In this document: in pieces, positions 1-64,000 of the stretch
Layout: every line of letters starts with the position of its first letter
Numbering within the stretch: position 1 is the first letter of the stretch
Assembly (NCBI GenBank): GCA_903885795.1
Contig: CAISJV010000052.1
Span: 4,592-68,591, forward strand
Source of the DNA: an uncultured delta proteobacterium
Lineage (GTDB): Bacteria > Desulfobacterota > Syntrophia > Syntrophales > UBA8958
DNA: 64,000 nt
Direction: 5' to 3'
The notes under the pieces: model-generated
Seen by the model: only the letters and a program-made list of their open reading frames with translations
The model's database searches: none
What the model was told of the DNA's origin: nothing
Made by a program: the position numbers and the translations under genes

Positions 1-281
1 ACATTCTTCCCAATGCCATGACCTCCATCCTTGTGGCAGCGACACTGGGAGTGGCAGGAGCGATTCTCACGGAATCGGCGCTGAGCTTTTTGGGAATTGG
101 CGTCCAACCGCCGACGCCGAGCTGGGGCAATATCCTGACGGCAGGGAAGGATAACATCGACATCGCCTGGTGGCTGTCCCTTTATCCCGGCCTGGCCATC
201 CTGATCACCGTGCTGGGCTATAACCTTCTGGGAGAAGGCATTCGGGATGCCCTTGATCCACGGCTCCGCGGGGGCAGATAA
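1..281 (+). CDS. ABC di/oligopeptide-type transporter permease, C-terminal fragment (gene starts upstream of window)
   Basis: The frame is open from the window edge. ...ILPNAMTSILVAATLG...LGIGVQPPTPSWGNIL...YPGLAILITVLGYNLLGEGIRDALDPRL matches the conserved C-terminus of DppC/OppC-family permeases. Confidence 0.85.
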   Translation, partial: ILPNAMTSILVAATLGVAGAILTESALSFLGIGVQPPTPSWGNILTAGKDNIDIAWWLSLYPGLAILITVLGYNLLGEGIRDALDPRLRGGR

Positions 282-370
282 CCAAGTCGCCTTCAAGTGG
301 ATAACGAGGCGGCAAGGAGGAGACGACGAAGCCAACAAATTTAGCCGCATGCAGGCGACTTTGTACACCA

Positions 371-410
371 ATAAAAAAGGCCCCTGATACCAGGAGCCTC
401 TTTTATTTTG
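371..410. terminator. Possible bidirectional intrinsic terminator between convergent genes
   Basis: Imperfect hairpin GGCCCCTG-atac-CAGGAGCC (one mismatch). An A-run precedes it and TCTTTTATTTT follows it. Confidence 0.5.
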
Positions 411-430
411 AGCTAAAGATGGGAAGGTTT

Positions 431-667
431 TTACTTCTTGTCAGGAGCCGGAGCCTTATCGTCGGCCTTCACGTCAGCCTTAGGTGCCTTCTTAGCCTTC
501 TTAGCCTTCTTAGCCTTCTTTTCCTTTGCAGGGGCCTTCACGTCAGCCTTGTCCGCCTTTACGGCAGGCTCAGCAGCTGGCTTTGCGGCCGGAGCCTGGG
601 CGAATGCCAAACCGGACACGGAAAGTGCGAAAAGGATCGAAACGATGATCGAGAGCAGTTTCTTCAT
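431..667 (-). CDS. Small secreted Lys/Ala/Pro-rich low-complexity protein (78 aa)
   Basis: ATG at 667 with GGAGG about 11 nt upstream. Signal peptide MKKLLSIIVSILFALSVSGLAFA-QA. The mature part is AKPAAEPAVKADKADVKAPAKEKKAKKAKKAKKAPKADVKADDKAPAPDKK. Confidence 0.7.
   Translation of the reverse strand: MKKLLSIIVSILFALSVSGLAFAQAPAAKPAAEPAVKADKADVKAPAKEKKAKKAKKAKKAPKADVKADDKAPAPDKK
486..520. repeat. 9-bp in-frame tandem repeat (gccttctta, ~3.9 copies) encoding (KKA)n
   Basis: Direct reading gives gccttcttagccttcttagccttcttagccttctt, inside the small secreted protein gene. Confidence 0.9.
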
Positions 668-805
668 TTGTGGTGTCACCTCCTTTCATTTTTTCTCTAT
701 GCAGTAACAAGAAGCATGCCAGAAACGATTTTATTATAAACGCTAATAATACCGAATTGTTGCAAGGAAAGGGTCATAAAGATTTTTTCTACACCCCCTA
801 ATGCT

Positions 806-842
806 GGGGAAATATTCCCCTTTTTATGAGGAAATATTCCCG
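806..842. promoter_or_regulatory. Two copies of palindromic GGAAATATTCC motif (candidate transcription-factor site)
   Basis: ggggaaatattcccc (806-820) and aggaaatattccc (830-842). They lie 140-175 nt upstream of the minus-strand small secreted protein gene. A third copy is at 1664-1676. Confidence 0.35.
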
Positions 843-864
843 TCGATGGGGCCTTCAAGGATAT

Positions 865-1545
865 TTATGGCGGCGGGGAATGCTTGTCTTTCAGGAAATT
901 GTGCAACTTGTCACGAAAAAAATAGGCAATAATGACGGAACCAATGCTGATGGCCGCAAGAACCCAGAGCGCGCCGTGCTGATTGTATCGTAAACAGTTG
1001 CCGCTGACGGAAAGCATGGCTGTTCCCAGGAGGCGGCCGACGGTGGAAACGACAAGAAACAACCGCGTCCGCATGTGGCTCAATCCCATGATATAACAGA
1101 GGGCGTCCTTGGGAAATCCGGGAATTAGAAACAGGATAAAGGTGACAAGCGTTCCTTTATGTTCCATGAAGTAGTCGTATTTCTGAAGGATCGCCGGACT
1201 GACGGCCTTTTCCACGAAAGACAGTCCCAGCCAGCGCGCCAAGGCAAAAGCGAGCCAGGAACCGATGGTCAGCCCTATGGTAGAATACAGCGTCCCCAGG
1301 ACAGACCCGTAGAGGTACCCGCCGATGAATCCTGTCGCCTCTCCGGGAACGGGGGCGAAGAGAACCTGGAGGATCTGGAGGCCGATAAAGACGACTACCG
1401 ACAGGGCCCCGAAGGAATTGACAAATTCAATAGCCTTTTTCCGGTCCGTGAAGAATTGAATAAGATCGTAATGGATAAAGAGCCAGGTCCCGCCACCGAA
1501 GAAAATGGCCAGACAGATAATTTTTAATATGGTGCTTCTTTTCAT
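865..1545 (-). CDS. TVP38/TMEM64 (DedA/SNARE-associated) family membrane protein
   Basis: Multi-pass hydrophobic protein with a ...LFAPVPGEATGFIGGYLYG... and ...IPGFPKDALCYIMGLSHM... signature. The ATG at 1545 has AGGAAAG upstream. The longer ORF start at 1593 is possible. Confidence 0.8.
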   Translation of the reverse strand: MKRSTILKIICLAIFFGGGTWLFIHYDLIQFFTDRKKAIEFVNSFGALSVVVFIGLQILQVLFAPVPGEATGFIGGYLYGSVLGTLYSTIGLTIGSWLAFALARWLGLSFVEKAVSPAILQKYDYFMEHKGTLVTFILFLIPGFPKDALCYIMGLSHMRTRLFLVVSTVGRLLGTAMLSVSGNCLRYNQHGALWVLAAISIGSVIIAYFFRDKLHNFLKDKHSPPP

Positions 1546-1663
1546 GGATCGAGCTTTCCTTTGCATCGCCTGCTGCTCCTCTGGAAGAATCAATAATCCT
1601 CAGCGGCGGGGGGATCATACGTAAGAAAGACTATGACCGTCAAGGACAAAGTATGGACAGACT

Positions 1664-1676
1664 GGGAAATATTTCC
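1664..1676. promoter_or_regulatory. Third copy of GGAAATAT(T)TCC palindrome, upstream of the DedA-family gene
   Basis: gggaaatatttcc has a perfect palindromic core GGAAAT/ATTTCC. It lies ~120 nt upstream of the 1545 start. Confidence 0.35.
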
Positions 1677-1717
1677 GCCTCTGGAGGACATCTAACAGGC
1701 AATAGCGGGACTATTTT

Positions 1718-2407
1718 TTAATAACTAAATAAATCAGGGTAGTTGGTAAATACACCATCAACTCCCATATCCTGCATCCGTTTCAGATCTTCCCCGGTAT
1801 TCACGGTATAGACAAAGAATTTCAGCCCCCGGCGATGGGCGTTGGCGACAAACCTCCTGTTGACAATATTTATCCCGGCGTGAACGGCGTAAGCCCCTAT
1901 TTTCTCGGCAAACCGGACGTTGCGCCAAGGGACGCCGGAGACAAGGGCGCCGATCCTGATTTCGGGATTGATGGCCTTGAAATGGAGCAATTCCTTGTGG
2001 TTAAAAGAGGAAACAATAAACTGTTCCGCCGCCATCCGACGCTCTGTGACCGCGGCGGCGATAAGGGCGGAGACCGAAGCTGCGGTTTCCGGCCCTTTCA
2101 ATTCGATATTGATCCCGGCACGATCACGGATCAAATCAAAAACTTCCCTAAGCAATGGTATCTTTTGCCCCTTTCCGGCGTCAAGGCTGCGGAGATAAGA
2201 AAGGTCTTTGTCCATAACGAATCCCGTGCCGTTGGTGGTCCTCTCTAGGCGGTCATCGTGGATGACCACCAGTTCTCCCTCCACGGCATAGACATCCAAT
2301 TCGATCCATCGCGCCCCCATCGTCAGGGCCAGCTCAAAGGCCGAGAGGGTGTTCTCCGGTTCATAACCGCTCGCCCCGCGGTGGGCAAAAATCAGAAATC
2401 CTTTCAT
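1718..2407 (-). CDS. Glycerophosphodiester phosphodiesterase
   Basis: MKGFLIFAHRGASGYEPENTLSAFELAL...WIELDVY...LVVIHDDRLERTTNG is the GDPD (GlpQ/UgpQ) signature. I prefer the ATG at 2407 over the TTG at 2443. Confidence 0.9.
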   Translation of the reverse strand: MKGFLIFAHRGASGYEPENTLSAFELALTMGARWIELDVYAVEGELVVIHDDRLERTTNGTGFVMDKDLSYLRSLDAGKGQKIPLLREVFDLIRDRAGINIELKGPETAASVSALIAAAVTERRMAAEQFIVSSFNHKELLHFKAINPEIRIGALVSGVPWRNVRFAEKIGAYAVHAGINIVNRRFVANAHRRGLKFFVYTVNTGEDLKRMQDMGVDGVFTNYPDLFSY

Positions 2408-2477
2408 ATTATAAAATCGCCTGACGCTCCTAACAAATGACAATTTTCAGTGGAAAGAGGCTTCCATCTACATCATG

Positions 2478-3017
2478 CTATAACGATTTCCTCCACACCA
2501 GGGAGAGGCTGCCGGGAAAAAAGAAATCATCAATAGTTCCGATATGATTTCCCGCCATAGCGGTGTAGAATTGCCAAGCTGTTTCCCGGTAGCGGGGATT
2601 GCTAGACCAGATTATTTCCTTGCAACCGGCTGTTCTTGCCTTATGAAAGACTTCGGTAATCAGCACCTTGCCCAATCCCTGCCCACGGTAATCGGGAGAA
2701 ATGAAGGCCGTCAGAAGTCCTACCGCCTTGGCGTCCGCGGCGGATCGGTACGGGGAAAAATGGGCGTCGAGACTGCCGAATCCCATCACGCCTGCCGGAG
2801 GCCCCCCTGCACGTTCTCGGGCCACAATATAGACATCATCATGGGCATCCCCCCCTATGCTTGTCCGCATCCGCTCTTTGGTGCCCCGTACCTCTTCTTC
2901 CCTGACCTGACCCTGTTCGGACATCCACCACCTCAGGGTAGGATCAAGCAATTCAATGTCCTCCTCTTTCAAGTCATCGACAGAAAATAACTTCTCCTCT
3001 TTTCGAAAATAAGTCAT
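2478..3017 (-). CDS. GNAT family N-acetyltransferase
   Basis: Acetyl-CoA motif ...ISPDYRGQGLGKVLITEVFHKARTAGCKEI... The ATG at 3017 is preceded by GAGGAGAG. The ORF-track start at 3029 is TTG. Confidence 0.8.
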   Translation of the reverse strand: MTYFRKEEKLFSVDDLKEEDIELLDPTLRWWMSEQGQVREEEVRGTKERMRTSIGGDAHDDVYIVARERAGGPPAGVMGFGSLDAHFSPYRSAADAKAVGLLTAFISPDYRGQGLGKVLITEVFHKARTAGCKEIIWSSNPRYRETAWQFYTAMAGNHIGTIDDFFFPGSLSLVWRKSL

Positions 3018-3135
3018 AACTCTCCTCAACCCTGCTTATCGATTATGGAGGACATTCTACCAGAGGAAGTCGGATATTTCCACCCATATGTATTTGGGCA
3101 GAGGCTTTGCTATATGGCTATGTGATGCGTAAGTA

Positions 3136-3324
3136 TTAAGAGCTTGTCCGTAAATAATCCTTACCGGCTCGCATCCCATCTTCACGTCATCTTTCCCCGT
3201 GTCTCAATCGTAAAATCCTCGACGTAGCGCTGCTACGCCTACGGTTTTACTCAATCGACCCAGATAAATCTGACATAAAGCTGGGCGCGATCCCAGGCAA
3301 AGTTATTTACGGACAAGCTCTTAA
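3136..3324. repeat. 189-bp palindromic hairpin element A (perfect 22-bp terminal inverted repeats)
   Basis: ttaagagcttgtccgtaaataa at 3136-3157 is the exact reverse complement of 3303-3324. The interior has nested stems (gtaaaa/ttttac; cgtagc-gct-gctacg). The core TCCTCGACGTA...TACGCCT is shared with elements B and D. Confidence 0.85.
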
Positions 3325-3330
3325 ATTTGG

Positions 3331-4041
3331 TCAGGCGAAGAGGAGGAGAATCCGGGCGAGTTCCTCCGGGGCCGTCTGCATGGGGTGGTGGCCGGTTTTT
3401 ATTTCATAAAATGGCCAACCGGCAGCGCGAACCCGGTCGGCGGTTTGAATGATTCCCTGGTGCTGGGGGCCGGCGTCCCCCTTGGCGGTGCAATAAATAT
3501 AGGCCCTGGGTATGCTCCGGGCGCGGGGATTGGCGAGGGTCAGCGGTTCAAACATGGTCCTGGCAGGATGATCGGCGAAACGGGGATCTCCCTTGGGTTC
3601 CGGGGGTGGATAGCGCCAGCCGTCACCCTCGGCTTTGACGTATTGAGAAAGTAATTCTGCAATATCGTGTGGATAAAGATTTATGACGGCCTGGCCGTCC
3701 TCCGGAATCAGGGCGTCCAGATAGACGAGCTGTCTGATCCGCTCGGGGATTTTCTCCGCCACCCCGGTGACAACGGCGCCGCCGTAACTGTGGCCAACCA
3801 GAATGACGTCCCGCAGGTCTTCGTAGGTAAAAACACCAATAATATCAGCAATATGAGTACTAATACCTATGCCGGGACCAAGGAGATGGGCCCGCTCTCC
3901 CAGCCCGGTCAGGGTTGGCGTATAGACTATATGCCCGGCCTGACGCAGCATGGCAGGGATGGGCGTCCAAATCCAGCCTCCTGCCGTCGCGCCGTGGACA
4001 AGCACGTAAGTTGATGTTTTATCAATTTTTTGCATTGGCAT
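3331..4041 (-). CDS. Alpha/beta-fold hydrolase (esterase-like)
   Basis: MPMQKIDKTSTYVLVHGATAGGWIW... with nucleophile elbow LVGHSYGG. The start ATG at 4041 overlaps the upstream stop (TAATG). The 135-aa upstream extension in the ORF track is Gly/Arg-rich and overlaps the MBL gene. Confidence 0.85.
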   Translation of the reverse strand: MPMQKIDKTSTYVLVHGATAGGWIWTPIPAMLRQAGHIVYTPTLTGLGERAHLLGPGIGISTHIADIIGVFTYEDLRDVILVGHSYGGAVVTGVAEKIPERIRQLVYLDALIPEDGQAVINLYPHDIAELLSQYVKAEGDGWRYPPPEPKGDPRFADHPARTMFEPLTLANPRARSIPRAYIYCTAKGDAGPQHQGIIQTADRVRAAGWPFYEIKTGHHPMQTAPEELARILLLFA

Positions 4042-4901
4042 TAGTCTGCGAATTTCCCTTCCGGCCCCATGCCGCGAAAAGGGTCTGGGGTGACCGTATC
4101 TGTCATCTTCAGAACCGAACGGATCAGGTTTTCCGTCGTGTACTGGCCATTTGTCATCTGGGCGAAGAGGTGCTCGCCCCCGAAGATGTTCTGGACGATT
4201 TCCTCCACGCTGCGCCCCTGTTGATGGAACCCCTGCGCCTTTACCGCCAGCTCCTGCAAGTAGCGGATGTTGGCCTCCAGGGCCTCCCGCCCGTCTTCCA
4301 CGATCCTTCCGATGGAGGTAAACAAAGTAAACTGGGAGGGCATTGCCACCAGAATCTGTGCCAATGAGCTGATTGTTTCCCCCATGTCTTCTTCCGGTCT
4401 GATGAACTTGGGATTTTCCCTGGCAAAGATATCCCCGGAGAAACACCAGCCCCGCTCCCTTTCCAGCAAAACAATGTGCCCTGCCGAGTGACCCGGTGTC
4501 GCCAGGACGTCGAAGGCGTGATGGTCGGTCCGGATGAATGGCGGAATCGGTTTTGCTGTCGAAGGCGCCGGATACCCCCAGACCATTTCCTGATAGGGAT
4601 AGAGGAATGGCTTCTGCCCAATAATAGAAATGGACTCGGGCGGCGCATAGATAGAAACCTGAAACTGCTTCTGGATCAGGGCATTGCCACCGACATGATC
4701 CTCATGAAAATGGGTGTTGACCACCAGATCAAATTTTTTGCCCTTCAGGAAGGAGACCAGCTCTGCGGCTGTATAGTCGCAGCCTGTATCGATAAGGAGT
4801 CCATCGACGAGATATGCGGCTACCCAGTAGAGGGGCTTGCCATCCGACTCGCGGCTTAGCTTGATCTGGGTGATGCCTTCATATTCGATAATCTCAATCA
4901 T
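4041..4901 (-). CDS. MBL-fold metallo-hydrolase
   Basis: HFHEDHVGGN (HxHxDH) metallo-beta-lactamase motif and later ATPGHSAGH. Confidence 0.85.
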   Translation of the reverse strand: MIEIIEYEGITQIKLSRESDGKPLYWVAAYLVDGLLIDTGCDYTAAELVSFLKGKKFDLVVNTHFHEDHVGGNALIQKQFQVSIYAPPESISIIGQKPFLYPYQEMVWGYPAPSTAKPIPPFIRTDHHAFDVLATPGHSAGHIVLLERERGWCFSGDIFARENPKFIRPEEDMGETISSLAQILVAMPSQFTLFTSIGRIVEDGREALEANIRYLQELAVKAQGFHQQGRSVEEIVQNIFGGEHLFAQMTNGQYTTENLIRSVLKMTDTVTPDPFRGMGPEGKFAD

Positions 4902-4938
4902 ATAAACTTATTTCGTTATGCATTTACTTCCTTAACGT

Positions 4939-4973
4939 CCATCCCCACCCTCCCCTTGAATGAGAGGGAAAGG
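4939..4973. repeat. CCATCCCC REP-like hairpin (copy E1)
   Basis: ccatccccaccctccccttgaatgagagggaaagg. It is homologous to copies at 8394, 9947 and 24819. Confidence 0.75.
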
Positions 4974-5122
4974 CAACCTTTTCAAGTGCGCCTCATTTAT
5001 GCCACATTTAAGGAGGACTGATCGCCCAGTTATACCGGGCGCTGAACTGCCGGAAGGCTAACCTTTCGTCGCTCTACTGTCAAGGAAGAACCGGCGCCTC
5101 CCACAGAAAGCGGGAAAAGAAG

Positions 5123-5167
5123 TTGACAGGAACGAGACTTTTCATTAGGAGACAGCGTTCCTGTCAA
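5123..5167. promoter_or_regulatory. Perfect 12-bp inverted repeat TTGACAGGAACG-N21-CGTTCCTGTCAA (candidate operator or leader hairpin)
   Basis: Read directly from the sequence. It ends 35 nt upstream of the ATG at 5202. Confidence 0.45.
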
Positions 5168-5201
5168 AACAAATTCAAGGAGATTGCTAAGGAGATTATT
5201 T

Positions 5202-6197
5202 ATGTTCAAAACAGCCATTACTGAAATGTTTGGCATTAAATATCCCATCATCTGCGGGGCCATGATGTGGCTATGCAAGCCCCGGTTCTGCGCCGCCGTC
5301 TCCAATGCCGGCGGGATGGGCAACCTGACGGCGGGAAATTATGAAACGGAAGCTGACTTCCGCACGGCCATCGGGGAAACGCGGAAACTTACGAATAAAC
5401 CATTCATGGTAAATATTACCCTCCTGCCCTCGGTCCGGATTACCCCGGAGCATCACAAGATGTACATCCGGGTCTGTACCGAGGAAAAGGTTGCGGGGAT
5501 CGAGTTTTCCGGCACTCCCGTAGACAAGGTGGCCGGCATGGCGGCAATTGAAGCCCTCAAGGGGGCGGGAGTCAAGCTCTTTCATAAGGTTGGGTCCGTC
5601 CGTCATGCCCTCCATGCCGAAAAGGTCGGTTACGACGGCATTTACGCGGCCGGCATCGAAGAGGGCGGTCATCCCCTCGACGACGATGTCACCACCATGG
5701 TCCTGACGCCCCGGATTGCAGAATCAGTAAAAATACCCGTAGTCACCGTGGGTGGCATTGCCGATGGCCGTACCCTGGCGGCGGCGCTGGTGTTAGGGGC
5801 CCAAGGGGTCATGATGGCCAGCCGGTTTGTGGCCACCCGGGAGTGCGAGGTACATGAAAACATCAAGCAGGAGCTGATCCGGCGGCAGGAGTACGAGACG
5901 GTCATCTACGGGAAATCCCTGGGTCTGCAAGGTCGGGGCCTGAAAACGAAAGTACTGGAAGAGGTTTGCGCCATCGAGAAGCGGGGCGGCGGTTTTGAAG
6001 AACTCATTCCCCTTCTTTCCGGCCAGAAGGTCAAGCAGGCATGGGAAACGGGGGACGTGGATTACGCTCCCCTCATGGTCGGACAGTCCATCGGGTTAAT
6101 CAGGGATATCCCCACCTGCGGGGAACTCCTTGACAGGATGGCGGCAGAGGCGGTAGTGCATATCGAGAAGGCAAAGAAAATGATCCGGGAGGGTTAA
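5202..6197 (+). CDS. NAD(P)H-dependent flavin oxidoreductase (nitronate monooxygenase / FabK-like enoyl reductase family)
   Basis: FGIKYPIICGAMMW...NAGGMG... and ...IPVVTVGGIADGRTLAAALVLGAQGVMMASRF are typical of the NMO/FabK TIM-barrel family. AAGGAG lies 7 nt before the ATG at 5202. Confidence 0.85.
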   Translation: MFKTAITEMFGIKYPIICGAMMWLCKPRFCAAVSNAGGMGNLTAGNYETEADFRTAIGETRKLTNKPFMVNITLLPSVRITPEHHKMYIRVCTEEKVAGIEFSGTPVDKVAGMAAIEALKGAGVKLFHKVGSVRHALHAEKVGYDGIYAAGIEEGGHPLDDDVTTMVLTPRIAESVKIPVVTVGGIADGRTLAAALVLGAQGVMMASRFVATRECEVHENIKQELIRRQEYETVIYGKSLGLQGRGLKTKVLEEVCAIEKRGGGFEELIPLLSGQKVKQAWETGDVDYAPLMVGQSIGLIRDIPTCGELLDRMAAEAVVHIEKAKKMIREG

Positions 6198-6205
6198 AGG
6201 AAGAC

Positions 6206-6382
6206 ATGGCTAAGCAGATATACAGTGGCAGCACTGACAAGAGGATCATCGGGATGAAAATTTTCAATGGGGAGTTGGTAGAAGAAGACTTGAAGGACTA
6301 TCTGGATAGCCTCCCCGATGTCTCCGCTAATGCGGATACGGTTACCGTCGTCATGGAAAAGAAGGATAGTCCCGTTTCATAA
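6206..6382 (+). CDS. Small hypothetical protein (58 aa; below ORF-track cutoff)
   Basis: Hand translation gives MAKQIYSGSTDKRIIGMKIFNGELVEEDLKDYLDSLPDVSANADTVTVVMEKKDSPVS*. A purine-rich AAAGGAAG lies just upstream. The ORF fills the gap between the flanking same-strand genes. Confidence 0.5.
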   Translation: MAKQIYSGSTDKRIIGMKIFNGELVEEDLKDYLDSLPDVSANADTVTVVMEKKDSPVS

Positions 6383-6388
6383 GAAGAT

Positions 6389-7165
6389 ATGTTTATCGAT
6401 TCCCACGCCCACCTGGAAATGAGAGAGTTCGACCGTGATCGGGATGATGTAGTACGCAGGGCTACAGAGGGGTGTATCGACTATATCGTTACGGTGGGGA
6501 CAACTCCCAGGGAATGCCTCAAGGCGGTGGAGATTGCCCGCACCCATCCCTCCGTCTACGCTGCCGTCGGCATCCATCCTCACGACACGAAAGGCATCGA
6601 CGATCAGACCTATGTTTTACTGAAAAAACTGGCCAGAGAAGAGAAGGTAGTGGCCTACGGGGAGATTGGCCTGGATTTCTTCCGCAATCTGTCGCCACCG
6701 GAGATCCAGACCCGGCGTTTTGAAGAACAGCTTGACATTGCCACCGACCTGGGCTTGCCGGTGATTATTCATGACCGGGAGGCCCATCACCAGACCGTTG
6801 CCATCCTGAAGGGCTGGAAAGGATCGACGGGAGGCGTCATCCACTGTTTTTCCGGCGATGCGGCAATGGCAATGACCTGCCTGGGAATGGGCTTTTACGT
6901 TTCTATCGCCGGTCCCGTGACCTATGCCAAATCAGACCGGCTATGGGAGGTCGTCCGTCAGGTACCCCTGGACCGGCTTCTGATCGAAACAGATGCCCCC
7001 TATCTGACGCCCCATCCCCACCGGGGCAAGCGAAACGAACCTGCGTATGTTGCCTTCACAGCAAATAAGGTAGCGGAACTGAAGGGTTTATCCGTCCCGG
7101 AAGTGGGGCGGGCGACTGCGGATAATGCGATTAAACTGTTTGGAATTCCAAGGAAATCGGCTTAA
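6389..7165 (+). CDS. tatD: TatD family metal-dependent hydrolase/DNase
   Basis: MFIDSHAHLE..., ...GEIGLDF..., ...VIIHDREAH..., ...GVIHCFSG..., ...LLIETDAPYL are the TatD signature blocks. Confidence 0.9.
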   Translation: MFIDSHAHLEMREFDRDRDDVVRRATEGCIDYIVTVGTTPRECLKAVEIARTHPSVYAAVGIHPHDTKGIDDQTYVLLKKLAREEKVVAYGEIGLDFFRNLSPPEIQTRRFEEQLDIATDLGLPVIIHDREAHHQTVAILKGWKGSTGGVIHCFSGDAAMAMTCLGMGFYVSIAGPVTYAKSDRLWEVVRQVPLDRLLIETDAPYLTPHPHRGKRNEPAYVAFTANKVAELKGLSVPEVGRATADNAIKLFGIPRKSA

Positions 7166-7167
7166 TT

Positions 7168-8058
7168 ATGATGGGTGAACTTTTATATTTTGCCTATGGC
7201 TCCAATCTGAACGCGACAGATCTGAGCCACTGGTGTGAAGAGAGAGGTCATTTTTATCCCCTCGGAGAAAAGGTGGCAAACGCCTATCTGCCCGACACCC
7301 GTTTGATTGTCAATTATTCCTCATCTTTCCGGCGGGGCGGTATCCTGAATATCAAGTACCAGCTTGGGCAGGCGGCCCCGGGAGCGCTTTTCCGCGTCCT
7401 TCCCGGTGGATGGAATGTTCTCGATGCCAAGGGTGATACAGAGCATATGTACAAGCATCTAAACATCGTAGCCCTGACCGATGACGGCCGGGAACATGTC
7501 GCTGTCGCCTATCAGATTGACGCCTCCAAAACCTCCAAAACCTTTGTACCTCCTCATCCTGATTATCTCCGCATCGTCAGGGAGGGAATGGCGGCCCACA
7601 AGATCGATGAACGGATGCTCGCCTCAGTGACGGAGGGGAAGGAACCGGACTTCTACATTGAGCATCTCTTTGCTTACGGAACCCTGATGAGCGGCTGTCC
7701 CCGTCACTATCTATTGGCCGCCTGGGCCGATCTGGACTCGCGAGTAGAGGCCCAGGTGCATGGGTTGCTCTACAACAGCTGGAAGGGCTTCCCTTGTATG
7801 ATCCCGGATGTAACGGGTCGCCAGATCGTAAATGGCGAGCTCTATACATTGAAAGATCCGAAAAAAGCCTTTGAATTCCTTGATATTGTTGAAACAGCCA
7901 GACGTTACGCAACAACAGGGGCCTTCTTCCGCAGGGCGATCATTCAGACAAGGAGGGCCGATGGGGCGCCTTGCCTTGCCTGGACCTATTTCGTGGATAT
8001 GAGCGTCGAAGGAATGCCCCACATACCATCGGGAAACTGGCGGGCCGTGATCGCCTAA
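7168..8058 (+). CDS. Tandem gamma-glutamylcyclotransferase-fold protein (GGCT-like + AIG2/GGACT-like domains)
   Basis: The N-terminal half has the YFAYGSNL motif. The C-terminal half has the LFAYGTLMSG and ...NGELYTL...D.VE motifs. Confidence 0.7.
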   Translation: MMGELLYFAYGSNLNATDLSHWCEERGHFYPLGEKVANAYLPDTRLIVNYSSSFRRGGILNIKYQLGQAAPGALFRVLPGGWNVLDAKGDTEHMYKHLNIVALTDDGREHVAVAYQIDASKTSKTFVPPHPDYLRIVREGMAAHKIDERMLASVTEGKEPDFYIEHLFAYGTLMSGCPRHYLLAAWADLDSRVEAQVHGLLYNSWKGFPCMIPDVTGRQIVNGELYTLKDPKKAFEFLDIVETARRYATTGAFFRRAIIQTRRADGAPCLAWTYFVDMSVEGMPHIPSGNWRAVIA

Positions 8059-8154
8059 AAAATCCTTGCTTTTCCAGGGATAGATTCATTAGGATTGCGC
8101 GACACCTTTTGTGGCCGGGACCGATGCTTTATGTATCGTGGTCGTGTCCGCGAG

Positions 8155-8235
8155 TGTTTGACAGGGGCGCCGATAAGGCTGAGAAGATACCCTTTGAACC
8201 TGACCTGGGTAATGCCAGCGTAGGGAGTGGCAGAA
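8155..8235 (+). promoter_or_regulatory. TPP (THI-box) riboswitch aptamer
   Basis: ggggcgcc...ggCTGAGAagatACCCTTTGAACCTGAcCTGGgTAATgCCAGCGTAGGGAgtg carries the universally conserved CUGAGA and ACCUGA..CUGG.UAAU.CCAGCGUAGGGA blocks. It lies upstream of the thi genes. Confidence 0.9.
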
Positions 8236-8253
8236 AGATGATCAATATTTTTC

Positions 8254-8290
8254 AGGGGCCATATCCCGGTGGGGTATGGCCCCTTTATAT
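8254..8290 (+). terminator. Riboswitch expression-platform intrinsic terminator
   Basis: A 14-bp stem, AGGGGCCATATCCC-ggt-GGGGTATGGCCCCT, is followed by TTATATT. Confidence 0.75.
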
Positions 8291-8335
8291 TAATAATGGG
8301 GCTCTCATGACGGAGTCCCGTCATAAAGGGGGATG

Positions 8336-8377
8336 AAAGCGAAGCTTAGTGTTCATAAAGCGAAGCTTAGTGTCTAT
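8336..8377. repeat. 21-bp tandem duplication (2 copies)
   Basis: aaagcgaagcttagtgttcat / aaagcgaagcttagtgtctat, lying between the riboswitch terminator and thiN. Confidence 0.85.
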
Positions 8378-8393
8378 AGAATGACTGTGCAAG

Positions 8394-8428
8394 CCATCCC
8401 CTACCCTCCTCTTGAAGGAGAGGGAGAG
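8394..8428. repeat. CCATCCCC REP-like hairpin (copy E2)
   Basis: ccatcccctaccctcctcttgaaggagagggagag. It contains the spurious TTG start of the ORF-track thiN ORF. Confidence 0.75.
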
Positions 8429-8474
8429 CATAACGCAGTTGATTTATGAACATAAGAAGGTATTTTCAGGAGTA

Positions 8475-9131
8475 ATGGCGAAGGAAACCATTGTAATTAT
8501 TGCAGGTTCCGCTATCGAGGACATGGAGTTTCTCCGGCAGCGAATCGAAGCGGCAGCCCCGACGGCCGTTCTATGCGCCGACGGCGGGGCTCGTTATGCC
8601 CGTGCCCTCGGTATTATCCCCGACCTGATCATCGGGGACATGGATTCTCTGGAAGACGATTTGTTGCGGCATTTTGAAGAAAAAGGGGCTGCCGTTGCCC
8701 CTTATCCAGTCCGGAAGGACGAAACGGATACCCAGTTAGCCCTCACACGGGCGATGGCGATGAATCCCCAGGAAATCCTTATTTTTGGGGCGCTGGGGAA
8801 ACGCCTGGATCATACCCTGGCCAATCTCGGCCTTCTGATGATCGGTCTGGAAAAGGGCGTTCCCATAAAACTTCTCGATGAAGATTGTGAAGTCTTTGTC
8901 ATGGCGGGTGCAGCAACCGTCAGCGGGGAAAGGGGACAGACTGTATCCATCTTTCCCTGGGGAGGGGAAGCCCGTCATATTACCCTGGAAGGCTTCGAAT
9001 ATCCACTGGAAGATGCGACCATGATTCTGGCCCGTCCCTATGGGATCAGCAACCGGTTGACGGCGGAGGAGGGGCGGATCAAGGTCGATGAGGGCTGTTT
9101 ACTTGTGATTCACTATTTGAGTACACGATAA
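8475..9131 (+). CDS. thiN: Thiamine pyrophosphokinase
   Basis: ...CADGGA..., ...IGDMDS..., ...KDETDTQLAL..., ...GALGKRLDH... are TPK motifs. I prefer the ATG at 8475 (MAKETIVII), with AGGAG just upstream. Confidence 0.85.
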   Translation: MAKETIVIIAGSAIEDMEFLRQRIEAAAPTAVLCADGGARYARALGIIPDLIIGDMDSLEDDLLRHFEEKGAAVAPYPVRKDETDTQLALTRAMAMNPQEILIFGALGKRLDHTLANLGLLMIGLEKGVPIKLLDEDCEVFVMAGAATVSGERGQTVSIFPWGGEARHITLEGFEYPLEDATMILARPYGISNRLTAEEGRIKVDEGCLLVIHYLSTR

Positions 9132-9141
9132 GGAGTAAGTT

Positions 9142-9987
9142 TTGAATAATATAAAGAGAGTATTAACAATAGCCGGTTCCGATTCCGGCGGCGGCGCTGG
9201 AATCCAGGCGGATCTGAAGACTATCACCGTCCTGGGAGGATTTGGCATGAGCGTGATCACAGCCCTGACGGCCCAGAATACCATTGGTGTCCATGCCATC
9301 CACGAGGTGCCGCCAGCGTTTATCGCCGCCCAGTTTGACGCCGTTGCGACGGACATCGGTATTGACGCCGCCAAGACGGGGATGCTCGCCTCTCCGGCGA
9401 TCATGATGATCGTTGTGGAAAAGATCAGGCAATATGACATAAAAATACTTGTTGTCGACCCGGTCATGGTTGCCAAGGGAGGGGCGGCCCTCATGGATCC
9501 CAGGGCTCGCGATGTCTTGATCAAGGAGCTGTTGCCCCTGGCCCTGGTGGCAACGCCGAATATCCCGGAGGCAGAGATTCTCACCGATGTGATCATTGCT
9601 TCGGTGTCCGACATGAAGGCGGCGGCTAAAATCATTTATGATCTGGGCGTCCCGAATGTGATCGTCAAAGGAGGTCACCTCCTTGGGGCCGCGGTGGATG
9701 TCCTGTATGACGGACGGGATTTTTATGAATTCCCCTTTGAACGGATCAAGACGAGGGACACCCACGGGACGGGATGTACCTTCTCCGCCGCCCTCGCCAC
9801 GGTCCTTGCCAAAGGCATAACGATGCAGGAGGCTGTCGCCGAAGCGGAAGCTTACATGGCGGCTGCCATTCGTCACGCCCTGCGTCTCGGCGCCGGGCAT
9901 GGTCCCACTAATCATCTGGCGTATCTTTATGAAAAGACAAATCAACCCATCCCCGCCCTGACCCTCGGAGGGGAGGGAGAAATTTAG
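9142..9987 (+). CDS. thiD: Hydroxymethylpyrimidine/phosphomethylpyrimidine kinase
   Basis: VLTIAGSDSGGGAGIQADLKT..., ...VVDPVMVAKGG..., ...HGTGCTFSAA... The start is TTG with AAGGAG 6 nt upstream. The last ~13 codons run through REP copy E4. Confidence 0.9.
   Translation: MNNIKRVLTIAGSDSGGGAGIQADLKTITVLGGFGMSVITALTAQNTIGVHAIHEVPPAFIAAQFDAVATDIGIDAAKTGMLASPAIMMIVVEKIRQYDIKILVVDPVMVAKGGAALMDPRARDVLIKELLPLALVATPNIPEAEILTDVIIASVSDMKAAAKIIYDLGVPNVIVKGGHLLGAAVDVLYDGRDFYEFPFERIKTRDTHGTGCTFSAALATVLAKGITMQEAVAEAEAYMAAAIRHALRLGAGHGPTNHLAYLYEKTNQPIPALTLGGEGEI
9947..9979. repeat. CCATCCCC REP-like hairpin (copy E4) inside the 3' end of thiD
   Basis: ccatccccgccctgaccctcggaggggagggag encodes the ...PIPALTLGGEGEI* tail. 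Confidence 0.7.
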
Positions 9988-10026
9988 TTTTTGCGAGAAC
10001 GTCACAATTGGAGAGGTAGAGGAAAT

Positions 10027-11310
10027 ATGATGACTCAAATAGAACAAGCGCAACAAGGCGTTATCACCGAGGAAATGAAGATCTGCGCGGGACAGGAGGG
10101 GCGCGACCCCGAATTTATCCGCGCCGGGGTGGCGGACGGAACCATCGTTGTCATCCGTAATAACGGACACGGAAAGATCCCGCCTATAGCCATCGGCAAG
10201 GGCCTGCGGACCAAGATCAACGCCAATATCGGGACCTCCAAAGACCGGGTGGATGTGCAGGAAGAGCTTGAAAAGGTGCGGGTCTGCGCCGCCGCCGGGG
10301 CAGACACGATCATGGATCTTTCCACGGGAGGCGATATCCGGGCTATCCGTCAGGCCATCGTTGCGGCGTCGCCCCTGATAATTGGCACTGTCCCCATTTA
10401 TCAGGCGGCAGTGCGCCTGCTCGCTCAGGGCAAAGCTATTGTGGAGATGACCGCCGACGACATGTTTCAAGTAATCGAGGAAAACGGCCAGGATGGCGTG
10501 GATTTCATCACCGTCCACTGCGGGGTGACCCGGCGCAGCGTCGCCGCCGTCGAGGCCCAGGGCCGCCTGCTGGGAATCGTCAGCCGGGGAGGTTCCTTTA
10601 CCGCCCACTGGATGGCCTGCAATGACAAGGAAAACCCCCTGTATGAACAATACGACCGCCTGCTGGAGATTGCCCGGAAATACGAGATGGTTCTGAGCCT
10701 GGGAGACGGCCTGCGGCCGGGATGCCTTGCCGATGCCACGGACCGGGGGCAGATCCAGGAACTGATCCTGCTGGGGGAACTGGCAAAAAGGGCAAAGGAC
10801 CGGGGCGTCCAGGTAATGATCGAAGGGCCGGGGCACGTTCCCCTCAAGGATATTGAAAGCAACATCCTGCTACAGAAAAGAATCTGTGAAGGGGCCCCTT
10901 TCTACGTCCTCGGGCCGCTGCCGACGGACATCGCTCCGGGCTACGATCATCTCACTTCCGCCATCGGCGGCGCCATTGCCGGGGCGGCCGGGGCGGATTA
11001 TCTCTGCTACGTCACCCCGGCCGAACATCTCCGCCTGCCAACCCTGGCGGACGTCCGGGAAGGGGTCATTGCCTCCAAAATCGCGGCTCATATCGCCGAT
11101 TTAGCCAAGGGACTGCCGGGGGCGATGGACAAGGACCGGCGCATGGCGTCGTACCGGAAAGAATTCAACTGGCAGGGGCAGGTGGATGTATCCATCGATC
11201 CGGAACGAGCGGCGGAGCTCCTGGAAAAGAGCGCCAGCGCCAATGAAGAAGGCTGCACCATGTGCGGCGACTTGTGCGCTATTAAAATCGGCAAGATGAA
11301 AAATTCCTGA
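10027..11310 (+). CDS. thiC: Phosphomethylpyrimidine synthase (radical SAM)
   Basis: MMTQIEQAQQGVITEEMK..., ...TKINANIGTS..., ...DTIMDLSTGG..., and the C-terminal CTMCGDLC cluster motif. This is the short anaerobe-type ThiC. Confidence 0.95.
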   Translation: MMTQIEQAQQGVITEEMKICAGQEGRDPEFIRAGVADGTIVVIRNNGHGKIPPIAIGKGLRTKINANIGTSKDRVDVQEELEKVRVCAAAGADTIMDLSTGGDIRAIRQAIVAASPLIIGTVPIYQAAVRLLAQGKAIVEMTADDMFQVIEENGQDGVDFITVHCGVTRRSVAAVEAQGRLLGIVSRGGSFTAHWMACNDKENPLYEQYDRLLEIARKYEMVLSLGDGLRPGCLADATDRGQIQELILLGELAKRAKDRGVQVMIEGPGHVPLKDIESNILLQKRICEGAPFYVLGPLPTDIAPGYDHLTSAIGGAIAGAAGADYLCYVTPAEHLRLPTLADVREGVIASKIAAHIADLAKGLPGAMDKDRRMASYRKEFNWQGQVDVSIDPERAAELLEKSASANEEGCTMCGDLCAIKIGKMKNS

Positions 11311-11346
11311 CGGACAACCATCTCGAATGAACAAATGGAGGGCTCG

Positions 11347-11544
11347 ATGATTCAAAGTATGTGGGCGTTCGTCGTTGTCTCGGTAATTTTCTGGGCTGTT
11401 TTTTTTCTTCGGCCTCCCTTAACAGTGGAAAATGTAATTATGGGAGGTGTACCCTTAGCGTTTGTCCTGTTCTTCGGATACCGGTTCTGGAGGGCGAAAA
11501 AGGAGAACCCCCAGGCTTTGCCTGGTGATCACGATGACTACTGA
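11347..11544 (+). CDS. Small two-TM membrane protein (65 aa)
   Basis: MIQSMWAFVVVSVIFWAVFFL...GGVPLAFVLFFGYRFW... GGAGG lies 5 nt before the ATG at 11347. The ORF-track start at 11335 is also possible. Confidence 0.55.
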   Translation: MIQSMWAFVVVSVIFWAVFFLRPPLTVENVIMGGVPLAFVLFFGYRFWRAKKENPQALPGDHDDY

Positions 11545-11669
11545 TTCCGTTTCTAAATCAAAGCGCTATCTTCGTTGGCATCGGCAATCGGCTCCTCGAC
11601 GTATGAAAAATACGCCTCCGTCGCCTCTGCCTTGCCGCCTTGATTTCATCTTTGATTTAGAAACGGAAT
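11544..11669. repeat. 126-bp palindromic hairpin element B (perfect 20-bp terminal inverted repeats)
   Basis: attccgtttctaaatcaaag (11544-11563) is the exact reverse complement of 11650-11669. The central hairpin is GACGTAT-gaaaa-ATACGCCTC. It is homologous to element C (23772-23860). Confidence 0.9.
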
Positions 11670-11706
11670 GACATACTATCAGAGAAATGGCAGGGAGCGA
11701 TCCGTG

Positions 11707-13089
11707 ATGACGGCGACGATACCTGATAGCTTGACGGGGATGGGTCAAGGAGCACTCCATGTTGTGCGGACCCTGCGCAACGCCGGCCATGAAGCGTTTT
11801 TCGTCGGGGGCTGTGTTCGGGATCTTCTCCTGGGTGAGGTCCCTGATGATTACGATATTGTAACTTCCGCCCACCCGGATGTGGTTCAGACGCTCTTTCC
11901 CCGCACTTATCCCGTGGGGGTCAGTTTCGGTGTGATCCTCGTCAGCGAGGGCGACTTTCTCTATGAAGTGGCCACTTATCGGAAAGAGGCGGAATACACG
12001 GATGGCCGCCATCCCTCCCAGGTATCCTTCGCCACGGCGAAAGAGGACGTTTACCGACGCGACTTTACCGTCAACGGTCTCCTCATGGATCCCGAAACTG
12101 GGGAGGCTGTCGATTATGTAGGCGGTGTAGCGGATATTGAAAGACGGGTGATCAGGACCGTCGGCAATCCGGAAGAAAGATTTGCCGAAGATCACCTGCG
12201 GATGCTCCGGGCCGTCCGTTTTGCCGCCAATCTCGGTTTTCTCATCGACGTGGAAACATTAGGGGCGATCAAACAGCATTCGGCGGACATTGCCAGGGTC
12301 AGCGCCGAACGGATACGGGAGGAAATGACCCGGATTCTCATCGGTCCCGGCCCCCGTCAAGGCATGGAATTGTTGCAGGCTACGGGACTATTGTCGCAAC
12401 TCCTTCCCGAAATCGAGGCTTTACGGGGGGTCAGCCAGCCGCCCCAGTTTCATCCCGAGGGGGACGTCTGGGAGCATACACTGACCATGCTCGCCCTGCT
12501 GCCCCTTGAAGAAAGACGGCATGATACGGAGGCCGGTGGCCGGTTGGCCTGGGCGGTCCTCCTTCATGATGCCGGCAAACCGGCAACACGCACGGAGAGT
12601 GAGACGGGGGTTCATTTCTATGGTCATGTGCAAAAGGGGGTAGAGATCGCCGCCGCAATCATGAGGCGTTTGAAGTTTTCCAAGGCGGATTTCGACGTTG
12701 TTCTGGCCCTCACCGAGAACCACATGCGTTTCATGCATGTTCAGGATATGCGGTCCAATACGGTGAAGAAGTTCCTGAGAATGCCCGATTTCGATCTCCA
12801 TCTGGCTCTCCACCGCCTCGATTGTCTGGGGAGCCACGGCCATCTCGACAATGACTTATTCTGCAGGGGAAAGCTCAAAGAACTGACGACGGAGGACCTG
12901 CGTCCCCCCCGGCTTATGACGGGCCACGATCTGCTCGCCCTTGGTTTCCAGCCCGGACCGCTGGTCAGGGAGATTCTGAACGCCCTTGAAGACGCCCAGC
13001 TCAACGGTGAGATTGCCACCGCCCAGGAAGCGCAGCAGCTTGTTATTTCCCGTTTTTTGCCAGGATCTGCCGTAAACGGTCATGAATGA
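11707..13089 (+). CDS. cca: CCA-adding tRNA nucleotidyltransferase with HD domain
   Basis: ...AFFVGGCVRDLLLG...DYDIVT..., ...RDFTVNGL..., ...LLHDAGKP... The start is uncertain. The ATG at 11668 lies inside repeat B, and the ATG at 11707 has GGGAG upstream. Confidence 0.85.
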   Translation: MTATIPDSLTGMGQGALHVVRTLRNAGHEAFFVGGCVRDLLLGEVPDDYDIVTSAHPDVVQTLFPRTYPVGVSFGVILVSEGDFLYEVATYRKEAEYTDGRHPSQVSFATAKEDVYRRDFTVNGLLMDPETGEAVDYVGGVADIERRVIRTVGNPEERFAEDHLRMLRAVRFAANLGFLIDVETLGAIKQHSADIARVSAERIREEMTRILIGPGPRQGMELLQATGLLSQLLPEIEALRGVSQPPQFHPEGDVWEHTLTMLALLPLEERRHDTEAGGRLAWAVLLHDAGKPATRTESETGVHFYGHVQKGVEIAAAIMRRLKFSKADFDVVLALTENHMRFMHVQDMRSNTVKKFLRMPDFDLHLALHRLDCLGSHGHLDNDLFCRGKLKELTTEDLRPPRLMTGHDLLALGFQPGPLVREILNALEDAQLNGEIATAQEAQQLVISRFLPGSAVNGHE

Positions 13090-13450
13090 GCTGTGAGGCG
13101 ATATTGCTGCCCCCCATGCCGACCAAAATTGACACGTCGGTCTTGTCTTTTTCCTTGAACTCCACCTCGAAGGTAACCTTTTCACCTTGAAGCGTGGCGA
13201 TTATGCTCGCTTTGCCGATTTTAACCTGTTTTTCGTTGGTTACGGCCTTCATGTCCTTGAGGGTGTCGTCGATTCCCTTGCAGACCGTATCGAAAGAATA
13301 AGGGTACGAGCCAATCATGTAACCGCTGGAACGAACAAATTGCCCGTCCTGCACGCCCATAGATTTTCCTCCGACCACGACGCCCCCTTCACAGCCCGCC
13401 AGCAGCCCGATGATGAAGATCAAGGTGATGATAGAAATAGCTTTTTTCAT
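13043..13450 (-). CDS. Lipoprotein of unknown function
   Basis: Strong RBS GGAGGAGG. Lipobox MKKAISIITLIFIIGLLAG-C. The 3' end overlaps the cca 3' end by 47 nt. Confidence 0.75.
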   Translation of the reverse strand: MKKAISIITLIFIIGLLAGCEGGVVVGGKSMGVQDGQFVRSSGYMIGSYPYSFDTVCKGIDDTLKDMKAVTNEKQVKIGKASIIATLQGEKVTFEVEFKEKDKTDVSILVGMGGSNIASQLIHDRLRQILAKNGK

Positions 13451-13469
13451 TTTTCCTCCTCCTAATTTT

Positions 13470-14327
13470 TTACCGGAAGTACGCCATGTACTGAAAAAGC
13501 TGGTAAAATGCCGACAGGGCCGCCCAGATCAACAGACCGGCGGTTCCGAAGATGCAGACATTTCCCAGGATGCGATGAAATGATGTTTCCTTGTGCCGAT
13601 CCTCGTAACCGAGAATGAACGCCGCTGCAATTCCCATAACCAGGCCGCCTCCGTGTGCCCAGTTGTTGATTCCCGGTATGAGGAGGCCGAAGAGGACAAG
13701 GCCAACGACCCAGCCCATGGCCTGACGGTACATTGCATCCCCGTAAAAACCGCCCCGGCTCTTGGCGAAGTAGAGAATGGCCCCGATGAGGCCGCAGATG
13801 CTCGCCGAAGCACCGATGGTGAAGGGAATCCCTGCCAGATAGGAAAGGAAAAAGCCGGCGACTCCCGTCACGGTATAGATGACGGCGAAACGATGAACGC
13901 CGAATTCGGCAACTACAAAGGGCCCCAATTGATTGAGGGCCATCATGTTGAAGAAGATGTGGAGAATGCCGCCGTGGAGAAAGGAGGCGGTGATCAGGGT
14001 CCACCAGCGATGAAACTGGGTAATCGGCAGAGATCCCGTGGCCCCCAGTAAGAACAGACTGCTTTCCGAGGGGGAAAAGAGCAGTAAGGGGTTCATGGTA
14101 ATGCCTATTCCGGCGGGATTGATGAGGATGGACAGGAGATAAAAGGCGACATTAGCGTAAATGATCAGCCGGACGAGATCGAGATTGCCCCCTGTCCAGC
14201 GGCTCAGGAAAGAATTGCGCCAGCGCGATCCCGGATTGGCAATGCCGCAATAGGGACATGCCTGCTCATCGAGACTGATCAGCTTGCGGCAATTGGGACA
14301 AAGGCCGGAGGTTCTTGGGGAAGCCAT
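13470..14327 (-). CDS. Rhomboid family intramembrane serine protease with N-terminal zinc ribbon
   Basis: CPNCRK...CPYCG, then ...WWTLITASFLHGGILHIFFNMMAL... and the catalytic GASASICGLIGA and ...AHGGGLVMG. Confidence 0.85.
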   Translation of the reverse strand: MASPRTSGLCPNCRKLISLDEQACPYCGIANPGSRWRNSFLSRWTGGNLDLVRLIIYANVAFYLLSILINPAGIGITMNPLLLFSPSESSLFLLGATGSLPITQFHRWWTLITASFLHGGILHIFFNMMALNQLGPFVVAEFGVHRFAVIYTVTGVAGFFLSYLAGIPFTIGASASICGLIGAILYFAKSRGGFYGDAMYRQAMGWVVGLVLFGLLIPGINNWAHGGGLVMGIAAAFILGYEDRHKETSFHRILGNVCIFGTAGLLIWAALSAFYQLFQYMAYFR

Positions 14328-14328
14328 G

Positions 14329-15498
14329 TTACACCTTGGTAAAAAAGTACTTCATGACTACAGGAATGGCCACCAGCGTGCCGACGGAGGTGGTCAGATT
14401 AACGAATGCCACCAGGATCAATAACCTGGTAATCTTGTTGCGTAAAAATCCCCGTACCGAGCTGATGTCGTCCTTCAGGGCCAGGAAATCCCGGACCTGG
14501 GGCTTGCGCAGAGTCGCCTCGACAAGACCGGCGATCCAGCCCGTGGCAATCAGCGGGTGAATCGTAGCAATGGGGGCCGACAGGGCGGAGGCAAGAATCG
14601 TCAAGGGATGGGCCAGCATGATCAGGGCGCCGACGCCGGCGCAGGCAGCCGTGATGGCCGACCACATGATGATCATGTCCACGCTTGCCTTGCCGCCGGA
14701 GTAAAAGAAGCCGGCAATGAACATCAAGACGATAACGGCGGAAAATCCCCAGCCGGCGTATCGTGTCCAGAGTCCCGGCGGCGGTATCTGGTTGATGGCC
14801 TCCATGTCCACAAAATGGCCGATGTGCGTTTTGATGCCCGGTACATGCCCGGCGCCGACGATAGCGACAATCTTCTGTCCAGCGGCGTGGCTGATGGTAT
14901 GGGACAGGTACTCGTCCCGTTCATCGATGAGGGTTGTCTTTAAGGACGGGAGCTTTTCCCCGAAGGTCTGGAGGGCCACTTCGAGGACGTCCTGCTGATT
15001 GAGCTTTTCTATCTCTTCTTCCGTAATGTCTTCGGTGTAGAAAAGGGAGACGATCATCTCGGGGAGAACCCGGATCTTTGTCCAGAAGCCCATCTTCCGC
15101 CAGGCCCGCAGGAGGGTGACCCGGATTTCCCGGTCCGCCAGGACGATGACCGCCCCCACTTCCTCCGCCTTGGCAACGGCCCTGATCATTTCCTCGCCGG
15201 GAGTAATGCCGAACTTTTCGGCGATCTTCTTCTGGAAAGAGGCCAAGAGCAACTGAAACAGGAGGACGGAGGTCCGTTTCTCCCTGATCACCTTGACAAT
15301 ATTCATTTCCTGCCATTTATCACGCTGCTTGATAGCCTCGTAGCGTGATTTGCAGAGTTCTACGCAGACGGCGTCAGGATGTTCTGTGGCGATAACCGCC
15401 TCGGCCAACTCGGCGCTCTCCCGGGAAACATGGGCGACGCCGACGAGAATCAATTCTTTGCCTTCATAAGTAAGGCGGTGTATATTGGGATTGTCCAA
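14329..15498 (-). CDS. TraB/GumN family protein
   Basis: ...KELILVGVAHVSRESAELAE... and ...AIVGAGHVPG... with C-terminal TM helices. The start is TTG. Confidence 0.8.
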   Translation of the reverse strand: MDNPNIHRLTYEGKELILVGVAHVSRESAELAEAVIATEHPDAVCVELCKSRYEAIKQRDKWQEMNIVKVIREKRTSVLLFQLLLASFQKKIAEKFGITPGEEMIRAVAKAEEVGAVIVLADREIRVTLLRAWRKMGFWTKIRVLPEMIVSLFYTEDITEEEIEKLNQQDVLEVALQTFGEKLPSLKTTLIDERDEYLSHTISHAAGQKIVAIVGAGHVPGIKTHIGHFVDMEAINQIPPPGLWTRYAGWGFSAVIVLMFIAGFFYSGGKASVDMIIMWSAITAACAGVGALIMLAHPLTILASALSAPIATIHPLIATGWIAGLVEATLRKPQVRDFLALKDDISSVRGFLRNKITRLLILVAFVNLTTSVGTLVAIPVVMKYFFTKV

Positions 15499-15573
15499 AG
15501 TATTGTACTCCGATAACTATTGACTTGATGACGGGTCATTAGCAATAATCGCCGGGATTGTAAAGGGAAACAA

Positions 15574-15600
15574 CAAATAGGGGGATAAGACCCCTATTTG
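15574..15600. promoter_or_regulatory. Perfect 10-bp stem hairpin/palindrome CAAATAGGGG-gataaga-CCCCTATTTG
   Basis: Read directly from the sequence. It ends 7 nt before the first in-frame ATG of the RumA-like gene, in the traB/rumA divergent region. Confidence 0.4.
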
Positions 15601-15607
15601 TCCATGG

Positions 15608-16990
15608 ATGATTTGCATGAATATTACAGAGAAAGTTTCCCTCCTTAGGGAGGGGATGATCATTCCCGTTGTCATCAATGATATCGCTTTTGGCGGCGAG
15701 GGAGTGGGCCGCTATCAAAATCAGGCCATCTTTGTCCCCTATACCGCCCCGGAGGACGAGGTATTGGCGAAGGTCACTGAGGTTAAGAAGCGGCATGCCC
15801 ACGGAATAATACACGAACTTGTCAAGTATTCTCCGTTGCGTATTGCCCCCCGGTGCTCTCATTTCACCCAGTGCGGAGGCTGCGACTATCAGCATCTTTC
15901 CTATCCGGACCAATTGGCGATCAAAAAGACGCAGGTAGTGGAGGCCTTCCGGCGTATCGGCTGCTTTCCCGACCCGCCGGTAGCGGACGTGATCGCGTCG
16001 CCTCGGCCCTTTAAATACCGGGGGAAGGCGGATTTCTGGATCGGGAAGCGGGACGGGCAGGATGGGGTGGCCGGTTTTCTCCGTTCGAAAAGCCGGGACA
16101 TTGTTGATGCAGGTCGCTGTGAAATAATTGCCGAATCTCTTAATCAGGCCCTTCAGGGGCTTCATGAGCAGGTGCGGGAATCCCCTGTCACCGTCAGCAG
16201 ACGGCAAGTTACGGCCTGGTCCTGGGGGAGGGAGATCGGGGCGGATATCCCGGCTGCAGCTCTGAATTATCCCGTGTTGGAAGAGGCGCTTCGCAGTCGG
16301 TCGTTAACCCCGGACCTTTCCCATGCTACCGCCGACGGTGTCGCTTTCATTGACCTTCTGGACCTCTGGCCCGTTCATGCCGACACCGCCGGCGACCTCG
16401 TCTTTTGTGGTGCTGTTGTCCACAGGATTGTCAAGGGTAGGACATTTCTAGTTCCGGCCCAAGGGTTTTTTCAGGCCAATCTCTATCTGCTGGAGCAACT
16501 GGTGGATGCCGTCGTCGCGATGTGCGCCCTGACAGGCCGGGAGTCGGTTCTCGACGCCTACTGCGGATCGGGATTATTCTCCATGTTCTTAGCCCCCGCC
16601 GCCCGCCGGATCTTCGGCATCGAGCTATGGGGGAAAGCAATAACCTGTGCCCGGGAAAACTTAGAGCGGGCGGGTCATGACAACGCCGACTTCATTATCG
16701 GCGATGCGGGGGAAGTTATGCAAAGCCAATTTGTTGCCAGACGGCAATTTCTTGATGTCCTGGTCCTCGACCCGCCCCGTACAGGTTGTCCCAACAAAGT
16801 ACTCACATCTGTCAATAGGCTGAGGCCCAAACGGATTGTTTATGTTTCCTGCAATCCCGCCACCCAGGCCCGGGATTGCCGTTTTCTTGCCAATCATGGC
16901 TACACACTGCATGACCTGCAAGCCTTCGACATGTTTCCCCAGACCAGTCATATAGAAGTTGTCGCCCTCCTCCTGTTACAAGAAAAATGA
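15608..16990 (+). CDS. TRAM-domain 23S rRNA (uracil-5-)-methyltransferase (RumA/RlmD family)
   Basis: TRAM domain (...VVINDIAFGGEGVGRY..AIFVPYTAP.E), Fe-S Cys cluster (C..F.QCGGC), SAM fold (...LDAYCGSGLFS...), catalytic ...VYVSCNPAT. The start may be the ATG at 15617. Confidence 0.85.
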   Translation: MICMNITEKVSLLREGMIIPVVINDIAFGGEGVGRYQNQAIFVPYTAPEDEVLAKVTEVKKRHAHGIIHELVKYSPLRIAPRCSHFTQCGGCDYQHLSYPDQLAIKKTQVVEAFRRIGCFPDPPVADVIASPRPFKYRGKADFWIGKRDGQDGVAGFLRSKSRDIVDAGRCEIIAESLNQALQGLHEQVRESPVTVSRRQVTAWSWGREIGADIPAAALNYPVLEEALRSRSLTPDLSHATADGVAFIDLLDLWPVHADTAGDLVFCGAVVHRIVKGRTFLVPAQGFFQANLYLLEQLVDAVVAMCALTGRESVLDAYCGSGLFSMFLAPAARRIFGIELWGKAITCARENLERAGHDNADFIIGDAGEVMQSQFVARRQFLDVLVLDPPRTGCPNKVLTSVNRLRPKRIVYVSCNPATQARDCRFLANHGYTLHDLQAFDMFPQTSHIEVVALLLLQEK

Positions 16991-17116
16991 TTGGTAAAAC
17001 CACAAAACCGATGTTATCTACTCAACAGATGCACATTTCCAGAATTACCGAAAAAATGGCATCGCCATTTTTATAATCCGCTGAAGACGTGTTCTTGTTT
17101 TAACGAATGATTATGA

Positions 17117-18730
17117 GTGCATATGGTCATGATTAAAGCTTTTCTCCTCCTCTGCGCCGGGATAACCCTGTTCCTTTTCGGCATGATGAAGCTCAGCGCC
17201 GGGATACAGAGTCTTTTTACCGCCCGGATCAGGGATTACATCAAGTACGCCGTCCAGCGCCCTTTTTTCGGACTGCTCACGGGGGTGGCGGCAACGGTCC
17301 TCTTTCAGAGCAGCTCTGCAACTACGGTGATCGCTGTGGGGATGGTCAGCGCCGGACTGATCAGCTTTTATCATTCCCTGGCCATTGTTCTTGGCGCCGA
17401 CCTCGGAACGACTGTTATCGTCCAGCTCGTCGTCTGGAAGATTACCGACGCCTCGCCCCTGTTTATTATCATGGGCGGGATTCTCTGGTTTACTGGAAAG
17501 GAAAAGTGGCAGGGAATAGGTGAATCGATCTTCTATTTCGGTCTCCTTTTTTTTGGCTTGAACCTCGTGGGCACTGCAACATTGCCCTTGAAGAATCATC
17601 CGGAAATCGTGGGGTTTTTCCGTGACTCACAGCATCCCCTGACGGGGTTTGCCCTGTCCGTTCTCTTTACTGCCCTCGTGCATGCCTCGGCCATACCGAT
17701 CAGCATTCTCGCCATCCTCGCCCAGCAGGATCTCATCAGTCTCGAAAACGCCCTGCCCATGGTGATTGGGGCCAATGTCGGGACCACCGTCACGGCCCTC
17801 ATGGCCGGGATGGTATCCGGTATCGGCGGGAAGCGGGCCGCCGTCTCACATTTCTTCTTCAAGGCGGTGGGGGCCGTAATCTGTATGGCCGCGCTGCCTG
17901 CTCTGATGAATATGCTCAGGAACCTCTCGCCTAACGTAGCGCAGCAGATTGCCCTGGGACATTTACTCTTTAATCTCATCATCGTGATCCTGTTCTTTCC
18001 CTTTATCCGCAATGTTGCCCATCTTATTAAGAAAATTATCCCCGGCACGGAGGAGGTGCTGCCCCTCTGGCCGGAGTTCTTAAGAGAAGACGTCCTCGCA
18101 GAACCAGCGGCGGCCCTGGAAACCGTCGAGAAGGAATTGGCGCGTGAGATCCTGCTGGCGGAAAAAATGTTCGCCCTTGCTGCTCCCCTCCTGCATGCCT
18201 ACCACGAAGGCCGGAGAAGAGACGTCCTCTATATAGAGATGGTTGCCAATCATCTCCGTCACGAAATTGTCGAATATCTGAGGAAAATCTCCTTCAACGA
18301 GCTGACCGAAACCTTTTCCCAGAAGCTCTTTGCCTACACGGCCATGGCGGACGATATCGAACGGATGGGTAACCATATTGTCAGTTTCGTTGATCTTTCC
18401 CGGGAAAAATACTACCGGAAAATCGAGTTCACCAGGTCTGCCGAGGAGGAGTTAGGGGATATTGAGAAGCAGGTTGCCGCCAATATAGCCGATGCGGGGT
18501 CATTGATCCGGAAACAAGATGGGGACAGAACGGCGGATGTATACCGCCGGGAAAATGATATTGACAATGCCGTCAAGGAGGCGCGGGAAAAGCATTTGGT
18601 AAGGTTTCATAAACGCCTCTGTCCGGCTGAGGCCGGGCCGATTTTTATCGAGATGCTCATCCATCTGGAGCGGATCTCCGATCATTGCCAGAATATCGCC
18701 GAACATGTCGAAGACCTGCCGGTGAAATGA
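17117..18730 (+). CDS. Na+/phosphate cotransporter family protein with PhoU-like C-terminal domain
   Basis: ...GITLFLFGM..., ...LLTGVAATVLFQSSSATT..., the repeated ...GANVGTTVTA..., and a C-terminal helical ...ERISDHCQNIAE. Confidence 0.85.
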   Translation: MHMVMIKAFLLLCAGITLFLFGMMKLSAGIQSLFTARIRDYIKYAVQRPFFGLLTGVAATVLFQSSSATTVIAVGMVSAGLISFYHSLAIVLGADLGTTVIVQLVVWKITDASPLFIIMGGILWFTGKEKWQGIGESIFYFGLLFFGLNLVGTATLPLKNHPEIVGFFRDSQHPLTGFALSVLFTALVHASAIPISILAILAQQDLISLENALPMVIGANVGTTVTALMAGMVSGIGGKRAAVSHFFFKAVGAVICMAALPALMNMLRNLSPNVAQQIALGHLLFNLIIVILFFPFIRNVAHLIKKIIPGTEEVLPLWPEFLREDVLAEPAAALETVEKELAREILLAEKMFALAAPLLHAYHEGRRRDVLYIEMVANHLRHEIVEYLRKISFNELTETFSQKLFAYTAMADDIERMGNHIVSFVDLSREKYYRKIEFTRSAEEELGDIEKQVAANIADAGSLIRKQDGDRTADVYRRENDIDNAVKEAREKHLVRFHKRLCPAEAGPIFIEMLIHLERISDHCQNIAEHVEDLPVK

Positions 18731-18860
18731 AGCGACTTGACCTGTTCAAAGGAAAGATGCTATTTCACCCAACAGGATCGTGTCCCGGACAAATTGCAAG
18801 ATTAACGTATTTGCGAAAATTAACTACCCAACAGTAGATGCCCAATGAAAGGAGACAATA

Positions 18861-19379
18861 ATGAAAGATCGTTTGAACGCCCTCGATGTTGCCCTTAATA
18901 ACGAAATGAGAGAGCACGAGTTTTACCTGAAGAACGCGGAGCGGACAAAAAACCCCGTCGGCAAGGCCATGTTCCAGCAGATCGCCGCAGATGAACTGGA
19001 GCATTACGAACGGCTCAAGCAGCTTCACGAAAACTGGGCCAAAGACAAGAAGTGGCCCGATACGGTCCCCCTGAAGGTCAAGGAAACTATTGTTAAAGAT
19101 ATCCTGAAGGATGTCATTAAGAAGGCGGCCAACGCCCCGGCGGGGGACTCCGATGATCTGAAGGCCTTGGAGGAGGCCATTGATTTCGAGGGACAGGGGG
19201 CGACCTACTATGCCCGGCTTCGTGACGATGTTACAGATCCCAAGGAAAAGGCATTTTTTGAGCTATTGGCCAATATTGAGCATGAACACTACGTTTCCCT
19301 AAAAGATACGGAAGAATACATGAAGGATCCGGCCTCCTGGTATCGGAAGGCGGAGAGGTCGGGTCTCGACGGGGCATAA
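18861..19379 (+). CDS. Ferritin-like / rubrerythrin-family diiron protein (no rubredoxin domain)
   Basis: Two E..Ex2H-type motifs (...NEMREHEFY...DELEHYERL... and ...EGQGATYY...NIEHEHY...). AAAGGAG RBS. Confidence 0.7.
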   Translation: MKDRLNALDVALNNEMREHEFYLKNAERTKNPVGKAMFQQIAADELEHYERLKQLHENWAKDKKWPDTVPLKVKETIVKDILKDVIKKAANAPAGDSDDLKALEEAIDFEGQGATYYARLRDDVTDPKEKAFFELLANIEHEHYVSLKDTEEYMKDPASWYRKAERSGLDGA

Positions 19380-19387
19380 ACAAAGCT

Positions 19388-20794
19388 TTACAACCTTTTT
19401 ACCCGGAGCATATTAGTCTTTCCCGCGCCGGTAACGGGGTGCCCCACCGTCATGACCACCAAGTCGCCGGGGGCGACCGCTCCACTGCCCAAGGCCGCCA
19501 GGGCGGCCCGCTCGATCAGGTCATCTGTTCCCCGGGACGCCCTGATTTGTATGGGGAGGCAACCCCAAACCAGGGCCAGGCGGCGGAGAGTTTCCTCGTT
19601 GGGGGTGAGGGCCACGATCGGCTGACGGGGACGGAAACGGGAGATGTTCAGGGCGGTCAACCCCGACTGTGTATGGGCGACGATGGCCCGGGCATCCAGG
19701 TGATCGGCGAGGATGCAGGAGGCATGGGCCACCGAATCGGGGATATCCCGCCGGGGCGTCTTTTTCAGGTAGTCGTTATGGGGAAAGTTTCCCTCCGCCA
19801 CCAGGGAAAGTCTGTTCATGAACTGGACAGCCTCGACCGGGTACCGCCCCGAGGCTGTCTCTTCGGAGAGCATAATCGCATCGGCGCCATCGAGAATTGC
19901 ATTTACCACATCCGTCACCTCGGCCCGGGTAGGGCGGGGGGAGTCCACCATAGATCGCAACATCTGTGTGGCCGTAATGACTGGTTTCCCTGCGGTATTG
20001 GCCATGTGGATGAGTCTTTTCTGAACCAGGGGAACTTCTTCGAGGGGAATCTCAACGCCCAGATCCCCCCGGGCCACCATGATTCCGTCGGCAGCGGCGA
20101 CGATCTCTTCAATGTTCACCAGCGCCTCATGCCGCTCGATCTTGGCGATAATCAGTGTTTGTTTGCCCCGTTCCGCAATCAATTCACGGACCTCTCTTAT
20201 CTCCTCGGCACTTTTCACGAAGGACAGGGCCACATAATCCACCCCGGCTTCCAGGCCAAAAAGAAGATCCACCCGGTCCTTCGCCGTAAAGGCAGGCGCC
20301 CGGATCGTCCCCGTGGGGAGGTTGATCCCTTTGTGAGAGGTGAGGAGGCCGCCGGTAATGACGGTACAGGTAATATCCGTGCCATCCGTTTCTTCCACAA
20401 CCAGTTCCATTAGTCCGTCCGCTAACATGATTCGGTCCCCTTTGTGTACCTCCCGGGCCAGTTCGGGGTAGGTCACGGAGACCTCTTCACCGCCCTGGGC
20501 AACGGAACGAGCGGTAAGGGTGAACGAACGCCCTGCCTCCAGGCGGATTCCCGGCTCGGGAACTGCACCGACACGGATCTTTGGCCCCGCCAGATCCTGA
20601 AGGATGGCCACCGTCCGTCCCTGCCGGCGGGCTGCGGCGCGAATCCGGCGGATGAGGGTTTTATGTTCCCCGTGCGTACCGTGGGAAAAGTTCAGGCGGG
20701 CCACATCCATTCCGGCGGTAATCAGGGCGTCCAGTACCTTGGGAGCCGCGCTCGTCGGCCCGATGGTGGCAATTATCTTCGTGCGACGCATCAT
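19388..20794 (-). CDS. pyk: Pyruvate kinase
   Basis: MRRTKIIATIGPTS..., ...ARLNFSHG..., ...MVARGDLGVEIP..., ...TQMLRSM... Confidence 0.95.
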   Translation of the reverse strand: MMRRTKIIATIGPTSAAPKVLDALITAGMDVARLNFSHGTHGEHKTLIRRIRAAARRQGRTVAILQDLAGPKIRVGAVPEPGIRLEAGRSFTLTARSVAQGGEEVSVTYPELAREVHKGDRIMLADGLMELVVEETDGTDITCTVITGGLLTSHKGINLPTGTIRAPAFTAKDRVDLLFGLEAGVDYVALSFVKSAEEIREVRELIAERGKQTLIIAKIERHEALVNIEEIVAAADGIMVARGDLGVEIPLEEVPLVQKRLIHMANTAGKPVITATQMLRSMVDSPRPTRAEVTDVVNAILDGADAIMLSEETASGRYPVEAVQFMNRLSLVAEGNFPHNDYLKKTPRRDIPDSVAHASCILADHLDARAIVAHTQSGLTALNISRFRPRQPIVALTPNEETLRRLALVWGCLPIQIRASRGTDDLIERAALAALGSGAVAPGDLVVMTVGHPVTGAGKTNMLRVKRL

Positions 20795-20818
20795 TTGTAA
20801 TACCTGTAAGTAAAGGAT

Positions 20819-21637
20819 TTACCGCGGCAAGTTTGCCGTCAGATAATCAAGGGTCATGGGAAGATCTAATTTGAGTCGCTGGATGAACTGGATGCCGATC
20901 TGTACGCGTTCAGTCCGACATTCATGGAGATGACCGCCGTACTTGCGATCGTTCGTGAGAAAATGCAGATGAAAGCCGGGGAAATTAAGGGCGCGGATAA
21001 ATTTCGGTGTATAAAAACCGGCTAAAACGCCGTTGATGTTTTCGTATTCGAAGACGGGACGGTTTTTTTCGTCTTCCACAAGGGGTTGATAATTATCCTG
21101 CCTGGCGACAGACCAGACCTTCACTTGCTTGAACAAGCCGTCGATGCGAATCGCATAGAGCATGTTATCCGAGGGAAGCAGGCGATTTAGAATGGCATTG
21201 AAAGCATTGAAATCGAGAGTCCCCTCTATTTCTTCCACAACAGAAGGGCTATAGAAGGTCACACATGCAAAGGGGGTCTGAACCTGATCATCCACGGGAT
21301 AAGTCTTTCCGTCGGCGTGCAATTGATAGATGACGCTATCCAGCATAACCATTTCCCCATCCAGATTATTGAAGGTGCCCAGACCGAAATCACCATGCTT
21401 CCTCAAATCCCCGAGAGTAGTGCTTTCTTCGTAAAAACCCTTCAGCATGGCATTAACCGGCGCGGAGAGATAGACCGAATTTGTGCCCCGCTCATCTTTC
21501 AAATACTGAACCAGGGCTTTTTCGGTGAGTTGGGAAAGGGAGTGGCCTGATTGCCGGGCAACGTTAAGAAGATCTCCGGCTAGGGGCCGAGGGATTGAAA
21601 TATTCAGATTTTCATAGTTATTGCGACGATCCGGCAT
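20819..21637 (-). CDS. Alpha-acetolactate decarboxylase with N-terminal ribbon-helix-helix-like extension
   Basis: ...HGDFGLGTFNNLDGEMVML..., ...MLYAIRIDGLFKQVK..., ...GFHLHFLT.D...GGH are ALDC blocks. The N-terminal ~45 aa (LNISIPRPLAGDLLNVARQSGHSLSQLTEKALVQYLKD) has a CopG/Arc-like beta-alpha-alpha pattern. GGGGAGGGA RBS. Confidence 0.85.
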   Translation of the reverse strand: MPDRRNNYENLNISIPRPLAGDLLNVARQSGHSLSQLTEKALVQYLKDERGTNSVYLSAPVNAMLKGFYEESTTLGDLRKHGDFGLGTFNNLDGEMVMLDSVIYQLHADGKTYPVDDQVQTPFACVTFYSPSVVEEIEGTLDFNAFNAILNRLLPSDNMLYAIRIDGLFKQVKVWSVARQDNYQPLVEDEKNRPVFEYENINGVLAGFYTPKFIRALNFPGFHLHFLTNDRKYGGHLHECRTERVQIGIQFIQRLKLDLPMTLDYLTANLPR

Positions 21638-21683
21638 GATTTCCCTCCCCTTGACCCGAGCTGAATACAAAATCCGGTTGATG

Positions 21684-23696
21684 TCAAGATAATATATTAT
21701 CTTCCATGGCCATCGTCAGTTCGTGCCAACGGTCGTAGGACTGTTCGATTTCTTTCTCCAGATCTTTGAGGTCCCGGTGGATTTGCTTGATTCTCTCCGG
21801 GTCCCGGTGGCTGAGGGGATCGCAGAGAAACGATTCACCTTCCGCCTTCCTGCCTTCCAGGGCGGCAATGCTCTTTTCTATGGCATGTAGTTCTTTTTTC
21901 AGTCCCTGATTGATCCTGGCCAGGCGATTGCGCTCTTCCGCATCCCGGCGCTTGTCTTCCCTGGTCTTATATGCACTTTTCCCTTCGGACAGGATGGCAT
22001 CCGGTGAGGGTCCGTTCTGCCCTGCCGCTGCCCTTCTCTCCTCTGCCAATGATTGCCGCTTCTCGATAAAATAGGAATAATTGCCCGGATATTCAATACA
22101 TTCGCCGTCCTTCAGTTCAAAGACGCGATTGACGAGGTGGTCAAGGAAATAACGGTCATGGGATACGAGGACGACGGTTCCCTGGTAGGAAATCAAGGCT
22201 TTCTGAAAAATATCTTTGGTTTTGAAATCCAGGTGATTGGTAGGTTCGTCGAGGATTAAGAGGTTTGTCTCCTGAAGCAGGATCTTAAGCAGGGCCAGCC
22301 GCGACTTTTCCCCTCCCGAGAGGACGGATACGGGTTTGTGAATGTCATCGCCGGAAAAGAGAAAGGCCCCGAGGAGGTTGCGTCTTTCCCGATCATTGCT
22401 CCGGGAGACGACCTCCATCGTTTCTTCCCATACCGTCCGTTCATAACGAAGATTTTCCGCGCTTTCTTGGGAAAAGAAGGCCATGTGCACATTGAGACCG
22501 GAGCGGATTTCCCCTGCCGAAGGCGCCTCCACGTGGCCGAGAATCCGTGACAGCGTCGATTTACCCGATCCGTTGACGCCGACAAGGGCTACCCGCTCTC
22601 CCCGCTGGAGAGAGAAGCTGACCTCCCGGAAAATCTCCTGGGCTCCGTAAGATTTGGCAAGCTTACTGACCAGTAGGACCTCTTTGCCGCTTTTCGGCCC
22701 GGTGGGGAAACGGATCTTAACCGTTTTACCATGTCCTTCGGCCTGGAGGGGGGCAAATTTTTCAAGCATCCGGATTCGGCTCTGAACCTGTTTGGCTTTG
22801 GTGGCCTTGAAGCGGAACCTTTCAATGAATTCCTCGGTCTTTTTGATCTCCCCCTGCTGGAGGAGCCGTTCTTTTTCCAAAGCGGCAAGGCGCTTTTCCT
22901 TCTCCAAGAGATAATAGGAGTAGTTTCCTTTGTACAGAGCCAAACGACCCTGGGAAATTTCCGCAATGGTTGTCGCCATCTTGTCAAGGAAAAAGCGATC
23001 GTGGGCGACGGTGATCAGGGTCCCGGGATAGTCTTTCAAATAGCTTTCCAGCCACTCCATGCTTTCCGTATCGAGATGGTTCGTCGGTTCATCAAGGAGC
23101 ATGATGTCGGGTTGAGACAGGAGAATGACGGCCAGGAGAATGCGCATCTTCCATCCTCCGGAAAACTCATCGCACTGTTTGAGGAAATCGTGTTCCCCGA
23201 ATCCGAACCCCTTGAGAACCTGTTTGGCCCTCGCCTCAAAGGCGTATCCCTCCTTTGCCTGATAGACGGCAACGATCCGGTCATATTCCCGCAGGAGTTT
23301 TTCGCGTCTCCCTCCGATCTCTGATAGCTCTTCCCCTTCCTTTTCCTCATCCGGGGGGCCGTCCGGCAGCGCGGCGATGAGTTTTTCGCAATCGCACATC
23401 CCCGTTTCCAAAGCGGTCAGACCACAACGGTTTTTCAGATATTCCATGAGGGGAACAGGTTCGATTTCCACGAGATCCTGGGGAAGATAGGCGATGGTCC
23501 TGTTTTTCCGGTCCGGGATATCGATCGCCCCCCCGTCCAGCTCCACCAGGCCGAGGATTGCCTTCAAGAGGGTGGTCTTCCCGGCGCCGTTGTCGCCCAC
23601 CAGACCAATCCGGCTCCGTTCCGTAATTGGCCAGGTCCAGTCCTCAAAGAGGGTCCTCTCACCGAAGGCCAGGCTGATATTTCTCAGATAGATCAA
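21684..23696 (-). CDS. ABC-F family ATPase (two ABC domains, C-terminal coiled coil)
   Basis: Two Walker A motifs (GDNGAGKTT, GVNGSGKST), two LSGG signatures and a charged C-terminal helix. I prefer the TTG start at 23696 with GAGGAG upstream. The ORF-track extension to 23840 reads through repeat C. Confidence 0.85.
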   Translation of the reverse strand: MIYLRNISLAFGERTLFEDWTWPITERSRIGLVGDNGAGKTTLLKAILGLVELDGGAIDIPDRKNRTIAYLPQDLVEIEPVPLMEYLKNRCGLTALETGMCDCEKLIAALPDGPPDEEKEGEELSEIGGRREKLLREYDRIVAVYQAKEGYAFEARAKQVLKGFGFGEHDFLKQCDEFSGGWKMRILLAVILLSQPDIMLLDEPTNHLDTESMEWLESYLKDYPGTLITVAHDRFFLDKMATTIAEISQGRLALYKGNYSYYLLEKEKRLAALEKERLLQQGEIKKTEEFIERFRFKATKAKQVQSRIRMLEKFAPLQAEGHGKTVKIRFPTGPKSGKEVLLVSKLAKSYGAQEIFREVSFSLQRGERVALVGVNGSGKSTLSRILGHVEAPSAGEIRSGLNVHMAFFSQESAENLRYERTVWEETMEVVSRSNDRERRNLLGAFLFSGDDIHKPVSVLSGGEKSRLALLKILLQETNLLILDEPTNHLDFKTKDIFQKALISYQGTVVLVSHDRYFLDHLVNRVFELKDGECIEYPGNYSYFIEKRQSLAEERRAAAGQNGPSPDAILSEGKSAYKTREDKRRDAEERNRLARINQGLKKELHAIEKSIAALEGRKAEGESFLCDPLSHRDPERIKQIHRDLKDLEKEIEQSYDRWHELTMAMEDNILS

Positions 23697-23771
23697 AGCC
23701 AGTTGCTCCTCATAAAACGTCCTGTGTAAAATTGCCGATCGTATACAATGATTATCTCCCCCTGACAAGTT

Positions 23772-23860
23772 ATTCCAATCCTTAATCAAAGCACTATCGT
23801 CGTTGGCATCGTCATCGGCTCCTCGCCGTCTTGATATCATCTTTGATTAAGAACCGGAAT
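23772..23860. repeat. 89-bp palindromic hairpin element C (short homolog of element B)
   Basis: The arms attccaatccttaatcaaag / ctttgattaagaaccggaat pair at 17/20. The core cactatcgtcgttggcatcgtcatcggctcctcg aligns to element B, and the central hairpin is deleted. Confidence 0.85.
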
Positions 23861-23896
23861 TATGAATCCGGGCGTGGACGGAACTGCAAATTCACA

Positions 23897-23925
23897 TTGA
23901 CACCCCGCCTTTCGTTGTTTAAGAT
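23897..23925 (+). promoter_or_regulatory. Sigma70-like promoter for the substrate-binding protein gene
   Basis: TTGACA-17 nt-TAAGAT, about 45 nt upstream of the ATG at 23971. Confidence 0.4.
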
Positions 23926-23970
23926 GCCTCAGATTTCACATCCACCAATATGATTGAAGGAGAACAGCTT

Positions 23971-24771
23971 ATGAAGAGATCGTTTGTCAGTTTATGCATC
24001 ACCTTTATGCTCATCCTGTGCTTTGCCGCCACGGCCTCGGCAGGTCCCACCATCGATAAGATCTTGAAAAACAAAGAACTTGTCATTGGCACCTCTGCCT
24101 CTTACCCGCCCCTGTCGTACAAGACTAAAAACGGTACGGTGTTAGGTCTTGACATCGATTTGGCTTCGGCTATGGCCTCGGCTATGGGGGTCAAGCTGCG
24201 GATAGAAGTCATTCCCTTTGATGAGCTTATTCCCGCCCTTGAAAAAGGGAAAATCGACATGATCCTGTCCTGCATGACCATTACCCCGGACCGTAACCTC
24301 CGCATCGCCTATGTGGGTCCTTACTTCCTTTCCGGTCAGGCTATCCTGACAACCAAGGAAATTGCCTTAAACATAAACGGTCCGGCGGATGTAAACAATC
24401 CGAATTTCAGCATCGCCGTGCCCCGGGGAACGACGACGGAGCGAATTGCCAAGAAATTGCTTCCCTTGGCAAAGCTGGTGGTTGTCAAATCCAACGATGA
24501 GGCGCTGGATCTCCTGAAATCAAAGTCCGTCAAGGCCATGATGTCGGATTATCCCTATGTTGTGGTCGAGGCCTTCCGTTACAAAGAAAAGGGTTTTGTC
24601 GCTAATCAGCCTTTCAGCGCCGAACCCATAGGCATCGGCGTACGCCAGGACGACCCCCTCCTGGCTAACTGGATTGGGAATTTTCTGAACATGCTCAAAG
24701 GCGACGGGCTCCTCAACCTCCTCACCCAGCGCTGGGTCAACGATTCCTCATGGATCGCCGATCTTCCCTAG
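23971..24771 (+). CDS. Amino-acid ABC transporter substrate-binding protein (family 3 SBP)
   Basis: Signal peptide MKRSFVSLCITFMLILCFAATASA. ...LVIGTSASYPPLSY..., ...GLDIDLA..., ...IDMILSCMTITPDR... GAAGGAG RBS. Confidence 0.85.
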   Translation: MKRSFVSLCITFMLILCFAATASAGPTIDKILKNKELVIGTSASYPPLSYKTKNGTVLGLDIDLASAMASAMGVKLRIEVIPFDELIPALEKGKIDMILSCMTITPDRNLRIAYVGPYFLSGQAILTTKEIALNINGPADVNNPNFSIAVPRGTTTERIAKKLLPLAKLVVVKSNDEALDLLKSKSVKAMMSDYPYVVVEAFRYKEKGFVANQPFSAEPIGIGVRQDDPLLANWIGNFLNMLKGDGLLNLLTQRWVNDSSWIADLP

Positions 24772-24818
24772 AATTGATTTGTAAAGCAGATTTTGACGCG
24801 GATGGGATAAACATTTTT

Positions 24819-24867
24819 CCATCCCTCTCATTCCCTTCCCCTTGGGGAGAGGGAATGAGGGGGATGG
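24819..24867. repeat. CCATCCC REP-like long hairpin (copy E3)
   Basis: ccatccctctcattcccttccccttggggagagggaatgagggggatgg forms a ~20-bp near-perfect stem. Confidence 0.8.
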
Positions 24868-24934
24868 GGTAATATGACGAAGCATAAGTAATCCTTAATG
24901 AAAGCGGGCCAATATTTCATTGCGGGGGGCGTCC

Positions 24935-25333
24935 ATGAAAAAACGAGCAATTACCACCCGCGGTGTTCCGGCCATTGGACCCTATTCATCCGCCGTTGTA
25001 GCGGGGCCTTTTGTCTTTGTCTCCGGACAGATTCCCCTTGTGGCGGAAACAGGACAGCTTGTTGACGGCGATATTCGGGCTGCGACCGAACAGGCCATGA
25101 AGAACATGGAAACCGTCTTGGCATCGGCAGGTCTAACGATGGAACACGTAGTTAAAACAACGATTTATCTTGCAGACATGGCCGATTTCCCCGCTGTGAA
25201 TGAGGTCTATGGCCGCTATTTCAAGACTGATTTCCCGGCTCGGGCCACCGTCCAGGTCGCCGCCCTGCCCCGGGGGGCAAAGATCGAAATCGACGCCATC
25301 GCCTTTAAAGTTCGATGTCCGATGGGATCCTGA
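24935..25333 (+). CDS. ridA: RidA/YjgF family reactive enamine/imine deaminase
   Basis: ...AIGPYSSAV..., ...FVSGQIPL..., ...TIYLADMADF..VNEVY..YF....PARATVQVAALPRGAKIEIDAIA. Confidence 0.9.
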   Translation: MKKRAITTRGVPAIGPYSSAVVAGPFVFVSGQIPLVAETGQLVDGDIRAATEQAMKNMETVLASAGLTMEHVVKTTIYLADMADFPAVNEVYGRYFKTDFPARATVQVAALPRGAKIEIDAIAFKVRCPMGS

Positions 25334-25338
25334 AGATA

Positions 25339-25626
25339 ATGCGGATTTGTTTCAACTGTGGGCAGGGCATCAACGTAGCGGGAAAGATAGGCCGAAGAGA
25401 GGTCTGCTCCGGCTGTGGAAAGGGTCCCCATGTCTGCCGGAACTGCCACTTCTACGACCCCCAAGCATACAATGCCTGTCATGAACCCCAGGCGGAAAGG
25501 GTGCTCGACAAGGACCGGAGTAACTTCTGTGAGTATTTTTCCTTCCGGGATGACGCACTGCCGGAGATGGGTCGGCCTCCAGTCGTGCCTTCGGCAAAAG
25601 AAAAGCTGTCGGCACTGTTCAAATAG
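25339..25626 (+). CDS. Cys-rich zinc-ribbon protein of unknown function
   Basis: MRICFNCGQ...CSGCGKGPHVCRNCHFYDP..YNACHEP... The start is uncertain; the ATG at 25315 would overlap ridA by 19 nt. Confidence 0.55.
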   Translation: MRICFNCGQGINVAGKIGRREVCSGCGKGPHVCRNCHFYDPQAYNACHEPQAERVLDKDRSNFCEYFSFRDDALPEMGRPPVVPSAKEKLSALFK

Positions 25627-26353
25627 TGGTTTCCGGCAGGGGCTGGACCCACTTTTTCTTGTCTCCATCATAGAACCACTTGTCCGTGAAGCCGCGACGC
25701 CTGATGAAGGTGGGGTTCCTTGACCAGGAAATCATATCCTCGTATGCCTGATGAAGTTTTCTGAATATTTCTGAGTCTCCCCCTACATCGGGATGATGGA
25801 CCTTGGCCTGCTGGCGAAAGGAGTTCTTGATGAGCTGTTTCAGCGCCGGGGAAAAGAGATCGGAACGTTCGAGGTTCAGAATCAGGAGCGTCGTTTTTTT
25901 TACGGAAGAAAAAGTGGTAATAATCGGTTTGACTGATGTGAGGGGCTTGTAATTGCGCACCGCTTGCTCCAGGACGTGTTGTGAAGCCAGAAAGCGCTTG
26001 TTGGTTCTCCTCTTTTCCGCCCACCACCGCTCACCCAGGATGTCGGCCATGCGGCTGAAATCGTCGGCCGGTTTTTTACCCGGCGAGCGAGGATACAGAA
26101 AGCTGAATATCTCCGAGGACCCATAGGGCAGAATATCCATCATGATCAGGGTTTCGGAGAAGGAAAAGGTTCCGCAACGGGTATTCAGCACCTCAACGAG
26201 GCCCATCCGGGCGTCGAGTCTCAAGCGGAGCTTCTGGCGGCATTCCACTGAACAATAGCGACGTCTTCCCATATTTTCCGTGGTTCCGCAGGACAGACAG
26301 CGGTATCTGATCCTTTTGTGTTCGTGGGGAATGAGGGCGGTTGCTTCGATCAT
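25619..26353 (-). CDS. Zinc-ribbon / J-domain (DnaJ-like) protein
   Basis: N-terminal YRCLSCG...YCSVEC. C-terminal J-domain core ...FRQQAKVHHPDVGGDSEIFRKLHQAYEDM.. with the HPD motif. Confidence 0.7.
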   Translation of the reverse strand: MIEATALIPHEHKRIRYRCLSCGTTENMGRRRYCSVECRQKLRLRLDARMGLVEVLNTRCGTFSFSETLIMMDILPYGSSEIFSFLYPRSPGKKPADDFSRMADILGERWWAEKRRTNKRFLASQHVLEQAVRNYKPLTSVKPIITTFSSVKKTTLLILNLERSDLFSPALKQLIKNSFRQQAKVHHPDVGGDSEIFRKLHQAYEDMISWSRNPTFIRRRGFTDKWFYDGDKKKWVQPLPETTI

Positions 26354-26641
26354 CTGCTCATCGTATCACAAATCAGCCTTCCTTCAACCAGCGAATGATT
26401 CTGGTCGTCAGACTGGCGTATATTTTTCTTGACGGGACAAATAGCAGTGGATATCAAACACTTATCCTTATCAGGGAGGATTGCCTTCTTATTCATGATC
26501 GCTCTTTTAGGTGTTTTTTTATTGCCAAGGTTTATGCCCCAAGGATTGCCGACTGTCAACAGGAAAGCTTTGTTAAAAAGAAGAAATGTGATAGATTGAG
26601 AGCCAGTTTCAAGTCTTGGGAAAGGGGGGCTCAATAATAAT

Positions 26642-27028
26642 ATGTTCCAGATTGCATCATATGAAACGTACGAGGATGGCCATGTAATTATCGAAGAGGG
26701 AGGTTATGGGGACTGGATCTATCAGATCGATGAAGGGGCCATCGAGATTTCCAAAATTATTGATGGTAAAAAGGTGGTCATTGATGTCCTGCACGAAGGG
26801 GAGATCCTGGGCGAGCTGGCCTATATCACCAAAATGCCCCGGACTGCCACCGCTACAGCTGTTGGCCGGACGGTGATCGGGATCATCGACCGCAATTTCT
26901 TCGATCACGAGTTCAATAAGCTTCCTGCCGATTTCCAGCAGATTTTCAAGGCCGTCGCCTTGCGCCTCAAACGAACGACTGAGGTAATTGCCAACGCAAA
27001 AGTGGGCGGAAATCAGGACGATCATTGA
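26642..27028 (+). CDS. Stand-alone cyclic-nucleotide-binding domain protein (128 aa)
   Basis: ...IIEEGGYGDWIYQIDEGAIEISK...GEILGELAYI...PRTATATAV is the cNMP-binding beta-barrel signature. No DNA-binding domain is present. Confidence 0.75.
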   Translation: MFQIASYETYEDGHVIIEEGGYGDWIYQIDEGAIEISKIIDGKKVVIDVLHEGEILGELAYITKMPRTATATAVGRTVIGIIDRNFFDHEFNKLPADFQQIFKAVALRLKRTTEVIANAKVGGNQDDH

Positions 27029-27057
27029 TCCGTGGCGTTAAATTTTTAGCTTAACAT

Positions 27058-27861
27058 ATGGCATACGTGCGAAGTATAGGAGGGATTGTGAGCAAGGAAG
27101 ACATCAGAAATTACGCCATGAATTTAGGGGCTGATGCGGTCGGCTTCGCTGCGATTGAGGATTATCAATCGAAAAAATCGCCGGACCCCAAGATGATCCT
27201 ACCAACGGTAAAATCCCTGGTAGTGATAGCATACCGGGAACTTGACGGTTCCGTGGAGAGCGCAAACAGCCGGACCTGCATGTCCGGGCGGATGGCCATT
27301 ATGGAGCTTTCCCAGAAAAACATTTATCTTACGGGCCGCTACGTGGAGGACAAGTACCATGTCAAAACGGCGCCGGTCCTCCTCTCCTATCCCCTCGACA
27401 TGGGACCGGGGGTCATGGGACTGATCGGGGACTTATCGCTCCGTCATGCCGCCGTCGCCGCCGGCCTGGGAGTCTTCGGCCGGAACAACCTCGTCCTCCA
27501 TCCCCGCTTCGGGAGCCGGATTCTCTTCACGGCCCTGCTGACGGAACTGGACCTTCCCTCCGATCCCCCAGTGACCGAAGAAATCTGCAACGACTGCGGT
27601 CTCTGTGTCGATAACTGCCCTGCCAAGGCCCTGGAGGTGGAAGGTCAAACGGATGCCATGAAGTGTCTGCGCAACTCCCAGCCCTGGGGCATCGGGGGAG
27701 CCATCGGCTTTATTCTTAAATTTACAAAGGCCCCGCCGGAAAAGCAAAAGGAAATGCTCATGGACCCCCAGTTCCTGAAACTTTACCAAGCCTCGTTTAT
27801 CGGCTTCCAGTACGACTGTTTCAATTGCATGGCCAGTTGCCCCGCCGGGAGTCGGCTGTGA
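27058..27861 (+). CDS. 4Fe-4S dicluster protein, epoxyqueuosine reductase (QueG)/reductive-dehalogenase-like fold
   Basis: ...GADAVGFA..., CNDCGLCVDNCP and ...CFNCMASCP ferredoxin motifs. The functional assignment is tentative. Confidence 0.6.
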   Translation: MAYVRSIGGIVSKEDIRNYAMNLGADAVGFAAIEDYQSKKSPDPKMILPTVKSLVVIAYRELDGSVESANSRTCMSGRMAIMELSQKNIYLTGRYVEDKYHVKTAPVLLSYPLDMGPGVMGLIGDLSLRHAAVAAGLGVFGRNNLVLHPRFGSRILFTALLTELDLPSDPPVTEEICNDCGLCVDNCPAKALEVEGQTDAMKCLRNSQPWGIGGAIGFILKFTKAPPEKQKEMLMDPQFLKLYQASFIGFQYDCFNCMASCPAGSRL

Positions 27862-27874
27862 GCACAGGGAATAA

Positions 27875-28927
27875 TCAGGCGATGGTCACCTCCGGACAGA
27901 GATAGACGTCCTGAATGGCCCGAAGGATTGCGGCGCCTTCTTTCATGGGGCGCTGGAAGGCCTTGCGGCCGGAGATGAGGCCCATGCCTCCGGCCCGCTT
28001 GTTGATGACCGCCGTCCGCACCGCTTCGGCAAGGTCGTTTTCCCCTTCCGAGGCCCCACCAGAATTGATCAGCCCCGCCCGGCCCAGATAACAGTTGATA
28101 ACCTGGTAGCGGGTCAGATCGATGGGATGGGCTGTCGCCAGCTCGGAATAGACCCGTGGATCGGTTTTCCCGAATTTGACCGCCGGATAGCCGCCATTGC
28201 AATCCGGTTGTTTCTGTTTGACGATGTCGGCCTGGATCGTGGCCGCCAGGTGATTGGCCTGTCCGGTCAGGTCCGCCGCGGTGTGGTAATCCTTCCCGTC
28301 CTTGATGAAGGCGGGATTGCGGAGGTAGGCCCAGAGAACTGTGGCCATACCTAATTCGTGTGCCAGGGAAAAGGCCGAGGAGATCTCCCGAAGCTGCCGG
28401 CTGCTCTCCTCGGAGCCAAAATAGATGGTCGCCCCGATGGCAGCGGCCCCCATGTCGAAACACTGCTTCACGTTGGCAAAGAGAAATTCATCGTACTTGG
28501 GAGGATAGACAAGGAGATCGTTGTGGTTGATCTTCACGATAAAGGGAATCCGGTGGGCGTACTTTCTCGACACCGCCCCCAGGACGCCGAGGGTCGAGGC
28601 GACGGCGCTGCATCCTCCCTCGATGGCGAGCTTCACGATATTTTCCGGATCGAAGTAGATGGGATTCGGGGCAAAAGAAGCGGCGGCGCTGTGCTCAATC
28701 CCCTGATCCACAGGGAGGATGGACAGGTAGCCCGTGCCGGCGAGGCGGCCGTGATCGAAAAGAAGCTGCATGTTCCGCAGCACATTGACCGGCCTGTCCG
28801 TGGGAATAAAGATCCTCTCGATGAAGTCCGGACCAGGAAGATGCAGATTTTCCTTGGGGAAAATACACTGATGATTGAGCAGCCCTTCGGCGTCTTTACC
28901 CAACAAATTCAAGATTTTTGCGTACAT
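27875..28927 (-). CDS. fbaB: Class I fructose-bisphosphate aldolase (FbaB/DhnA type)
   Basis: Collinear with my recollection of E. coli FbaB over the full 350 aa (...[21 protein letters not shown]..., ...[20 protein letters not shown]..., ...LINSGGA..., ...[18 protein letters not shown]). Confidence 0.95.
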
Positions 28928-28972
28928 GTTCTATCTCCTTTCGATAACGAATTAAATCTGCCTTGGGATCGC

Positions 28973-29290
28973 TCATATCAAAACGTCCTCTAAGGTTACG
29001 TTTTGGTAAAAGGGAGATACCTGCATCAATGGATGTTGCCATTCGTCTTCCGTCTGAATAATAACACTGATGATTTCTCCTGATTGCAGTGACAGTTCGT
29101 AGAGCTCATCATACAGAGGTAATTTATCCCGTTCGGAAATTTTTTCGTTCAAGACAATCATGATATCCCAATCAGAATCAGATTTATCGTCTCCACGTGA
29201 TCGCGAACCATAAAGATACAATCTGGCCTTGGGGTACCTTGTATGGACTGATGTCTTTATCGCGTTTAGTAACGCAGATTTATTCATCAT
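28973..29290 (-). CDS. Nucleotidyltransferase-domain protein (MNT-type, minimal Pol-beta fold)
   Basis: ...LYLYGSRSRGDDKSDSDWDIMIVL... is the GS-X9-DxD NTase motif. No adjacent HEPN partner is present. Confidence 0.75.
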   Translation of the reverse strand: MMNKSALLNAIKTSVHTRYPKARLYLYGSRSRGDDKSDSDWDIMIVLNEKISERDKLPLYDELYELSLQSGEIISVIIQTEDEWQHPLMQVSPFYQNVTLEDVLI

Positions 29291-29413
29291 GAGACCTTTA
29301 AAATTGCCATATAATACGAATAGTTAAACATAAAAATAATTCTCGCTCCCGAGAGCGTAGCTCAAATCTAACCACCCTGTCGCGCCCATGTTAGGTAGAT
29401 AAACGGGGGATGT

Positions 29414-29447
29414 CAAGCAGGAATATGTGCCACTTGCTTGTTTTTCT
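29414..29447 (+). terminator. Terminator-like hairpin in the dapF upstream region
   Basis: CAAGCAG-12 nt loop-CTTGCTTG followed by TTTTTCT, 125 nt upstream of dapF. No plus-strand gene lies upstream of it. Confidence 0.3.
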
Positions 29448-29572
29448 GATGGTTATCGTTAAGGCGAGATGGGGATGAAAAAGGCAGGCAGCGTCAGGGT
29501 ATTTTTTTGCTTCACCTTTTTGACAAGATCGTTTAAGGAGGAAGATATTAATTCAAGAGGGACAAAAAAAGC

Positions 29573-30406
29573 ATGATTGAATTCTACAAGATGAGCGGCA
29601 GCGGCAATGATTTCATCCTCATTGACAACCGGCAGCGCCAGGTGGAGGCGGCCATCGGCGTCATGTCCGTTGTGGACTTCGTGCAGGCGGTCTGCACACC
29701 CAAGATCTCCGTCGGGGCCGACGGGCTGATCCTGATCCAGGAGTCGGCAAAGGCCGATTTCGGTTGGCGTTTTTTCAACGCCGACGGCTCGGAAGTGGAG
29801 ATGTGCGGCAACGGCGGCCGTTGCGCCGCCCGCTTTGCCTTTCTCAATGGCATTGCCGGGGAGAAGTTGTCTTTCGAAACAGTCGCCGGGATCATTGACG
29901 CCGAAGTGAAGGGAGATACGGTAAAGCTCAGGCTGACAGACCCTTTCGACTTGCGAACCGACGAGACAATCGCTATCGACGGCCGGGATTATGCCGTCAA
30001 CAGCATCAACACCGGCGTTCCCCACGTTGTCTTTTATGTGGAGGACCTGGATGCTTTTGATGTGTTTTACATCGGCAGGAACATCCGCCACCACGATAAT
30101 TACCAGCCCCGGGGGACCAATGCGAACTTTGTCAAATCCCTGGACCGTCGCAATATGATAGTGCGGACCTACGAGCGGGGAGTGGAAGACGAGACCCTGG
30201 CCTGCGGCACCGGTTCCGTAGCATCGGTCCTCATTTCTGCGGCGAAGGGGCTGGTGGACTCCCCTGTTGCTGTCCAGGTAAAAAGCGGTGAGAAATTAAA
30301 TATATATTTTGAAAAAACATCCGCGGGGTTTGAAAAAATTTACCTTGAAGGTAAAGCGAAAGTTGTCAATGAAGGGCGTCTTTGGGACGAAGCCTACAAC
30401 AAATAA
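29573..30406 (+). CDS. dapF: Diaminopimelate epimerase
   Basis: ...FYKMSGSGNDFILID..., ...NADGSEVEMCGNGGRC..., ...ETLACGTGS... include both catalytic Cys motifs. Confidence 0.95.
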   Translation: MIEFYKMSGSGNDFILIDNRQRQVEAAIGVMSVVDFVQAVCTPKISVGADGLILIQESAKADFGWRFFNADGSEVEMCGNGGRCAARFAFLNGIAGEKLSFETVAGIIDAEVKGDTVKLRLTDPFDLRTDETIAIDGRDYAVNSINTGVPHVVFYVEDLDAFDVFYIGRNIRHHDNYQPRGTNANFVKSLDRRNMIVRTYERGVEDETLACGTGSVASVLISAAKGLVDSPVAVQVKSGEKLNIYFEKTSAGFEKIYLEGKAKVVNEGRLWDEAYNK

Positions 30407-30419
30407 AAGGAGTGAGACT

Positions 30420-31589
30420 GTGCAAATTGCCGACCGTTTGACGAAAATTCCCCCCTATCTGTTTATGGAGTTGAGAAAGAAGATCGCCAAGGCCAGGGCC
30501 GAAGGCGTCGATGTAATTAGTCTGGCCATCGGCGATCCCGTTGAAGCGACACCAAAAACGATAATTGATGAGCTGTGCCGAACGGCATACGATCCGGCCA
30601 ACCACCGCTACCCTACGGACGAGGAAAAAGGGATGCTCTCCTTTCGCCAGGAGGTGGCCCGGTGGTACCAGGACCGTTACGGCGTGACCCTGGACCCGGG
30701 AAGTGAGATCCTGGGGCTCATCGGTTCAAAAGAGGGCTGCCACCACTTTATTTTAGCCCGCATCAATCCCGGCGATATTGTCCTCATGACCGATCCCGGC
30801 TACCCGGCCTACCGGTCCAGTATCCTCATGGGGGGAGGGGAGCCGTACAATGTTCCCATCCTCGCTAAAAATGACTATCTTCCCGTTTTATCGGATATTC
30901 CGACAGACATCGCTAAAAATGCCCGGGGCATGTTTCTCAATTATCCCAACAATCCCACGGGGGCCTGCGCCACAAAGGAATTTCTCAATGATCTGGTCGC
31001 CTTCGCGAAGCAGTACGATATCGCCGTCTGTTATGACAATCCCTACAGCGAAATCCTCTTTACCGGCCAGGAGCGCATCAGCTTCCTCATGGCGCCGGGT
31101 GCCAAGGACGTCGGCGTTGAGCTGAATTCCCTGTCCAAACCCTTCAACATGTGCGGCTGGCGGCTGGGGATGGCCTGCGGCAACACCGATCTGATTGCCG
31201 CCATCAGCAAGGTGAAGGAAAACACCGATTCGGGCATCTTCAACCCCATCCAGTTTGCCGGTATCCATGCCCTGAAGGAAGAGAGTTCATCAATCGATCA
31301 CATGATCGAGGTGTATGGCAAGCGCCGGGAGCTGGTCCTGGCAACCCTCAAGAAGATTGGCATCTTTTTCACACCCCCGAAGGGAACCTTCTACCTCTGG
31401 GTCCCCGTGCCGGAAGGAATGACCTCGCTGGAATTCACGAATCGCCTGTTTGACAAAACGGCCATCGTCGTGGCAGCGGGAACGGCTTACGGTAAATACG
31501 GGGAGGGCTACGTACGAATTTCCCTCACCGTGCCCGACGACCGCCTGGCCGAAGCCATGACACGGATCGAAAAGGAATTCGCCCGCTAA
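30420..31589 (+). CDS. dapL: LL-diaminopimelate aminotransferase-type class I PLP aminotransferase
   Basis: GTG start with AAAGGAG upstream. ...IPPYLFMEL..., ...NYPNNPTGA..., ...SLSKPFNMCGWRLG... (PLP lysine). Adjacency to dapF supports the call. The ORF-track 5' extension overlaps dapF. Confidence 0.75.
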   Translation: MQIADRLTKIPPYLFMELRKKIAKARAEGVDVISLAIGDPVEATPKTIIDELCRTAYDPANHRYPTDEEKGMLSFRQEVARWYQDRYGVTLDPGSEILGLIGSKEGCHHFILARINPGDIVLMTDPGYPAYRSSILMGGGEPYNVPILAKNDYLPVLSDIPTDIAKNARGMFLNYPNNPTGACATKEFLNDLVAFAKQYDIAVCYDNPYSEILFTGQERISFLMAPGAKDVGVELNSLSKPFNMCGWRLGMACGNTDLIAAISKVKENTDSGIFNPIQFAGIHALKEESSSIDHMIEVYGKRRELVLATLKKIGIFFTPPKGTFYLWVPVPEGMTSLEFTNRLFDKTAIVVAAGTAYGKYGEGYVRISLTVPDDRLAEAMTRIEKEFAR

Positions 31590-31632
31590 CTGGCAGGCTG
31601 CTATGGAAGAAAATGTAAGTGTTTATGCAGCA

Positions 31633-31653
31633 TTTCCCGGATCAACCGGGAAA
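31633..31653. terminator. Hairpin between convergent dapL and radical SAM genes
   Basis: TTTCCCGG-atcaa-CCGGGAAA. There is no clear U-tract. Confidence 0.3.
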
Positions 31654-31692
31654 GTTCCCTCCTTGTGGGCGGTTTCATTTGGATTCTTCGAT

Positions 31693-33327
31693 TCATTTAC
31701 ACTTTTCCTTCGCTCTCACCCGTTCTTGGAAGCGCTTGAGCAGAAGATCTTCCTGTAATTGATCTTTCCCTTTGTATTCAAAGTAGAATTCATTTTCCAC
31801 CTCCTGAATCGTTTCGAGATAGTTCGACCGGGCAACTTCCCTTACCACCATTCTTTGGGCCAGTCTATTTTCAAATCTCTGAAACACTGGCATGAGTTTT
31901 CTGTGTTTTCCGAAAATCCTGACAGTATCAGTTAAAGAGGTGGCCGCCATATTAAATTCCATAATCTTCTTCTGGAGGGTGGATGGTTTCATGTATTTGG
32001 GGTAGAATATTACAAATTCACCATTACAGTAATCGATTACTGCCCGTCCAAAACGGGCAAATTCATCCCAGAGAAAATAGCGGTGTGCAGGCATAAACTG
32101 ATCCGGTGATTCGGGCATCTGACTTAATGGAGAAACTCTCCATTTTTCTATTCCAGTCTCGTTGATAAATCGATGAATTCTCTCGAACGTATCTAAATCG
32201 TCTGTGTCATATCCCACAATAAAGAGGCCAGTTATTGCAAACCCATGTTCATGAAATATATTCATGGCCTTTTTAATAGTATCGTAAGATATCTTCTTCT
32301 TGAAATCATTCAGAGTCTGGTCAGTCAGGGACTCGATCCCGACTGACAGACTGCATACGCCTGCTTCCCGCATAACCGCGAGCAGCTTGCGATCTTCGCA
32401 GATATCAGCCCGCACCAGAACGGTCGCCTTTATAGGTGTTGCGTTTTTGGCGAGAGCCTCGAAAAACACATGTGACTTTTTGTCAAAGGGAAGAGCCGCC
32501 GTCGGATCTTCGAACATTACCCTGCGAATGTTTGATCTCGCAACGTACTCTTGGAGATACGCCAAGGCACTTTCGATGCTGCGCCGTCGATAGTTATTGC
32601 CCTGCGAATGGCGGGATGTGGGGCAAAAAGAACAGTTGTAAGGGCATCCTCTCGTACCTTGGAACATAAGCATCGGAAGCATCTTTTTACTCATGATCCA
32701 GGCTAGAGGAAGGTGTCTAAAAATAAACCCCTGAACAGTCTCATCATAGCCGACAACCAAAGAAAGATCGGGTATATTATCAAAAAATTCACAGACTTGA
32801 TTTTTCTTGAGATAGTCATTGAAGATATCGTCGGTAGCATGCCCCTCCGATTCAAGGGCCTTTAACAGTTGGAGGAAGGCCCCTTCAGATTCGCCCCGCA
32901 GTGTGTAATCGAAAACCGGAGAAAGGTGTGAGTCGCCGCCGAATGAGATATGCTCTCCACCAAGCACCGTAACTATCTGGCGGCCAAGCTTTTCAGCTTC
33001 CCTCTTGACAGCTATTGCAATTTCCTCGGCCCTGGTAATTGCAGCACTCTTACAGGAAAAGCCGACCACATCGAACGCCTGGGCAAGATCTTGAGGTGAC
33101 ACACGAAGGCCTAGTTCTTCGTTGAATAGTCGGACAAAATATCCTGCCTGCCGGGTTACGGAAGCTACCTGCAAAGGCCCATACCGCTGCGTCCAGAGAG
33201 CACCGGCGAGGCAGAATAAGCGCTTGGCCGGAACAACAATGGCAATACGAAGATTTGGAAGAAAAACCTTATTCATTCCGAGCCAGTCCATTCCGGTGAA
33301 AAACTCACGTCTAATCTTCGCATACAC
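31693..33327 (-). CDS. B12-binding-domain radical SAM protein (class B)
   Basis: N-terminal Rossmann-like B12-binding region (...DVVGFSCKSA...VTVLGGEH...). Radical SAM motif GTRGCPYNCSFCPT. The start may be M18 (33276). Confidence 0.8.
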   Translation of the reverse strand: MYAKIRREFFTGMDWLGMNKVFLPNLRIAIVVPAKRLFCLAGALWTQRYGPLQVASVTRQAGYFVRLFNEELGLRVSPQDLAQAFDVVGFSCKSAAITRAEEIAIAVKREAEKLGRQIVTVLGGEHISFGGDSHLSPVFDYTLRGESEGAFLQLLKALESEGHATDDIFNDYLKKNQVCEFFDNIPDLSLVVGYDETVQGFIFRHLPLAWIMSKKMLPMLMFQGTRGCPYNCSFCPTSRHSQGNNYRRRSIESALAYLQEYVARSNIRRVMFEDPTAALPFDKKSHVFFEALAKNATPIKATVLVRADICEDRKLLAVMREAGVCSLSVGIESLTDQTLNDFKKKISYDTIKKAMNIFHEHGFAITGLFIVGYDTDDLDTFERIHRFINETGIEKWRVSPLSQMPESPDQFMPAHRYFLWDEFARFGRAVIDYCNGEFVIFYPKYMKPSTLQKKIMEFNMAATSLTDTVRIFGKHRKLMPVFQRFENRLAQRMVVREVARSNYLETIQEVENEFYFEYKGKDQLQEDLLLKRFQERVRAKEKCK

Positions 33328-33655
33328 TTTCCCGTCTGTTCCGCCTCCAGAACCATGAACCGCTTCTGATCCTCATTCCACTGGCGGCGATCTTTTCCCC
33401 GATTTTCTGCCTATGGGGATTCCATACATCAATCAACAAAGACCACCATACCTCGCCGTCAAAATCATCACGCCGCCGGAACAGAAGGTAGCAAACTGTT
33501 CCATGTCTCCTCGATTCCAACATGAATGTCCTTCTCTTAATGCCTTTTCCCCTCTCTCCTACCTGTCCGCCAAATCGGGCGTGAACCGTATTGGATATCC
33601 CAATTGGTTTGTGCAGTCGGTACCGGATGCACAACTTCCGGTCCGCAGTTCACGA

Positions 33656-34630
33656 TTAGTAATGGCGTTCACATAGCACCCGCAGCCATTGCAGACATTT
33701 AGGCTTCCCTATTTTAATCAAAGGCTTCTTTGGGTCCGCGAAACACCCGGTGAATGGAAATACCTTTAGAGAATAAATTAGGTTTGACATAGATAAACGA
33801 TCATATTGAACCTGTACACTAAGATAGCGGGCGTATTTATTATAAATGTCGACCTCCTTAACTAGCATATGGGGCGGTAAAGCGGACAGATCGGTTTTGG
33901 GGCTCTCCTCGCAGTTCAGGTTTTGACTATGCAGCCGGATGACATAATGTTTATCTTCTGTCTCAAGGATCGCTTTCCAGCGCCACAAACCCGCCGGCAC
34001 AAAGGATGCCCCTTTCGTTTCTTCCAGCAGATTCATGAACTTGTCTTTTATTCTTTTTTTAAAATCTATTCTGCTCAGAACCATCAGCAGAATATGAACC
34101 GTAAGGACTAGGTACGTTATCAAGGCGACATGGAATCTTTCCGGCCCGAACCGCTCGGGAAATAAAAGTTTCAGAAACATGACAATAATCCCGAGTATCA
34201 ATATGAAGGAAAAAGCGAAATCAAATTCGAAAAGAATATCGGTAGCCACCCGGTCTTTTTTAGGCCACCATAGGGAAGTACCAAAGGGATTTAAAATATC
34301 TACCAGGAGATGAACTATTGTACCCAATAAACACCAGAACCAAAGTGTTAAAACAGAATCAGCCGGTTGCAGCCCGACAAGAAACTTGAAAAGGAAAGAC
34401 CCTCCGTAGATGATTAAGGATAGTAGAAAAGAAAATGCAGGGGCCAGCAATAGCGAGTGTGTATAGGTCCGGTGCTTATCCAGATATCCAATGGTCCCGG
34501 GGCCACCGTGAACCAGATCGATATCCGGCAGCAAACTGCCACCGACGGCAGCCGCCAGGATATACCCGTCAAACGGTTGAAAGCTTAACCCGATGATGCT
34601 TCCCATCAGGATATGATCGAATATGATCAT
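33656..34630 (-). CDS. Membrane-bound metal-dependent hydrolase (YdjM/DUF457-like) with extra C-terminal soluble domain
   Basis: MIIFDHILMG..., ...LLPDIDL..., ...HRTYTHSLL... and 5-6 TM segments. A ~130-aa C-terminal region has no motif I recognise. Confidence 0.65.
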   Translation of the reverse strand: MIIFDHILMGSIIGLSFQPFDGYILAAAVGGSLLPDIDLVHGGPGTIGYLDKHRTYTHSLLLAPAFSFLLSLIIYGGSFLFKFLVGLQPADSVLTLWFWCLLGTIVHLLVDILNPFGTSLWWPKKDRVATDILFEFDFAFSFILILGIIVMFLKLLFPERFGPERFHVALITYLVLTVHILLMVLSRIDFKKRIKDKFMNLLEETKGASFVPAGLWRWKAILETEDKHYVIRLHSQNLNCEESPKTDLSALPPHMLVKEVDIYNKYARYLSVQVQYDRLSMSNLIYSLKVFPFTGCFADPKKPLIKIGKPKCLQWLRVLCERHY

Positions 34631-34893
34631 TCTAGTATACCCCTACCATTAATTTTTCTGGCTTTATTTAAGCTCGTTTACGGTTCGCTCAAATTCACCG
34701 ATGTCCTCCTCAAAACCCATTTCTTCAAAAAAAGATCTTGCCATGGTTAAAAAAACTCATTGGCTTTTTACAATCACGCTCCGTTAACGGCTTTTGGGCT
34801 CGGAGAGCCTTTTTCATGGTGGAAGCATATGAAGTCGCTTTAGTTGCCCTACTATTCCCATGAAGGGGGAAAGCAAATCTGAAGACATTCATC

Positions 34894-37800
34894 CTATTGA
34901 AACTTCACTAAAGCCTCCCTAGCCCTATTCAAAAATGGGCCGGCATTGCATTTCTCAAATACCTCCACAGATCTAAAAATACACTGACGGCCTTTCTGAG
35001 TTTGCCCTTTTAACCTGTACAAGAACCCCAAATCAAAATAAGTCTCTCCCAGAAGGTTTTTGGCACCGATCTCTTGCGCCATCTCGATTGCCTTCAGAAA
35101 ATGGGATTCCGCCTTTTTGAAAGCAAAAGGAAGGGTTTTAATCAGGAATCCAAAGTTTTTTAGCAGGAACGAAAGGCCGGAATTTTTATTCTCTCCTGCT
35201 CCCGGGACAAGCTGGGTATAAATCTGCCCCAGGATGTGTTTGCAGACCACATAACGGTACTTCAGTCCGCAATCGTGATATTCCCGTGTGACTTCCTCTA
35301 TCATTGCCACGCCATTTTCTAGGTCCCCGTTAATGACCGTGATTATTCCCGAATACAACTTGGCTACCGTACCATGAGGAAATGAATGACATGTGTCTGT
35401 CAATACTGTCAATTCATCAAGAATTTTTTGTGCGTCCTGGTATTTACCTGCAGCGACACACGACATTCCCCATATCGTTGTTGCTGTGATTTTTATCAAA
35501 GGGTCCAAAGCAAAGTGGTAAGATTTCTTTATGTTATCTATCGCAGACAGAAAATCACCGGAGACAAGGTCGGAAAACGTAAGGCAGAGATAACCATCGG
35601 ACAGGCATTCACTTCGTAAGTGCATTTTTGCGAACTCAAGGATCCTTTCCCCTATTTCCTTGGACTCAACAACATCTCCCCTGAAATAGCGGGCGAACCC
35701 GATATAGAAAGAGATATGTCGAAAGAAATCCGGATCGGTTTTATATGATTCAAGCTCCTGTGCCTTCCTGCCGCATTCAATTGCCTCGTCCAGCATGCCA
35801 AGGTCAGCGTAGCACCAAGGGAGGAAAGTATACGCAGAAGCTATGACCTTTTCGTTGCCGATCTGCTCGCCTATTTCGAGGGCCTTCCTTAAATAACTTA
35901 GCGCTTCGGGCAGCTTATTGCTCCAGTTCATGGCTGCCCCGATCCGCGCATAGAACATACCCGACCTCTCTCCATCTCCCAGAGAGATGACCATAGACTC
36001 ATGATCTTTCAGCAAGTCTATGAGCTCATAGAAATGGCAACGGCGGTAAAAAATAACAGCCCATTGGATGAGTATGTCGACTAGGAGGGCAGTTTCCTCC
36101 TTGGAACGTTCGGAAATACCTTTAACGATATTAAAGGCTTCTTTATAATGCTGGTGGGCTTCGTCCAGGGCGTACCGGGCAAGGCTCTTCTCGGCCGACT
36201 TTACGAGGTATTCAACTGCCTTTGTACCGGATGGACCATTCTTGTAATGAAAAGCCAGAGACTCGTAGAAGTCAGAGAGCCTTTCCTGGAATAATTCCTC
36301 CATTACCCGACCGGTTTTTTCATGTATCCTCTGTCGCTCTTTTTTAAGCAGCTCATTATATACCACTTCCTGAGTAATCACATGCTTGAAGATGTATTCC
36401 AGGTTGGGCTCAACCGCTTTGGTCTGTATAAGATCCATCCGCTCCAGCCCTGAGAGGCTCTCGTCAATGTGCTCTTTGAGCTCCGTGGTACGCTTCAGTA
36501 TATCATACGGGAAAGACCTTCCGATTACCGAAGCCTCTTGAAGGATCTTCTTGGTGAATGGTTCTAATCGGTCAAGGCGCGCCGAAATCACCCCCTGCAC
36601 GGTAGGAGGAATGTTTTCCGTCAATATGGGTTTGTCCACGCACCATTTGCCGTTCCTTTTCACCAGGGCATTTGTTTCGAGAAGAGATACAACGATTTCC
36701 TCGATGTAAAAGGGGTTTCCTTCCATCTTACTCAGGACGTAATTCTTTAGTTCAGCAGGAATGTCCTTTGATTTCAGAATGGACTCCACCATTTTCTGTG
36801 CATCTTCAGGTTTAAGGTCCTTGAGCACGATCTCTTGAGTTTTACCAGTAAATGTGCTGAAGGCTGGGCGGGATACGCATAAAAACAAAGCTGGATGCTG
36901 ATGGCCAAAGATAATGCTCTTCAACAGCTCGATTGAGGAGGGATCGGCCCAATGGAGGTCCTCTATGCAGATTATAGTCGGCCCTCTCCGGCACAGATTA
37001 GCAATTATCTCATTTACGGCCTCGTATAGCCCTGCTTTCCGCGATTCGGGGCTAATCCGATCAAATTCTGGATGCTGGATGGAATAGAGACTTGACACAT
37101 AAGGGACAATATCCTCTTTCGCCCCCATCAGCGATCTTATCGAGAATACCACCTTGTTTTTAATGTTTTCTAGCAGATCACCCTCTTTAATATTCCATGC
37201 ACGACTCAGCAGGTCCGTCAATGGGTAATAGGTTGTGTTTTGGGTATATGTGTAACAATGCCCTTCAAACCACTGGATTTCGTGTGGGATCAGGGATGAC
37301 TTAAACTCCTCAACAAGACGGCTTTTGCCTGTTCCGACATCGCCAATTATCGAGATGATTGAACCCTTCCCCTTTTTGAGCTTTTCAACAGCGTCCGACA
37401 ATTGAGCCATTTCCGAATCACGGCCGATCAAGGCCGCCCTGAATTCTGGCTTCCCGTGTGTTTTTACCGGCTCTTTTTTAGCGGACAGAACCCTGTAAAT
37501 CTGCACCGTCTCTGTTTTGCCTTTGAGAATTGTTGGCTCAAACTTTTCGAAATCGAAGTATCCTTCCGTTTGCCTGTGAGTTTCCGGCCCTACAACAATT
37601 TGGTCCGCTTTAGCCATAGCCGCAAGCCGGGAAGCAACGTTGATTGCATCGCCGAGGACACCGTGGGTACCGTGTTTTAGGCTGACTCCACCTGTAACGA
37701 CAGGGCCGGTGTTGATGCCTGTATGCATTGCAAACGGCTGCCCGTTATTTTCAACAGGGGACTTTAAACCTTTTATTAATTCATGTATCTCTAAGGCGGC

Positions 37801-38160
37801 TTTGATTGCCCTTACAGGATCATCCTCATGGGACTCAATTGCACCGAAAAGAGCCATCGTTCCATCCCCGATAAACTTTTCAACGAAACCACCGTACTTT
37901 ACAACTAAACGGGCAGTCTCTCCGAAAATTCCGGTCATTATTGCCTTTAGTTCTTCAGGGTCGAGTTTTTCGGACAAAGATGTATAGCCGGAAAGGTCGC
38001 AAAACAATGCCGTTACAAATTTGCGCTTGCCTTCTGCTACAGGATGGGAGGCGGCTTTTTCCTGGACGGATAGATCTGTAAAACTTCTACCGCAATGATC
38101 ACAGAAATTTGCCGAATCCCGATTTTCGAATTTACACCCCGGGCATAGCACCATCTTCAC
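34894..38160 (-). CDS. Zinc-ribbon / class III adenylate-guanylate cyclase / AAA(STAND) ATPase / TPR multidomain protein (1088 aa)
   Basis: CPGCKFEN...FCDHCG. Cyclase core FVTALFCDLSGYTSL...KFIGDGTMALFG...GDAINVASRL. P-loop GDVGTGKSRL. The long C-terminal region is TPR-like helical repeats. The start is GTG. Confidence 0.85.
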   Translation of the reverse strand: MKMVLCPGCKFENRDSANFCDHCGRSFTDLSVQEKAASHPVAEGKRKFVTALFCDLSGYTSLSEKLDPEELKAIMTGIFGETARLVVKYGGFVEKFIGDGTMALFGAIESHEDDPVRAIKAALEIHELIKGLKSPVENNGQPFAMHTGINTGPVVTGGVSLKHGTHGVLGDAINVASRLAAMAKADQIVVGPETHRQTEGYFDFEKFEPTILKGKTETVQIYRVLSAKKEPVKTHGKPEFRAALIGRDSEMAQLSDAVEKLKKGKGSIISIIGDVGTGKSRLVEEFKSSLIPHEIQWFEGHCYTYTQNTTYYPLTDLLSRAWNIKEGDLLENIKNKVVFSIRSLMGAKEDIVPYVSSLYSIQHPEFDRISPESRKAGLYEAVNEIIANLCRRGPTIICIEDLHWADPSSIELLKSIIFGHQHPALFLCVSRPAFSTFTGKTQEIVLKDLKPEDAQKMVESILKSKDIPAELKNYVLSKMEGNPFYIEEIVVSLLETNALVKRNGKWCVDKPILTENIPPTVQGVISARLDRLEPFTKKILQEASVIGRSFPYDILKRTTELKEHIDESLSGLERMDLIQTKAVEPNLEYIFKHVITQEVVYNELLKKERQRIHEKTGRVMEELFQERLSDFYESLAFHYKNGPSGTKAVEYLVKSAEKSLARYALDEAHQHYKEAFNIVKGISERSKEETALLVDILIQWAVIFYRRCHFYELIDLLKDHESMVISLGDGERSGMFYARIGAAMNWSNKLPEALSYLRKALEIGEQIGNEKVIASAYTFLPWCYADLGMLDEAIECGRKAQELESYKTDPDFFRHISFYIGFARYFRGDVVESKEIGERILEFAKMHLRSECLSDGYLCLTFSDLVSGDFLSAIDNIKKSYHFALDPLIKITATTIWGMSCVAAGKYQDAQKILDELTVLTDTCHSFPHGTVAKLYSGIITVINGDLENGVAMIEEVTREYHDCGLKYRYVVCKHILGQIYTQLVPGAGENKNSGLSFLLKNFGFLIKTLPFAFKKAESHFLKAIEMAQEIGAKNLLGETYFDLGFLYRLKGQTQKGRQCIFRSVEVFEKCNAGPFLNRAREALVKFQ

Positions 38161-38447
38161 CGACCGGTTCAGATTTGAAAAGCTGTTTTAATCCCGCGGC
38201 AATTGAACATAACCACTTCTTTGCCACAATGCCTGCATTGAGGGCAAATCGATGCCCAGAATGGCTCTATTTAGTCACCGGAGTAATAATTTGGCAAATA
38301 ATTATTTTTAAATTATGTGTTTGATACACGCCGGACGACGTAAAATATTAATAGACAAATTGTCAAGGATATTTTACATTACTAAACAGATCACACTATA
38401 AAAAGCAGTTAGTAAGGAAGATATTAAAATGATCAGGAGCTTATATT

Positions 38448-39137
38448 ATGGATGACGCAGATTCGCCAAGCAGGCCGCTGAAAACCCCAAACCCCAAACT
38501 GGTTGACTATCACAGATTGAAGAACGAAATGCTCACTGGTGACCTGCTGCAATGGAAGAAAGATGCTTGTTCAAGGTGGGTTTACCGTGGGCTAATTGGT
38601 TCACAAGTTGACCATTCATCCCTGATCATCCGTTTTAAAGAGTATGAAAATGCCGTTAGTCAAATTGAAACTTATGAAAAGAGCTCAAATCCCACAAGAA
38701 GAGACATCTACAATATGGAAGAAACTTGGATAAAAGGCGCGCACCTGGATCTGCTGTCCCACTTGCTGGAGGGATATGATGGAGAAGTCTGGCTTTACCG
38801 ACTGAAGGACGATTGGAGTCCCGGCGAAAGAAAGAAGATAGGAATAGCGCTCCTTGAACACGTGGGAACGCCTTTTGATGCGTGGTCAGTGCTAAAGAAT
38901 TTCATTTTTAATATTTGTCGACGTTTTATCACGAATATCCGATTCCGCCATGATTGGAGGGTAGAGGAGCGCAGACTTTTTTGTTCCGAGTATTGCTATC
39001 TGGCATATAAGTCCGCGAGGGGAGACCTTATCGTCGATAAAGATTTAGAGATTGTGTTTAGAGGACCACCTCATCCCATGGACCTCCCCAAACTCGGAAT
39101 TTTTATGGAACCAATAAAATTATATCCTTCAAAATAG
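38448..39137 (+). CDS. Hypothetical protein, possible permuted papain-fold (YiiX / peptidase C92-like) amidase
   Basis: GDLLQW...GSQVDHSSLII (His block) precedes ...RLFCSEYCYLAYK (Cys block), which is the permuted order. Assignment is from motif memory only. Confidence 0.4.
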   Translation: MDDADSPSRPLKTPNPKLVDYHRLKNEMLTGDLLQWKKDACSRWVYRGLIGSQVDHSSLIIRFKEYENAVSQIETYEKSSNPTRRDIYNMEETWIKGAHLDLLSHLLEGYDGEVWLYRLKDDWSPGERKKIGIALLEHVGTPFDAWSVLKNFIFNICRRFITNIRFRHDWRVEERRLFCSEYCYLAYKSARGDLIVDKDLEIVFRGPPHPMDLPKLGIFMEPIKLYPSK

Positions 39138-39152
39138 CAGATGGTAATTCCC

Positions 39153-40628
39153 TTACCTGGCTTCCATGATTTTCTTATAAATGGCCGTCGTCAGTGCTTC
39201 CGGCTCCGTGTCCAGTCCCTCCCAGAGCGCTTTCCGGCAATCTTTGTAGGCCTTTATGGCTTCCCCTTGCATATGTCTGTTCGAGTAAAGTGTCATCAGC
39301 CGCTGGTAAACCTGCTCTGAAAGGGGATCGATTTGAATGATCTTTTTGTAACATTCGATGGCTATCTTTGAGGTGCCGCGTTTTTCCTGGATGCCGGCTA
39401 TCCTGAATAAAAGATTGATATAAAGTTTTCGCAATTCTTCTCTCTTTGCATCAATCCACGAAGTGTAAAGCTCTTCGGAAAGGAAATCGCCCTTATAAAG
39501 ATCCAGGGCGTTGTTGTAAAGGAAAAGAGCCGCCTCCGTGTCTCCCTCCCTTTCCTTCTTTTCACCTCGTCGGCAAAATGACAAAAAATCATCGAGATCG
39601 GTTTTGCATAATTCCTCATCCAGATACATTACATTAGCCTTGAGGTAGACGTATGAGGATCCAAAGGCCTTGTCCATTTCAGGCTCCAATACTTTTCTCA
39701 AGCGGTGCAGGGTTATCTTGAGATTCCTTTCTCCTGATTGAGCTGTGACCTCCGGCCAGAGAGCCTCTATGATCTGATCTTTAGGCACCTGACGCGACCC
39801 ATAGGTGACAATGGCCTTTAAGAGAAACTTGGGCAGGTGGCCGCCCCACTCTCTTTCTTCCATGACAGTCAGGCCGCGATAGAGGCGAAACCCCCCTAAG
39901 GTCTCTATGTTTATCCGGCAAAGACCGGAACGATATATCGCTTGTCTGACTTTCATCGCCTTCCTTAAAGCCTTTGCGTCTTTAGGGTCCCCAGAGCTCG
40001 CATTATTATTCTGAAGATCGAAGTCGGGAGGTAACTGGAAAGGTTCATCCTTTTCCTGTTTCCCGGCCCCCTCTTTCTTTGTGAGCCGAGGCAGCATGGA
40101 TTGAAGGTATGAGAAGGCTTGAGACAGTTGACGGTTTTTTCTGTCCAGCTCCGCTAACATTTTTGCTTCGGAGGTACGCATCCTCTGACTGAGTATCCGT
40201 GCCATTGCATAGCCGATAGAAGGGCATTGATGAATCAGCCCATCCAGGGCTTCCCGGGTCATTTCCAACAACCGCACCGATGAACCCGTGCGCACGCTTG
40301 CGCTGCGCGACCTGTCGGGAGTGAGCAGGCACATCTCGCCCACATAATCGCCGGGATCACAAATGTTCACCAATTGCTCATCGGGAGTGCCCAGGGCTTT
40401 GATGATTTCCAACTGCCCCTCTAGGATAATGTAGAACCGGTCGCCGTGATCTCCCTCACGAAAGAGGATTGTATCCTCGGGAAATACAAGTTGCCGCAGG
40501 ACAGCTATCAAATTTTTTATTTCACGTTTCGGAAGCGGGGACAGTAATGGGTTTTGGGAAATTAACTTTTCGTACATTACACTACGGCGCCGGTTGAGAT
40601 GTATCACTTTGGTCATTCCTCCCGCCAT
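39153..40628 (-). CDS. cNMP-binding domain + SARP/BTAD (winged-helix + TPR-like) transcriptional regulator
   Basis: ...FPEDTILFREGDHGDRFYIILEGQLEI...GEMCLL...RSASV... (cNMP domain). Then ...IETLGGFRLYRG...EALWPE...NLKITLHRLRKVLE... (OmpR/SARP wHTH) and ...YKGDFL....W....RE.L...Y... (BTAD). The start is uncertain (40628 or 40577). The ORF-track 5' extension is rejected. Confidence 0.75.
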   Translation of the reverse strand: MAGGMTKVIHLNRRRSVMYEKLISQNPLLSPLPKREIKNLIAVLRQLVFPEDTILFREGDHGDRFYIILEGQLEIIKALGTPDEQLVNICDPGDYVGEMCLLTPDRSRSASVRTGSSVRLLEMTREALDGLIHQCPSIGYAMARILSQRMRTSEAKMLAELDRKNRQLSQAFSYLQSMLPRLTKKEGAGKQEKDEPFQLPPDFDLQNNNASSGDPKDAKALRKAMKVRQAIYRSGLCRINIETLGGFRLYRGLTVMEEREWGGHLPKFLLKAIVTYGSRQVPKDQIIEALWPEVTAQSGERNLKITLHRLRKVLEPEMDKAFGSSYVYLKANVMYLDEELCKTDLDDFLSFCRRGEKKEREGDTEAALFLYNNALDLYKGDFLSEELYTSWIDAKREELRKLYINLLFRIAGIQEKRGTSKIAIECYKKIIQIDPLSEQVYQRLMTLYSNRHMQGEAIKAYKDCRKALWEGLDTEPEALTTAIYKKIMEAR

Positions 40629-41016
40629 CTTCTTGTCCCACCGCGTGTGGAATCGTAAGACATGAAATCTCCTGTTTACATGCGTAAACATACCATAATT
40701 TGCATCAGTGGAAAGATTTTTTTTCTTCGCAGATGATCGCAAAGGCATGGTTATCTGAACGGTGCTTTCGGTGCAAATATGTTCCCGTTTTTGCAGCAAG
40801 GTATTTTTTGAAAGCATGCCGGGCCTGCTCGCCGTTTCCAAATCGAAATCTGTAGCAAGCCCTCCGTACCGCTGCCAAAAGGGATAAATAAATATTTTCC
40901 GCCACTCCCATTTTGGCCTGTACGTTAATCTGCAATATCATCAAATAGTTAACATCGCATAAGTATTTTGTTCGCCCGTTTTTAGAGTAACCATTTATTA
41001 ACCTTGGCTATGTTAC

Positions 41017-41067
41017 TTCCTCTCCGCAGGCAGATGAACGGCGCCTTCTCCTGCAGGCAAAGAGGAA
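41017..41067. promoter_or_regulatory. Nested inverted/direct repeat region upstream of small-protein gene P1
   Basis: TTCCTCT...AGAGGAA encloses GCAGG...CCTGC. It can also be read as direct repeats TCTCCGCAGGCA / TCTCCTGCAGGCA about 27 nt apart. Confidence 0.3.
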
Positions 41068-41118
41068 CTAACCCGCAATAGGGGTTTGGGGAAAAGTAAT
41101 CTCAGATAAACACTTTAA

Positions 41119-41492
41119 ATCTATCCATGGGAGGGACACAATGCTTACACATGACAATGTTGCCAAAAAAAAGACGGAAGTTTTTAATAAGATTGAAGAC
41201 GCAGCGAGAAGAGGCGATGTTCAGAGAGTTGTTTACGCTGTCGAAACCCTGAAAGACATCGAAAAACAAAGCAGAAGGCTTGATAGCTCTCAAAAATATC
41301 GCATAGACGCCGGATTTGTTCTCTGATTTCCGCAGTTCCTCGCGGATTCACGGCGGGAACCAATTCGACGACACAATTGCTTCAAGGTGCTGTCAAACGG
41401 GGTCGGAGTAGCGCCACCCGACCCCACCTCCTAAAAAAATAGGAGGGGCGCCTAAATCGGGAAGAATTGGAGGTAATAAGGAGGGATATAAC
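41119..41492 (+). repeat. Segmental duplication copy 1 (RBS + P1 gene + ~165-nt conserved 3' flank)
   Basis: Aligns end to end with 41818-42187. I counted about 10 percent nt divergence in the CDS and about 7 percent in the first 99 nt of the flank. Confidence 0.9.
41141..41326 (+). CDS. Small helical protein P1 (61 aa), novel paralog family
   Basis: GGGAGGG RBS. MLTHDNVAKKKTEVFNKIEDAARRGDVQRVVYAVETLKDIEKQSRRLDSSQKYRIDAGFVL. It is 87 percent identical to P3, with 9 synonymous codon differences. Confidence 0.75.
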   Translation: MLTHDNVAKKKTEVFNKIEDAARRGDVQRVVYAVETLKDIEKQSRRLDSSQKYRIDAGFVL

Positions 41493-41636
41493 CTGCCAAG
41501 TGTTAAGTCTCTTCGCACGAACCGAATAAAGGCTTTTTTTATGCGAAGCGATTCAGGACTGACGGGCTTTGGTGCGGACGCTTCAGAGGACTGTTAATCA
41601 GAAAAAACATCCAACACATGAAAGGGAGGGGACAAA

Positions 41637-41804
41637 ATGGAGAAACTTTTACAAGCAAAAATGGATGCTCTTAAAAAGATTGAAGAAGCGGTGAAAAGAG
41701 GGGACTCCCAATCGGTCATTCACAACGCAAGGACGATTGAGAGCGTTGAAAGGAAGTGTAGGCAGATGGAAAATGAGGAGGTTGTCAGGTGGGGAGTTTC
41801 TTGA
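41637..41804 (+). CDS. Small helical protein P2 (55 aa; below ORF-track cutoff), divergent paralog of P1/P3
   Basis: Hand translation gives MEKLLQAKMDALKKIEEAVKRGDSQSVIHNARTIESVERKCRQMENEEVVRWGVS*. RBS AAGGGAGGGG. It aligns with P1/P3 (KKIE-A-RGD-Q-V...TI...E...). Confidence 0.65.
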   Translation: MEKLLQAKMDALKKIEEAVKRGDSQSVIHNARTIESVERKCRQMENEEVVRWGVS

Positions 41805-41817
41805 AAATGCACGAAAG

Positions 41818-42187
41818 ATCTATTCACAGGAGGGATACAATGCTTTCACATGACAATATTGCCCAAAAGAAGACGGAAGTTTTTAAAAAGATTGAAGACG
41901 CGGCAAGAAGGGGCGACGTGCAGAGAGTTGTTTATGCCGTCGAAACCATAAAAGACATCGAAAAACAAAGCAGAAGGCTTGATAACGCTCAAAAATACGA
42001 CATAGACGCCGGATTTGTTCTCTGATTTCCGCAGTTCCTGGCGGATTCACGGCGGGAACCAATTCGACGACACAATTGTATCGCGGTGTTGTCAAACGGG
42101 GTCGGGGTAGCGCCACCCGACCCCACCTCCTAAAAAAGGTGATCGCCCAAATCAGGAAGAGTTGGGGATGATGAGGAAAGATATAAC
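41818..42187 (+). repeat. Segmental duplication copy 2 (RBS + P3 gene + conserved 3' flank)
   Basis: See copy 1. Confidence 0.9.
41840..42025 (+). CDS. Small helical protein P3 (61 aa)
   Basis: AGGAGGGA RBS. MLSHDNIAQKKTEVFKKIEDAARRGDVQRVVYAVETIKDIEKQSRRLDNAQKYDIDAGFVL. It starts 35 nt after P2. The ORF-track start at 41789 overlaps P2. Confidence 0.75.
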   Translation: MLSHDNIAQKKTEVFKKIEDAARRGDVQRVVYAVETIKDIEKQSRRLDNAQKYDIDAGFVL

Positions 42188-42248
42188 GGGGACATTAATG
42201 ATCAATCAAGCCACAAAACAAACGACACGGAAATGAAGGAGAGTCGCA

Positions 42249-42752
42249 ATGTTTGTTCAGGAGCTTTATGGAGCGGATGATTTACAGGATGGGCGCTTGT
42301 TGGATGAAATCTACGATTTCTGGGACCAGCAGGATAAGCGGGCAATTTGGCTGCGTTTTGGATGTTTTCGGCTTCCTAAAAAGGAAGATTATGAAAATAT
42401 ATTTCGTCGGGCCATGATGGTGGTAGTTGTAAGGGACGAATCTGGAAAATTGATCGGTTATTCGGAGGGATGCCGGTGCAGGGACAATGAACGGCACGTG
42501 GAATTGGGGCTGGCCGTCGATAAGGAATATCGGCGCAACGGCGTGGCTATGGAAATGGTGATGACAATGTGTCGGGAATGTTCACACCAGGGCATTGAGA
42601 AGGCAGAGGCTTACATCATGCCTGAAAACCTGACTATGACGGCCCTCGTAAGAAAAATCATGAATATCCTGCCGGTTCGGCTAAAATTCGAGGACGGCAG
42701 TTTTCACGCCCTCATCGATCCAAAGAAGGCCCCAGCGCCGATCGCGTCTTGA
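42249..42752 (+). CDS. GNAT family acetyltransferase (167 aa)
   Basis: ...VELGLAVDKEYRRNGVAMEMVMTMCRECSHQGIEKAEAYIMPEN... is the acetyl-CoA binding core. AAGGAGAG RBS. Confidence 0.7.
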   Translation: MFVQELYGADDLQDGRLLDEIYDFWDQQDKRAIWLRFGCFRLPKKEDYENIFRRAMMVVVVRDESGKLIGYSEGCRCRDNERHVELGLAVDKEYRRNGVAMEMVMTMCRECSHQGIEKAEAYIMPENLTMTALVRKIMNILPVRLKFEDGSFHALIDPKKAPAPIAS

Positions 42753-42987
42753 GGCGTCTGGTCGGACATCAGCGTAGTCGCGCAGTTAAAAATTACTGCA
42801 GGGGTTCATCATTTCTATTCCCTAAGAAACAAGAAGTTGCGCGTAACATAACCACCCAGAAAAATCACCCTTCCAAAGTTGTATTTTTTACCTGTTGTCA
42901 TCAAAATAGTATAGAATCCGTTGAAGTGATATGGAAAGAGCTATTCTCCTTCCATGATGCACAGTCCTTCCACCCATCGAAAAAACT

Positions 42988-43024
42988 CGCCCTAACCCCA
43001 GCCCTCTTCCTGCGGGAGAGGAGA
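42988..43024. repeat. REP-like hairpin (copy E5, divergent)
   Basis: cgccctaaccccagccctcttcctgcgggagaggag. Confidence 0.5.
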
Positions 43025-43078
43025 TTTTGGAACTTTCGAGAACACGTCAAATAACGAAATTTATTGACAAGTGCCGAT

Positions 43079-43110
43079 TTAACAACCCCTGGAATTTTAT
43101 TGGTTGACAA
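43079..43110. promoter_or_regulatory. Candidate BirA operator (bioO)
   Basis: TTAACAACC-N14-GGTTGACAA. The half-sites are 7/9 complementary. The geometry and sequence resemble the TTGTAAACC-N14/15-GGTTTACAA type BirA sites. It overlaps the -35 box. Confidence 0.55.
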
Positions 43111-43132
43111 TCCGGCTCATTTCCACTATGAA
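43104..43132 (+). promoter_or_regulatory. Sigma70-like bioB promoter
   Basis: TTGACA-17 nt-TATGAA. It is near-identical (-35, 14/17 of the spacer, TAT) to the module at 49195-49223. Confidence 0.5.
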
Positions 43133-43160
43133 CCTCCCCGTTCCGGGGAGGTTTTTTATT
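43131..43160 (+). terminator. Terminator-like hairpin overlapping the bioB -10 box, SD and start codon
   Basis: AACCTCCCC-gttcc-GGGGAGGTT followed by TTTTATT. The 3' arm contains the bioB SD (GGGGAGG). Confidence 0.5.
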
Positions 43161-44208
43161 GGCGATCATTGAACAACTAAAGAACAAGTCCATAAAAAAC
43201 AAGGGGCTTGGCGAGGGAGACGCCTGGCGGCTCTGTGAAGAGGGGAGTCTGAATCCCTTCGGCCTCATGGCGGCGGCCTCAGAGATTCGCGATCACTTCC
43301 GGGGGAAGGCGATCTCCTTTTGCGGAATCGTCAACGCCAAATCCGGGAGATGTTCGGAAGACTGCGCCTTCTGTGCCCAGTCTGGTCACTACAAAACAAA
43401 GATTCAGGCCTACCCCCTCAAAAAGGCTAATGATATCATTGCGGCGGCGCAACAGGCCAGGTCCGCAGGGGCGGAAATGTTCGGCGTCGTCACCAGCGGC
43501 AAGGGAATCAAGTCTAAAAAGGAATGGGCGGAAATATTCAGGGCCATTGAAGGCATCCGCAGCTTGGGCGTCATGCCCTGCGCCTCCCTGGGCATCATTT
43601 CCGGGGAACGGGCAAGGTCATTGAAAGACGCCGGCCTTTTCCGCTATCACCACAATCTCGAAACCTCCCGGAGCTATTTCCCAAATATTTGTACGACCCA
43701 CGAATATGACGAAGATGTGGAGACGGTCCGCACCGCTATCAATGCCGGGCTTTCCGTATGCTCCGGGGGCCTGATCGGGCTGGGAGAAGGGATGAGCCAC
43801 CGGATTGAACTGGCTCTTACCTTGAGGGAACTGGGTGTCGATTCCGTTCCGATCAATATCCTCAATCCGATCAAGGGAACCCCGTTGGGTGGACGGCCGC
43901 CGCTGCCCCCCCTGGAAATTCTCATTACGATTGCCGTCTTTCGCTTTCTCCTTCCCGACCGGGACATCAGGCTCTGCGGCGGCAAAGAAAAATCGCTGCG
44001 CCAGTTGCTGCCCCTGGCAGTGGTTGCCGGTTGTAACGCCTTCATGACCGGCCATTACCTGACCACGCCGGGAAGAGACCCCGAACTCGATGTGGAGATG
44101 ATCAGGGATCTGGGGTTCATGCCGACGCGGGAACCCCAGCATGTCTGTAAGTGTTCGGCAGGTTGTCATCTGGAGGATAAGGAAATTGAAAAAGATACCT
44201 GTTCTTAA
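43159..44208 (+). CDS. bioB: Biotin synthase
   Basis: Radical SAM CSEDCAFCAQS, ...GVVTSG..., ...YHHNLETS... The start is TTG. Confidence 0.9.
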   Translation: MAIIEQLKNKSIKNKGLGEGDAWRLCEEGSLNPFGLMAAASEIRDHFRGKAISFCGIVNAKSGRCSEDCAFCAQSGHYKTKIQAYPLKKANDIIAAAQQARSAGAEMFGVVTSGKGIKSKKEWAEIFRAIEGIRSLGVMPCASLGIISGERARSLKDAGLFRYHHNLETSRSYFPNICTTHEYDEDVETVRTAINAGLSVCSGGLIGLGEGMSHRIELALTLRELGVDSVPINILNPIKGTPLGGRPPLPPLEILITIAVFRFLLPDRDIRLCGGKEKSLRQLLPLAVVAGCNAFMTGHYLTTPGRDPELDVEMIRDLGFMPTREPQHVCKCSAGCHLEDKEIEKDTCS

Positions 44209-45181
44209 GACGGCAGAGCTGATTCTGAATCATTTGAAGCTGGCTCAGGGGAAATGGATTTCCGGTGAGGCCCTGAGCTGTCAGCTTCAGGTGAGCCGCA
44301 CCGCCGTCTGGAAGCATATCTGCGCCCTGAAAACGGAGGGATACCAAATCGATTCTGCAACGCGGAGGGGGTATCTTCTGCGCGAGATCCCCGACCTGCT
44401 CCGGCCCCAGGAACTCCGGGAAGGATTGAAAACCGTCTGCATCGGCCAGGGGGAAATCCGGTATTTCGAACGAACGGACTCCACAAACCTGCGGGCCAAG
44501 GCCATGGCGGCCGACGGCGCTCCCGAGGGAACCCTGGTCATTGCCGAGGAACAGACCCAGGGCCGGGGCAGACGGGGAAGGAACTGGTTTTCACCGCCCG
44601 GCGCGGGCATCTATCTGTCCCTGATTATGCGGCCCGACATCCTGCCCCAGGAGGCACCCCGCTTTGCCCTGCTGACCGCTGCGGCTGTCGCCGAGGCCGT
44701 CCGGGAAATCACCGCGCTGGAGACAAGGATCAAGTGGCCGAATGACATTCTGGTCGGCGGCAGAAAGCTGGGGGGGATACTGACCGAGGTCAGCATGGAA
44801 ATGGATAAAGTGGAGTATATGATCGTCGGTCTGGGCCTCAATGTCAACCTTGCCCGGGAGGCCTTTCCCTCTGACCTTCAGGAAATTGGAACGAGCATCC
44901 AGATGGAGATGGGCCGGCACTTGCACAGGCTTCCCCTGGTGAGGCGTATTATCGAGAGGTTTGAAGAAACATACCAGGGGTATCAACGGCACGGGTTTGC
45001 CCCGATTCGCAAGCGCTGGCAGGACTTTACGGATATGATCGGGCGGACGGTGGAGGTGGATACCATGGGACGCCGGTTGACCGGGGAGGTGCTGGATTTT
45101 GATGAAGACGGATACCTGGTGGTCCGGGAGCATAACGGAGTCCCGGTGCGACTTTTCTCCGGCGACGTGAGCTTTATTTGA
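44186..45181 (+). CDS. birA: Bifunctional biotin-[acetyl-CoA-carboxylase] ligase / biotin operon repressor
   Basis: N-terminal wHTH (...WISGEALSCQLQVSRTAVWKHICALKTEGYQI...). Ligase core ...QTQGRGRRGRNWFSP.G.G... and ...KWPNDIL..GRKLGGIL.E. TTG start with GGAGGA upstream. It overlaps bioB by 23 nt. Confidence 0.9.
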   Translation: MKKIPVLKTAELILNHLKLAQGKWISGEALSCQLQVSRTAVWKHICALKTEGYQIDSATRRGYLLREIPDLLRPQELREGLKTVCIGQGEIRYFERTDSTNLRAKAMAADGAPEGTLVIAEEQTQGRGRRGRNWFSPPGAGIYLSLIMRPDILPQEAPRFALLTAAAVAEAVREITALETRIKWPNDILVGGRKLGGILTEVSMEMDKVEYMIVGLGLNVNLAREAFPSDLQEIGTSIQMEMGRHLHRLPLVRRIIERFEETYQGYQRHGFAPIRKRWQDFTDMIGRTVEVDTMGRRLTGEVLDFDEDGYLVVREHNGVPVRLFSGDVSFI

Positions 45182-45261
45182 CGATTGAAAATTGAAAACC
45201 GTTTTTTCGATTTTTTCCGTGATCAACTTGCTTGACAGGCAAAAGGTAAAGAGGGAGTGGG

Positions 45262-45804
45262 ATGTTGAGAAAAGACAAGGAAACTTCGCTGCGCGGGATG
45301 GCCTATGCCTCCATGTTCGGGGCCTTGACGGCAGCGGGGGCCTATATAATGATCCCTTTGCCCCCGGTACCCATTACCATGCAGACCTTCTTCGTGTCCC
45401 TGGCCGGCGCCCTGCTGGGGGGATACCTGGGGGCGATGAGCCAGGTGGTCTACATCCTTCTCGGCGTAATCGGCCTCCCCGTTTTTGCCGGCGGTAAGGC
45501 AGGGGCAGGGGTCTTGTTAGGACCGACGGGGGGATACCTGATCGGATTCGTCGTCGGAGCTTATGTCATCGGCAGGATGGTCTCCCTCAAGAAGCGCGCC
45601 GGTTTTCTATGGCTGCTCCTCGCCATGCTGGTTGGTCATATCTTTATTTACGTCCTCGGCATTGCCCAGTTGATGGTTGTGGCGAAACTGGATCTTGCCA
45701 AGGCAATTGCCGTGGGTCTGGTGCCGACCATTCCCGGAGGCATCGTGAAGATTGTCGCGGCGGCGCTGATCTGCCTCAAGGTGAGAGACCATATGAAACT
45801 TTAA
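45262..45804 (+). CDS. bioY: Biotin transporter S-component
   Basis: ...ALTAAGAYI.IPL.PVPITMQTFFV.LAG.LLG..., ...GPTGGYLIGF... are BioY signatures. Confidence 0.9.
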   Translation: MLRKDKETSLRGMAYASMFGALTAAGAYIMIPLPPVPITMQTFFVSLAGALLGGYLGAMSQVVYILLGVIGLPVFAGGKAGAGVLLGPTGGYLIGFVVGAYVIGRMVSLKKRAGFLWLLLAMLVGHIFIYVLGIAQLMVVAKLDLAKAIAVGLVPTIPGGIVKIVAAALICLKVRDHMKL

Positions 45805-45830
45805 TGAATTCTTATTTCGCGGGAATGACA

Positions 45831-45866
45831 GGATTTTTAACTTTTTGCGAATGCGTCAACTTTGAT
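45831..45866 (+). repeat. Conserved ~35-nt intergenic motif (copy 1) upstream of the ecfA RBS
   Basis: ggatttttaactttttgcgaatgcgtcaactttgat aligns with the reverse complement of 60252-60290 (ctatattttgactttttacgggttcatcaagattga). Both are followed by TAAAG + SD + start. Confidence 0.6.
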
Positions 45867-45885
45867 ATTAAAGAAGGTTATTTCT

Positions 45886-46746
45886 ATGATCACATTTAAA
45901 GACGTCTCCTATCAATACAGCGAAAAGACGCCTCCCGTTCTGGAAAGCATGGATCTCCAGATTCCGGATGGTCAGTATGTGGCCCTGATCGGCCCCAACG
46001 GCTGCGGCAAGACCACCCTGATCAAACATCTCAATGCACTCCTGATTCCTTCCCGGGGCGAGGTCCGGATCAACGGTATGAATACGCGCGAGACGTCCTG
46101 TCATCGGGATATCCGCTGTGTGGTCGGGATGGTCTTTCAGAATCCCGACCACCAGATTGTGGGGATGTCGGTGGAGGAGGATGTCGCTTTCGGTCTGGAG
46201 AATCTGGCCGTGCCGTCGCAAGAGATTTCCCCCCTTGTCCGGAACGCCCTGTACCGGGTCGGGATGGAGGGTTTTGAAAAACGCGCTCCCTTTAGCCTCT
46301 CGGGCGGGGAAAAAAGACTCGCCTCTATTGCGGGCGTCCTGATCATGAATCCCCGGTATCTGGCTTTAGACGAACCCACGGCCTATCTTGATCCGGCGGG
46401 AAGGCGGCGAATTCTCGGGATGATCAGGCAGCTTCACCGGGAGGGGATGGGCATTATCCATGTCACCCACGACATCGGAGAGGTCGCCGATGCCGACCGG
46501 ATTATCGTGATGGAACGGGGAGCAATCATTATGGATGGTTCTCCCGCCGAGGTTTGCGCCTTCCTCATTTCCCGGGATAATCCGGGTCTGGAAGCGCCGA
46601 CTATGGCCGCTTTGATGGCGAAACTCAAAGAGTCGGGATGGGACTTGCCGACGAATATCATTTCCGTGGAGGACGCCCACAAAGAAATCCATTCCTGCCT
46701 GACACGAACGGCAGGAAATCAACAAATGGAGCACGGAAGAATTTAA
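45886..46746 (+). CDS. ecfA: Energy-coupling factor transporter ATPase (BioM/CbiO type)
   Basis: Walker A GPNGCGKTT, LSGGEKRL, Walker B YLALDEPTAYLD. Confidence 0.9.
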   Translation: MITFKDVSYQYSEKTPPVLESMDLQIPDGQYVALIGPNGCGKTTLIKHLNALLIPSRGEVRINGMNTRETSCHRDIRCVVGMVFQNPDHQIVGMSVEEDVAFGLENLAVPSQEISPLVRNALYRVGMEGFEKRAPFSLSGGEKRLASIAGVLIMNPRYLALDEPTAYLDPAGRRRILGMIRQLHREGMGIIHVTHDIGEVADADRIIVMERGAIIMDGSPAEVCAFLISRDNPGLEAPTMAALMAKLKESGWDLPTNIISVEDAHKEIHSCLTRTAGNQQMEHGRI

Positions 46747-47546
46747 TGCAAAACTTCAACTTTGGTCAGTTTACCGCCGATGCTTCCCCCCTTCGGCATG
46801 TCGATCCCCGGGTGAAGATCCTTGCAGGGGCTGTCCTCAGCATCCTGATCTTTCAGGCTACGCCCGGCGAGATCGTTATGATCAGCTTGTTTATGGGGCT
46901 GGTAATTCTGATTTCCAGGGTGAGTCTACAAGAGATCGGCAGGGCACTGAAACCGATTGCCGTTTTTGCCGCGCTGCTGTTCCTGCTCCATCTTTTCTTT
47001 ACTGAAGGTCGGGATATTGTTTCCATACCCCTGCTGCCGGTGCGAATTACCTACGAAGGCCTTGAAAACGGCTTTCTCGTCGTCTGGCAGTTTGCCGCCC
47101 TGGTCACCGCCGGAGCCCTGTTGACCATGACCACCCCGCCCTCGACGCTGGTGGCGGCCTTGGAAAAGCTCCTCAGACCATTGAAAATATTGCGGGTTCC
47201 CACCCAGGACCTGGCTGTTATGGTTTCCATGGCCCTGCGTTTTGTCCCGACTTTTTCGGAAGAGTACAACCGGATGAAAACGGCGCGCATTGCCCGGGGG
47301 GGCGATCTGAAAGGAAAAGGTTTGTTCCGTAAGCTGAAGACGGCCATTTCCATTGTTGTGCCACTTATCCTCAGCGCTTTCCGCAGGGCCGATGATCTGG
47401 CCGCGGCCATGGAGGCCAGGGGTTACGCCCGGGGGCCGAGAACAACCCTCAAAGAACTTCGCATGACCAGGATAGATTTCGCCGCCTTGGCGGTGATGGT
47501 CTCTTTCACAGGTTTAACCGTGATGATCAGATTCATGGATTTTTAA
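46746..47546 (+). CDS. ecfT: Energy-coupling factor transporter transmembrane T-component (BioN/CbiQ type)
   Basis: The ATG overlaps the ecfA stop (TAATG). ...HVDPRVKIL..., ...ARIARGGD..., ...MEARGY... are CbiQ/EcfT motifs. Confidence 0.85.
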   Translation: MQNFNFGQFTADASPLRHVDPRVKILAGAVLSILIFQATPGEIVMISLFMGLVILISRVSLQEIGRALKPIAVFAALLFLLHLFFTEGRDIVSIPLLPVRITYEGLENGFLVVWQFAALVTAGALLTMTTPPSTLVAALEKLLRPLKILRVPTQDLAVMVSMALRFVPTFSEEYNRMKTARIARGGDLKGKGLFRKLKTAISIVVPLILSAFRRADDLAAAMEARGYARGPRTTLKELRMTRIDFAALAVMVSFTGLTVMIRFMDF

Positions 47547-49103
47547 TGCTAACGGGGAAACTTCATAGATCTGCCCGCCTTTAATGACCATTTTCGGATC
47601 CCGGCAGGTCTCGATCCTGACCAAGGGATTCGCACTCAAGACAACCATATCGGCAAGCTTGCCTTTGTCGATCGTCCCGATTTTATCCTCCCTCCGGAGA
47701 ATCTTTGCGTTGTTGATCGTGGCGCACCGGAGCACCTCCTGATTGGAAAAGCCTATCCTTCCGAGCATTTCCATCTCTCGCCATAGCGTTCCATGATAAA
47801 CATAGGGGATACCGGCATCAGTTCCACAGCCGATCACAATCCCGGCCTCTTTCATCTTTAGTAAATTCTTCGGACCATACAGCAGGACATGAAAATAAAA
47901 ATCCGGTTTGGCCATAAATTTGCCGTTTTTATACAAATTGCCGCATCCATATTCCCTGTAATATTGAAGAGCCTCGACATTCTTTTTATGTATCGCCGGT
48001 TCGATATAATGGTCTGGCGTCGAGTCGAGGAACTGCCGCCGGATGGACAATTCACGGTCAATGAAGTCATTCCGGTATTCTTCCGGGATCTTGTCAAAGG
48101 CCTCCGGTGCGGCAAGCATCTGAGCAATGCCCATTGTAGGCACGATGGCAATTTTCTTCTCCGCCATCTCCGCAATTTCCCGATCTGTCAACGACGCATC
48201 GCCAAGGGAATGCTCCATGGAATTGATCCCGTATTTAAGGGCCCGGTCAAACCCGAATTTCGTATGGATGTGACCGGCAACGGGGAGGTTGTTCCGCCGG
48301 GCAAATTCAAAAATTACCTGTAATTCCTCTTCACTGTAAACGGGTATCTCGCCTTTTCCGCACAGCAGGGATTTGTTGTCCATGGTAAGTTTGAGGAAAG
48401 AAGCGCCGTTTTCGAGGCTCCCCTGCATCTTTTCTTTCAGCTCCGGGATGCTCTTAAACCATAAACTGGGATTCCCAGTAAAAGCCATGGCAATTCCGGA
48501 AAAGGCGCTGACGTCGGCAGGATCGAGATCCGGATGCCCGCCATAAACATTCGTAAAGGCATTACAAAAGACAACTCTCGGTCCCGCCAATTCCCCTTTT
48601 TCAATCAATTCAAGGTTTTTATGCAGTAATTTCGGCAGGGCGCCCATGTCCCGGATGGTCGTCACGCCCTGGGAGAGTTGCTGGACATAATTTCTTTTGA
48701 CCTGGCCGAGCATCGTGGGAACGCCAAAGGGGTTGAATTCCGCCTCGCTGGACAGGGTTGAATGGCAATGGGCATCAATCAAACCCGGGATCAGGTATTG
48801 ATTTTTCATATCAATAACGAGGGAGCCTTCCCGGGGCGAAGGAATCCGGTCCGATATGGATTCAATCAGCCCGTTACGGATCGCAATGGTCCGGTCGTGA
48901 TGGACCACCCCCTGAATCACATCGACGATGTTGCAGTGGATCAGCTCCATTGATTTACCCTCGCCGGCGCCGATCGGTTTGTATTTTGGTACCGTCATGC
49001 AGCCGGTCATGGTAGGGAGGGAAAGACAAAGGGCCGATACCGCCGTCAATCGCAGCAGTCCTCTTCTCGTCATCGTCCGGGATTCATTCTGGTCCATGGT
49101 CAT
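47514..49103 (-). CDS. Amidohydrolase-family metallohydrolase, Tat/lipoprotein signal
   Basis: N-terminal TRRGLLRL...LPTMTGC. ...LIPGLIDAHCHS... is the HxH metal motif. The 3' end overlaps ecfT by 33 nt. Confidence 0.8.
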   Translation of the reverse strand: MTMDQNESRTMTRRGLLRLTAVSALCLSLPTMTGCMTVPKYKPIGAGEGKSMELIHCNIVDVIQGVVHHDRTIAIRNGLIESISDRIPSPREGSLVIDMKNQYLIPGLIDAHCHSTLSSEAEFNPFGVPTMLGQVKRNYVQQLSQGVTTIRDMGALPKLLHKNLELIEKGELAGPRVVFCNAFTNVYGGHPDLDPADVSAFSGIAMAFTGNPSLWFKSIPELKEKMQGSLENGASFLKLTMDNKSLLCGKGEIPVYSEEELQVIFEFARRNNLPVAGHIHTKFGFDRALKYGINSMEHSLGDASLTDREIAEMAEKKIAIVPTMGIAQMLAAPEAFDKIPEEYRNDFIDRELSIRRQFLDSTPDHYIEPAIHKKNVEALQYYREYGCGNLYKNGKFMAKPDFYFHVLLYGPKNLLKMKEAGIVIGCGTDAGIPYVYHGTLWREMEMLGRIGFSNQEVLRCATINNAKILRREDKIGTIDKGKLADMVVLSANPLVRIETCRDPKMVIKGGQIYEVSPLALKIHESDHHG

Positions 49104-49194
49104 TTACCCCCTTCAACGATTCGGCATTTATTTATCACGCTTCGCCCTCGCTGTACAGGGCGTTTGCAGTGAACGCGTAATGAGGAGGTCTCCA

Positions 49195-49223
49195 TTGACA
49201 CACCCGCTCATTTCCACTATATT
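49195..49223 (+). promoter_or_regulatory. Sigma70-like promoter module (twin of the bioB promoter)
   Basis: TTGACA-cacccgctcatttccac-TATATT. The ATG at 49233 lies only 9 nt after the -10 box, so the mRNA may be leaderless. Confidence 0.45.
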
Positions 49224-49232
49224 CGCGATCCT

Positions 49233-49874
49233 ATGAAAAAACGACACGACATGGCAAAGGGGGAAGGCATCGGGAAACAATCCTGGAAACCCGGGAATGT
49301 GCTTTCGCCCGTACCGGTGGTGCTGGTTAGTTGCGGCGGGACAAAGGGATGGCAGCCGAACATGATCACCATTGCCTGGGCGGGAAGCGTGTGCAGTGAT
49401 CCGCCCATGCTGTCGATTTCCGTCCGTCCGGAGCGATATTCCTATGAAATCATTCAAGATACCCTTGAATTTGTGGTAAATGTCCCTTCCCTGATCCAGG
49501 CTAAGGCGACGGACTGGTGCGGAATGGTTTCCGGGCGCACTGTTGACAAGTTTGCCGTAACGGGGTTGACACCGGCTGCGGCCTTGAAAGTGGGTTGTCC
49601 GATCGTCCTGGAATGCCCCCTCAACATCGAATGCCGGGTGCAGCAGTCACTAAACCTTGGTTCCCACACGATGTTTGTGGCCGAGGTGATTGCCGTGCAG
49701 GTTTCTTCAAAACTGTTGGATGCGAAGGGACTCCTCCGCCTGGAAAAAGGCGGCTTGCTGGCATTTGCCCACGGTCAATATTTCGCCCTTGGTCGCTGTC
49801 TGGGCCGCTTCGGCTATTCCATCCAGAAACGTCCCAGCCCGGTCCGCCGCTCAGCACCCCCTAAAAGGGGCTGA
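49233..49874 (+). CDS. Flavin reductase-like (FMN-binding split-barrel) protein
   Basis: ...PVPVVLVSCGG....NMITIAWAG...S.PPML.ISVRP.RYSYE.I... is typical of the flavin reductase domain. Confidence 0.8.
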   Translation: MKKRHDMAKGEGIGKQSWKPGNVLSPVPVVLVSCGGTKGWQPNMITIAWAGSVCSDPPMLSISVRPERYSYEIIQDTLEFVVNVPSLIQAKATDWCGMVSGRTVDKFAVTGLTPAAALKVGCPIVLECPLNIECRVQQSLNLGSHTMFVAEVIAVQVSSKLLDAKGLLRLEKGGLLAFAHGQYFALGRCLGRFGYSIQKRPSPVRRSAPPKRG

Positions 49875-49928
49875 CCGAGGTTTGCCAACACAAAGGGAAA
49901 TGAAAGCTAAGCTTAATGTTCATGAACG

Positions 49929-50603
49929 ATGAAAATAGATGATCCCATGATTGTTCCCACACTCCCACATGGGGACGATGGTTATTTTAACACCAGGCGG
50001 GTACTGATCCTGTTCGCCCATCCCCGTTTTGAAAAGTCCCGGGTTAACCGGGCCCTCCTCAGTGCTTTACCCGTGTCTGACGCCATAACGCTTCACGATC
50101 TGTACGAACTGTATCCCGACTACAATATCGATGTCGAAGCGGAAAAGCAATTGCTCCTCACCCATGATATCGTGATCTGGCATCACCCTTTCTACATGTA
50201 CAGCGCCCCGGCTATCCTGAAGCAGTGGATGGATCTGGTGCTGGAATACGGATGGGCCCATGGGGAGGGAGGGGATTTCCTGAAAAATAAAACGGCTTTC
50301 AACGTCATCACGACGGGCGGGACGAGGGAGGCCTATCGTAGCGACGGATTCAACCGCTTTACGATCCGGGAATTCCTCTGCACTTTTGAACAAACGGCGC
50401 GCTTGTGCAAAATGACCTATCTCCCCCCCTTCGCCGTCCAGGGAACCTACCGCTTAACCAATGAGGAACTCGCCCGCCATGCCGCGGACTACGGCTTCCT
50501 CTTGCAGCAATTATCGGTGGGCGCTAACGGTCGCGAAGAAATGGAGCAGTTCAGCTTCCTTAATGACTGGATTGCGACCAGACAAAGGATCCAGACGCCA
50601 TGA
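49929..50603 (+). CDS. kefG: KefG/KefF-type NAD(P)H quinone oxidoreductase (K+ efflux ancillary protein)
   Basis: ...VLILFAHPRFEKSRVNRALL..., ...LHDLYELYPDYNIDV..E..LL..HD.IVW.HP.YMYS.PA.LK.W.D.VL are collinear with my recollection of E. coli KefG. Confidence 0.8.
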   Translation: MKIDDPMIVPTLPHGDDGYFNTRRVLILFAHPRFEKSRVNRALLSALPVSDAITLHDLYELYPDYNIDVEAEKQLLLTHDIVIWHHPFYMYSAPAILKQWMDLVLEYGWAHGEGGDFLKNKTAFNVITTGGTREAYRSDGFNRFTIREFLCTFEQTARLCKMTYLPPFAVQGTYRLTNEELARHAADYGFLLQQLSVGANGREEMEQFSFLNDWIATRQRIQTP

Positions 50604-52459
50604 CCGAAGGATTTTTGTTCCAGGCCCTCGTCTATCTGACCGCGGCCATTGTCTGCGTACCCATCGCCAAGCGCCTGGGTATGGGCTCGGTCCTGGGTTA
50701 CCTGTTGGCGGGTATCGTCATTGGACCCTACGCCCTCGGCTTTATCGGCAGAGAAGGTCAGAATATCATGCACTTCGCCGAGTTCGGCGTTGTCATGATG
50801 CTCTTTTTAATCGGCCTCGAACTGGAGCCTTCTCATTTCTGGGGGATGCGTCATCGTATCCTTGGCATGGGATCTGCCCAGATTATCATTACGTCACTGG
50901 TCCTATGTGCCGGGATGATGCTGCTCGACTTCAACTGGAAGACGGCCCTTGCTTCCAGCCTTGCCTTGGCCATGTCTTCGACGGCAATTGTGCTGCAATC
51001 CCTGAAAGAGAAGGGCCTCGGGGATACAACGGCGGGAAAGAGTTCTTTTGCCGTCCTCCTTTTTCAGGATATCACCGTGATCCCCATCCTCGCCCTGCTG
51101 CCCCTGCTGGCCGTATCCACGGGCCACGATACGGGGGGTCAGGGCAAGGCGATCCTGGAAGGATTGCCGGGATGGCTGCAGACGGCGGCAGTTCTTGGCG
51201 CCGGAGGGTCAGTCGTTCTGGCCGGGCGTTTTGTTGTCGTGCCCTTTCTGCGGGTGGTGGCCAGGACCCATTTGCGGGAACTCCTCACCGCCGCCGCCCT
51301 GCTGATCGTGATTTCGACCGCCTTCCTGATGCAACTGGTCGGGCTGAGTCCGGCCCTGGGGACCTTTCTGGCCGGGGTTGTTCTTGCCAACAGTGAATTC
51401 CGCCATGAACTGGAAAGCGATATCGAACCCTTCAAAGGCTTGCTTCTCGGTCTGTTCTTCATCGCCGTCGGGGCCTCCATAAACTTCAAACTCCTTATTG
51501 ACTCACCGCTGCAGATCATTTCCCCGGTTTTCGCCGTTATTACCATTAAAACCATTGTCCTCATCGGAACGGGAAGGCTCTTCAAAATAACCTTTGACCA
51601 GAACCTCATTTTTGCCCTGGGTTTATCCCAGGTCGGAGAATTCGCCTTTGTCCTTTTTGGTTTCATGCATCAACTACAGATCATGCCGGACCACCTTACG
51701 GATATAATGATGGCCGTCACCGCCTTCAGCATGACCACTACGCCGCTGCTGCTTTTCATCAGTGAGCGATTTATCCTCCACCGTTTCGGAACCCTGGAGG
51801 CGGAGGCAAAGGAAGCGGACATAATCGATGTCCAGCACCCGGTAATTATCGCCGGGTTCGGCGATTTCGGAAGCACGATCGGACGTTTCCTCCGGGCCAA
51901 CGGGATTGCAGCGACCATCCTCGATAATGATTCCGATCGCGTCGATCTGCTGAGAAAGATGGGCTTCAAGGTTTTCTACGGGGACGCCGCCCGGCCCGAT
52001 ATCCTCAAATCAGCAGGGGCGGACGCCGCCCGTGTTCTTATTACCGCCGTATCAGATCCGTCCACCAACTATGATCTCGTCAAGAAAATACAAAAACACT
52101 ATCCCCATCTAACCATTATGGTCAGAACAAAAGACCGGCAGGACGCCTACGAAATTCTCGATATGGGTGTAAAAGACGTGTACCGGGAATCCCTCGACAC
52201 CTCAATCCGTCTGGGGGTCGATGTCCTGGTTAAATTGGGATACCGGCGCTACTCTGCTACCCGGGCTGGACAAAACTTCCTGAAATATGATGAAGCGGCG
52301 CTACTCAAGCTGGCCACGCACCGGCATGATGAAAAGTCATATATCTACAATGCGAGAGAACAAATCATGCTGGAGGAACAGCTCCTCGCCAACGACCGGG
52401 AAGTGAACCCGACCATCAATGACCACGCCTGGGAAAGTGATCTGCGTAAGGAACAATAG
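50600..52459 (+). CDS. kefC: Glutathione-regulated K+ efflux system protein (CPA2 antiporter with KTN/RCK domain)
   Basis: ...GSVLGYLLAGIVIGP..., ...EFGVVMMLFLIGLELEP..., C-terminal ...VIIAGFGDFG... is a Rossmann/KTN domain. The ATGA start overlaps kefG. Confidence 0.9.
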   Translation: MTEGFLFQALVYLTAAIVCVPIAKRLGMGSVLGYLLAGIVIGPYALGFIGREGQNIMHFAEFGVVMMLFLIGLELEPSHFWGMRHRILGMGSAQIIITSLVLCAGMMLLDFNWKTALASSLALAMSSTAIVLQSLKEKGLGDTTAGKSSFAVLLFQDITVIPILALLPLLAVSTGHDTGGQGKAILEGLPGWLQTAAVLGAGGSVVLAGRFVVVPFLRVVARTHLRELLTAAALLIVISTAFLMQLVGLSPALGTFLAGVVLANSEFRHELESDIEPFKGLLLGLFFIAVGASINFKLLIDSPLQIISPVFAVITIKTIVLIGTGRLFKITFDQNLIFALGLSQVGEFAFVLFGFMHQLQIMPDHLTDIMMAVTAFSMTTTPLLLFISERFILHRFGTLEAEAKEADIIDVQHPVIIAGFGDFGSTIGRFLRANGIAATILDNDSDRVDLLRKMGFKVFYGDAARPDILKSAGADAARVLITAVSDPSTNYDLVKKIQKHYPHLTIMVRTKDRQDAYEILDMGVKDVYRESLDTSIRLGVDVLVKLGYRRYSATRAGQNFLKYDEAALLKLATHRHDEKSYIYNAREQIMLEEQLLANDREVNPTINDHAWESDLRKEQ

Positions 52460-52488
52460 GATCAATTAAAAACAAGGTTGCCGCCGGA

Positions 52489-53688
52489 CTATTTTCTAAG
52501 CAGGCTTTTCAATTCAACGCCTGTCCAATCCTGAAAACCTGGGACTTTTAACCATATCTGCAAAGAATCCGGTACGGTAATGATTTGATATGCCGTGCGG
52601 ATACTGCCTCCGATAGGCCAAGTTGCACCGCCATCATTCATGGGAGTATCAAGGATCTCTTTCATTATCTCTAAATTGATTTTACCCTTGTTTTTATGTC
52701 CCAGGGCCAGCAGATTTTCCCGTCTGCGGACCGTTTCAAAACCGGCGTTGTCATGCAGCACAATTCCCCATGATGGGTCGGTAAAATGGTTGGTCGTTAC
52801 CAGCAGTCCTCCCGTGTCGCCGCTTCGCCGGCGATGTTCAAACGGCGCCCATTCATAGGAGATTCCCCGTGACTTGTCGGCCGCATTGATGATGAAGGCA
52901 AAGTCTGTTCTGGTTGTATTGAAAAAAGCATCTAACTGATCCATGCTGCCATAATCGTTAAGAGAAGCCAGCAGACTAACGATAGCCGGCACACGATTGG
53001 AATAACTAAGGGTGCCGCCGGAGGGAAGTCCGTTATTGAGTTGCAGATATATGCCTTCTGCATTCAATCCGGTAGTCGCGTAAATGACACCGGCAAAGGT
53101 AACGATCGCGTTGGGAATTCCTGAATCAGGATTGAAAACGGTTACGGTGAGAGTTTGTGCAAATTCAACATATTTCTCAAACCAATCATAATTCCTTCCC
53201 ACAATGAGGGGTTTATTTTTTGTATAGTCCCCCCAGGCAATGATTCCCGAGCATCCCGACATCGAGCCATAAACCTCAATAGCATTGAGCATAATTTGCT
53301 CGTCTAAGGAAAGCCCGGAAGTTTCCGCCATACCTGTAATAATATCTTTAAAACGCTGGGGATAAAACTGATACAAAGATATTGCGTTCTTTTTCATGGC
53401 ATCGGCAGAAAGGCCTTTGTGCTTTTGAAAATATTCCACAACGGCATTTTGATACAGGCTTTTTAATTCACCGCTTAACAGGTATCCATATTGACGCCCC
53501 ATCTGATGATAACTGCCATGGAGAGCCAGTATATTAATTTTTCCGCTCCGGTAATGGTTACCCCCTTCAAAGGATGAGATTAATTTTATCCCGGCTGATT
53601 CAGGTATAGGTTGTGCGTACAGACAATTAGTTGCAGAAATGAGCAGGATAAACAGGACAAGTAATATTCTATTCGGCATTGCATGCAT
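52489..53688 (-). CDS. Secreted peptidase C45 / acyl-CoA:6-APA acyltransferase-like Ntn hydrolase
   Basis: Signal peptide ...LLVLFILLISATNCLYA. ...GSMSGCSGIIAWGD...PLIVGRNYDW... carries the candidate nucleophile Cys. Confidence 0.65.
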   Translation of the reverse strand: MHAMPNRILLVLFILLISATNCLYAQPIPESAGIKLISSFEGGNHYRSGKINILALHGSYHQMGRQYGYLLSGELKSLYQNAVVEYFQKHKGLSADAMKKNAISLYQFYPQRFKDIITGMAETSGLSLDEQIMLNAIEVYGSMSGCSGIIAWGDYTKNKPLIVGRNYDWFEKYVEFAQTLTVTVFNPDSGIPNAIVTFAGVIYATTGLNAEGIYLQLNNGLPSGGTLSYSNRVPAIVSLLASLNDYGSMDQLDAFFNTTRTDFAFIINAADKSRGISYEWAPFEHRRRSGDTGGLLVTTNHFTDPSWGIVLHDNAGFETVRRRENLLALGHKNKGKINLEIMKEILDTPMNDGGATWPIGGSIRTAYQIITVPDSLQIWLKVPGFQDWTGVELKSLLRK

Positions 53689-53787
53689 AGAAATATCTCC
53701 TATTCAACAATCTATGGTGATGTTGCTCTTGATAACCTTACGGATCTTCCTGATCGTTTCCACTTTATTTCGGACATCCGCCAAAGG

Positions 53788-55650
53788 TTAATCGTCATGG
53801 ATGGAAAGCCTGTTCAGCGACACTGCCAGCATGGTTACATCGTCTGATACCGGTGCGCCCTGGGTGAAGCTGTCGATTGCCTCACGAATGCCTTGAATCA
53901 CCTCCCTGGCCGGTTTACCCTTCAGGTCGTTAAGCGCCCGCATAGTCCGGTCATCGCCGAAGAGTTCCTCACCGGCATTCATCGCTTCGGTGACGCCGTC
54001 AGTGTACAAGAACAGCATGTCCCCGGGCTGCATGACGATTTTTGAGGCGCAGTAGGGATATCCTTCCATTCCGCCCATGACCAGACTGGGCGAGACATCC
54101 AGAAACTCGAAATCATTCCCCCTGACTGAAAGAAGCGGCGGATTGTGGCCGGCGCTGATGTATTCCAAATCTCCCGTCTGCGGATCAAGGATCGCCATGA
54201 AAATGGTGACGAACATGGTTTCATCGTTTCCGCCGCACAACATGGTGTTGGTCTGCTGAAACACCTGTTCCAACGATGGGTTGAGTGTGGTCTGGTTACG
54301 AAGAATGGTCATGGTGATCACCATGAACAGAGCCGCAGGAACCCCTTTGCCCGACACATCGCCGATGCTGAAGCAAAGGCGACGGTCTTCCAGAACGAAG
54401 AAGTCGAAAAAGTCGCCCCCCACCTCCCGGGCCGGTTCCATGGTTGCATACAGATCCAGATGTTCTATATCGGGAAAGGGCGGGAAGATTCTGGGCAGCA
54501 TGCCGACCTGAATCTTGTGAGCCACACGCAAATCGCTTTCCACTCGCTCTTTCTCAATGGTGATACGCTGCAGGTCGATAATGTAAGCCTTGAGATCGTC
54601 CGTCATTTTGTTGAACGCCTCCGCCAGTTCCTGAATCTCGTCACCGGTGCGAATATCCATTACATGATTAAGATTGCCGGTACTGACGAAGCCGACCCCT
54701 TCTCGCAATACCCGTATCGGCTCCGTGATCTTTTGGGAAATCACGGCCACCAGAGCAAGCATGGCCGCCAGCATGCCGGCCATCAGCCACGCTATCTGCC
54801 GTATAAGTCTTTCCGGCCGTTCCATGAGCTCCGACTGCTCCATTTCAATGCCGAATGTCCAACCCGGCGTATTTGGGATGGGGTTGAAGATCGTAACCAC
54901 ACGCGTGCCGTCCGGCCGAGTAAAACTTCCCTGACCCGCCTCTCCCTTGATGATTCTTCTGCCGATCTCCTCCAATCCCTGATAGCCAACCTTCGCGGAG
55001 TGCATTATGTTGAGCTTCATGGGCAGGTCGGGATTGGGATGGGCCACGCACAAGCCCGTTCCGTCGGTAATCCAGCCGGCCCCGCTCTCACCGATGTTGA
55101 TCGTTTTCGCAATCCCCGATATTGTCTTTAACGTGACCGTTGCGGCGGCGATGCCTATCCGCTCACCTTGTTCATTGATCACGACGTTGGCGACGGCAAA
55201 CATGTTCTCGCCTGTCGAGTAGGAAAGGAGGGGATTGCTGATGGTATACTCCTGCCCCTGTTCCATGATCGCCTTCCAATAAGCCCGGTCGGCGATACTG
55301 CCCGTAGCACCCTTGGTGGTTATATAGCGCCCCGCAGCATCGGCAAAGAACACAACCTCGAAATCAGGATTGATGGCCTTCGCCTGCTTGATCAGCGATC
55401 TGCGAATGGCATCGTAATCGCCGGAGCGCATGAGATCGCTTCCGGCAATATTCTTCACTTCACTAAGATAACCCTGAATCAGTCGTCCCATTTCGGCCGA
55501 ACGGGCCTTGAGCACTTCCTGGGATAGATCTCTGGTCAGTGGGATAACAGTGTCCTTGATGTGGGCATAGGTTGTAACCCCTACGAAAATCATAAGCACG
55601 CCCAAAGTCAGTCCGAACCACATCAGCATCTTTGCGCGAATTGATTTCAT
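53788..55650 (-). CDS. dCache-HAMP-PP2C (SpoIIE-type) sensor serine phosphatase
   Basis: TM, then a periplasmic double-Cache-like region (...ADRAYWKA...), a second TM, HAMP (...GDEIQELAEAFNKM...), and PP2C (...REVGGDFFDF..., ...IGDVSGKG..., ...LYTDGVTEA..., ...SDDVTMLAV). The ATG at 55650 has GGGAGAAG upstream. Confidence 0.85.
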   Translation of the reverse strand: MKSIRAKMLMWFGLTLGVLMIFVGVTTYAHIKDTVIPLTRDLSQEVLKARSAEMGRLIQGYLSEVKNIAGSDLMRSGDYDAIRRSLIKQAKAINPDFEVVFFADAAGRYITTKGATGSIADRAYWKAIMEQGQEYTISNPLLSYSTGENMFAVANVVINEQGERIGIAAATVTLKTISGIAKTINIGESGAGWITDGTGLCVAHPNPDLPMKLNIMHSAKVGYQGLEEIGRRIIKGEAGQGSFTRPDGTRVVTIFNPIPNTPGWTFGIEMEQSELMERPERLIRQIAWLMAGMLAAMLALVAVISQKITEPIRVLREGVGFVSTGNLNHVMDIRTGDEIQELAEAFNKMTDDLKAYIIDLQRITIEKERVESDLRVAHKIQVGMLPRIFPPFPDIEHLDLYATMEPAREVGGDFFDFFVLEDRRLCFSIGDVSGKGVPAALFMVITMTILRNQTTLNPSLEQVFQQTNTMLCGGNDETMFVTIFMAILDPQTGDLEYISAGHNPPLLSVRGNDFEFLDVSPSLVMGGMEGYPYCASKIVMQPGDMLFLYTDGVTEAMNAGEELFGDDRTMRALNDLKGKPAREVIQGIREAIDSFTQGAPVSDDVTMLAVSLNRLSIHDD

Positions 55651-55892
55651 ATGCTTCTCCCTGAGGCCGAGTTTGATAGCATTTACAATATCTTTCTTCA
55701 AGAAAAAGAAGTGATGATAGATGGTCCATTTCATCATCAACATTATTAATTTCCTCCTGGCATTGAGCGACTGAACGGGATATTATTGCGATGCCTCGGG
55801 ATGAAGCGCCACAAGAATTTCAGCGGACGAAAAAAACGGTTGAGGCGTGAAGAAACAGCATCCTGAAGATAAACAATCAATGGAGGTGACTA

Positions 55893-56222
55893 ATGTCGAT
55901 GAATATGGTGGAACGGTTTGATGATGTCAGTGTGATCTGCAAGGCAAATATCTATTTTGACGGGAAGGTGATCAGTCATACGATTCTCTTCAAGGATGGC
56001 AAGAAAAAGACCGTGGGAGTGATCTTTCCCGGTTTATTTACCTTCAATACGGATGCACCGGAAAGAATGGAGATCATCGCCGGTAGTTGTCGAGCTAAGC
56101 AGTCCGGATCTGATCACTGGGCTCCCTACGGGCCCGGAACATTTTTTCTGGTACCGGGCAAGTCGTCATTTGAAATTGCCGTGGACGAAGGAGTTGCGGA
56201 ATATGTCTGCTCGTTCGAATAA
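55893..56222 (+). CDS. ppnP: Pyrimidine/purine nucleoside phosphorylase (UPF0345/PpnP)
   Basis: ...KANIYFDGKV.SHT..F.DG.KKT.GV..PG..TFNT...E.MEII.G......G...W..Y..G..F.VPG.S.FEI.V....YVC. Confidence 0.85.
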   Translation: MSMNMVERFDDVSVICKANIYFDGKVISHTILFKDGKKKTVGVIFPGLFTFNTDAPERMEIIAGSCRAKQSGSDHWAPYGPGTFFLVPGKSSFEIAVDEGVAEYVCSFE

Positions 56223-56514
56223 GGGAAGGTCCCTGGATTATCCCCTTTATGAGCGGATGAAGAAAAAGGCGCCCCAGGCGGCCAAATATTGGCTGATCGG
56301 GGATCGCCTCTTTCACGCCGGTCTGTTTCTGACCATGATGAGTATCCCGGCGTTGTTTTTTGCCTACACTCAGACAGGATTAAAGGGGATATTTATTTGG
56401 ATAATTGGGGCTTTGGCAGGATCGGTGGGAATTTTCGGATTTGGAATTTACTTCAAAAGGGAATCATATAAACTGGCCATCAAAGCCGGGATTGACATTA
56501 ATAAACTATCCTGA
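56203..56514 (+). CDS. Small two-TM membrane protein (103 aa)
   Basis: MSARSNKGRSLDYPLYERMKKK... followed by two hydrophobic helices. It overlaps the ppnP 3' end by 20 nt. The ORF-track upstream extension overlaps ppnP in another frame. Confidence 0.5.
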   Translation: MSARSNKGRSLDYPLYERMKKKAPQAAKYWLIGDRLFHAGLFLTMMSIPALFFAYTQTGLKGIFIWIIGALAGSVGIFGFGIYFKRESYKLAIKAGIDINKLS

Positions 56515-56520
56515 CGGGTA

Positions 56521-57291
56521 CTATATAGCCTCGATTTTTTTAATCATTTTCGTCAGGGCGGCGACATCGCCGCTGGAGAGTAACGTCTGAAGTTCATTGA
56601 AATTATTCCCGTATGAAGTCAGGAGTTTATCCGTATTGGGATTCCCGGCGATAAGATGGGCGTAGAGGTCAGGATGGGTGCTGATCCGGCTCAGATGATC
56701 GAGCCGTTCCCGGAAGACAGGTGTGGAAAAGCGTCGCAGCTCCTGAGGTGAGACGCCCGACCCGGCCATGGTTAGTCCCAGCATGACGGTGTTGAAGTGA
56801 TTCAAGCCCTGGACGAGAGCCATCATCTTGTCATGCCCCTCCGGCGTGGTCTCCACAAGGTTAGCCCCGTTCTTCTCCATGATGTCCTTCAACCAGGGCA
56901 GCCAGCGTTCTCCCCGAGCGGGGCAGACCGCGATGTTTTGGCCATCCAGAGAGGCAACGCGGGGTCCGAAGAGGGGATGGAGGCCGATGACCTCGGAAAC
57001 GGAGGCATCCAGCATGGCCCGGACGGGAGCCTCCTTCAGGGAGGTGAGGTCCATGAGGACTGATTCGCGGGGCATGCAGGGGCCTATCTTCCGGATTACT
57101 TGATCCGTCGCTTCTATGGGGACGCTTACGATGACCACCGGGCAATCCGCCGCCATCTGACGTGGGCCCGGGCCGCTACTACGGCCCGATATCTGTACGG
57201 AATAACCTTCCTGCTGAAAAAAGTAGGCAAACCACTTGCCCATCCCGCCCGTGCCGCCGATGATCCCGATCGGAAATCTATCTGATCTCAA
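56521..57291 (-). CDS. tyrA: Prephenate dehydrogenase
   Basis: ...IGIIGGTGGMGKWFA... (NAD fold), ...GLHPLFGP..., ...HDKMMALVQGLNH... Confidence 0.85.
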   Translation of the reverse strand: MRSDRFPIGIIGGTGGMGKWFAYFFQQEGYSVQISGRSSGPGPRQMAADCPVVIVSVPIEATDQVIRKIGPCMPRESVLMDLTSLKEAPVRAMLDASVSEVIGLHPLFGPRVASLDGQNIAVCPARGERWLPWLKDIMEKNGANLVETTPEGHDKMMALVQGLNHFNTVMLGLTMAGSGVSPQELRRFSTPVFRERLDHLSRISTHPDLYAHLIAGNPNTDKLLTSYGNNFNELQTLLSSGDVAALTKMIKKIEAI

Positions 57292-57343
57292 TTGAATTTA
57301 TACCTCGCTAATGGTTTTTTCTCCGATGAAAGAGCTAACATCC

Positions 57344-58420
57344 TCAGATTGCCGATGTTGCCGGAATCCTGGTAACGGCCCGCTGCCGCAGGAGATGATC
57401 GACCAGGACCAGGCAGACCATCGCTTCGCAGACGGGGAGAATCCGGGGAATGACGGACACGTCGTGCCTGCCTTCAATGGTCAGTTTTACGGGATTTCCG
57501 TTTATGTCTACCGTATGCTGCTCCTTAGCGATGGAGGGAATGGGCTTGCAGGCCGCCCGAATCACGAGATCCTGGCCGCTGGCGATCCCCGCCAGGATTC
57601 CTCCGGCATGATTGGCGGCAAATCCGGAAGGAAGGAGCGGGTCATTGCATTGCGAGCCCGTCATGCCCGCCGCGGCAAAACCGGCGCCGATCTCCACTCC
57701 TTTAACCGTACCGATACTCATGAGGGCTTTGGCCAGATCGGCGTCCAGTTTGTCAAAGACGGGGGCGCCGAGACCGGCAGGGCAGCCCTGCACTATTATC
57801 TCCACGATCCCTCCCAAGGTATCCCCCACCTTTTGGGCCTTCTTCAACGCCGCTTCCATTTTTATCGCCCCTACCGGGTCGGGGCAGTTAAAGCGATTCT
57901 GCCCCGCCTCCGTCATGATTCCGACTTCCGCTTTAACGCCGCCCAAGGCAATGGTATAGGCCCCGACCATGATTCCTTCCCAGGCGAGGACTTTCCTGGC
58001 GATGGCCCCGGCGGCGACCCGGGCGGCCGTTTCCCGTCCCGAAGCCCTTCCCCCACCCCAGTGATCCCGGATGCCGTATTTTTGCGCATAAGTATAATCC
58101 CCATGCCCCGGCCGGAAGACATTCCGGAGCGCATCGTAATCTTTGCTTCTGGTGTCGCGATTCCAGATGATGAGAGAGATGGGCGTTCCCGTCGTCTTTC
58201 CCTCAAAGACCCCCGAGAGGATCTCGACCCGGTCGCCCTCCTTTCGGGGAGATGACGCCTTAGTCTGGCCCGGTTTTCGCCGGTCCAATTCCGTTTGGAT
58301 ATCACCCTCCGTCAATTCCATAAGCGGTGGGCAGCCGTCAATGACCGCTCCGAGGGCGGGACCATGCGACTCCCCCCAGGTGGTGACCCGAAAAAGTACG
58401 CCCGTGGTATTTCCTGACAT
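57344..58420 (-). CDS. aroC: Chorismate synthase
   Basis: ...FRVTTWGESHG.ALG.VIDGCP..., ...RPGHGDYTY..KYG..., ...GGRASGRETA... Confidence 0.95.
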   Translation of the reverse strand: MSGNTTGVLFRVTTWGESHGPALGAVIDGCPPLMELTEGDIQTELDRRKPGQTKASSPRKEGDRVEILSGVFEGKTTGTPISLIIWNRDTRSKDYDALRNVFRPGHGDYTYAQKYGIRDHWGGGRASGRETAARVAAGAIARKVLAWEGIMVGAYTIALGGVKAEVGIMTEAGQNRFNCPDPVGAIKMEAALKKAQKVGDTLGGIVEIIVQGCPAGLGAPVFDKLDADLAKALMSIGTVKGVEIGAGFAAAGMTGSQCNDPLLPSGFAANHAGGILAGIASGQDLVIRAACKPIPSIAKEQHTVDINGNPVKLTIEGRHDVSVIPRILPVCEAMVCLVLVDHLLRQRAVTRIPATSAI

Positions 58421-58438
58421 ATTCTTCCTCTCCTGTTT

Positions 58439-58951
58439 CTACTCCGTCATGATTTCAGACGCAACTTCATCAACCGAGCGCCCGGTGGTATCTATGACCC
58501 GGTCGGCAACCAACCGATAGACAGGTTCCCGTTCTCTCAGCAAAAGATCAATCTCCGCGTCGCTATCCGTTCCGGAAAGGGAGGGACGTTGTTCATTACT
58601 CACCCCATCGTTCCTCAGACGTCCCGCGATGGTTGCCCCATCAGCCGTCAGCCAGAGGAAGAACCCGTTCCGTTTGAGTTCTTTCACGTTTTGCTGATCA
58701 AGGACGGCGCCGCCGCCCAAAGCGATTACACACCCTTTCCTCCCGGCAAGTTCCTCGACAGCACTTCTTTCCAGCGTGCGGAATGCCTCCCATCCCCCGT
58801 CGGCGACGATTTCCCGAATCGTTTTTCCTGAGCGCGCCTGTATCAAAGCGTCGGTATCGAAAAACGGGCGCTTTAACTTTTCTGCCACAATCCTGCCGAC
58901 CGCGGTCTTTCCACAGCCGCGATATCCCATCAAGATGATATTCATAATCAT
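58439..58951 (-). CDS. aroK: Shikimate kinase
   Basis: NIILMGYRGCGKTAVGR..., ...FFDTD..., ...IALGGGAV... Confidence 0.9.
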   Translation of the reverse strand: MIMNIILMGYRGCGKTAVGRIVAEKLKRPFFDTDALIQARSGKTIREIVADGGWEAFRTLERSAVEELAGRKGCVIALGGGAVLDQQNVKELKRNGFFLWLTADGATIAGRLRNDGVSNEQRPSLSGTDSDAEIDLLLREREPVYRLVADRVIDTTGRSVDEVASEIMTE

Positions 58952-60225
58952 TTATGGTACAGCTTATCCAGCTCTTTCCAGAAACCAGGGAAAGATTTAT
59001 CCACGCAAGTGGGGTTTTTTATTTTCATTCCCGGGACGGCCAAACCCAAAATGGCAAAGCTCATGGCAATCCGGTGATCGTTGTACGTATCAATTTCCGC
59101 GCCCCGGGGTTGCCCCCCGGTAATGATAAGGCTGTCCGGACGTTCTTCAACCTGTATCCCCGTTTTTCTCAGTTCCGTAGCCATGGCCGCAAGGCGGTCG
59201 CTTTCTTTCAGGCGCAGATGGACCACATTGGCGATGACCGTCCGTCCCGGTCGCAATGCGGAGAGAGCGGCCAGCGTGGGGACCATGTCGGGCATATTCT
59301 TGAGATCGAAGACAAGGTCTCCTCCGGGAAGAGGCCGGCCTGTGAGCTCAACCCCTTTTCCCTTCCGATTAACTATACAGCCTGCATCTTCCAGGAGGGA
59401 AAGGAAGCCGATATCACCCTGCAGGCTTTGGAGATGGACGTTTTCGACCCGGATCTTTCCCTGGCAGAGGGCGGCGGCCAGGAAAAAATAGGAAGCGCTG
59501 GAGACGTCGCCTTCAATCCGGCAGCTTATTCCCCGATAGCGCTGACCCCCTTTTACGCTGTAACGGTGTGGAATTGCTGCTTGCACTTCCATGCCAAATT
59601 CCTTCATGGCCGCGACGGTCATGTTGACATATGGCAGGGACGGGATGCGACCGGCCAATTCGATGTGCGTGTCGCCTGCGGCATAGGGGGCGGAGATCAG
59701 GAGGGCCGAGATGTACTGGCTGCTTTCGATGTCCCGGAGGATTACCGTTCCCCCCCGCAGCCCCGACGTCCGGATAAGAACGGGGGGATAGCCTTCCCGG
59801 TCGCGGCCCCGGGCATCAACGCCGAGTTTTCTCAGGGCCGCAAGAAGTGGTTCAAGGGGTCTTTCCCGCAGACGCTCGCTTCCCGTGAGGGTGAAAGTCC
59901 CCGGGCCGATGGCAACCAGGCCGGTCAGGATGCGCATAGCCGTGCCGTTGTTCCCCAGATAAAGCTCTTTGCCCGGATCGGCCAGGCGGCCTCCGGCACC
60001 GGCGATGTATAAATCCCCGTCGCGGCTGCTGATGTCCGCACCCAGAGATTTCAGGGCGGCGATGAGATAAGATGTGTCCTCCGACTCAAGAGGGTTGTGG
60101 AGGATGGATTCCCCGGCGGCAATGGCCGCCAGAATTATTGCCCGCTGTGTATGGCTCTTGGAGCCGGGCATGACTACCTCCGCCTCCAGGGGATGAGATA
60201 GCGGCTTAATTTCTATTGTTTCCAT
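58948..60225 (-). CDS. aroA: 3-phosphoshikimate 1-carboxyvinyltransferase (EPSP synthase)
   Basis: ...PGSKSHTQRA..., ...LYLGNNGTAMR..., ...DHRIAMSFA... I prefer the ATG at 60225 (GGTGA upstream) over the TTG at 60228. Confidence 0.95.
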   Translation of the reverse strand: METIEIKPLSHPLEAEVVMPGSKSHTQRAIILAAIAAGESILHNPLESEDTSYLIAALKSLGADISSRDGDLYIAGAGGRLADPGKELYLGNNGTAMRILTGLVAIGPGTFTLTGSERLRERPLEPLLAALRKLGVDARGRDREGYPPVLIRTSGLRGGTVILRDIESSQYISALLISAPYAAGDTHIELAGRIPSLPYVNMTVAAMKEFGMEVQAAIPHRYSVKGGQRYRGISCRIEGDVSSASYFFLAAALCQGKIRVENVHLQSLQGDIGFLSLLEDAGCIVNRKGKGVELTGRPLPGGDLVFDLKNMPDMVPTLAALSALRPGRTVIANVVHLRLKESDRLAAMATELRKTGIQVEERPDSLIITGGQPRGAEIDTYNDHRIAMSFAILGLAVPGMKIKNPTCVDKSFPGFWKELDKLYHK

Positions 60226-60251
60226 CAATTTTCACCTTTAATGGACATATT

Positions 60252-60290
60252 CAATCTTGATGAACCCGTAAAAAGTCAAAATATAGGCCA
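60252..60290 (-). repeat. Conserved ~35-nt intergenic motif (copy 2) upstream of the aroA RBS
   Basis: See 45831-45866. Confidence 0.6.
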
Positions 60291-60297
60291 TAATCGG

Positions 60298-60419
60298 CGG
60301 CTTCGTAAAAAACTCCGCAGGCAAAACGCGCAAAGCCTGAGTCATGAGGCGTACTTGGCGTACGCCGCAGTGACGAAGGATGCAGCACAACGCAGCATCC
60401 GGAGCTTTTTACGAAGCCG
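60298..60419. repeat. 122-bp palindromic hairpin element D inside the aro operon
   Basis: The terminal arms cggcttcgtaaaaaactccg / cggagctttttacgaagccg pair at 19/20. Three internal hairpins are present (CAGGC..GCCTG; GGCGTAC-ttggc-GTACGCC; GGATGC..GCATCC). It abuts the aroE stop codon. Confidence 0.85.
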
Positions 60420-61250
60420 TCAATCTTCAGGTTGTCCACCTTGGAGGGCAGCGAGGACGGTTTGCCGCATCGTGGCAAGGGGTGGTTCCCGGCCCGTCCA
60501 GATCCGGATCTGCTCTGCCCCCTGATGGACAAAGAGACCTACGCCGTTGATTGTCAGGCATCCCATTTCTTGCGCATCCCTGAGCAGCTTCGTTGTCAGG
60601 GGGTTGTAAACGGCATCCATGACATAGCGGAAGTTTGTCAGGATCTCCCTTTTCAGGGGCGATCTGTCTGTATTGGGGGCCATGCCGACGGGGGTGGTCT
60701 GGATCAAAGCTTCGGCCCGGAAGTCGTTCAGGGCGGCGAGTGGCAGGGATTGACTGTTAAAAGCGCGGGCCAGGGCTGCGCCCCGCTCTTGCGTACGGTT
60801 GAAGATTACCGGTAATCCTCCCTCCTGAAGGAGGCCGAAGACGGCAGCACGGGCCATCCCCCCAGCCCCGAGGACGGCAAAGGTTTTTCCCCTGATTTGC
60901 ACATAATCCTTCAGATCACGAACCAGTCCGATCCAGTCCGTGTTGTCCCCGATCAGCATGTCTTCCCGGTTGACGATCGTATTGACGGCGCCGATGGCCC
61001 GGGCGCTTGCGGCTATTTCGTCCAGGCTCCCGATGATCGCTTCTTTGAAGGGCAGGGTGATGCTTGCCCCTTCAATCCCCAACGATTTCATCATGGGGAC
61101 GATTTCGCCGGCGCTTTCCACCCGATAAGCCTCATACCGGGCCTCAATTCCCATCTCCTCGTAGGTGCTCCGGTGCATCCGGGGAGAGAGACTGTGACCG
61201 ACGGGATTGCCGAAAAGGGCAAAATGTTTTACCCGATCTTTTCTTTTCAA
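60420..61250 (-). CDS. aroE: Shikimate dehydrogenase
   Basis: ...LFGNPVGHSLSP.MH..., ...GASITLPFK..., ...AVNT..., ...VLGAGGMARA... Confidence 0.9.
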   Translation of the reverse strand: MKRKDRVKHFALFGNPVGHSLSPRMHRSTYEEMGIEARYEAYRVESAGEIVPMMKSLGIEGASITLPFKEAIIGSLDEIAASARAIGAVNTIVNREDMLIGDNTDWIGLVRDLKDYVQIRGKTFAVLGAGGMARAAVFGLLQEGGLPVIFNRTQERGAALARAFNSQSLPLAALNDFRAEALIQTTPVGMAPNTDRSPLKREILTNFRYVMDAVYNPLTTKLLRDAQEMGCLTINGVGLFVHQGAEQIRIWTGREPPLATMRQTVLAALQGGQPED

Positions 61251-61263
61251 ACGAAAATGTCCT

Positions 61264-61941
61264 TTATGATAGAATTCTCATGACTTGCTTCATTTCCTCG
61301 ACCGTCATCTGCCCCGGCGCCGACTCTTTTCCCTTCTCCAGGGCGGCAAAAGTGAGATGCGATCCCAGCAGGGGGGCCATGATCCGGCTGATTCGCCCCT
61401 CTTCTCCCATGGAGAATGCGATGATGTCCTGCCCTCTTTTCCGGGAGTAGGGGATCAGGGACAAAACGCGGAGATTGTCCTCGCTGCACCGGGCATGGGT
61501 TACTATCTTTACGATATCGCCGCCCTTTCCCCGGCAAGCGCCCCATATCCGACGCAAGGCGCCCTCCGTCGGGGTGACGTCAAAATCATGAAAAGAAACA
61601 ATGATTCTGGTGTGACATCCCTGCCCTGCTGCAGCATCAAGAACCCGCCGGGCCAGGCCATCATCCGTGGCGACTTCCATGTCCACGTATTCTGCCTTAA
61701 GGTGGACAGCCTCACAAAGAAGAAGAATCCGTTCTTCCTCCGTCCCGCGAAAAGCTCCCCCTTCCTCCCGCCGTCGGTTGGTAATGAGGATTGGGCCCGT
61801 TTTCGCTTTCACGAGGGCTGGCAGATCAAGATCGGCAATCAGGTCAATCCGCAATTCGAGCAGGTCGGCATGGAGGAAACCGGTGGTCATTTTTTCCAAG
61901 GCCGTTTCCATCGTTCCGGCCACCAGGGAAGCGCAAATCAC
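61264..61941 (-). CDS. aroD: Type I 3-dehydroquinate dehydratase
   Basis: ...DLLELRIDL..., ...IVSFHDF..TP..., ...DIVKIVT.A..., ...IAFSMGE.G..SR... Confidence 0.85.
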   Translation of the reverse strand: MICASLVAGTMETALEKMTTGFLHADLLELRIDLIADLDLPALVKAKTGPILITNRRREEGGAFRGTEEERILLLCEAVHLKAEYVDMEVATDDGLARRVLDAAAGQGCHTRIIVSFHDFDVTPTEGALRRIWGACRGKGGDIVKIVTHARCSEDNLRVLSLIPYSRKRGQDIIAFSMGEEGRISRIMAPLLGSHLTFAALEKGKESAPGQMTVEEMKQVMRILS

Positions 61942-63020
61942 ATCGTCTCCTCCCCCCGGGGATAGGAACCGAGGATCTTGAGAAAGGTAGCCCTGCCTTC
62001 AATATCCTGCAAACACAGCCTGACCTGTTCATCCTCCCGATGACCGGCAAAATCGGCAAAGAAAAGATATTCCCACATCCGGTCCCGCAGGGGATGGGAT
62101 TCGATCCGAAGCAGGTTGATCCGTTCCCGGGCAAAGATTTCCAGGGCCTGAAAAAGGGCGCCCGGGACATGGGGGGTTCCGAAGAGGATCGATGTCTTGT
62201 CCTGTCCCGTCCTTCCGGTTTTGCCCTTGCCGATGACCAGGAAGCGGGTGGTGTTGGCGGGATTGTCCTCGATATCCTCCGTCAGGATGGACAGGCCATG
62301 GATCGCTGCCAACAGGCTGCTCCCCACCGCCGCCCCCCCCTCCGGGTCGCGATGTGCCCGCGCTCCCGCTTCCGAGGTGCTGGTGGTCTCCAATTGTTCG
62401 GCCTGTGGCAGGTTATCCCTAAGCCAGTTCCGGCACTGGGCGAAGGCCTGAGGATGGGAATAGACCCTGCTGATCTCCTCCTTCCTTAAGCAATGAGACA
62501 TCAGGCACTGGGAAATCCGCAGGAATACTTCTGCCCGAATATCCAGGGATGTCGTAATCAATCTTCTAAGGGTATGCCCCACGGAACCTTCCGTCGAATT
62601 TTCGACCGGGACAATTCCCAGGGCGACATTTCCTCTCTCCAGGTGGTCAAATACCTGATCGATCGTTCCGGCGGGGGCCAGTTTCGCACTGTGACCGAAA
62701 TGGGCAAGGGCGGCCAAATGGCTGAATGATGCCTCCGGTCCCAAATAAGTTACCGTCAGGGGGCCCTGCAAGGCCCGGGAAGATGAAAAGATCTCCTGGA
62801 AAATATCCCTGACGGCGGCATCGTTCAGGGGCCCGGTATTGTGCTTGCGCAGAAAGTCAAAGACCCGTGATTCCTGGGCAGGACTGTAAACATCGACGCC
62901 CTCTGAACGCTTGACCTGACCGATTTCCACGGAGCGAGCCGCCCGTTCGTTGAGGAGCCGCAAAATGTTCTCGTCGAGTTCCCGGATGTCCGAGCGAAGT
63001 TGTTCGAGCGCTTTTTTCAT
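61938..63020 (-). CDS. pheA: Bifunctional chorismate mutase / prephenate dehydratase (P-protein)
   Basis: N-terminal CM helix (LR..I..LD..IL.LLNERA), PDT (...VTYLGPE.SFSH.AA...), C-terminal ACT (...TSILF...PGALF.AL..FA...INL..IESHP). Confidence 0.9.
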   Translation of the reverse strand: MKKALEQLRSDIRELDENILRLLNERAARSVEIGQVKRSEGVDVYSPAQESRVFDFLRKHNTGPLNDAAVRDIFQEIFSSSRALQGPLTVTYLGPEASFSHLAALAHFGHSAKLAPAGTIDQVFDHLERGNVALGIVPVENSTEGSVGHTLRRLITTSLDIRAEVFLRISQCLMSHCLRKEEISRVYSHPQAFAQCRNWLRDNLPQAEQLETTSTSEAGARAHRDPEGGAAVGSSLLAAIHGLSILTEDIEDNPANTTRFLVIGKGKTGRTGQDKTSILFGTPHVPGALFQALEIFARERINLLRIESHPLRDRMWEYLFFADFAGHREDEQVRLCLQDIEGRATFLKILGSYPRGEETM

Positions 63021-64000
63021 TATTGTTTCAGCCCTTCAATAATCTCTCTGATCGTGCTTTCCGGGACGCCACCGTTGACAAAGGGCATCCCGGGGTTTTT
63101 CAGGAGGACGAAGTGAACAACATTCCCCTCCTTTTTCTTGTCCCGCTGCATCCTGGCCAGGATGCCGTCGCTGCTCATACCTGCGGGCATGCGGACGGGA
63201 AGACCTGTCTTTTGGAGGAGACGGATGATCCGGTCCCGGTCGGCGGCCGGCAGGTATCCGAGCCGCTCCGAAAGGGTGAGGGCCGCCGCCATGCCGATGG
63301 AGACAGCCTCACCGTGCGGAATGGCGTATTCGGCTTCCGCTTCGATGCCATGTCCAAGGGTGTGACCGAAATTGAGGATTCTTCTCAAGCCATGCTCCTG
63401 CTCATCGATCTCGACGATTTTCTTCTTGATTTCACAGGTTCTCGTCACGATGGGAATGAGGGCGGCCAGATCGCCGTCAGGTTTCAATCCCGCCGCTTTT
63501 TCTTCGAGAAGCTCCAGGAGGCCGGGATCGTCGATAATGGCGCATTTTACTATTTCCGCCAGACCGTTTTTGAATTCATCGCCAGGCAGCGTCTTGAGGA
63601 AGGAGAGGTCTGCGAAGACTGCCTTGGGCTGATGAAAGGTCCCCAGCATATTTTTCGCTGCCGGCAGATCCACACCCGTCTTGCCGCCGATGCTGCTGTC
63701 CACCTGGGCCAAGAGGGTGGTGGGCAGGTGGATGTAGGGGATGCCACGCATAAAAATGGAGGCGACAAAACCCGTCAGATCACCCACCACGCCGCCGCCC
63801 AGGGCGATAAGTCCGGAGGTGCGGTCAGCGCCCCGGCGGAGCAGCTCTTCCGCGAGAGCGACGGCTGTAGACATGGTCTTTGATTTTTCTCCCGCGGGGA
63901 TAACAATCTCTTCCACAGGCAGTCCCATCTTTTTGAAAATGTCTATAACCCTCTGTCCATGAAGTGCGGAGACATTTGCATCGGCGATCAGAAAATATTT
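63020..64000 (-). CDS. aroB: 3-dehydroquinate synthase, 5'-truncated by window edge
   Basis: ...IPAGEKSKT..., ...LGGGVVGDLTGF.A...RGI.YIH.PTTLLAQVDSS.GGKT..., ...LNFGHT.GH.IE... The frame stays open to position 64000 (KYFLIADANVSALHG...). The stop overlaps the pheA start. Confidence 0.9.
   Translation of the reverse strand, partial: KYFLIADANVSALHGQRVIDIFKKMGLPVEEIVIPAGEKSKTMSTAVALAEELLRRGADRTSGLIALGGGVVGDLTGFVASIFMRGIPYIHLPTTLLAQVDSSIGGKTGVDLPAAKNMLGTFHQPKAVFADLSFLKTLPGDEFKNGLAEIVKCAIIDDPGLLELLEEKAAGLKPDGDLAALIPIVTRTCEIKKKIVEIDEQEHGLRRILNFGHTLGHGIEAEAEYAIPHGEAVSIGMAAALTLSERLGYLPAADRDRIIRLLQKTGLPVRMPAGMSSDGILARMQRDKKKEGNVVHFVLLKNPGMPFVNGGVPESTIREIIEGLKQ

What the first reader, a model, noticed from the sequence alone, without database searches (positions are those of the whole stretch)
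41327..42187. Non-coding flank downstream of P1 and P3 is at least as conserved as the genes and preserves three hairpins
The first 99 nt after the P1 and P3 stop codons differ at only 7 positions (~7 percent), versus 19/183 (~10 percent) in the CDS. The differences avoid stems. Four fall in the 12-nt loop of hairpin H2 (GACGACAC-N12-GTG[C/T]TGTC, 41367-41394). One converts an A.C mismatch in that stem into A-U. One lies in the loop of H3 (GGGGTCGG-N11-CCGACCCC, 41399-41425). One lies inside H1 (GTTCC...GGAAC, 41335-41360). H3 is followed by CCUCC and an A-run rather than a U-tract, then by a more divergent ~65-nt segment carrying 3-4 GGA/GGAGG motifs. This pattern fits a structured RNA. It could be a 3'UTR-derived sRNA, a protein-binding or GGA-motif sponge RNA, or a leader for the next gene (P2-P3 after copy 1, the GNAT after copy 2). 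It does not look like neutral duplicated DNA.
Basis: seen in the sequence. Interest (0 to 1): 0.65.

Follow-up and report, generated by a model that had tools for sequence, protein, structure and literature searches.

The report
Conserved leader RNA of an acetyltransferase gene
The conserved "flank" after two small genes is best read as a structured, untranslated leader of the next gene, a GNAT acetyltransferase; it occurs twice here because of a tandem duplication, and it is an unclassified but fairly ordinary kind of regulatory RNA candidate found only in a few Syntrophus-like bacteria.

Summary
However, 7/99 versus 19/183 differences is not significant on its own (Fisher p=0.40), and the two copies are simply a 699-nt tandem duplication. 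The real evidence comes from related metagenome contigs.

- Hairpins H2 and H3, the CAAAC linker and a CCUCC tail are kept upstream of the same rare GNAT gene in 8 lineages.
- Three of those lineages have no P1-type gene at all.
- This segment is more conserved (81-91%) than the GNAT coding sequence (74-87%). The spacer after it drifts (51-78%).
- No reading frame is conserved across it.
- G.U pairs make it plus-strand specific.
- H3 has two compensatory pairs and H1 has one, but there are too few sequences for statistical significance.
- No Rfam family matches.

A selenocysteine reading (UGA, hairpin H1, 35 open codons) was considered. It is not supported, because frame and length change between lineages and no Cys homologue exists.

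Best reading: a cis-acting 5' leader of the GNAT mRNA, transcribed from a SARP-type promoter. The small-gene module (P1/P3 plus H1) is inserted ahead of the leader in some genomes. The regulatory mechanism is only inferred. This is a new RNA motif of a known kind, of modest interest.

The parts
40988..41005 (+). Direct heptamer repeats TAACCAT-TTAT-TAACCTT with an 11-nt period; probable SARP/BTAD activator site of the promoter that drives P1...GNAT
   Evidence: Unique in the window. Conserved in every orthologous locus, with or without P1. BTAD regulator genes are adjacent in all loci. The architecture matches published SARP sites (PMC10972967).
41014..41019 (+). -10-like hexamer TACTTC, 8 nt after the proximal heptamer (TATCTC or TAATTA in orthologues)
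   Evidence: Position is conserved. Assigning it as the -10 element is an inference.
41141..41326 (+). P1, a 61-aa orphan alpha-hairpin protein with a TGA stop
   Evidence: AF2 model has helices 4-24 and 27-58, pLDDT 77. No Pfam or NCBIfam match.
41335..41360 (+). H1 copy 1: hairpin GUUCC-U-CGC...GCG-GGAAC, part of the small-gene module
   Evidence: Present only in loci that have a P1-type gene. 95% of cells paired, with one G-C>A-U pair via G.U.
41367..41394 (+). H2 copy 1 (GACGACAC-N12-GUGCUGUC, with one A.C mismatch)
41399..41425 (+). H3 copy 1 (8 bp plus an A.C at the ninth position; loop contains the invariant GCGCC)
41427..41431 (+). CCUCC anti-Shine-Dalgarno-like tail, copy 1; the conserved block ends here
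41435..41492 (+). Purine-rich GGA/GGAGG spacer, copy 1
41637..41804 (+). P2, a 55-aa divergent paralogue of P1/P3 (29% identity)
   Evidence: (D2). Its TGA stop is TAA in L015.
41840..42025 (+). P3, a 61-aa paralogue of P1 (87% aa identity)
42034..42059 (+). H1 copy 2
42066..42093 (+). H2 copy 2 (8 pairs, no mismatch)
   Evidence: Ensemble prediction gives 6.7 pairs.
42098..42124 (+). H3 copy 2 (9 G+C-rich pairs, plus a possible U-A pair inside the loop)
   Evidence: Ensemble prediction gives 8.8 of 9 pairs. The H2-H3-CCUCC block of this copy is 100% identical in L008 although the GNAT CDS is 93%.
42126..42130 (+). CCUCC tail, copy 2
42134..42248 (+). Purine-rich spacer with positionally conserved GGA motifs and the GNAT Shine-Dalgarno (GGAG, 42238-42241)
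42249..42752 (+). GNAT acetyltransferase (167 aa), the gene the leader always precedes
   Evidence: Pfam Acetyltransf_1/3. Only 11 orthologue clusters were found. Leader-GNAT linkage is seen.

Best explanation
The conserved stretch is a structured, untranslated 5' leader element of the GNAT acetyltransferase mRNA. It consists of:

- hairpin H2;
- an invariant CAAAC linker;
- a very stable G+C-rich hairpin H3 with an invariant GCGCC in its loop;
- a CCUCC (anti-Shine-Dalgarno-like) tail;
- a drifting purine-rich spacer of about 110 nt, followed by the GNAT ribosome-binding site.

It is transcribed from a promoter with two TAACCWT heptamers at 11-nt spacing (40988-41005). That is the architecture used by SARP/BTAD activators, and such activators are encoded next door in every locus.

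In some genomes a small-gene module lies between the promoter and the leader. The module holds a ribosome-binding site, a 61-aa alpha-hairpin protein and its own hairpin H1. In this window the module plus the leader was tandemly duplicated (699-nt period), so the leader looks like the 3' flank of P1 and P3. Copy 2, in front of the GNAT, is the intact one. Copy 1 carries two stem-weakening states.

Shown:

- conservation above the coding-sequence level;
- linkage to the GNAT gene independent of P1;
- no conserved reading frame;
- strand-specific pairing;
- no terminator.

Inferred: the element acts in cis on GNAT expression after transcription starts. The invariant unpaired bases suggest that a protein or small molecule recognises H2/H3. 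The CCUCC tail could switch between local GGAGG-like decoys in the spacer and the GNAT Shine-Dalgarno to tune translation.

I put about 0.6 on 'functional cis leader RNA' and about 0.2 on this particular anti-SD mechanism.
For: 1. P1-less loci L017, L019 and L022 carry H2-H3-CCUCC directly between the conserved promoter block and the GNAT gene.
2. Identity to window copy 2. H2-H3-CCUCC: 88-91% in L001, L017 and L019, and 81% in L022. GNAT CDS: 81-87% in the first three, and 74% in L022. Spacer: 51-78% across all orthologues. L008 shows 100% versus 93%.
3. RNAalifold recovers H2 and H3. 93% of cells are paired, against 34-54% for slid controls. There are compensatory U-A>C-G changes at two H3 pairs and many G.U single-side changes. 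G.U pairs would be A.C on the other strand.
4. No frame has conserved start, stop or length. The stem changes are mostly non-synonymous in the only frame that stays open.
5. Invariant unpaired GCGCC and AAC, and the conserved block ends exactly at CCUCC.
6. No terminator or sigma-70 promoter is predicted between P1/P3 and the GNAT.
7. The covariance model finds the element only at these positions in 172 kb of held sequence.
8. CCACCUCC has its best duplex partner in the next 570 nt at the GNAT SD in 6 of 8 orthologues.
9. Copy-specific H2 loops are shared between the window and L008/L015, so the duplication is older than that split and both copies persisted.
Against: - Covariation is not statistically significant: 2 pairs and 3 cells, reached by 168 and 52 of 500 shuffles respectively. 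There are only 11 distinct sequences from about 8 close lineages.
- No transcript data are available.
- The proposed expression platform is weak. In thermodynamic ensembles CCUCC mostly pairs with the nearby spacer rather than the SD.
- Window copy 2 itself (SD AAGGAGAG) and L025 (CUUUC instead of CCUCC) lack the strong anti-SD:SD match.
- The CAAAC:start-codon pairing proposed by RNAalifold is not supported.
- L028 and L020 have related GNAT genes without the element.
Confidence: 0.6

Rival explanations
1. Selenocysteine recoding. The P1/P3 UGA would be read as Sec, H1 would be the bacterial SECIS, and the 'flank' would be the C-terminal 35 codons of a 97-aa selenoprotein.
For: - Both copies are open in frame for 35 codons to a shared TAA, and 4 of the 6 differing codons are synonymous.
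- H1 starts 8 nt after UGA and has GG at the start of its loop.
- The stop is TGA in all P1-type genes seen.
- The lineage is Syntrophus-like, a group known to use selenocysteine (my own knowledge).
Against: - L001/L007 have a 2-nt insertion in H1, so the extension changes frame there (28 codons, different sequence). L025 has TAG after 7 codons.
- Only U[FL]P[QE]FLADS is shared.
- No Cys-containing or longer homologue was found among 5.8 billion proteins or 1.84 billion representatives.
- H2/H3 exist without any upstream ORF.
- There is no redox-type Cys partner in P1.
- The paralogue P2 changes TGA to TAA.
- An open 35-codon frame at this G+C content is not unusual; another frame is also open.
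Confidence: 0.05
2. Neutral DNA that looks conserved only because the duplication or a gene conversion between the two copies is recent.
For: - The within-window contrast is not significant (p=0.40).
- Contig L012 has P1 joined to the copy-2 flank. This suggests recombination between the copies, or possibly an assembly collapse.
Against: - Orthologues at 74-87% GNAT nucleotide identity keep the block at 81-91%, while the adjacent spacer falls to 51-78%.
- Copy-specific H2 loops are shared with L008/L015, so the copies were not recently homogenised.
Confidence: 0.04
3. A trans-acting or sponge RNA. H2-H3 with the single-stranded CCUCC seed would be released as a small RNA that targets Shine-Dalgarno sequences, or the GGA-rich spacer would titrate a CsrA-type protein.
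For: - A conserved C-rich single-stranded motif lies next to a stable hairpin.
- Four GGA positions are conserved among the closer orthologues.
Against: - There is no terminator or U-tail.
- The element is always in cis, immediately upstream of one gene family.
- GGA enrichment is not significant in the GNAT-proximal spacers (p 0.07-0.42) and is absent in L022 and L030.
- No other copies occur in the window.
Confidence: 0.12
4. A DNA-level operator. The inverted repeat GGGGTCGG-N11-CCGACCCC downstream of the promoter would be bound by a dimeric regulator.
For: A perfect 8-bp inverted repeat close to a regulated promoter, with one change that restores symmetry in L017.
Against: - L001, L007, L025 (G.U) and L022, L030 (U.G) break the DNA symmetry but keep RNA pairing.
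- H2 relies on G.U pairs in most sequences.
- In loci with P1 the repeat lies about 380 nt (copy 1) and 1080 nt (copy 2) from the promoter.
Confidence: 0.06
5. A short translated leader peptide spans H2-H3, for example MNGRN.LCNTNVSRCCQTG.. in L017/L019 or MLSNGVGVAPPDPTS from the GTG in the H2 3' arm.
For: ORFs with an ATG exist in L017/L019. A GTG at -12 followed by a 15-25-codon open frame is present in most sequences.
Against: - Starts, stops and lengths are not conserved in any frame.
- L022 and the P1-bearing loci lack the ATG ORF.
- There is no Shine-Dalgarno ahead of the GTG.
- The substitutions in H3 are paired changes that are non-synonymous in that frame.
Confidence: 0.03

Closest known systems
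Translational riboswitches and protein-binding 5' leaders that mask the Shine-Dalgarno sequence
   Same: - Located in the 5' untranslated region of one orthologous gene across genomes.
- Stable conserved hairpins with invariant unpaired nucleotides.
- A CCUCC motif complementary to the downstream SD.
- More conserved than the coding sequence.
   Different: - No Rfam family matches.
- No ligand or binding protein is known.
- The anti-SD lies about 110 nt from the SD and is predicted to pair mainly with nearby decoys.
- The anti-SD:SD match is missing in 2 of 8 orthologues.
- A whole small gene can sit inside the leader.
Bacterial SECIS elements downstream of UGA in selenoprotein genes
   Same: H1 is a hairpin that begins 8 nt after an in-frame UGA, has G residues opening the loop, and is followed by an open frame in this genome.
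   Different: - The extension is not conserved in frame, length or sequence.
- There are no Cys homologues.
- H2/H3 occur without any ORF upstream.
CsrA/RsmA-regulated leaders and RsmZ-type GGA sponge RNAs
   Same: Several GGA motifs lie in a purine-rich leader, and the last one overlaps the SD.
   Different: - Enrichment is not significant.
- The motifs are not consistently presented in hairpin loops.
- The best-conserved part (H2, H3) has no GGA motif.
SARP (BTAD) activator-dependent promoters of Streptomyces gene clusters
   Same: Heptameric direct repeats with an 11-nt period lie just upstream of a -10-like hexamer, and BTAD-domain regulator genes are adjacent.
   Different: - The host is a Syntrophus-like deltaproteobacterium.
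- The repeat sequence is TAACCWT.
- The regulators carry cNMP-binding or AAA/TPR domains.
- Binding has not been tested.

Membership tests
Any Rfam 15 RNA family | Covariance-model match at or near the gathering score | tested here: not met
   No hit at E<=10 in window 40000-44000 overlapping the element. No hit at E<=5 in four orthologous loci.
Cis-regulatory 5' leader / riboswitch-like element | Conserved position in the 5' untranslated region of one orthologous gene across genomes | tested here: met
   Upstream of the same GNAT subfamily in 8 lineages, including three without P1.
Cis-regulatory 5' leader / riboswitch-like element | Secondary structure supported by significant covariation | tested here: inconclusive
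   93% of cells are paired, and 2 pairs have double changes, but shuffles reach this in 52-168 of 500 trials. Only 11 sequences are available.
Cis-regulatory 5' leader / riboswitch-like element | Highly conserved unpaired nucleotides (a candidate binding pocket) | tested here: met
   Invariant loop GCGCC, linker AAC and tail UC.
Cis-regulatory 5' leader / riboswitch-like element | Recognisable expression platform (terminator or SD-sequestering helix) | tested here: inconclusive
   No terminator is predicted. The CCUCC:SD duplex ranks best in 6 of 8 orthologues but is not favoured in ensembles.
Bacterial selenoprotein gene with SECIS | Hairpin shortly after an in-frame UGA | tested here: met
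   H1 begins 8 nt after UGA in all P1-type genes. This criterion is loose.
Bacterial selenoprotein gene with SECIS | Downstream extension conserved as protein | tested here: not met
   The extension is 35, 28 or 7 codons long, in different frames relative to H2/H3.
Bacterial selenoprotein gene with SECIS | Homologues with Cys in place of Sec | tested here: not met
   None found. All family members are 43-78 aa and end at or before this position.
Bacterial selenoprotein gene with SECIS | selA/selB/selC/selD present in the genome | not testable with these tools
   Only 64 kb is held, it contains no tRNA gene, and the species is not in the genome collection.
Intrinsic terminator / 3'UTR-derived sRNA | G+C-rich hairpin followed by a U-tract | tested here: not met
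   H3 is followed by ACCUCCUAAAAAAA, and no terminator-like site lies in the flank.
CsrA-binding leader or sponge | Multiple GGA motifs beyond what base composition predicts | tested here: inconclusive
   GNAT-proximal spacers have 3-6 GGA against 2.1-3.9 expected (p 0.07-0.42). Window copy 1 has 10 against 5.4 expected (p 0.02).
SARP-type promoter | Heptameric direct repeats at about 11-bp period next to the -10 element, with a BTAD regulator nearby | tested here: met
   TAACCWT-N4-TAACCTT is conserved in all loci. BTAD genes are adjacent. The definition is taken from PMC10972967. Protein binding was not tested.

The most novel reading that the evidence does not exclude
H2-H3 is the aptamer or protein-binding core of a previously undescribed regulatory RNA class that controls a rare GNAT acetyltransferase under SARP/cyclic-nucleotide control in Syntrophia. 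The orphan alpha-hairpin proteins P1/P2/P3, encoded inside the leader, would be its RNA-binding partners, forming a Rop-like protein-hairpin autoregulatory module.
Probability: 0.12. Interest if true: 0.6.

Novelty: new member of a known kind. Interest (0 to 1): 0.35.

Why it matters
If confirmed, it adds one more narrow-range cis-regulatory RNA motif. It links a SARP-type, possibly cyclic-nucleotide-controlled, promoter to post-transcriptional control of an uncharacterised acetyltransferase in syntrophic deltaproteobacteria, organisms in which almost nothing is known about RNA-based regulation. It is also a useful cautionary case. A 'conserved 3' flank' of duplicated small genes turned out to be the leader of the next gene, and an attractive UGA-plus-hairpin-plus-open-frame pattern did not stand up as selenocysteine recoding. 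The element is restricted to about a dozen metagenomic sequences and has no known ligand or phenotype, so its general importance is limited.

Tried and rejected
1. **Selenocysteine extension.** This looked strong within the window. It was rejected after the 2-nt indel in L001/L007, the early TAG in L025, and the absence of any Cys or longer homologue.
2. **Long-range pairing from RNAalifold** (CAAAC with the start-codon region, CUCC with the SD). The first pairing is not supported: pair probability is near zero in 8 of 9 leaders, and its duplex ranks 17-133 of about 570. The second is only partly supported.
3. **Other copies.** The covariance-model search of the window and all loci found none.
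4. **More distant homologues.**
   - The GNAT profile search returned no new members.
   - The genome collection gave nothing with the protein alignment.
   - The DNA pattern gave only matches unrelated to this locus: the one inspected (L032) lies in G+C-rich coding DNA, and the other four are in Actinomycetes and Hydrogenophaga.
   - Two distant GNAT contigs had no retrievable DNA.
5. **Rfam.** Nothing was found in the window region or in the orthologues.
6. **P1 fold search.** It returned only generic helical hairpins, none at E<=0.001.
7. **GGA-motif enrichment.** Not significant.
8. **In-frame TGA scan** of the window for other selenoprotein-like genes. Nothing convincing.
9. **Literature search** for a described GNAT leader motif in Syntrophus. 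Nothing relevant.
Full report
**What is in the window**

The region holds a tandem duplication. A 300-nt direct repeat (41119-41418 and 41818-42117, 90% identical, period 699 nt) covers the ribosome-binding site, a 61-aa gene (P1 41141-41326, P3 41840-42025) and about 100 nt after the stop.

Between the copies lie a 94-nt copy-1-specific insert and P2 (41637-41804), a 29%-identical paralogue. A 167-aa GNAT acetyltransferase follows copy 2 at 42249-42752 (Pfam Acetyltransf_1/3). Upstream on the minus strand are a cNMP-binding BTAD (SARP-type) regulator and an adenylate/guanylate-cyclase-AAA-TPR protein.

**Check of the observation**

- The counts are exact: 19/183 differences in the CDS and 7 in the first 99-105 nt after the stop.
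- Both copies fold better than dinucleotide shuffles (z -2.0 and -2.8).
- H3 is followed by CCUCC and an A-run, and no terminator-like site is predicted.

There are three caveats.

- The contrast of 7% versus 10% is not significant (Fisher p=0.40).
- Three of the seven differences touch stem positions. The one described as lying in the H3 loop is the ninth H3 pair, which is G-C in 9 of 11 homologues.
- GGA motifs in the spacer are only weakly enriched.

**A lead that had to be tested: selenocysteine**

The 'non-coding' flank is open in the P1/P3 frame for 35 codons after TGA, up to a shared TAA. Four of the six differing codons are synonymous. H1 starts 8 nt after the UGA. TGA is otherwise an ordinary stop in this genome, used by 24 of 65 long ORFs.

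This pattern looks like Sec recoding with a SECIS element. It fails on comparison.

- L001-L007 (84% and 80% aa identity) have a 2-nt insertion in H1, which shifts the extension into another frame. It then reads 28 codons and stops inside H3.
- The more distant L025 has TAG after 7 codons.
- A search of 5.8 billion proteins with a Cys-substituted full-length query found only 61-78-aa forms ending in GFVL.
- A full HMMER scan of 1.84 billion representatives found six clusters, all 43-72 aa.
- The paralogue P2 switches TGA to TAA in L015.

I keep the Sec reading at about 5%.

**What the related loci show**

The GNAT belongs to a very rare subfamily, with 11 clusters at 57-95% identity. One is named as coming from a Syntrophus sp. 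MAG. Contigs for these proteins gave 11 distinct versions of the region from about 8 lineages.

Three lineages (L017, L019, L022) have no P1-type gene. There, H2, the CAAAC linker, H3 and CCUCC lie directly between a conserved promoter-like block and the GNAT gene. H1 is found only where a P1-type gene is present.

So the conserved unit is a leader of the GNAT gene. The small-gene module (RBS, P1, H1) is an optional insert between promoter and leader. That insert is bounded in the window by a short ACGGCG repeat (41038-41043 and 41350-41355).

Two more distant or rearranged GNAT loci (L020, L028) lack the element.

**Evidence for selection at the RNA level**

- *Conservation.* Relative to window copy 2, the 69-nt H2-H3-CCUCC block is 88-91% identical in L001, L017 and L019 and 81% in L022. 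The GNAT CDS is 81-87% and 74% in the same loci. The spacer after CCUCC is only 51-78%. In L008 the block is 100% identical while the GNAT CDS is 93%.
- *No coding signal.* No reading frame has conserved start, stop or length across the block. In the frame that stays open, the H3 substitutions are paired and mostly non-synonymous.
- *Structure.* RNAalifold recovers H2 and H3. 93% of pair cells are standard pairs, against 34-54% when partners are slid.
- *Compensatory changes.* Two H3 pairs change U-A to C-G, with a U.G intermediate in L022 and L030. H2 changes are nearly all to or from G.U. H1 keeps 95% pairing with one G-C>G.U>A-U series.
- *Strand.* G.U pairs mean the structure exists only on the plus strand, which argues against a DNA palindrome or an antisense gene.
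- *Invariant unpaired bases.* GCGCC in the H3 loop and AAC in the linker are invariant, and conservation stops exactly after CCUCC.
- *Statistical limit.* Covariation is not significant: shuffles reach the observed values in 52-168 of 500 trials. No further sequences could be found.
- *No known family.* No Rfam family matches.

**History of the two copies**

Copy-specific H2 loops are shared between the window and L008/L015 (GNAT 95% aa identity): GCUUCAAG in copy 1 and GUAUCGCG in copy 2. The duplication therefore predates that split and has not been homogenised.

Copy 1 carries A.C at one H2 pair and at the ninth H3 pair, and is predicted to be 8.6 kcal/mol less stable. In L008 copy 1 has also changed CCCCACCUCC to CCCAAACUCC, while copy 2 is unchanged. 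This pattern fits the GNAT-proximal copy being the one under full constraint.

Contig L012 joins the P1 CDS to the copy-2 flank and the GNAT. It is either a recombinant single-copy haplotype or an assembly collapse.

**Promoter**

A block unique in the window, TAACCAT-TTAT-TAACCTT (40988-41005), is followed 8 nt later by TACTTC. It is conserved in all loci, with or without P1.

Heptameric direct repeats at an 11-bp period next to the promoter are the published architecture of SARP binding sites (PMC10972967). BTAD regulator genes flank every locus. I infer one SARP-activated transcript running through P1, leader 1, P2, P3, leader 2 and the GNAT. No terminator is predicted on the way.

**How it may work**

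What is shown is a conserved, structured, untranslated segment of the GNAT leader. How it acts is inferred.

The CCUCC tail is complementary to Shine-Dalgarno sequences. Its best duplex partner in the following 570 nt is the GNAT SD in 6 of 8 orthologues (-10.6 to -13 kcal/mol). In predicted ensembles, however, it pairs mainly with GGAGG-like decoys in the adjacent spacer (3.6-5.8 pairs in 6 of 9 leaders). Window copy 2 (SD AAGGAGAG) and L025 (CUUUC) lack a strong match.

The CAAAC:start-codon helix proposed by RNAalifold is not supported.

My working model is as follows. H2/H3, with their invariant unpaired bases, are recognised by a protein or small molecule, and this shifts the CCUCC tail between decoy and SD. 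I give this specific mechanism about 0.2 and 'functional cis leader' about 0.6.

The P1-type proteins are orphan alpha-hairpins (AF2 helices 4-24 and 27-58, pLDDT 77). They have no significant structural neighbour and no family assignment. Whether they bind the leader is open.

**Verdict**

The element is an undescribed, narrowly distributed leader RNA motif, which makes it a new member of a known kind and of modest interest.

Noticed in passing
window 40988-41019: Direct heptamers TAACCAT/TAACCTT at an 11-nt period, plus a -10-like TACTTC. The block is conserved in all orthologous loci and lies next to BTAD regulator genes, so it is a likely SARP-type promoter outside the Actinobacteria.
   Followed up: partly
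window 34894-38160 (-) and 39153-40841 (-): A cyclase-AAA-TPR protein sits beside a cNMP-binding BTAD regulator. This could be a cyclic-nucleotide relay feeding the promoter of the P1-GNAT unit. The same pair recurs in L011-L014. L025/L026 show the cNMP-binding BTAD regulator (and, in L026, the neighbouring 229-aa protein).
   Followed up: no
window 41637-41804: P2 is a 29%-identical paralogue of P1/P3. Its TGA stop is TAA in L015. The whole P family has only six clusters at 50% identity among 1.84 billion proteins.
   Followed up: partly
L012 3001-3410: A contig of the same species carries a single copy: the P1 CDS joined to the copy-2 flank and then the GNAT. This is either recombination between the tandem copies or an assembly collapse.
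   Followed up: partly
window 41038-41043 and 41350-41355: A short ACGGCG repeat brackets the P1 module. P1-less leaders (L017, L019) look like an insertion or deletion at this repeat.
   Followed up: no
window 41493-41590: A copy-1-specific 94-nt insert contains an imperfect hairpin (CUUCGCA...UGCGAAG) around an A/U-rich core, just ahead of the P2 ribosome-binding site. It is also present in L008/L015.
   Followed up: no
window 43104-43129 and 49195-49220: A 26-nt repeat TTGACA(A/C)(T/A)CC(G/C)GCTCATTTCCACTAT (88% identical) lies upstream of bioB and at a second site near the biotin/ECF transporter genes. It may be a shared promoter or BirA operator.
   Followed up: no
window 41324-41362: Two alternative 5' arms (UUUCCGC right after the UGA, and GUUCCUCGC) compete for the same 3' arm GCGGGAAC. 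The MFE of copy 1 uses the first arm and that of copy 2 uses the second. This may be a ribosome-dependent choice at the P1 stop codon.
   Followed up: no
L001 7197-8588 (-) and L037 2162-9266: The genes downstream of the GNAT differ between lineages: a B12-binding radical SAM enzyme in L001, a two-partner secretion pair in L037, and bioB-birA-bioY in the window. Only the regulator, leader and GNAT are syntenic.
   Followed up: partly
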